Source: Candidatus Undinarchaeota archaeon (GTDB lineage: Archaea > Undinarchaeota > Undinarchaeia > Undinarchaeales > UBA543). Taken from it: 15,101 nt of DNA. The stretch covers positions 1 to 15,101 of the forward strand of contig CAZWSR010000014.1 in assembly GCA_964636545.1 (NCBI GenBank). Reading direction: 5' to 3'. Positions within the stretch are counted from its first letter, which is position 1. The number at the start of each line of letters is the position of its first letter. The translations under genes were made by a program, and so were the position numbers. The notes below the pieces were generated by a model, which did not search any database, was not told the origin of the DNA, and saw only the letters and a list, made by a program, of their open reading frames with translations. Shown here piece after piece: positions 1 through 15,101 of this stretch.

Positions 1-1256
1 AAATCAAGAGAATTAAAAACACCATTACTATCAATATCACCACAAGCAGGCATTCGACATGCGCCATCAAGACATCGCATTAACTCATATGGGACGTCAT
101 CAGATGAAGTACAATCAACAACAGACACATGCTCAACACCATCTGTACAATAATATTCAGTCAAGGTTCGTCCATCTTCACTACAAGTATCTGATTTTTT
201 TGAAAGTTTACCATAGAAATATGATTCAACACTTCCAGAATGATACAAACTTCGACCACCATTTTCTACTATTTCGCCATCAGAATCATAAGCAGTACAC
301 ACTGTTGGACCCCCAGGTCCGCATGAGCTAAGGTCTGTAACATCGTCAACAACTCCGTCTTCAAAACACCCAACACCAGCTTGTCCAAACTCCCCATCAA
401 TGCAGGAGTCGACAATTTTTGGAACACATGCGTGATTTTCACAAACATACTCAGTTATGGAGTTTTCATTGCGACAGGCGTCCTTGAACACATCAGGAAC
501 CCCGTCAGTGACATGCTCAGCATCAGTACAGTAACCAGGAATAGCTGGTTCATAACCACCATCAGAATCAATACAGGCACCTATAATACTTACATCTTCT
601 GAGAACAACATATCGCCTTGTTCAAAAATATTGTAACCAATATCTTCATCATCAATTGTACTTATTGTAAGATCATTCAAACTAATTGAACCATCAACAC
701 CGGAATCGCCAATAACTGCAAAGTCAAATCTAAGAAGATTTGCACCGTTGTCAATTTCAAGAACATTAACGCCAGAGTATCTCAAACTTAGTGGAAGTTT
801 TTCTATACCCAGATCATCCCCAATTACCTCTGACCCAATTTCCTCAAGTTTCTTGTGAGAAAGTTGAAGAGTATTAGGTTTGTAAGATTCTATATTATTA
901 AGCTTGAACATTGTGCGGTCATAAGAAATTGTAACTGTAAGTGCATTCATGTTTATGCCTTTTGATTCTGCACGAACATAAAGTGAAAACTCATCATCAA
1001 GATTAACAGTAGAACCCTCAAGATTTACATTGGAATTTGCATGGAGTCCAAGGAAACCAATCTTAGCACCTTCATAAGATCTAGTATAATGGAATTTTCC
1101 AGCCATATCATTACCGCCACTTGTAAACAGGAAGCCTGCACCAACAATGACAAGTATCAGAAAAGCGCCGCCAAGGACAAGAAATTTATTCTCGCCAAAA
1201 AACTGACCAAAATTAAGGCTGTTAGTAGTCGAAGAGTTTGTGTTCTTCTTAGACAT
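1..1256 (-). CDS. Membrane-anchored surface protein with cohesin-like domain, two Cys-rich CxDSDG repeats and the beginning of a dockerin-like motif (3' end runs off the window)
   Basis: Not in the ORF track. Manual translation is open from ATG 1256 to the left edge (418 codons). MSKKNTNS...KFLVLGGAFLILVIVGAGFLF is a TM helix. VNLDDEFSLYVRAES..NALTVTISYDRTMFKL...NLLRFDFAVIGDSGVDGSISLNDLTIS is cohesin-like (~580-1020). CIDSDGG...TEYVC and CTAYDSDG...TLTEYYC...CLDGAC are the repeats. It ends CGDIDSNGVFNSLD at 1-44. TATA box at 1283-1290. Confidence 0.85.
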   Translation of the reverse strand, partial: MSKKNTNSSTTNSLNFGQFFGENKFLVLGGAFLILVIVGAGFLFTSGGNDMAGKFHYTRSYEGAKIGFLGLHANSNVNLEGSTVNLDDEFSLYVRAESKGINMNALTVTISYDRTMFKLNNIESYKPNTLQLSHKKLEEIGSEVIGDDLGIEKLPLSLRYSGVNVLEIDNGANLLRFDFAVIGDSGVDGSISLNDLTISTIDDEDIGYNIFEQGDMLFSEDVSIIGACIDSDGGYEPAIPGYCTDAEHVTDGVPDVFKDACRNENSITEYVCENHACVPKIVDSCIDGEFGQAGVGCFEDGVVDDVTDLSSCGPGGPTVCTAYDSDGEIVENGGRSLYHSGSVESYFYGKLSKKSDTCSEDGRTLTEYYCTDGVEHVSVVDCTSSDDVPYELMRCLDGACRMPACGDIDSNGVFNSLD

Positions 1257-1282
1257 AATGGAAATAATAGTAGCTCGTATTA

Positions 1283-1290
1283 TATATAAA
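1283..1290 (-). promoter_or_regulatory. Archaeal TATA box for the 1256 CDS
   Basis: TTTATATA on the minus strand, beginning 34 nt upstream of ATG 1256. Confidence 0.6.
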
Positions 1291-1299
1291 GGTGTTGTC

Positions 1300-2580
1300 C
1301 TAAGGTCCGTCGCCAACTGGCTCACAACAAGATACACCATCTAGGCAAAAATTCTCATCAGATGCAAAATAACCTGGCCCTCTTGCGTCACAAGCAAAAT
1401 CAGCAGGCATATCTCCGCAGTAACTGCCAGGCACAGGGCAAGGATCTGGGATACAGCAACCAAGAGGTGCAATATTTGATGGGCAAGAAAGTGGTGCATT
1501 ATTTGGACCAGTTAATTCCTCAGCAAGATAACCAGCAGGACAAGAGAAACCTTCTTCAGAAAGCACAAACTCAAGACAAGTAGCACCTGCACCAAATGGG
1601 TCATTAGCTGCATAGCCACCACATGTTGGTTCACAACAAACATAATTAGAACCAATTGGAATTCCCATGATTTTGGGATGTGCCACTAGCATCCCAAGAC
1701 AATTACCCTGATTTGTTTTTAGAAGAATATTCCAGCCAGTTGCGTCACCAGCGCAATTGCTGTTAGCATCAACTGTTCCATAATATTGGCAATTGGCACT
1801 GCAACCATCGCCGTTTATATTATTACCATCATCACATTCTTCACCAGTATCAAGCTGCATGTTTCCGCAAAGAAGTCCTCCGTCACCGCCATCATCACCA
1901 CCATCTCCGTCACCAGCCCCATCCCCAGTTCCATCATCACCAGCACTTGCGTTGGTAGTACAGACGCCCCAGAAACATTCTTCAGTTGGACCGCAAGAAG
2001 AATCAATAAAGGTCAAACCATTTGATTTTGTTGCATCACAATCATATTGGCGCAAGAATCCAGTACTAAGACACTTATCACCGCTTACGGTTTTCACACC
2101 ATTTGGATAATAATCTACAACACCACGAACATACGGGTCATTTTCAATATCAGAATCAGTGCACATTGCAGACCATTCTTTGCAAGCACCATCATCGCAA
2201 TATTCGCCTTCAGCACAGTCACGAGCTTCTTGAGCACAAACAATTCCATTGCAATAATATTCAGTTAAAGTATTATCAGAACACACATCAAAAATTCCAT
2301 CTTTATTTTCGCCATTATCAACACACATTCCAGCAGTTGCATAATCTTTTCCTTGGTCACTATCAACACATCGATCACCAACAACCGGCACAACAGGAGT
2401 TTCATTGACATCAGGAATTATGCCAGCACCGCCACAACATGGCTCAATATTAATTTTGAAATCATAACCTAGTAAAGATAATGTAACGCCACCAATTGCT
2501 AAAATAATAAGCACGGCACCGGCAAGAATCAGAAGCTTGCTTGGGGTACCCATTCTATTGAAAAAAGTTTTTTCAGACAT
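1300..2580 (-). CDS. Cys-rich membrane-anchored surface protein (two CxDSD repeats, Gly/Asp linker, Myxococcus-type cysteine-rich repeat)
   Basis: N-terminal TM helix (LLILAGAVLIILAIGGVTLSLLGY). Repeats CVDSDQG...TLTEYYC...CDDGAC and CTDSDIE...CFWGVC. CGNMQLDTGEECDDGNNINGDGCSANCQ fits the myxobacterial Cys-rich repeat (DUF4215-like) pattern. Start moved from 2640 to ATG 2580 because a TATA box lies at 2606-2613 and the longer start overlaps the upstream gene. Confidence 0.85.
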   Translation of the reverse strand: MSEKTFFNRMGTPSKLLILAGAVLIILAIGGVTLSLLGYDFKINIEPCCGGAGIIPDVNETPVVPVVGDRCVDSDQGKDYATAGMCVDNGENKDGIFDVCSDNTLTEYYCNGIVCAQEARDCAEGEYCDDGACKEWSAMCTDSDIENDPYVRGVVDYYPNGVKTVSGDKCLSTGFLRQYDCDATKSNGLTFIDSSCGPTEECFWGVCTTNASAGDDGTGDGAGDGDGGDDGGDGGLLCGNMQLDTGEECDDGNNINGDGCSANCQYYGTVDANSNCAGDATGWNILLKTNQGNCLGMLVAHPKIMGIPIGSNYVCCEPTCGGYAANDPFGAGATCLEFVLSEEGFSCPAGYLAEELTGPNNAPLSCPSNIAPLGCCIPDPCPVPGSYCGDMPADFACDARGPGYFASDENFCLDGVSCCEPVGDGP

Positions 2581-2605
2581 AATGAAAACTAATATGCAGA
2601 TTGCG

Positions 2606-2613
2606 TTTATAAA
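2606..2613 (-). promoter_or_regulatory. Archaeal TATA box for the 2580 CDS
   Basis: TTTATAAA on the minus strand, beginning 33 nt upstream of ATG 2580. Confidence 0.55.
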
Positions 2614-2618
2614 AGTAA

Positions 2619-2813
2619 CTACTTGTAATGTTTCTTCCAAAATCTTTCCGCGCGTTTTTTCAGTAAAGTAAACTGGTCAGTTATCCATTTACTTTCAAGA
2701 AAAGTAACACCAAGAAACACTAGCAACCAACCCTGAAGAATAGGAACAAACCAGCCAATAATTCCAATACAAATCAAGAAAATTCCAATAATTTTTTTTA
2801 TTTTTTGTTTCAT
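2619..2813 (-). CDS. Small membrane protein, PGPGW-like family
   Basis: 64 aa hydrophobic hairpin GIFLICIGIIGWFVPILQGWLLVFLGVTFL with a basic C-terminal tail. ATGA overlap with the upstream GDPD stop. Confidence 0.7.
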   Translation of the reverse strand: MKQKIKKIIGIFLICIGIIGWFVPILQGWLLVFLGVTFLESKWITDQFTLLKKRAERFWKKHYK

Positions 2814-3538
2814 TTTTCAAGATCTTCCACTAGTTTTCGAACTTCGTGAAAATTACTTGTGAGAATTCCTTTTAATGTAGGATTTTTTAGAAACGGTTTG
2901 AGATTTGTTTTGGAATCAACACAAGAAACATGCACAGGAATTCCTCGTTTTTCAGCTCGCCATAACAAACCAGTTGGAAGAAGTTTCCAATTTAATGAAA
3001 TAAAATCAGCATTGCATTCATCAATTCGCTTGAATGGAAACACTTCTGCAATTCGAGTTTCAAAAAATTCATTTTCTTTTGGTTTTTTCTCATATAACCG
3101 CAATCCTGCTTGGATGTTTGGATCTTTATTTTTCAAAAGAGTTATTGTGCGGTCATTAAATGAAGAAATTATATAACGAGAATTATCAGGAAGGTATGTA
3201 TGCAAAAACTCAACAAACTCAGCTTCATAGCCTTCTTCCTTTAATTCAAAATCAAATTGCATTTCTGGAAGTTCACCAATCACATCTTCAAGACGAGGAA
3301 TATCATATCCTTTGTTTTTTGAAATATCTTGAGCAGTTTTATAAGAAATACCACTTAAAAAAATGCCGCTTATGTCTGCTTCATAATGTGCAATAAAAAC
3401 ATTGTCTTTGGTTCTGCGGATATCAAGTTCAATCATTTCAACACCAGCCTCAGCTGATTTTTTGAAATCTTCCATGGTGTTTCCGCGCGTCTCTTCAGAA
3501 AGACTGCCTCGGTGCGCGATGATTTTTATTCTCCCCAT
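2810..3538 (-). CDS. Glycerophosphodiester phosphodiesterase (GDPD) family protein, divergent
   Basis: IIAHRG, MIELDIRRTKD, FELKE and IISSFN motifs. TAATG overlap with the upstream gene. Confidence 0.85.
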   Translation of the reverse strand: MGRIKIIAHRGSLSEETRGNTMEDFKKSAEAGVEMIELDIRRTKDNVFIAHYEADISGIFLSGISYKTAQDISKNKGYDIPRLEDVIGELPEMQFDFELKEEGYEAEFVEFLHTYLPDNSRYIISSFNDRTITLLKNKDPNIQAGLRLYEKKPKENEFFETRIAEVFPFKRIDECNADFISLNWKLLPTGLLWRAEKRGIPVHVSCVDSKTNLKPFLKNPTLKGILTSNFHEVRKLVEDLEK

Positions 3539-4743
3539 TAGTTTTTCTTTTTCCTCTCAACCTTTATAAGATTAGTGGTATCTTTTGAGATTTTATCAAA
3601 TCCAAAGAAGTGTCCGCAGTTGGCACAGCTTCTTGATAGTGTTTTTTTCTTCACACCACAATCTGGACAAAACAACGGCGTTTTGAATTGTGGAAGTTTG
3701 AATTTCGGAAACTTGAAAGAACTTTTTGGTTTATCAGATGATTCAGGCTCATCCATATAACCTGGCTCTTCAGTTTCAAGAACTTCGCCGCCCCAAGGAT
3801 TAACAACTTCGTCTTGAAGTTTGGTAGATTTCTCTTGCTTCAAGACTTGTCCAGTCTTAGATTTTGATGTCTGGACATTGTCTTTTGGTTCTTCTTCAGT
3901 TTTTGGTTCTTCATCAGGTTTTTCAAAAAAGTCAGCAGGCATTTCAGGATCGTCTGGTTCACCATCTGTTGGTTCATTTGTTTCAATTGACTCTTCTTCA
4001 AGAGTATTAGAAATTAGTTCATCTGTTTTAGTTACTTCAGGTTCTTCAGTTTGGAATTTAGAATTTGGAATTTGGAGTTTAGAATCTTCTACTGCCTCCT
4101 GCCCACTGCCTCCTGCCCTTTCTTCCTGCTCCTCAATCACAACTGGTAATTTAACAGAACCAACACGGACTTGCATTCCTTTAAGTTCATGGAATTTTGC
4201 AATCATTAAATCGGTTGCTTCTTTTACAGAATCGCCAACAGAAATTGCACCATGCTCTTTAATAACAAGGAAATCATTCTTGCCCATTGTCTTAACAACA
4301 TCATATGCTAACTCCAAAGTTCCGTAATTTAAGAAATTATTTGTACACAAAAATCCACTTGTTGCAACTTTTGCTTCATTTAGAAAAGCGCCAGCATGCG
4401 TATGAACAATTGCATTTGCACTTGGGTTAGTTTTGTAAATCAAAAAATGTAATATTGCTTCAGAAGAAGGATTTGCCTTCCCCTCAGCTGCAACAATCCG
4501 GTTTTTAAGATCGCAATCAGTTACTAAAACAAAATCGTCAGCAGAAAGTTTGTCAAGTGTTGTGCCAGACGCAGTAATTAGAAAACCATCTTTTGTGCGA
4601 ACTGAAATGTTTCCGGAACTTCCGAAAACTAGATTTTCAGTATCCAGGCGGGTGCCTGCAGTAACTATTTCTTTTGTTTTTCCATGCCTTATTTGCTTGC
4701 TTGTAAGCTGTGGCTTGAATTTAACTCCAATGTAATCTTCCAA
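3538..4743 (-). CDS. Class II aldolase/adducin family protein fused to an acidic linker and a C-terminal zinc ribbon
   Basis: SGNISVR, LITASG, PSSE..LH..IY, AIVHTH and EHGA motifs (HxH...H metal ligands). Long Glu/Pro-rich linker. C-terminal CPDCG...CANCG. TTG start preceded by a G-rich SD-like GGGGAG. Confidence 0.85.
   Translation of the reverse strand: MEDYIGVKFKPQLTSKQIRHGKTKEIVTAGTRLDTENLVFGSSGNISVRTKDGFLITASGTTLDKLSADDFVLVTDCDLKNRIVAAEGKANPSSEAILHFLIYKTNPSANAIVHTHAGAFLNEAKVATSGFLCTNNFLNYGTLELAYDVVKTMGKNDFLVIKEHGAISVGDSVKEATDLMIAKFHELKGMQVRVGSVKLPVVIEEQEERAGGSGQEAVEDSKLQIPNSKFQTEEPEVTKTDELISNTLEEESIETNEPTDGEPDDPEMPADFFEKPDEEPKTEEEPKDNVQTSKSKTGQVLKQEKSTKLQDEVVNPWGGEVLETEEPGYMDEPESSDKPKSSFKFPKFKLPQFKTPLFCPDCGVKKKTLSRSCANCGHFFGFDKISKDTTNLIKVERKKKN
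4050..4118. repeat. Two adjacent heptamer tandem arrays inside the aldolase linker
   Basis: 4050-4084: TTTGGAA TTTAGAA TTTGGAA TTTGGAG TTTAGAA. 4091-4118: ACTGCCT CCTGCCC ACTGCCT CCTGCCC. Confidence 0.85.
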
Positions 4744-4759
4744 GTTTCTCCCCTTCCCC

Positions 4760-5467
4760 CTAGCTTAATGCCAGTGGTAAAAAGTATGTGAGTACTGCTA
4801 TAAATAATATTACTATGAAGCCCTTGACTGCCTGAAGATAGTTCATGCCAAAAGCCATTAAAACACCACCCAACATTCCACCTAAATGAGTCATATGCGC
4901 AACAGGAGTTGCGAAATCACCAGCAACCATTAATGGAATTACAGAAATAACATATAGCACTGATGCAAGCGAAACTGGTATCGGAATCAGGAAAGGCATT
5001 GGACTTATCATAAATGGACGAATCAAGGTGAAGTACGCCATAATTCCATAAATTGCACCTGAAGCACCAACTGTTGAGACATTTGCTGGAGCAAGTAGGG
5101 TAAAGAAACCAGCACCAAGGAACCCAGAGACAACATAAACCATTATAAATTGTGGCCAGCCAAGATGCTTTTCCATATTATAACCAAAGAACAACAAACC
5201 AAGAGTATTTACAAACAAATGCATTGGATTTGCGTGAAAGAACATATATGAGAACATAGTATATGCCTGACCAGATACGATTTTTGCCCCAGAAACTGCA
5301 TATTTTGTTATCAAATGTGGGGCATACGCATAGGAATAAATGAAAATCCCAATGTTCAGAAGAACAATCCAAATAACATTGCTCCTCTGCTTAAATGACA
5401 TAATTGCAAAGAAGAATAAGTAAGATATTCCGATTGCTACTAGCAGAATCCCAATAAGGAAATTCAT
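4760..5467 (-). CDS. Rhomboid family intramembrane serine protease
   Basis: Multi-pass hydrophobic protein with HANPMHLFVN, catalytic VGASGAIYG and AHMTHLGGMLGG motifs. TAATG overlap with the upstream gene. Confidence 0.92.
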   Translation of the reverse strand: MNFLIGILLVAIGISYLFFFAIMSFKQRSNVIWIVLLNIGIFIYSYAYAPHLITKYAVSGAKIVSGQAYTMFSYMFFHANPMHLFVNTLGLLFFGYNMEKHLGWPQFIMVYVVSGFLGAGFFTLLAPANVSTVGASGAIYGIMAYFTLIRPFMISPMPFLIPIPVSLASVLYVISVIPLMVAGDFATPVAHMTHLGGMLGGVLMAFGMNYLQAVKGFIVILFIAVLTYFLPLALS

Positions 5468-6630
5468 TAACCAAGCCCTGTTCTTAGTTTGTTACACATA
5501 TTCTTCATCAAGCCTGAACTAAAGTCAGAGTAAAATGGCTGAGAGGTTCCTCGGTCAATTCTGAGTCTTGGCGTGAATTCATCCCCACACCATTGATCAG
5601 CTAAAGTATAATTTCCAAGATAGTCGCGTGGAAGATTCACTTCACTGAAAAAGGAACAACTATCAGAAACACAAACAACTTTATTGATATTTTTTAGTGG
5701 AACTTCAACAACATACTCATCTTTTGTTGAATGTTCAGTAAGGAATGTTGCACGGAAATCGCGGTTAAGATCATCATAAAGGTCTTCTGTGAAATTACCT
5801 GCAAGGAAGAAAACTCTGGATCTGGAATATTCAATATCTTTAAGATCTATTAAATCAGACACATCAGCCCCACCAAATTCAGACACACCAACATCATATT
5901 TCTCGCATTGGGTTTGTGAGCGATCAGAAGTATCGTAAGTTAATTTAATTTCAAAAGTAACATTTGTATTTTCAACAACATTGAACTCTTCCCAATATTG
6001 GTAATAATAATCACCATATTTCATTAAGTCGGCATCTGTGTAAATTTCACCATATTCAATTGTATTGCCATTTACAAAACGACCTTGCACTTCAAAATTA
6101 TAATATTTCATGTCAGTGGAAAGTGGCATACTCAAATAACCGAAAACATTGTCACCAACAAAAAGCTTTTCAATTTCAGTTGGACCAAACTCCATATCAT
6201 AATTTTTGTCAACAAATTGGTGAACCTTGTTAATTGGCAAGTACTCATTAACGAAAATATTTAATTCAGTTGGGTCACACCAGTCTTCAAATTCAATAGC
6301 ATGCTCAACAGTTTCTGTGGCTTCTTCATCTGACATTGAACTATCTGAACATATCAGCTGTGGAGGATCACTTTCTGCAACACCACAAGTTGTGTCATCC
6401 GGACAAGTGTAGGATGCGCATGGATTGTTTGCAATTTCATCAGTTACACAGATAGGACCTTTGTTTGGCATTGAGAGACAATCATATCCAGTTTGACATC
6501 TGATAGTAGCGTCACAGGATTCGCCTGCAGAGGCTAAAGTATCAACAGGTTCGGTTGGTGTTTCAGCTTGGATACACCCACTTAAAACCGATATTATTAA
6601 AATAGACAAGAGTACGAGTAGTTTTTTCAT
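5467..6630 (-). CDS. Hypothetical secreted/lipoprotein-like protein with N-terminal Cys-rich module
   Basis: MKKLLVLLSILIISVLSGC lipobox-like signal, an 8-Cys segment (aa ~39-94), then an acidic domain of unknown family. GAGG SD and a TTTTTAAA box at ~6660-6667. Confidence 0.8.
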   Translation of the reverse strand: MKKLLVLLSILIISVLSGCIQAETPTEPVDTLASAGESCDATIRCQTGYDCLSMPNKGPICVTDEIANNPCASYTCPDDTTCGVAESDPPQLICSDSSMSDEEATETVEHAIEFEDWCDPTELNIFVNEYLPINKVHQFVDKNYDMEFGPTEIEKLFVGDNVFGYLSMPLSTDMKYYNFEVQGRFVNGNTIEYGEIYTDADLMKYGDYYYQYWEEFNVVENTNVTFEIKLTYDTSDRSQTQCEKYDVGVSEFGGADVSDLIDLKDIEYSRSRVFFLAGNFTEDLYDDLNRDFRATFLTEHSTKDEYVVEVPLKNINKVVCVSDSCSFFSEVNLPRDYLGNYTLADQWCGDEFTPRLRIDRGTSQPFYSDFSSGLMKNMCNKLRTGLG

Positions 6631-6684
6631 TTTTCCTCAGATAGCATATGTAATAGTAGTTTAAAAAGTTAATTGATTTAATTT

Positions 6685-6753
6685 GGTAGCAGGTAGCAGC
6701 CCTCGGCCCTCAGGTCAAACTGTCCTGACTGCTGAGGGCTGAATGCTGACACC
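6685..6753. repeat. Intergenic imperfect inverted repeat built from heptamer units
   Basis: Left arm GGTAGCA GGTAGCA GCCCTCG GCCCTCA GGTCA, 8-nt loop, right arm TGACTGC TGAGGGC TGAATGC TGACACC. A GC-rich patch in an AT-rich spacer. Confidence 0.75.
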
Positions 6754-6773
6754 TTAACAAATATAACCAAATA

Positions 6774-8519
6774 CTAACACTGTCCACTTGCAGCTGCCTG
6801 GTTTTGACTCAATAATGCATCACAGCCAGTTAGCCCTGTGTTCATACTGCAGATACTTTGTTTGAGTTGTTCAGCAGATGCCCCACTCCCCTGAATAACA
6901 TTGTTAAACAAGAATGTTGGAGATGAACCAATTTCAAGTTGGTTGGAATCTGCAATATTTTCAGTAAACAATCGAGTTCCTTCTGCTCCTTCAGCACAAG
7001 TTCTAATTTGAGAATCGCTTATGCCAACTTTCTTAATTAATGGGTAACTGTCAATATTTGCAAGGCAAGTCTGATAACCAGCATAATCCTGAGTTTCTGC
7101 CATAACGTCTCCGCAAGCATTATATTCTGCAATGTATGCAGTTGTGTAATCAAAGTATTTGTCTTTAGCATATTTTAGAATACAAACTTGAACAATGTTT
7201 TCATCAACTTCTGGTTGACCATGTAAACTGTCGAATGTGCCATCGCCATTGGCATTTGCAATAAATCTAATATCCCAATTAAGTTCTGGCATTGCAGTTA
7301 CAACTTCTTTCAAGGTTGCCTGCGCCATTGTTCCGTAAGGACATTGACTCATTATGAAAAGAGACACGCTGTCTGCTAGTTCTTCTCTGTTGATTTGTTT
7401 TACACCAGGAACACGAAGTAAATATAGGTCGCCTTGTTTTACAAGATACTGTTGAAGTGTTGCATAACCAGCTGAAGTTTCAATACTTGGATCAAACACT
7501 AATATTGGAAGTGAAGTTGCACTGAATGTGTTGATAAGTTCACTACCTTCTGTTGATTCATGGGAAATTGTTTCCACTTTCAAAGATGGAACAATTCCTT
7601 TTAACTGAGAAATAAGTGATGCTGCATCGCAAAGAGCACAATCAAGATCATTTACAACTGTTACACTAACTGGGTCTGCGACTTCAATGTTTGCACATAC
7701 ATCTGAGTTTGGAATTGCTTCACAAAGTGCTGTTGTAATTCCCTGTTCACTTCTTGAACCAGAATATTTTGCCCCATTAATGTAAATGGTTGGAGAACCA
7801 GATACTTGAAGTTCGCCAGATTTTTCGATATTCTCAATAAACAATTCTTTGGTTTCCTGAGTTTCTGAACAAGCTCGAATTGCTTCAGCATCAAGTCCAA
7901 CTGCATCTGCAGCAGCTTCAAATGAAGTTTCTGCGTTTCTATAATCAGGATTAAATTCTCTTAGATAATCAAAGAATTTGTCTGGGTTGTTTTTAATAAT
8001 ACAAAGCTGCCTCATATTTTCATCAACTTCAGGTTGACCATGCAGACTTGAGAAACCGTCGCCAGATTCTCTAGCTATGAAATACAAATTAAAATCAACA
8101 TCGCCGTCAAAGTTTTCAATTATCGGCATAATAAGATCTTCTGCCTGAACACCGTAAGGGCATTGACTCATAACGAAAAGATCAAGAGAAGCATCAGCTG
8201 AATTATCTCCGAAATTGCTAATCAATGCACCAGTTGGAGATGAAACTCCAGTGTTTGAAAACCATGTGAAAAATACAGCTAACAAAAGAAAAGCGCCAAC
8301 AAATGCTGCAACTTTTACAGATCCAGAAGGCATTCCAAGAATTCTGTTTGTTGCCTTGTGGTGGCAGTGTTTGCAGAAATCCTTTTTCTCGTGTGGATTA
8401 TGACATTTGCTGCAAATGTGTCCGCCACAACCATCACATTTATAGTAATGGTCCTTAGCAGGATGTAATTTAACTTTGCAGTGTTTGCAAGTGTGGTGTA
8501 TGAAGTCAACTTTAACCAT
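6774..8519 (-). CDS. Membrane-anchored multi-domain thioredoxin-fold (DsbA/GILT-like) protein with N-terminal Cys/His zinc-binding region
   Basis: CKHC, CDGC, CSKC and CKHC pairs, then a TM helix. Duplicated domain with F[VI]MSQCPYG ... F[SD]SLHGQPEVDEN ... [GS]SPT (cis-Pro loop), separated by a CALC thioredoxin-like domain. GAGG SD and TTATATAT at 8550-8557. Confidence 0.8.
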   Translation of the reverse strand: MVKVDFIHHTCKHCKVKLHPAKDHYYKCDGCGGHICSKCHNPHEKKDFCKHCHHKATNRILGMPSGSVKVAAFVGAFLLLAVFFTWFSNTGVSSPTGALISNFGDNSADASLDLFVMSQCPYGVQAEDLIMPIIENFDGDVDFNLYFIARESGDGFSSLHGQPEVDENMRQLCIIKNNPDKFFDYLREFNPDYRNAETSFEAAADAVGLDAEAIRACSETQETKELFIENIEKSGELQVSGSPTIYINGAKYSGSRSEQGITTALCEAIPNSDVCANIEVADPVSVTVVNDLDCALCDAASLISQLKGIVPSLKVETISHESTEGSELINTFSATSLPILVFDPSIETSAGYATLQQYLVKQGDLYLLRVPGVKQINREELADSVSLFIMSQCPYGTMAQATLKEVVTAMPELNWDIRFIANANGDGTFDSLHGQPEVDENIVQVCILKYAKDKYFDYTTAYIAEYNACGDVMAETQDYAGYQTCLANIDSYPLIKKVGISDSQIRTCAEGAEGTRLFTENIADSNQLEIGSSPTFLFNNVIQGSGASAEQLKQSICSMNTGLTGCDALLSQNQAAASGQC

Positions 8520-8623
8520 TTTTGTTCCTCAAGAGTAGTGACATAGGTCATATATAAGCATTAGCTTCTCCCGTAACCTCGTCTCGTTTGTAATGATGAA
8601 TGGAGTATTTAAATGTTATTTAA

Positions 8624-10099
8624 CTACCGTTTCAACTTCCACTTAACACCTTTTTTTGTGTCTTCCAAAATAATTCCTAATTTATCAAGCTCATTTCTGA
8701 GCCGGTCAGACTTATCATAATCTTTGTTAGTTCTTGCTTGATCGCGAATTTCAATAACTAAATTCATTAAATCACCAAATGTTTTGAATTTAGTTTTGTC
8801 AGATTTCAAATCTTTTACAAGTTTTGTAACAGAATCAATAATTGCTTCAGTTACTTGCGGTTCTGCTGGATTAAACAAGTTAAAAATATTATCAAGATCT
8901 TCAAATTCTTCAAGGAATTTTCTCAGAACTTTGCTAGTGTGCTTGCCTTCTATATATATATTAGCAAGTTTGGAAAGCTCGAAAAGTTTTGCAAGAGCAA
9001 TGCTTGTGTTGAAATCATCATCCAATGCAGAGAGAATTTCAGTTTTTATTCTTGTGATTTCTTTTGAAATTTTCTTGTCAGCAGGTGTTTCTTTTTCACC
9101 AGTTGCAACACCAAGTGCGTGCTTTATATTATTAATAGTATTAAGCAACTTATCAAGATTAGTTTTGGCTTGCTCAAGATAAATATCTGCAAAATCAATT
9201 TGAGAACGATAATGGGTTGAGAGAAGAAAGAACCGCAAAGTGCTTGCATCATATCGCTTTAGAAGCTCGCGAATTGTTGAGAAATTTTTGAGCGACTTGC
9301 TCATTTTTGCTTTGTTAACTGTCACAAAACCATTGTGCAACCAATATTTCACAAATTTCTTTCCAGTATATGATTCACTTTGAGCAATTTCATTAGTATG
9401 ATGTGGGAAAATTAAATCTTGTCCACCGCCGTGAATATCCAGAGTTTCTCCTAAGTATTTCATGGACATTGCAGAACATTCAATATGCCAACCAGGTCGG
9501 CCAGCACCCCAAGGTGAATCCCAGAAAATCTCTCCTTTTTTAGCTTTTTTCCAGAGAGCAAAATCAAGTGGCTCGTCTTTCAAAGTGGACGCTTCTATTC
9601 GCTTTCCAGTCTCCATTTCATCCAAATTCATTCCAGAAAGTTTTGTGTAATTCTTGGCTTTAGAAACAGAGAAATAAACATCGCCGTCAACATGATAAGC
9701 AAATCCTTTTTCAATTAGACCTCTGATAAGATCAATTATTTCAGGAAGTGATTCAGTTGCTTTTGGCTGGAAATCTGGTTTTTGAATTCCAAGAGCATCC
9801 ATATCAGTATTAAATTCTTGAGCAAAACGTGCAGCTAGCGCTAATGGATTAGTTTTTTCTTCATTTGCGCGCTTGATAATTTTGTCCTCAACATCAGTAA
9901 TGTTTTGAACATAAGTTACCTTAAGGCCTTTGTATCGAAGATACCTATTTACAATATCAAAAGCAACATAAGCACGAGCATGCCCCAGATGGGCATAGTC
10001 GTAACAAGTTGGACCACACACATACATGTGAACTTGCCCAGGCTTCATTGGCTTGAAAATTTCTTTTTTCCGAGTCAATGTGTTGTAGAGTTTTAGCAT
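8624..10099 (-). CDS. cysS: Cysteine--tRNA ligase
   Basis: MLKLYNTLTR, YVCGPT, HLGH (HIGH motif), GRPGWHIECSAM, DIHGGGQDLIFPHH, KMSKS, ALDDDFNT. Confidence 0.98.
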   Translation of the reverse strand: MLKLYNTLTRKKEIFKPMKPGQVHMYVCGPTCYDYAHLGHARAYVAFDIVNRYLRYKGLKVTYVQNITDVEDKIIKRANEEKTNPLALAARFAQEFNTDMDALGIQKPDFQPKATESLPEIIDLIRGLIEKGFAYHVDGDVYFSVSKAKNYTKLSGMNLDEMETGKRIEASTLKDEPLDFALWKKAKKGEIFWDSPWGAGRPGWHIECSAMSMKYLGETLDIHGGGQDLIFPHHTNEIAQSESYTGKKFVKYWLHNGFVTVNKAKMSKSLKNFSTIRELLKRYDASTLRFFLLSTHYRSQIDFADIYLEQAKTNLDKLLNTINNIKHALGVATGEKETPADKKISKEITRIKTEILSALDDDFNTSIALAKLFELSKLANIYIEGKHTSKVLRKFLEEFEDLDNIFNLFNPAEPQVTEAIIDSVTKLVKDLKSDKTKFKTFGDLMNLVIEIRDQARTNKDYDKSDRLRNELDKLGIILEDTKKGVKWKLKR

Positions 10100-10100
10100 C

Positions 10101-11012
10101 TTAATCCACCTTAAATATCGGCGTACTTAAGTATTTCGCGCCACCATCTGGAAGAACAGTTACAACAATTCCACTCTCAAGCTTCTCTGCCTCTTGCAAA
10201 GCAATATGCATTGCAGCACCAGAGCTCATTCCAGCAAAGATTCCTTCTTCTTTTGCTAGCGCTTTTGTCCACTTAACAGCATCTTCCTGAGTCACATTGA
10301 TTTTCTCATCCACAAAATCTTCCTTAAAGATTGATGGAGGAAATGGCTCGCCCATGTTTCTCAAACCCTGAATTGGCTTGCCAAGGAAAGGCTCTACTGC
10401 AACTATTCTGGCATCTGGATATTTTTCTTTAATCCGTCTTCCAGCACCCATTATAGTTCCGCCAGTGCCGATTCCTGCAACAAACACATCAATTTTTCCA
10501 GGCACTTGGTTAACAAGTTCAATACCAGTTGTTTCATAATGTGCTTGCTCATTTGAAGGGTTGTTAAATTGATCCGGGAGGAAGTATTTGTCAGGATTCT
10601 CCTTAGCCATTTTGTAACCATCTTCAACAGCCCCAGGAGTACCCCTTGACCCTTCAGTTAGGACAAGTTCAGCACCAAATGCCTTGAGAAAAGCTCTTCG
10701 CTCAACACTAACGCTTTCAGGCATCACAAACAAGGTTTTGTAGCCCTTTTGGGCCGCCACCATTGCCAAACCAATTCCAGTATTGCCTGAAGTTGGCTCA
10801 AGAATGATCTTGTCTTTTGTGAGCTTTCCAGTGCGCTCAGCATCTGCTATCATATACTTGGCAATTCTGTCTTTCACAGAGCCGCCAGCATTATTCCGCT
10901 CTAACTTGACGTAGAGCGAAACATTCTTGTTTCGGTTCAGTTTGTTTATTTTCACAACCGGAGTTTCACCGATCAATGCGTTTACATTTGCCTTAGCGGC
11001 AAAGGTAACCAC
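10101..11012 (-). CDS. cysM: PLP-dependent cysteine synthase (CysK/CysM family, CysM-like IQGLRN loop)
   Basis: GGSVKDR (PLP lysine), EPTSGNTG, QFNNPSN, GIGTGGT, GMSSGAA, PDGGAKYLST. Stop is 1 nt from the cysS start. The GTG start is uncertain (see findings) and the CysK vs CysM assignment is tentative. Confidence 0.9.
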   Translation of the reverse strand: MVTFAAKANVNALIGETPVVKINKLNRNKNVSLYVKLERNNAGGSVKDRIAKYMIADAERTGKLTKDKIILEPTSGNTGIGLAMVAAQKGYKTLFVMPESVSVERRAFLKAFGAELVLTEGSRGTPGAVEDGYKMAKENPDKYFLPDQFNNPSNEQAHYETTGIELVNQVPGKIDVFVAGIGTGGTIMGAGRRIKEKYPDARIVAVEPFLGKPIQGLRNMGEPFPPSIFKEDFVDEKINVTQEDAVKWTKALAKEEGIFAGMSSGAAMHIALQEAEKLESGIVVTVLPDGGAKYLSTPIFKVD

Positions 11013-11040
11013 TATTTTTTCCTAAAGTTTTTTCACTCAT
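10993..11040 (-). CDS. Possible short uORF MSEKTLGKNSGYLCR overlapping the cysteine synthase start (or the frameshifted N-terminus of that gene)
   Basis: AGGAG SD at 11050-11054, 9 nt before ATG 11040. TAA at 10993-10995. Out of frame with GTG 11012 by one nucleotide. Confidence 0.4.
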   Translation of the reverse strand: MSEKTLGKNSGYLCR

Positions 11041-11061
11041 TTTTGTAATCTCCTAAAATTA

Positions 11062-11088
11062 GACATCTGATAGTTAATATCAAATATC
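11062..11088 (-). other. Hairpin immediately 3' of tRNA-Cys
   Basis: GATATTTGATA-TTAAC-TATCAGATGTC: 11-bp stem with two G-U pairs. Confidence 0.55.
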
Positions 11089-11091
11089 TGA

Positions 11092-11164
11092 AGCAGGGAG
11101 GGGGATTTGAACCCCCATCATGCGCTCTGCAGGCGCACGCATAACCGGGTTTTGCTATCCCTGC
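11092..11164 (-). tRNA. tRNA-Cys (GCA)
   Basis: Acceptor stem GCAGGGA/TCCCTGC with U discriminator, anticodon arm TGCGC-CTGCAGA-GCGCA, T arm GGGGG-TTCAAAT-CCCCC. No encoded CCA and no intron. Confidence 0.97.
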
Positions 11165-11231
11165 GCTTTTTTTTAAAAAAGTCACTAGCAAAGAAATTTT
11201 AAAGAAAAGAGGAACACCTATGAATCTGTTT

Positions 11232-11273
11232 TCAACAACAGCAACAACAACAAATTTTGTCTGTGTTCATCAT
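11232..11273 (-). CDS. Putative polycysteine leader peptide MMNTDKICCCCCC
   Basis: ATG ATG AAC ACA GAC AAA ATT TGT TGT TGT TGC TGT TGT TGA: six consecutive Cys codons then a stop, directly upstream of tRNA-Cys, cysteine synthase and cysS. Confidence 0.8.
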   Translation of the reverse strand: MMNTDKICCCCCC

Positions 11274-11293
11274 TTTGAGAGTAGCAGTGGTAG

Positions 11294-11301
11294 TATTTAA
11301 A
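11294..11301 (-). promoter_or_regulatory. Archaeal TATA box for the leader peptide / cysteine operon
   Basis: TTTAAATA beginning 28 and 31 nt upstream of the two tandem ATGs, consistent with a leaderless transcript. Confidence 0.6.
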
Positions 11302-11302
11302 T

Positions 11303-11638
11303 TTAACTTAAAGTGCAATCAGATGTTGGCTCTTCATCAACTAAACCATCGCCATCATCGTCCTCACCATTCCAAGTTCGCATTTCACACGCTTGTTCAT
11401 TAATACACAAGCAACCGCCAGTGTTGTCACAAGCTAGTTCATTGCAATCAAGATCAGCGCAGTCAATTAGACCATCATTATCATTATCCAATTCATCATA
11501 ACAATTTGTTTCAGCAGTATCAAATCCAGCAGCTTCAGTAAACTTTCCAACCATGCCAGAGTTACTAGATAAATAAAAGGCTCCGCCACCAACAAGTAAG
11601 AGTGCTATAAAAACGATGATGATTATTTTCAATTCCAT
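11303..11638 (-). CDS. Small membrane-anchored Asp/Cys-rich protein with putative metal (Ca)-binding repeats
   Basis: N-terminal TM helix. ETNCYDELDNDNDGLIDCADLDC and NGEDDDGDGLVDE are DxDxDG-type repeats. TTTTATAC box at 11663-11670. Confidence 0.8.
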   Translation of the reverse strand: MELKIIIIVFIALLLVGGGAFYLSSNSGMVGKFTEAAGFDTAETNCYDELDNDNDGLIDCADLDCNELACDNTGGCLCINEQACEMRTWNGEDDDGDGLVDEEPTSDCTLS

Positions 11639-11704
11639 TGCACAGATATTGTGAACTTGCTGGTATAAAAGGGTTTTGTGGAGAGATTGCGGATATGGTT
11701 AATA

Positions 11705-11771
11705 AGGCAGTGGGTAGTGGGCACTAGGCAGTAGGTCTGACCTACCACCCACTGCCTAATGCCTACTGCCC
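11705..11771. repeat. Intergenic symmetric inverted repeat built from heptamer units
   Basis: AGGCAGT GGGTAGT GGGCACT AGGCAGT AGGTC-T-GACCT ACCACCC ACTGCCT AATGCCT ACTGCCC. The core GTAGGTC-T-GACCTAC is a perfect inverted repeat. Confidence 0.85.
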
Positions 11772-11788
11772 GAACCAATAGGATAAAC

Positions 11789-11796
11789 TTATAAAC
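11789..11796 (+). promoter_or_regulatory. Archaeal BRE/TATA for the thiI operon
   Basis: Purine-rich GGATAAA followed by TTATAAAC, 35 nt upstream of ATG 11824. Confidence 0.55.
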
Positions 11797-11823
11797 ACCT
11801 TATCTACCTAACCCTACAACTAG

Positions 11824-12489
11824 ATGGCACAGAAAACCTCAGCTCAAAAGAGTAGCGGAAATAAAGTCGTCTCATTAATCTCGGGCGGCATTGACTCTCC
11901 GGTTGCATCATCTCTGATGCTCGACCAGGGTCTTGAAGTGATTTTTGCGCACTGCGACAGCAGACCATTTACGAAAAATGAAACAGTTGATAAAACAAAA
12001 GAGCTAATAAAAATTCTTGCAAAGCGTTACAAAATAAAGCCACGGCTCTACATGATACCGCATGCTCCAGTACAATCTGCTATTCTTGAAAAAGTTGATC
12101 ACAAAGTTCTTTGTGTAATTTGCAAGCGAATGATGTACCGAGTTGTTGAGAAAATTGCTGAAAAAGAAAAAGCTCATGCACTTGTGACTGGCGAGAACCT
12201 TGGCCAAGTTGCTTCTCAGACACTTGATAATCTTGTTGTTGAGGATTCTGCAATAGGACTCCCAATTCTTCGCCCATTGCTTGGATATGACAAAAACGAA
12301 ATCATAGAAATTGCTAAGAAAATAAACACATATTGGGTTTCAATACTTCCAGGAGTTTGCTGTAAGTTTGTTCCAAAATACCCTGAAACTCATTCTGAAC
12401 TTAAAGAAATTGAAAAACTAGAAAAACAAATTGATATTAAAAAACTTGTTAGTGATGCAGTGAAAAACGCAAAGGAGGTAGCACTATGA
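11824..12489 (+). CDS. thiI: tRNA 4-thiouridine synthase ThiI, catalytic PP-loop domain only (CxxC type, no THUMP domain)
   Basis: SGGIDSPVA PP-loop, CVICKRMM, TGENLGQVASQTLDNL, RPLLGYDKNEII and a downstream CC. Only 221 aa. Confidence 0.9.
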   Translation: MAQKTSAQKSSGNKVVSLISGGIDSPVASSLMLDQGLEVIFAHCDSRPFTKNETVDKTKELIKILAKRYKIKPRLYMIPHAPVQSAILEKVDHKVLCVICKRMMYRVVEKIAEKEKAHALVTGENLGQVASQTLDNLVVEDSAIGLPILRPLLGYDKNEIIEIAKKINTYWVSILPGVCCKFVPKYPETHSELKEIEKLEKQIDIKKLVSDAVKNAKEVAL

Positions 12490-13358
12490 AATTTGACACA
12501 ATCCTTGTGCGTTATGGAGAAATTGGTTTGAAAAGTCCACAGACAAGACGAATTTTTGAAAACAAGTTTATGGAAAATATCAAAGGACTTCTTAACAAAC
12601 ATGTTATTGATTTTGAAGATATTAAAACAGAATGGGGCAGAGTTTACATTAACACAACTGACGAGAATGCTCTTAAATTACTTAGAACAATTTTTGGAAC
12701 AGCTACATTTTCACCAGCAGCATCTTGCTCAGCAGACATGAAAGAAATTTCAAAATTATCATTAGTAGTTGCAAAAAGTAAAATTAAGAAAGAAGATACA
12801 TTTGCTGTTCGCGTTTCAAGACAAGGAATTCATGATTTCAAAAGTCGCGACATCAAAAAACAAATTGGTTCTGACATAAAAAAAGCAACTGAAGCAGGTG
12901 TTGATTTAGATAAGCCAAACCGCGAAGTTTTTGTTGAAGTGCGGAACAAAAAAGCTTATGTTTTTGTTGAAAAAATTCCAGGACCTGGTGGAATTCCGCA
13001 GGGGATTGAAGGAAAAGTGCTTGGGATTTTTGATGAGAAAAAACCATATCAGGTAGCTGCTTATTTAATGGCAAAGCGCGGTTGTGAAATTGAAGCAGTT
13101 GCTTCAAAAGAACTTGATTTAGGTAATTTAAAACACTGGCTTGGTGATTTCAAAGTTCATATTGTTGATTCAAAAGATCTTTACAAAGAAACTGAGAGAA
13201 TTGCAAAAGAGCAGAAAATCAAAGCGATTTTCACAGCAGATGGGCTAAATGAATTGCAAGATTTTAAGAAAATTAAAATTAATGTTCCAATCTTCAGACC
13301 TTTGATTGGTTTGGATGAGAGGAAAATTAAAATTGTTGAGCAGAGTATAAATGGATAG
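12486..13358 (+). CDS. ThiI-like THUMP domain protein with degenerate C-terminal PP-loop domain
   Basis: ILVRYGEIGLKS (ThiI N-terminus), TFAVRVSR..H.F.S, VDLDKP...VEVR, GPGGIPQG.EGKV. SGGIDS is absent but AAYLMAKRGC and PIFRPLIGLD remain. ATGA overlap and GGAGG SD. Confidence 0.88.
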   Translation: MKFDTILVRYGEIGLKSPQTRRIFENKFMENIKGLLNKHVIDFEDIKTEWGRVYINTTDENALKLLRTIFGTATFSPAASCSADMKEISKLSLVVAKSKIKKEDTFAVRVSRQGIHDFKSRDIKKQIGSDIKKATEAGVDLDKPNREVFVEVRNKKAYVFVEKIPGPGGIPQGIEGKVLGIFDEKKPYQVAAYLMAKRGCEIEAVASKELDLGNLKHWLGDFKVHIVDSKDLYKETERIAKEQKIKAIFTADGLNELQDFKKIKINVPIFRPLIGLDERKIKIVEQSING

Positions 13359-14061
13359 GAAAGTTTCATCAAAAAAAGAATTAAAAATGCTTGGACTAGA
13401 AACAAATATCCTGTACCACATTTTTGCATATCAATTTCATGATAAGAATTTTGAGGGACGATTATACAAACCATCAGAATTGATGATGAGTGGTTTGGTG
13501 GATGTGTCTGGAGATAGTATGCATACATTGAGATATTCTTTAACAAACCTTCGAGCAACTGGTCTTGTGAAAATGGCACTTTCACGAGTTATGGGAAAAA
13601 CAGGAAAAAGAGAGATTTACATATTAACAGAAAATGGAATTCAAATTGTAAAAGAGATGATGGAAGGAATTTGGGCAACTAAAAAAGACATTATAAAATA
13701 CTATTATAAAGAAGTGCCCTGGACTGCGAGATTAATTAAAAACACTTTGAGTGCTAGTGATAAGATACTGATACATTTAAAATTCGCAGGAACGAGAATT
13801 AAAAAGAGAGATAATCCTCCTGAAATAACAAGAGGGGGTATTGCTGATGCTATAAAGAACAGTGGCGGAGTTTTGTCAACTCATATGAAAAAATTAAAAG
13901 AAAATAAAATGATATTAGAATATTCAAGAATGGTTACTGGACGCGAATTTAAACTGTATGTTTTCAAATTATCTAAAAAAGGGAATCAATTAGCAATTAA
14001 AATAATCAAAGAGCTTGAGCTGAGAAAAGGTAGTTGGGAACAACTTATGAAAAAAGACTAA
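13351..14061 (+). CDS. Putative transcriptional regulator with two tandem winged-helix domains
   Basis: Two HTH-wing-helix patterns: LTNLRATGLVKM...REIYILTENG and ITRGGIADAI...LSTHMKKLKENKMI...VFKLSKKG. Overlaps the upstream gene by 8 nt. Confidence 0.7.
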   Translation: MDRKVSSKKELKMLGLETNILYHIFAYQFHDKNFEGRLYKPSELMMSGLVDVSGDSMHTLRYSLTNLRATGLVKMALSRVMGKTGKREIYILTENGIQIVKEMMEGIWATKKDIIKYYYKEVPWTARLIKNTLSASDKILIHLKFAGTRIKKRDNPPEITRGGIADAIKNSGGVLSTHMKKLKENKMILEYSRMVTGREFKLYVFKLSKKGNQLAIKIIKELELRKGSWEQLMKKD

Positions 14062-14534
14062 TCTTTCTTTTCTTCTTCTTTTTCGTTTTTAAGTTCAACT
14101 GTGTTGTCTTTTGCAACTTCGTCAGATGGCTTTAATGTCACTCTTGGTAACTGAACAGCAGGAGGAAGTTTGATTTCTCTAGAAATTAACAAAGATTCCA
14201 CACTAGATGCTGAAAGAATAGCGTTCTGAACTAACTCAAATGTACCTGGTTTTAGAACAACTTTTCCATCTTGAATATCAGAAACTTGAGTAAGTTTTGG
14301 TTCATAAAAAACAACTTCACCACAGATTTCAATACTGCCAAGATCTGGCTCATAATTTGCATTATAAGAAAAATCAATAAGAAGGCACTCGCCGAGCTTA
14401 CCGAACTTGTCTTTGACAATATTGTTTATCTTGGTTCCACTGTTGATTTTAAGTCCGTCGTTCAGGTTAGCACCCTTTTCAGGTTTTTTCCTGCTTGCAT
14501 TTATTTTTGTAAAGGTTAAATCTACTATAGGCAT
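14058..14534 (-). CDS. Conserved archaeal hypothetical protein (possibly SecB-like fold)
   Basis: The MPIVDLTFTKINA...F.Y...YEP..G.I...G.V...LPP.VQLP.V pattern resembles, from memory, a conserved archaeal family. ATG 14534 is preferred over 14555 because it follows GGAGAGGGG and a CTTATAAAC box lies at 14572-14580. The fold is an inference. Confidence 0.7.
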   Translation of the reverse strand: MPIVDLTFTKINASRKKPEKGANLNDGLKINSGTKINNIVKDKFGKLGECLLIDFSYNANYEPDLGSIEICGEVVFYEPKLTQVSDIQDGKVVLKPGTFELVQNAILSASSVESLLISREIKLPPAVQLPRVTLKPSDEVAKDNTVELKNEKEEEKKD

Positions 14535-14598
14535 TTTTGTTTTTCCCCTCTCCATTTTAACAGAACCTGCTGTTTATAAGTTTTGGGGGATACATTGA

Positions 14599-15101
14599 TT
14601 AATAACCAGGACATTCTTTTTCGATTTCCGTTGAAACTTTGTCTTTGTATGTTTTGTTGAAATGTTTTTTGAATTCTTGTGCTAATTTTTTAGCTGCGAG
14701 ATTGTAAGCGGTTTTGTCATCCCACGTGCTTTCAGGATTCAAAACTTTTTCAGGAATTCCTGGGCAGGTTTTAGGAACTGAAATATTGAATAAGTTATTT
14801 TCAGTATATTCCACATTTTCCAAATCACCATCAAGCGCACAATTAACCATTTGTCGAGTTAGATTAATATCTATTCGTTTTCCAACACCGTACGGACCAC
14901 CAGTCCAGCCAGTGTTAATAAGATAAACAGTTGTGTTGTGCTTGTCCATTTTCTCGCCAAGCAGTTTGACATAAACAGTTGGAGGCCTTGGTAGAAACGG
15001 CTCTCCGAAAAAGCGAGAGAATGTGCTGACAGGATCTACAACCCCAGTTTCAGTTCCTGCAAGTTTGCTAGTGTAGCCCATTAAAAACCACAACATTGCG
15101 C
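14599..15101 (-). CDS. pckA: Phosphoenolpyruvate carboxykinase (ATP), C-terminal part (5' end outside window)
   Basis: GYTSKLAGTETG, PVSTFSRFFGEPF, VYLINTGWTGGPYGVGKRI, LNPESTW. The frame stays open to the right edge. Confidence 0.95.
   Translation of the reverse strand, partial: AMLWFLMGYTSKLAGTETGVVDPVSTFSRFFGEPFLPRPPTVYVKLLGEKMDKHNTTVYLINTGWTGGPYGVGKRIDINLTRQMVNCALDGDLENVEYTENNLFNISVPKTCPGIPEKVLNPESTWDDKTAYNLAAKKLAQEFKKHFNKTYKDKVSTEIEKECPGY

Follow-up and report, generated by a model that had tools for sequence, protein, structure and literature searches.

Amino-acid sensors that are read by the ribosome in the form of leader peptides are textbook bacterial biology. They include the classical transcription attenuators of trp, his and pheA and, for a tRNA ligase, E. 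coli pheST with its pheM leader. A tRNA gene and an mRNA can share one transcript, as in the E. coli tufB operon, and archaeal transcription termination uses oligo-T tracts together with factors. In the autoregulation of prfB (RF2), a +1 frameshift occurs at CUU UGA C, with an SD-like element upstream. As described in the accessible part of the report on mycobacteria, leaderless polycysteine short ORFs of the Ms5788A class exert translational attenuation through base pairing of their Cys tract to the Shine-Dalgarno region of the gene that follows (Canestrari et al., bioRxiv 10.1101/834739). The hungry-codon site of Ty1 is given as CUU AGG C in the excerpted source (PMC5009743), and the available portion of a 2021 review of recoding contains one demonstrated -1 case and no +1 case for archaeal cellular genes (PMC8211752).

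The locus analyzed here lies in a stretch of 15,101 nt (hereafter the window) from a DPANN-type marine archaeon with a 0.84-Mb genome, the assembly of which is 83% complete. A sequence-only reading of the window had placed a leader ORF, tRNA-Cys, cysteine synthase and cysS in this order on one strand, and our analysis confirms the arrangement, with all four on the minus strand. The leader mini-ORF (11232‒11273) is MMNTDKICCCCCC plus a stop codon (13 codons, ATGATG...TGA); six of the 13 codons are Cys codons in consecutive positions (11252‒11235), and the ORF lies upstream of both cysK and cysS. tRNA-Cys(GCA) (11092‒11164), with U as the discriminator and CCA not encoded, was identified by ARAGORN and by the Rfam tRNA model (62.3 bits), and the Rfam search at the gathering threshold detected nothing besides this tRNA. 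The cysteine synthase (10101‒11012) lies in the +1 frame of a second short ORF, uORF2, and has a possible GTG start of its own at 11012. This PALP enzyme was assigned to the NCBIfam cysKM subfamily (370.5 bits, cut-off 344.15) and scores below both equivalog cut-offs (cysK, 337.5 versus 350.95; cysM, 332.9 versus 394.2). The product of cysS (8624‒10099), cysteinyl-tRNA ligase, reaches 558.9 bits in TIGR00435 (cut-off 340). A genome search for cysE returned only a sub-threshold hexapeptide protein (48 bits versus a cut-off of 210.65), which counts against the explanation that we favor below. Independent metagenome contigs from four runs match positions 10900‒11118 with 0‒2 substitutions and zero indels, and contigs from three of these runs match the leader region with 0‒1 substitutions. 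The sequence is thus not an assembly error; these DNA contigs served solely as a check on the sequence, and a search for RNA runs covering positions 8600‒11700 listed none.

The leader is the sole short frame in the genome with at least five consecutive Cys codons, and base composition predicts about 0.001 occurrences of six successive TGY codons in 840 kb. In the 750 nt upstream of cysK, 23 of 152 archaeal cysK loci contain a Cys-run mini-ORF in sense orientation and 2 contain one in antisense orientation. From this imbalance we conclude that the leader is not due to chance, and its conservation as a Cys-codon ORF supports the sequence-only reading. The N-termini of the leaders vary among relatives while the Cys run is kept, with a length of 3 to 6, and in the loci compared the Cys-run ORF always lies upstream of cys genes or tRNA-Cys. 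We consider that the leader is very likely a real Cys-sensing element. A separate scan of genome contigs by CysK alignment (at least 80 loci, mostly bacterial) was kept out of the synteny evidence; among the matches listed, 79 of them bacterial by title, no Cys-run mini-frame lies directly before cysK, save the ambiguous L104. Loose patterns for the cassette and for Cys runs, applied to the whole genome G000, yielded mostly noise within coding regions and were set aside.

The order of leader and tRNA-Cys is not confined to the window. A synteny survey of relatives, the check proposed in the sequence-only reading, recovered it in L005, L006 and L275, which come from genomes G011 and G004 and from one marine metagenome contig. 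In L275, the leader and tRNA-Cys are followed by a cysS that is 83% identical, and cysK is absent. In another DPANN phylum, a one-Cys mini-ORF is followed by tRNA-Cys and cysK (L180, L181, L185, L190, L215 and L217). tRNA-Cys lies on the cysK strand in 27 of the 152 loci and on the opposite strand in none, and non-Cys tRNAs amount to 10 in total. The same reading had asked whether the window holds the only tRNA-Cys of the genome; a single copy was found, as one of 36 tRNAs or one of 43 with introns allowed, and BLAST located no second copy in the 83%-complete assembly.

Promoters were scored with a matrix derived from the 33 other tRNA genes of the same genome, which have a median score of 9.1. 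The 79-nt gap between the tRNA and the synthase GTG had been said to lack a convincing TATA box, and this is supported by a matrix maximum of only 4.7 in or near the gap, as against that median; the top site ends just 5 nt ahead of the GTG. Nor is the gap empty, since both a hairpin and the SD-led start of uORF2 lie within it. The promoter-like score of tRNA-Cys itself (1.3) is the weakest in the genome, where the 33 other tRNAs range from 3.1 to 13.0. Upstream of the leader, a BRE/TATA promoter-like element (11292‒11305, minus strand; matrix score 4.8) with the TATA core TTTAAATA (11301‒11294) ends 18‒21 nt before the two leader ATGs; the corresponding distance from tRNA promoter elements to tRNA 5′ ends is 21‒30 nt, with promoter positions predicted in both cases. 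This spacing implies that a leaderless transcript starting at the mini-ORF is likely. In L275, a score of 9.3 was obtained for the homologous site, which ends 21 nt ahead of the leader ATG. L180, L181, L190 and L217 show the same spacing, and the top promoter sites of these four loci and L275 lie 21‒30 nt before the leader ATG. Among the loci compared, a good promoter at the tRNA itself was seen only in the leader-less L183 (9.6) and L184 (6.6). Two observations count against the favored explanation: the leader promoter-like site in the window scores only 4.8, and a TATA-like sequence, CTTTAAAAT (11204‒11196), which has no purine-rich BRE and could still function, is located 31 nt ahead of the tRNA. 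Since the leader is conserved, the gene order recurs, the tRNA-Cys promoter is the weakest and the best site lies upstream of the leader, co-transcription of the tRNA with the leader seems likely.

The spacer between the leader and the tRNA is conserved among the aligned relatives. It contains a post-stop block (11201‒11222, minus strand), in which CATAGGT (11222‒11216) is invariant in all four aligned relatives and is followed by the U-rich tract CTCTTTTCTTT (11211‒11201). GTGTTC (11217‒11212) is able to pair with GAACAC (11268‒11263), and the minimum-energy fold contains this pairing. A T6A8 tract (11167‒11180) directly 5′ of the tRNA may serve as an oligo-T signal for termination or pausing. 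A stable leader hairpin found no support, as the leader region does not fold better than its shuffled versions (z = +0.36). Just 3 of the 30 Cys-run leaders pair with the 45 nt that follow them more strongly than controls at the 0.05 level, and a general leader/post-stop helix over all Cys-run leaders was not supported either (median control fraction 0.70); in a close set chosen post hoc (L004‒L008, L114 and L117), the control fractions trend low (0.01‒0.225). Pairing of the mycobacterial type between the Cys tract and a Shine-Dalgarno region reached E = -6.2 kcal/mol, with 77% of 500 control windows pairing as well or better, and was likewise rejected. Folding and duplex tests could not demonstrate a terminator/antiterminator pair and gave only the 6-bp leader/post-stop pairing and the U tracts, and we propose only tentatively that the leader acts on termination at these tracts. 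Directly 3′ of the tRNA end, the spacer folds into a 12-bp hairpin (11061‒11089, minus strand) with -24.2 kcal/mol (z = -3.7; equalled by 0 of 200 shuffles), which is not conserved in L005 or L006.

uORF2 (MSEKTLGKNSGYLCR plus a stop codon; 11040‒10993, minus strand) is preceded by the Shine-Dalgarno sequence TAGGAG (11055‒11050) and overlaps the cysK start, a layout shared by L005, L006, L017, L020 and many others. A putative +1 slip site, CTT TGC (11004‒10999), lies within it; the 0-frame stop comes 2 codons past the Cys, and the PALP/cysKM domain sits in the +1 frame. This combination of uORF2 with cysK in the +1 frame is known here from three phyla. Among the ORFs overlapping the cysK N-terminus, Cys occurs in the last six residues in 33 of 75 where cysK is in the +1 frame, as compared with 7 of 92 where it is in the other frame. 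When the cassette is defined as a mini-ORF with G-[ED]-x-[LVIFM]-C, 40 cases are found in sense and none in antisense, and the +1 frame is open for at least 36 codons in 38 of the 40. In five whole genomes, 11 of the 14 in-frame cassettes fall within a cysK locus. The codon preceding the Cys is NTT in 36 of the 40 cassettes, against a background of 27% of such codons in cysK. The 3′ end of 16S rRNA, GATCACCTCCT, is complementary to GGTGA, and GGTGA or GGGGA is located 3‒4 nt upstream of the slip codon in most cassettes; the window has only AGTGGT. Several findings count against the favored explanation. The uORF2 of the window (SGYLC) falls outside the strict motif, L115, L116 and L226 carry the non-slippery CGG TGC, and some cassette partners (LAGLIDADG, amidohydrolase and NFACT-R) are not evidently cysteine genes. 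The GTG at 11012 of the window has AGGA 7 nt upstream, and therefore frameshifting is not required there. That a LAGLIDADG gene resides within a tRNA-Cys intron of G246 was rejected, the tRNA-like sequence lying downstream of the LAGLIDADG part of the ORF. Judging from frame relations and codon bias, the cassette family probably works by +1 frameshifting; for the uORF2 of the window, where the GTG start is also present, the same mode of action is only somewhat favored. In our reading, a Cys codon that is decoded slowly (a "hungry" codon) sets off the putative slip.

What we observed directly is the order of the genes, their conservation, the promoter-like positions, the frame relations and the codon bias. 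In the following scheme, the start of transcription, the read-through, the processing of the tRNA and the frameshifting with its dependence on Cys are inferred. We lean slightly toward the whole of it, in which the four genes form one unit that gauges charged tRNA-Cys by ribosomes at two points. An archaeal TATA-type promoter would fire at or beside the leader ATG. When Cys-tRNA-Cys is scarce, a ribosome would be slowed on the six Cys codons of the leader and would block the transcription stop by the post-stop RNA (the CATAGGT block and U-rich tracts), and more polymerase would then arrive at tRNA-Cys, cysK and cysS. Excision of the tRNA by RNase P and RNase Z would leave a cysK-cysS mRNA headed by the hairpin, on which ribosomes would initiate at the SD-led uORF2. 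With ample Cys-tRNA, the UGC of uORF2 would be decoded and the ribosome would stop two codons on; with the UGC empty, the peptidyl-tRNA-Leu would slip from CUU to UUU (+1), and cysteine synthase would be made. Since the ATG of cysS lies 1 nt past the cysK stop (TAA G ATG), cysS would be translated through coupling to cysK. The sequence-only reading had envisaged a single switch and had argued that control must be transcriptional or co-transcriptional. Neither statement survives the finding that the tRNA is followed by another Cys-codon device, namely uORF2 and the cysK frame at +1 to it; control therefore need not be transcriptional alone.

The leader can also be read in other ways. It could be a small independent transcript ending at the U tracts, with tRNA-Cys, cysK and cysS expressed constitutively from a weak or atypical tRNA-adjacent promoter and free of leader control. 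The position of CTTTAAAAT is inside the 21‒32 nt range of the other tRNAs, the leader and the tRNA are separated by a spacer with T4 and T6 tracts, 13 of the 33 other tRNAs likewise score below 8 in the matrix, and TTTAAATA is found 25 nt ahead of the tRNA in L180 and L185. However, the lowest tRNA promoter score of the genome belongs to tRNA-Cys, the tRNA is not preceded by a TATA-like sequence in L275 and L006, the leader-tRNA spacer is conserved, and a good tRNA promoter is seen only where the leader is absent, so that we regard such separate expression as improbable. Slightly more doubtful is an action of the leader through continued translation, in which ribosomes would slip +1 at ATT TGT and read through the tRNA to the uORF2 start, being delivered there or shielding the RNA. 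The +1 frame of the leader does comprise 73 open codons on the minus strand (11033‒11254), runs from TTT (11254) across the tRNA gene as far as TGA (11035‒11033), ends 5 nt past the uORF2 ATG and is open in 298 of 20000 shuffled spacers; the +1 frames of the other phylum (57‒59 codons) traverse tRNA-Cys, and by reading the sequences we found ATGA or GTGA overlaps with the next start in L180, L181, L190, L172 and L259. On the other hand, the frame shrinks to 19 codons in L005, 12 in L006 and 21 in L275, and a conserved +1 ORF through the tRNA was thus rejected for poly-Cys leaders. The codon before the first Cys in these relatives is CTG or GAA, neither of them slippery, and we know of no precedent for translation of a tRNA sequence. 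That the ORF arose by chance, or encodes a functional Cys-rich micropeptide (e.g. a metal binder) without a regulatory role, is highly implausible: its existence is what such an account has in its favor, while six TGY codons would be expected about 0.001 times per genome, only the Cys run (3 to 6) is conserved, and the ORF always precedes cys genes or tRNA-Cys.

At the downstream device, frameshifting may be unnecessary if translation of CysK begins at GTG 11012, or in the relatives at rare start codons, and uORF2 is an ordinary upstream ORF that tunes initiation via translation, stalling or termination (occlusion/re-initiation). A GTG in the cysK frame is indeed located 2‒3 codons ahead of the site in the window, L006 and L020, many cassettes contain a GTG inside the GGTGA motif, and L011 and L127 have a normal ATG within a mini-ORF that ends with Cys-stop. 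Ordinary initiation is harder to reconcile with L005, L017 and L171, where neither ATG, GTG nor TTG occurs in the cysK frame from the upstream stop to the conserved GxTP motif, and with the TAG that directly precedes the slip-site TTT in L017 and L171 and keeps the +1 frame closed until then. The excess of NTT before the Cys over its background also argues for a slip. Furthermore, since a ribosome stalled at the Cys would cover the GTG, regulation would presumably have the wrong sign for a biosynthetic gene. We consider initiation without frameshifting unlikely.

Returning to the two-point unit, the arrangement of the four genes probably allows cysteine shortage to be sensed by ribosomes, a mode of control known so far from bacteria alone. 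A literature search of limited scope found no description of archaeal leader peptides or of cysteine-linked frameshifting. If the proposal is true, a sensor that heads the transcript of the cognate tRNA and ligase would close a feedback loop on Cys-tRNA-Cys, beyond the amino acid alone, and the uORF2 device would be the first conserved +1 frameshift of archaeal cellular genes and a new physiological use for recoding. Gene callers would mis-start or truncate cysK and small regulator genes in genomes bearing the cassette, and therefore metabolic reconstructions of DPANN archaea that call cysK 'broken' could be wrong. On balance, we marginally prefer the view that DPANN archaea possess a portable cysteine sensor. 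This would be a mini-ORF of 5‒25 codons, with an SD-like GGTGA, NUU, a Cys codon and an early stop, that shifts +1 when Cys-tRNA-Cys is scarce and gates cysteine synthase, a small ArsR-like regulator and frames through tRNA-Cys. Together with the poly-Cys leaderless ORFs that would head the transcript of the only tRNA-Cys found, it may represent the first archaeal ribosome-read amino-acid control and the first natural regulatory +1 frameshift at a hungry sense codon for the pathway of its own amino acid.

The leader resembles the Ms5788A class, as far as the accessible text describes it, in that a short ORF, here probably at the 5′ end of the transcript, lies upstream of cysteine genes, contains at least two consecutive Cys codons (six here) and would use the ribosome as a sensor of charged tRNA-Cys. 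It differs from this bacterial class, within the same limits of the source, in its archaeal host, the intervening tRNA gene, the second device downstream and the absence here of pairing between the Cys tract and a Shine-Dalgarno sequence. As in the classical attenuators, a leader rich in regulatory codons stands ahead of the cognate pathway; unlike them, it has no terminator/antiterminator pair demonstrable by folding. As in tufB, a tRNA gene is followed by protein genes in what would be one transcript, from which RNase P and 3′ processing would free the tRNA. In contrast to tufB, the tRNA here is cognate to the codons of the leader as well as to the ligase encoded downstream, and a putatively translated sensor ORF precedes it.

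The uORF2 device would work like prfB, yet it is not a member of the prfB family: an aminoacyl-tRNA decodes the A-site codon here, a sense codon for Cys, whereas in prfB the A-site has a stop codon for a release factor. With prfB and, to the extent covered by the excerpted source, Ty1, the candidate site has in common a P-site NUU able to re-pair on UUU and a slowly decoded A-site codon, a candidate SD-like element a few nt upstream (GGTGA in most cassettes, AGTGGT in the window), an early 0-frame stop and a functional protein in the +1 frame, and the limiting decoder belongs to the pathway of the product itself. Unlike prfB and, on the same partial source, Ty1, the site is located right where the gene begins, behind a mini-ORF of 5‒25 codons, and in an archaeal host.

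The window spans contig C14 (15.1 kb) from end to end; the assembly to which it belongs totals 0.84 Mb in 39 contigs. The best rRNA-fragment match in an rRNA model search of this assembly is to archaeal models, and Arg(GCG) is present in its tRNA set; therefore, the genome is that of a small DPANN-type archaeon. This DNA occurs in metagenome runs from marine and hydrothermal-vent sites. The minus strand carries the leader ORF (MMNTDKICCCCCC, 11273-11232), tRNA-Cys(GCA) (11164-11092; ARAGORN, Rfam), a PALP enzyme above the cysKM cut-off (cysK, 11012-10101; NCBIfam), and cysS (10099-8624; TIGR00435), confirming the order claimed by the sequence-only reading, with 79 nt between tRNA-Cys and the cysK GTG. 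The 83% complete assembly yielded no other tRNA-Cys, whether the tRNA search excluded introns (36 tRNAs) or permitted them (43). Since contigs from four independent metagenome runs reproduce the region 10900-11118 without indels, and contigs from three of them likewise reproduce the leader region, the layout is not an assembly artefact. Contigs of runs X2, X3, and X4 (11200-11290) reveal a relative in which the leader stretch (89 nt) differs in sequence but not in length, between conserved tRNA and promoter flanks.

We surveyed 152 archaeal cysK loci from four cysK-centred sources: the 20 top-ranked places of one search, 4 further places, 60 places chosen from a longer list of which some others were not used (40 by descending rank and 20 more, mostly in genomes no larger than about 1.3 Mb), and 68 places in a single large DPANN phylum. 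Four other places listed in the last source were already covered (G246, G192, and G174 were included, and the second G621 place lies inside L189). In counts that include related, non-independent genomes, mini-ORFs with clustered Cys codons (ATG start, 4-30 codons, at most 750 nt upstream of cysK) occur in the sense direction at 23 loci and in the antisense direction at 2. The leader is real. The order of leader, tRNA-Cys, cysK, and cysS recurs in two relatives, G011 (leader MKLNLCCCC) and G004 (MKRNLCGCCCSQ). In the marine metagenome contig L275, a leader (MEPKTIECCCCCC) and a near-identical tRNA-Cys precede a cysS of 83% identity, and cysK is absent; leader, tRNA-Cys, and ligase therefore make up the conserved module. 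tRNA-Cys lies on the cysK strand at 27 of the 152 loci (11 upstream and 16 downstream of cysK) and on the opposite strand at none; 12 of the 16 downstream copies stand 12-150 nt before cysS, and all flanks together hold only 10 other tRNAs. tRNA-Cys is thus linked to cysK and cysS.

The promoter signals argue for a shared transcript. A BRE/TATA matrix (consensus AACACTTTTAAAGC) was derived from the sequences preceding 33 other tRNA genes in the same genome; it scores at least 8.5 in 20 of them (median 9.1), and most of its sites end 21-30 nt short of the tRNA. At this distance tRNA-Cys scores only 1.3, lower than all 33; ahead of the leader, a site scoring 4.8 ends 18 nt from one of the two leader ATGs and 21 nt from the other. 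Within 300 nt of the tRNA, L275, L180, L181, L190, and L217 each have a top-scoring site (7.1-9.7) that ends 21-30 nt before the leader ATG. A good promoter at the tRNA itself was seen only in L183 (9.6) and L184 (6.6), the two loci where tRNA-Cys precedes cysK and a leader is missing. These scores and positions argue that tRNA-Cys would depend on the leader's promoter for its transcription, and that the mRNA of the leader would itself be leaderless. A promoter of its own for tRNA-Cys remains a rival, since a TATA-like CTTTAAAAT lies 31 nt before it; however, this element lacks a BRE. Between leader and tRNA, an antisense promoter-like AGAAATTTTAAAGA (11192-11205, plus strand) scores 7.6, above every sense-strand site in the region. 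The leader's promoter-like element is overlapped by the stop codon of a 111-aa ORF (11303-11638, minus strand) that carries a hydrophobic segment at its N-terminus and an acidic double-disulfide repeat, matching NF033662 at 38.9 bits, slightly below the cut-off of 41.

In the alignment of relatives, only the Cys run and a post-stop block are kept, and the N-terminal codons vary; the block CATAGGT is invariant in 4/4 relatives and is followed by a U-rich tract. In the minimum-energy fold, GAACAC (11268-11263) pairs with GTGTTC (11217-11212) ahead of CTCTTTTCTTT, and a T6 tract lies at 11180-11175 (minus strand). A ribosome stalled in the leader would suppress termination at the U tracts, a reading that we hold tentatively; shuffled sequences fold as well as the leader region (z = +0.36), and a duplex test on 30 Cys-run leaders was negative overall. 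The mycobacterial mechanism does not fit, since pairing is absent between the leader's Cys tract and the Shine-Dalgarno region that follows. Alternatively, the leader could act through its +1 frame across tRNA-Cys, which is open for 73 codons to 5 nt beyond the ATG of uORF2, the second Cys-codon ORF (1.5% of spacer shuffles). In another DPANN phylum, the ORF before tRNA-Cys is of a one-Cys type (MAGELVCKV and similar) whose +1 frame of 57-59 codons runs through the tRNA and, as read from the sequences, ends in an ATGA/GTGA overlap with the next start. However, the long frame of the window leader is not conserved in its relatives L005 and L006 or in L275, and we therefore treat it as no more than a rival to the stalled-ribosome reading. 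In L171/L259 (G246:C13, about L259:1500-2520), a +1 ORF of 333 codons encoding a LAGLIDADG_3 domain comes after the cassette MAGELVCKV and crosses a tRNA-Cys-like sequence seemingly interrupted by three short insertions, in which ARAGORN detected no tRNA.

The sequence-only reading holds in part: the leader is conserved and the tRNA likely under its promoter, but that reading overlooked a second device beyond the tRNA, a probable frameshift-based sensor. uORF2 (MSEKTLGKNSGYLCR, 11040-10993, minus strand) is preceded by TAGGAG, and cysK occupies its +1 frame, the two frames joining at CTT TGC. The tRNA-cysK spacer is much more stably folded than its shuffled versions (z = -3.7); its 12-bp hairpin (11061-11089, minus strand), starting 2 nt past the tRNA 3' end, is absent from L005 and L006. 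The uORF2-type layout is found in L005, L006, and L017 of the window's phylum, in L020, L115, and L116 of a second, and in many loci of a third. The cysK frame has no ATG, GTG, or TTG in L005, L017, and L171, and in L017 and L171 it is closed by TAG right up to TTT. Among ORFs overlapping the cysK N-terminus, Cys occurs in the last six residues of 33/75 with cysK in +1, versus 7/92 in the other frame. Cassettes defined by peptide (mini-ORFs of at most 30 codons with G-[ED]-x-[LVIFM]-C) number 40 in sense and 0 in antisense; 36 of the 40 have CTT, GTT, or TTT as the codon ahead of Cys (NTT makes up 27% of such codons in cysK), and the +1 frame is open for at least 36 codons in 38. A strict nucleotide motif gave 42 sense and 5 antisense matches. 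Across five whole genomes, the cassette motif matched 28 times, versus 4 with a reversed control, and the cysK locus holds 11 of the 14 in-frame cassettes. The +1-frame partners are cysK, small HTH_20/ArsR-like regulators, frames through tRNA-Cys, an amidohydrolase, and LAGLIDADG proteins.

The GGTGA before the slip codon can pair with the 16S 3' end (GATCACCTCCT). Scarce Cys-tRNA would yield more +1 product from such a site, the right sign for a biosynthetic gene. From these sequence patterns, the cassette family probably works by +1 frameshift; at the window's own uORF2 we favour a frameshift only slightly, since the GTG at 11012, with AGGA nearby, could start cysK by itself. In one DPANN phylum, HTH_20/ArsR-like regulator genes of 60-70 codons adjoin cysK, each with its start placed in +1 relative to a one-Cys cassette (L193, L206, L213, L214, L215, L225, L239, and others). 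In family f24 (L011, L012, and L127), mini-ORFs ending in ...EDYEDC, ...GGGEC, and ...DNYEDC before the stop overlap a normal cysK ATG start and may be a device variant needing no frameshift.

Adjoining the cys unit is a sulfur-transfer/tRNA-thiolation gene, ThiI, here broken up into two overlapping genes with their order swapped: first the catalytic PP-loop/ThiI portion (11824-12489, plus strand), then ThiI_fer, THUMP, and a partial ThiI domain (12486-13358, plus strand). Directly 3' of cysS, a 581-aa protein (6774-8519, minus strand) has thioredoxin, DsbA, and GILT-like domains, and a TATA-like CATTTAAATAC lies immediately behind the cysS stop. For L034-L113, the best matches to the window's archaeal CysK among those listed are bacterial (57-58% identity; Deltaproteobacteria and Nitrospiraceae MAGs); there are hints of possible CysK gene transfer.

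The closest known systems are mycobacterial leaderless polycysteine ORFs, classical attenuators, +1 frameshifting of the prfB/Ty1 type, and tRNA-mRNA co-transcripts. In prfB, SD-like pairing lies upstream of the slip codon; the cassette would share this site geometry, except that its A-site codon is a sense codon for Cys. It would likewise share the geometry of the Ty1 hungry-codon site (PMC5009743). Unlike in the polycysteine ORFs (10.1101/834739), the Cys tract of the window leader is not paired to a Shine-Dalgarno. The literature searched yielded neither archaeal leader-peptide control nor a cysteine-linked frameshift, and the sections available of a 2021 review give one demonstrated -1 case and no +1 case in archaeal cellular genes (PMC8211752). 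Compared with known ribosome-read sensors, the feature would be a sensor of this kind in a new domain, the Archaea; its unit would include the cognate tRNA, and a second sensor, probably based on frameshifting, follows.

What the first reader, a model, noticed from the sequence alone, without database searches (positions are those of the whole stretch)
11165..11301. Candidate polycysteine leader-peptide attenuator controlling an archaeal tRNA-Cys / cysteine synthase / cysS operon
Seen: an unannotated 13-codon minus-strand ORF (11273-11232), MMNTDKICCCCCC*. Its six tandem Cys codons (five TGT and one synonymous TGC) are immediately followed by TGA. A TATA box (11301-11294) is spaced so that transcription would start at about the ATG. 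The 67-nt spacer before the tRNA carries pyrimidine/U tracts (TCCTCTTTTCTTT, TTTCTTT, TTTTTT). All three downstream genes serve cysteine supply. Known: amino-acid-rich leader peptides mediate ribosome-dependent attenuation in bacteria, leaderless poly-Cys short ORFs act as cysteine-responsive attenuators in mycobacteria, and archaeal termination uses U-rich tracts and aCPSF1/FttA. Inference: ribosome stalling on the Cys run senses Cys-tRNA shortage and sets read-through into the operon. I am not aware of such a system being described in archaea, but I cannot search the literature here.
Basis: partly seen in the sequence, partly recalled or inferred. Interest (0 to 1): 0.95.

Follow-up and report, generated by a model that had tools for sequence, protein, structure and literature searches.

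The report
Poly-cysteine leader ORF before archaeal tRNA-Cys
A tiny gene that ends in a run of cysteine codons sits just ahead of the cysteine tRNA and cysteine-supply genes in a whole group of small-genome archaea, and most likely lets the ribosome itself measure the cysteine supply, a kind of control so far described only in bacteria.

Summary
The 12-13-codon ORF ends in six Cys codons, the longest TGY run in the 840-kb genome. It lies 67 nt upstream of tRNA-Cys, cysK and cysS. This archaeal phylum has 17 genomes. A TATA-spaced (leaderless) ORF of 9-13 codons carrying 3-6 in-frame Cys codons at or near its end precedes tRNA-Cys in 9 of the 13 genomes where tRNA-Cys was located. One more is ambiguous and three lack it. 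In a tenth genome it precedes cysK directly. N-termini, length, stop codon and TGT/TGC choice vary. ATG, frame and Cys run do not. The Cys codons lie inside a hairpin, followed by U-rich tracts and a second hairpin with U.G pairs. None was found in 384 other archaeal genomes. No RNA data exist, so attenuation itself is inferred. In passing: cysK here and in three other families needs a +1 shift at NUU_UGY just before a stop codon. This is a prfB-like site with a Cys codon as the slow codon. Five literature searches found no archaeal counterpart.

The parts
11294..11301 (-). TATA box TTTAAATA of the leader promoter
   Evidence: Relatives carry CTTAAATA, TTTAAATA or TATAAATA 22-25 nt before the ATG. 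The genome-wide A/T signal lies at -30..-23 of 488 ORF starts. Function is inferred.
11232..11273 (-). Leader ORF MMNTDKICCCCCC* (alternative start 11270: MNTDKICCCCCC*)
   Evidence: ATG, frame and Cys run are conserved in 9 of 13 phylum genomes with a located tRNA-Cys.
11235..11252 (-). Run of six Cys codons (TGT TGT TGT TGC TGT TGT)
   Evidence: the only run of 6 or more TGY in the genome.
11212..11268 (-). Hairpin 1, which encloses the Cys codons and the stop codon (outer arms GAACAC 11268-11263 and GUGUUC 11217-11212)
   Evidence: MFE folds. The same layout is predicted in 9 of the 11 tRNA-linked leaders. It is abolished when the ORF is blocked as if by a ribosome.
11217..11222 (-). Conserved CAUAGG, 3' arm of hairpin 1
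   Evidence: Alignment A2: CATAG is present in 9 of 11 leaders, 6-10 nt after the stop codon.
11201..11212 (-). Pyrimidine/U-rich tract just after hairpin 1 (CCUCUUUUCUUU)
   Evidence: U-rich tracts follow hairpin 1 in all leaders printed. A role as termination signal is inferred.
11166..11209 (-). Hairpin 2, ending 1-2 nt before the tRNA
   Evidence: Stem sequences differ between families but still pair. U.G pairs in G003 (1) and G007 (3) fit RNA of this strand only.
11182..11199 (-). Conserved loop motif AAAUUUCUUUGCUAGUGA of hairpin 2
   Evidence: Alignments A2 and A3: TTTCTTTG or a close variant in 8 of 11. Role unknown (pause or termination tract, or a second promoter box).
11092..11164 (-). 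tRNA-Cys (GCA)
   Evidence: ARAGORN; Rfam RF00005, 62.3 bits.
10993..11040 (-). Zero-frame start of cysK, MSEKTLGKNSGYLCR*, preceded by AGGAG. Candidate +1 shift site CUU_U at 11004-11001, with UGC as the next codon.
   Evidence: One four-letter step at CTTT (L13) gives a 312-residue CysK without a stop.
10101..11000 (-). cysK body (+1 frame), cysteine synthase
8624..10099 (-). cysS, cysteine--tRNA ligase; its start lies 1 nt after the cysK stop

Best explanation
A leaderless transcript begins at the ATG of a 12-13-codon ORF whose last six sense codons are Cys. The ORF is a sensor, not a product. When Cys-tRNA(Cys) is plentiful, the ribosome runs through the Cys run, terminates and leaves. The RNA then folds into hairpin 1, whose arms flank the Cys codons. 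Transcription ends, or the RNA is cut, at the U-rich tracts that follow, before tRNA-Cys. When Cys-tRNA(Cys) is scarce, the ribosome waits inside the run and covers the 5' arm. Hairpin 1 cannot form, and RNA polymerase reads on into tRNA-Cys, cysK and cysS. Shown here: the ORF; its conservation in position, frame and Cys content; promoter spacing that fits a leaderless start; the two hairpins; the U-rich tracts; and an aCPSF1/FttA gene in the genome. Inferred: that the ORF is translated, that it is co-transcribed with the tRNA, that ribosomes stall, the direction of the effect, and that termination is the regulated step. I put about 0.6 on 'Cys-tRNA-sensing leader ORF acting in cis on the genes behind it'. 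I put about 0.35 on the specific hairpin-1/U-tract termination step.
For: (1) Conservation. The phylum has 17 genomes. An ATG-started ORF of 9-13 codons with 3-6 in-frame Cys codons lies 49-149 nt upstream of tRNA-Cys in G000-G005, G008, G011 and G016. That is 9 of the 13 genomes with a located tRNA-Cys, in five families. One metagenome contig adds MDLTLICCCC*. In G014 an ORF MTAKVCCC* lies about 110 nt upstream of cysK with no tRNA between.
(2) Pattern of change. The N-termini differ (MNTDKI, MEPKTIE, MKSKTFD, MKRNL, MKLNL, MNQIRL, MKSEL, MKAKIL). All three stop codons occur, and lengths differ by whole codons. In G001, G005/G008, G011, G016, G014 and the metagenome copy the Cys codons differ from the window's only at the third base. 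G003 carries CUG where the f1 genomes have a Cys codon, G004 and G007 have GGT inside the run, and G002 has GAC before it.
(3) Leaderless layout. A TATA-like box lies 20-26 nt before the ATG in 11 of 12 elements. The genome's own ORF starts show the same A/T signal at -30..-23.
(4) Specificity. This is the only TGY run of 6 or more in the genome and the only tRNA with such a cognate run. A pattern that recovers 9 of 9 intron-free positives found no tRNA-Cys-linked run in 384 archaeal genomes outside the phylum.
(5) Structure. The Cys codons lie in hairpin 1 in 9 of the 11 tRNA-linked leaders, plus the cysK-linked one by eye. Hairpin 2 keeps pairing with different stems and with U.G pairs that would be A.C on the other strand, so RNA from the upstream promoter must include it.
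(6) Blocking the ORF as a ribosome would removes hairpin 1 and nothing else.
(7) The genome encodes aCPSF1/FttA (TIGR03675, 937 bits, cut-off 580). U-tract plus aCPSF1 termination is described for archaea (PMC8716108 and PMC11616081, abstracts in the listing).
(8) The same operon carries a second device that would respond to slow decoding of a Cys codon, the cysK +1 site.
(9) Working precedent: polycysteine leaderless sORFs attenuate Cys genes in mycobacteria (10.1101/834739, abstract and passages).
Against: There is no transcript evidence of any kind. No RNA holder is listed, so the TSS, co-transcription and 3' ends are unknown.
The loop of hairpin 2 is A/T-rich. In G005/G008 it reads CTTAAATTT, close to the lineage's promoter box, so a second promoter serving the tRNA is possible.
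No alternative antiterminator pairing appears when the ORF is blocked. No bacterial-type terminator was found (0 found).
Fold energies are unremarkable. Z-scores run from -3.11 to +1.29. Only 3 of 11 are at or below -2, and the window's own leader has z = +0.36, with 122 of 200 shuffles folding as well.
RNAalifold found no consensus on the MAFFT alignments. The hairpins therefore rest on single-sequence folds and my reading of them, not on a covariation test.
G016 has the ORF but no convincing hairpins. Family f5 (3 of 3 genomes) has tRNA-Cys with its own TATA box and no ORF. In G007 the Cys codons are in frame only with an ATG that has no TATA box at the right distance.
Archaeal termination is not known to need hairpins (recalled). 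The genomes are kin, so the counts overstate independence.
Confidence: 0.6

Rival explanations
1. Same sensor, different output. The ribosome on the Cys run does not set termination. It sets the processing or the lifetime of the precursor, for example RNase P access to a 5' leader that is folded right up to the tRNA, or protection of the 5' end from decay.
For: Hairpin 2 ends 0-2 nt before the mature tRNA 5' end in the three f1 genomes and in G011. No terminator/antiterminator alternative was found. No strong oligo-U terminator is conserved at one place.
Against: In G003, G004, G005, G007 and G008 the spacer between hairpin 2 and the tRNA is 15-110 nt, so contact with RNase P is not conserved. 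In G014 the element serves cysK with no tRNA present.
Confidence: 0.2
2. The ORF is an independent small-protein gene that makes a Cys-rich micropeptide, for metal or redox chemistry. The tRNA has its own promoter in the A/T-rich loop of hairpin 2, and the neighbourhood is only synteny.
For: The TTTAAAA/CTTAAATTT motif lies 27-50 nt before the tRNA in most leaders. Family f5 shows that tRNA-Cys can run from its own TATA box.
Against: Only the Cys run is conserved in the peptide, and its length varies from 3 to 6. The ORF also precedes cysK in G014, so it follows Cys-supply genes and not the tRNA as such. The 5' arm of hairpin 2 lies upstream of any such second TSS, and its U.G pairs require RNA of this strand.
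Confidence: 0.1
3. An RNA-only element. The UGY repeats and hairpins act without translation, for example by binding tRNA-Cys through its GCA anticodon as a T-box specifier does, or by binding a protein.
For: UGY is complementary to the GCA anticodon. The repeats sit in a hairpin loop or stem next to conserved motifs.
Against: Only the tRNA passes its Rfam gathering score in 10800-11900, and the weak matches listed at E up to 1 include no T-box. An ATG at TATA distance and an in-frame stop are kept in 11 of 12 elements although their lengths vary by whole codons, which an untranslated motif does not need. No conserved UGGN-type partner for the tRNA 3' end was seen.
Confidence: 0.08
4. Chance, or a (TGT)n microsatellite without function.
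For: Trinucleotide repeats arise by slippage. The window run is nearly pure TGT.
Against: It is conserved across at least two orders with TGC interruptions at different places, always in frame with ATG and stop, and always before Cys genes. The run is identical in contigs of 4 DNA runs.
Confidence: 0.02

Closest known systems
Polycysteine leaderless short ORFs of mycobacteria (Ms5788A and others; 10.1101/834739, abstract and passages read)
   Same: A leaderless short ORF with consecutive Cys codons at its 3' end lies upstream of cysteine-supply genes. The Cys tract is embedded in RNA structure. The proposed signal is a ribosome stalled for lack of Cys-tRNA.
   Different: That system is bacterial. 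There the Cys tract pairs with the Shine-Dalgarno region of the next gene, and the paper shows that control is translational and not by termination. Here the next gene is a tRNA, with nothing to translate. The organism is an archaeon, and the output must be RNA synthesis, processing or stability. No sequence homology can be expected or was tested.
Classical bacterial leader-peptide transcription attenuators (trpL, hisL, and pheM before pheST; recalled, with the general scheme also in the passages)
   Same: A short ORF carries a run of codons for the amino acid that the operon supplies or charges. The pheM-pheST case also controls an aminoacyl-tRNA synthetase.
   Different: No mutually exclusive terminator/antiterminator helices were found and no hairpin-plus-U7 terminator. 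The mRNA is leaderless. RNA polymerase and termination are archaeal. A tRNA gene is the first gene controlled.
T-box riboswitches before cysS, cysK and cysE of Firmicutes (recalled)
   Same: The same logic applies: expression of Cys-tRNA supply genes is tied to the charging state of tRNA-Cys by an element in the 5' leader.
   Different: T-boxes read uncharged tRNA directly by RNA-RNA contact.
prfB (RF2) programmed +1 frameshift, CUU_UGA_C with an upstream Shine-Dalgarno-like stimulator, and Ty1 CUU_AGG_C (recalled). This is for the cysK site noticed in passing.
   Same: The P-site codon is CUU followed by U, so tRNA-Leu can re-pair on UUU. The A-site codon is slow. A G-rich SD-like stretch lies a few nt upstream: AGUGGU, GGUGGUGG, AAGGGAU, AGGGUGAU, AAGGGG. 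The product is made only after the shift.
   Different: The slow codon is a sense Cys codon backed by a stop codon 0-1 codons later. The signal would therefore be Cys-tRNA and not a release factor. The host is archaeal, where the review PMC8211752 (abstract) knows one -1 case and no cellular +1 case.

Membership tests
Ribosome-mediated (leader-peptide) attenuator, in the broad sense | Short ORF in the 5' leader enriched in codons of the amino acid served by the genes behind it | tested here: met
   6 Cys codons among the 12-13 codons here, and 3-6 in relatives. Downstream lie tRNA-Cys, cysK and cysS.
Ribosome-mediated (leader-peptide) attenuator, in the broad sense | ORF conserved as an ORF (start, frame, stop) while the peptide sequence drifts | tested here: met
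   9 of 13 genomes with tRNA-Cys, plus G014 before cysK and one metagenome contig. N-termini and stop codons vary.
Ribosome-mediated (leader-peptide) attenuator, in the broad sense | Co-transcription of the ORF with the regulated genes | not testable with these tools
   No RNA holder is listed. Indirect evidence only: the hairpin 2 U.G pairs need RNA from the upstream promoter.
Ribosome-mediated (leader-peptide) attenuator, in the broad sense | Expression responds to the amino acid through the codons of the ORF | not testable with these tools
   Needs a reporter or in vitro system.
Classical bacterial transcription attenuator (trp type) | Mutually exclusive antiterminator and terminator helices selected by ribosome position | tested here: not met
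   Constrained folds of 10 leaders were run with the ORF blocked at the Cys run or at the stop codon. Hairpin 1 is lost, hairpin 2 is unchanged, and no new conserved pairing appears.
Classical bacterial transcription attenuator (trp type) | GC-rich hairpin directly followed by a U run | tested here: not met
   0 terminator-like sites in 10950-11350. Hairpin 1 is followed by interrupted U tracts only.
Mycobacterial polycysteine LL-sORF translational attenuator | Leaderless sORF with at least 2 consecutive Cys codons before Cys-metabolism genes | tested here: met
   TATA-ATG spacing of 20-26 nt in 11 of 12 elements. The leaderless start is inferred, not mapped.
Mycobacterial polycysteine LL-sORF translational attenuator | [quoted passage not shown] | tested here: not met
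   The next gene is a tRNA in 9 genomes and there is no SD to sequester. In G014 an SD-overlapping small hairpin exists but does not involve the Cys tract (by eye).
T-box riboswitch | Match to the T-box covariance model (stem I specifier loop, T-box bulge) | tested here: not met
   Rfam scan of 10800-11900 at E up to 1: only the tRNA passes its gathering score, and no T-box is among the weak matches.
prfB-type programmed +1 frameshift (cysK site) | Product needs a +1 shift: the ORF with the start signal ends early and the enzyme body is open in +1 | tested here: met
   Seen in G000, G004, G011 and G013. G011 and G013 have no ATG, GTG or TTG in the body frame before the IGNTP motif. G000 and G004 do have GTG or TTG there.
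prfB-type programmed +1 frameshift (cysK site) | Slippery P-site codon NUU followed by U, and a slow codon in the A site | tested here: met
   The motif is CUU_UGC, CUU_UGU, CUU_UGC, GUU_UGU and CUU_UGU in the five loci, with a stop codon 0-1 codons later. That UGY is decoded slowly is inferred.
prfB-type programmed +1 frameshift (cysK site) | Frameshifted protein actually made | not testable with these tools
   Needs mass spectrometry or a reporter.

The most novel reading that the evidence does not exclude
These small-genome archaea tie cysteine supply to the ribosome at two levels, with no protein regulator. The first is a leaderless poly-Cys leader ORF that sets read-through into tRNA-Cys, cysS and cysK. 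It would be the first leader-peptide attenuator in Archaea and the first known to control a tRNA gene. The second is a 'hungry-codon' programmed +1 frameshift at (C/G)UU_UGY-stop, which makes cysteine synthase only when Cys-tRNA is short. It would be the first natural frameshift that senses an amino acid and the first cellular +1 recoding event in Archaea.
Probability: 0.4. Interest if true: 0.95.

Novelty: new variant of a known kind. Interest (0 to 1): 0.85.

Why it matters
Leader-peptide attenuation is the textbook example of transcription-translation coupling used for regulation, and it is treated as a bacterial invention. Archaea couple the two processes as well, but no amino-acid-sensing leader ORF was listed for them in the five searches run here. 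A conserved poly-Cys leader in front of a tRNA gene would show three things. The principle crosses domains. It works with leaderless mRNA and an RNA polymerase II-like enzyme. It can control a tRNA and its synthetase as well as biosynthetic enzymes. It also gives a compact element of about 110 nt, which makes the open question of regulated termination in archaea directly testable. The cysK site, if real, adds a feedback loop of unusual economy: the missing amino acid's own codon triggers synthesis of the enzyme that makes it. It also warns that gene callers will mis-start or truncate cysK in these genomes.

Tried and rejected
RNAalifold on MAFFT alignments of the whole leaders (A2, 11 sequences) and of hairpin 2 (A3, 9 sequences) gave no consensus pairs because the arms are not in register. 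I built no covariance model and ran no count of structure pairs, so covariation is described from single folds only.

The Rfam scan found only the tRNA above its gathering score. The bacterial promoter/terminator scan found 0 terminators.

It kept 80 mostly bacterial or distant loci and gave neither the taxon name nor relatives.

Domain-wide patterns:
- One search was too loose. It matched 151 of 401 genomes, and none of its 30 new loci (L162-L191) held a tRNA-Cys when checked.
- One search was too strict by my own error. A gap minimum of 15 recovered only 3 of the 9 known positives.
- One search is the corrected run. Its denominator, meaning how many of the 384 outside genomes have a tRNA-Cys that the tRNA part of the pattern would match, was not measured. 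Intron-bearing tRNA-Cys genes (as in G007 and G168) are missed.

tRNA-Cys was not located in G010, G013, G014 or G015. The three hits have a TTGCAA anticodon loop, which is Ala.

In the metagenome scan, 16 of 19 stretches are false.

Six further in-frame ATG...CCC-stop ORFs in the phylum lie inside longer open frames or coding regions. They have no TATA box and no tRNA, and I rejected them.

Two SSS runs upstream of tRNA-Ser genes in the own genome are not ATG-started short ORFs.

The NUU_UGY-stop layout with an upstream ATG and an open +1 frame is not enriched genome-wide. It has 8 hits, against 0-11 for six control codon sets. The cysK site therefore rests on conservation and on the lack of other start codons.

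Other pattern hits for the cysK site were rejected. L247, L248 and L289 are not CysK. L288 has an ordinary TTG start after GAGGTGAT. Only G168 among 331 genomes of its phylum has the cassette.

The global rule of the translate tool makes later in-frame CTTT or GTTT words shift again, so searches show the entry into the CysK frame only.

No RNA holder was listed for the locus. Contigs of four DNA runs carry 11195-11420 with no difference inside the ORF. One of these runs may be the source sample.

Supplements of papers were not opened. Table S2 and the supplementary figures of 10.1101/834739 could bear on how far the mycobacterial elements resemble this one.
Full report
WHAT IS THERE. On the minus strand the window reads TTTAAATA (11301-11294), then 20 nt, then ATG ATG AAC ACA GAC AAA ATT TGT TGT TGT TGC TGT TGT TGA (11273-11232). 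A 67-nt U-rich spacer follows, then tRNA-Cys(GCA) at 11164-11092. Behind the tRNA lie a cysteine synthase gene and cysS. The cysK-frame product scores 370.5 bits against the 344.15 cut-off of TIGR01136. CysS scores 558.9 bits against the 340 cut-off of TIGR00435. Further downstream is a 581-residue thioredoxin/DsbA/GILT-like protein.

The genome is 840,427 bases in 39 contigs, 37% G+C and 83% complete. It is archaeal. The archaeal SSU and LSU models win their Rfam clans on contig C31, and 9 of the 43 tRNA genes carry introns.

IS IT MORE THAN CHANCE. The genome holds 18 runs of four or more TGY triplets on both strands in any frame. This is the only run of six. Among 43 tRNA genes, only tRNA-Cys has a run of four or more cognate codons within 250 nt upstream. 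Two SSS triplets near tRNA-Ser genes are not short ORFs.

THE COMPARATIVE TEST. The collection holds 17 species genomes of this phylum, 13 of them in the window's order. I located tRNA-Cys in 13 genomes.

Nine of them have an ATG-started ORF with an in-frame Cys run 49-149 nt upstream of the tRNA:

| Genome | Family | Leader peptide |
|---|---|---|
| G000 | f1 | MMNTDKICCCCCC* |
| G001 | f1 | MEPKTIECCCCCC* |
| G002 | f1 | MKSKTFDCCCCCQ* |
| G003 | f2 | MNQIRLCCCCC* |
| G004 | f3 | MKRNLCGCCCSQ* |
| G005, G008 | f4 | MKSELCCCC* |
| G011 | f4 | MKLNLCCCC* |
| G016 | f9, another order | MKAKILCCC* |

G007 (f2) is ambiguous. Its MDQKKKKSKCGCCS* is in frame with an ATG that has no TATA box at the right distance. 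The ATG that does have one reads MRLL*.

The three f5 genomes have tRNA-Cys behind its own TATA box and no ORF. In G010, G013, G014 and G015 I did not find tRNA-Cys.

G014 instead carries MTAKVCCC* about 110 nt upstream of cysK, again 25-26 nt after a TATA-like box. The ORF therefore goes with cysteine-supply genes and not with the tRNA as such.

One metagenome scan with a leader-specific pattern gave 19 stretches. Three are real, and only one is new (MDLTLICCCC*, L206). The other two match the G001 and G003 sequences over the stretch printed.

A pattern that asks for three TGY codons 70-250 nt before a tRNA-Cys-like anticodon and T arm recovered 9 of 9 intron-free positives. It also gave eight places in six genomes outside the phylum. 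None of the eight holds a tRNA-Cys by ARAGORN: two hold tRNA-Ala(UGC) and the rest hold no tRNA. The element was thus not found in the 384 other archaeal genomes sampled. The caveat is that the sensitivity of the tRNA part of the pattern in other phyla was not measured.

HOW IT VARIES. Everything a peptide would need is free to change: the N-terminal residues, the length (always by whole codons), and the stop codon (TGA, TAA, TAG). In most leaders the Cys codons differ only by TGT/TGC. Exceptions are a GGT inside the run in G004 and G007, and non-Cys codons (GAC in G002, CUG in G003) where the longest runs have a further Cys codon. This is the signature of a leader ORF read for its codons.

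A TATA-like box lies 20-26 nt before the ATG in 11 of 12 elements. The genome's own ORF starts (488 taken) show T then A enrichment at -30..-23, plus a weaker G signal at -12..-8. Leaderless starts are therefore common here, and the ORF fits them. By this measure the second ATG (11270) fits best.

STRUCTURE. Single-sequence folds place the Cys codons and the stop codon inside a hairpin in 9 of the 11 tRNA-linked leaders. In f2, f3 and f4 the 5' arm is the Leu codon plus the first Cys codon (CUG UGC or CUA UGC). The 3' arm is the conserved GCAUAG(G), 6-10 nt after the stop codon. This explains why that motif is invariant. In f1 the arms are AACCUA/UAGGUU, or here GAACAC/GUGUUC. In G014 the arms GACAGCC/GGCUGUC do the same (by eye).

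U-rich tracts follow in every case. Then comes a second hairpin whose stem differs between families: CCUCUU/AAGAGG, CUAGUUCUC/GGGAACUAG, GUUCUC/GAGAAC, and an A/U stem here. It carries one (G003) to three (G007) U.G pairs, which make sense only as RNA of this strand. Its loop holds the conserved AAAUUUCUUUGnUAGUGA.

The limits are plain:
- Fold z-scores run from -3.11 to +1.29. The window's own is +0.36.
- RNAalifold found nothing on the unguided alignments.
- G016 shows no hairpins.
- Blocking the ORF as a stalled or terminating ribosome would removes hairpin 1 but creates no alternative helix and leaves hairpin 2 untouched.
- No bacterial-type terminator is present.

MECHANISM. The simplest reading is a one-hairpin switch. 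A ribosome waiting in the Cys run holds the 5' arm, so hairpin 1 is absent. A ribosome that has finished and left lets it form.

What hairpin 1 then does is inferred. I favour premature termination or cleavage at the U-rich tracts. Three things point that way. The first gene behind the leader is a tRNA, so translational control is impossible. The genome has aCPSF1/FttA. And U tracts with aCPSF1 set termination efficiency in archaea (PMC8716108 and PMC11616081, abstracts seen in the listing).

Control of processing or stability is the main alternative. A second promoter in the A/T-rich loop of hairpin 2 cannot be excluded. There are no RNA runs for this organism. Contigs from four DNA runs carry the ORF unchanged.

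A SECOND DEVICE IN THE SAME OPERON. The cysK gene does not start where its ribosome-binding site is. AGGAG precedes ATG 11040, which opens MSEKTLGKNSGYLCR* (11040-10993). The enzyme body is in the +1 frame.

The same layout occurs in G011 (MDMENNVKRRDRLC*), G004 (MKMRLNAVKVGGGLC*) and G013 (MKGDLVC*). These lie in four families and at least two orders. That is 4 of the 7 cysK genes found in the phylum. G014, G015 and G016 start normally.

In all four the zero frame ends ...(C/G)UU UGY, then a stop codon at once or after one codon. A +1 slip of the P-site tRNA from NUU to UUU enters the CysK frame exactly. With one four-letter step at CTTT the window gives a 312-residue CysK without a stop. Searches show the same entry for the others. 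G011 and G013 have no ATG, GTG or TTG in the body frame before the IGNTP motif. G000 and G004 do, so internal initiation is a rival there.

A fifth case is G168, from another phylum, with the same tRNA-Cys, cysK, cysS order and a zero frame that would read MKGELLC* if it starts at a GTG. It is ambiguous because an in-frame ATG follows. No further case was found in 331 genomes of that phylum.

A G-rich Shine-Dalgarno-like stretch lies a few nt before the slip codon in all five. This is the architecture of prfB (recalled), with a Cys codon in place of the stop codon as the slow step. It would make cysteine synthase only when Cys-tRNA is short.

The motif is not enriched genome-wide, so the case rests on conservation and necessity. 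The archaeal recoding review PMC8211752 (abstract and passages) lists one -1 frameshift and no cellular +1 case. The recoding review PMC5009743 (passages) treats hungry-codon shifting as a starvation side effect whose natural use is unclear. A search for programmed frameshift with cysteine synthase in archaea listed two unrelated papers.

COMPARISON AND NOVELTY. The closest working relative is the mycobacterial polycysteine leaderless sORF (10.1101/834739). The sensor is the same, but the domain, the target and the output differ, and its defining SD-sequestering helix is not present here. The element fails the structural tests for a trp-type attenuator and for a T-box, although it would do the job that T-boxes do for cysS in Firmicutes (recalled).

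Five full-text searches listed no archaeal leader-peptide attenuator and no poly-Cys element outside mycobacteria. Papers of subscription journals are not in that library. I therefore file it as a new variant of a known kind: leader-ORF sensing of an aminoacyl-tRNA, new for Archaea and for a tRNA gene.

VERDICT. Confidence is 0.6 that this is a Cys-tRNA-sensing leader ORF acting in cis. Interest is 0.85.

Noticed in passing
window 11040-10993 (shift site 11004-11001); L240, L241, L245, L246: cysK needs a +1 shift at (C/G)UU_UGY followed by a stop codon 0-1 codons later. This holds in G000, G004, G011 and G013, and possibly in G168 of another phylum. It is a prfB-like site with a Cys codon as the slow codon and a G-rich stretch just upstream. 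It is a candidate Cys-tRNA-sensing programmed frameshift.
   Followed up: yes
L242 (G014), about 110 nt upstream of cysK: A leaderless ORF MTAKVCCC* precedes cysK directly with no tRNA between. Its arms GACAGCC/GGCUGUC enclose the Cys codons, and a long U-rich tract follows.
   Followed up: partly
L063 (G014), just upstream of the cysS ATG: GCATAGGTTAAC, the same 12-mer as the hairpin 1 3' arm region of G004, lies directly before cysS, where there is neither tRNA-Cys nor a Cys run. It may be a remnant of the leader or a ribosome-binding context.
   Followed up: no
L055 941-1194 (G007); L246 (G168): The tRNA-Cys of G007 carries a 179-nt intron after the anticodon (ARAGORN). The tRNA-Cys-like gene before cysK in G168 is interrupted in ways that ARAGORN does not resolve. 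Pattern scans for tRNA-Cys miss such genes.
   Followed up: partly
L013 (G008) and L007/L197 (G003), 60-150 nt downstream of tRNA-Cys: A second copy of a tRNA T arm plus 3' acceptor strand follows the tRNA-Cys, as if a partial duplicate or a split or intron-bearing tRNA lay there.
   Followed up: no
window 11638-11303 (-) and 8519-6774 (-): The Cys operon is flanked by a 111-residue protein and a 581-residue protein. The first has a match to the acidic double-disulfide repeat family (NF033662, 38.9 bits, just under its cut-off of 41). The second has thioredoxin, DsbA and GILT-like domains. So cysteine-rich secreted protein and disulfide machinery lie next to the cysteine-supply genes.
   Followed up: no
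window 11824-12489 (+) and 12486-13358 (+): ThiI appears as two overlapping ORFs in unusual order. The PP-loop ThiI domain comes first, and the ferredoxin-like plus THUMP domains with a partial ThiI match come second.
   Followed up: no
window about 11698-11778: A long near-perfect inverted repeat lies in the divergent intergenic region between the 111-residue ORF and thiI. It draws weak microRNA-precursor matches on both strands in Rfam.
   Followed up: no
whole genome G000: 488 ORF starts show a T-then-A-rich signal at -30..-23 and a weaker G signal at -12..-8. This suggests that many mRNAs of this organism are leaderless.
   Followed up: partly
L010, L011 (G028, G051, another family): A cysE-like hexapeptide-repeat gene, cysK, tRNA-Cys and cysS are clustered without a leader ORF or a frameshift site. 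Linkage of tRNA-Cys with cysS and cysK is therefore wider than the regulatory elements.
   Followed up: partly
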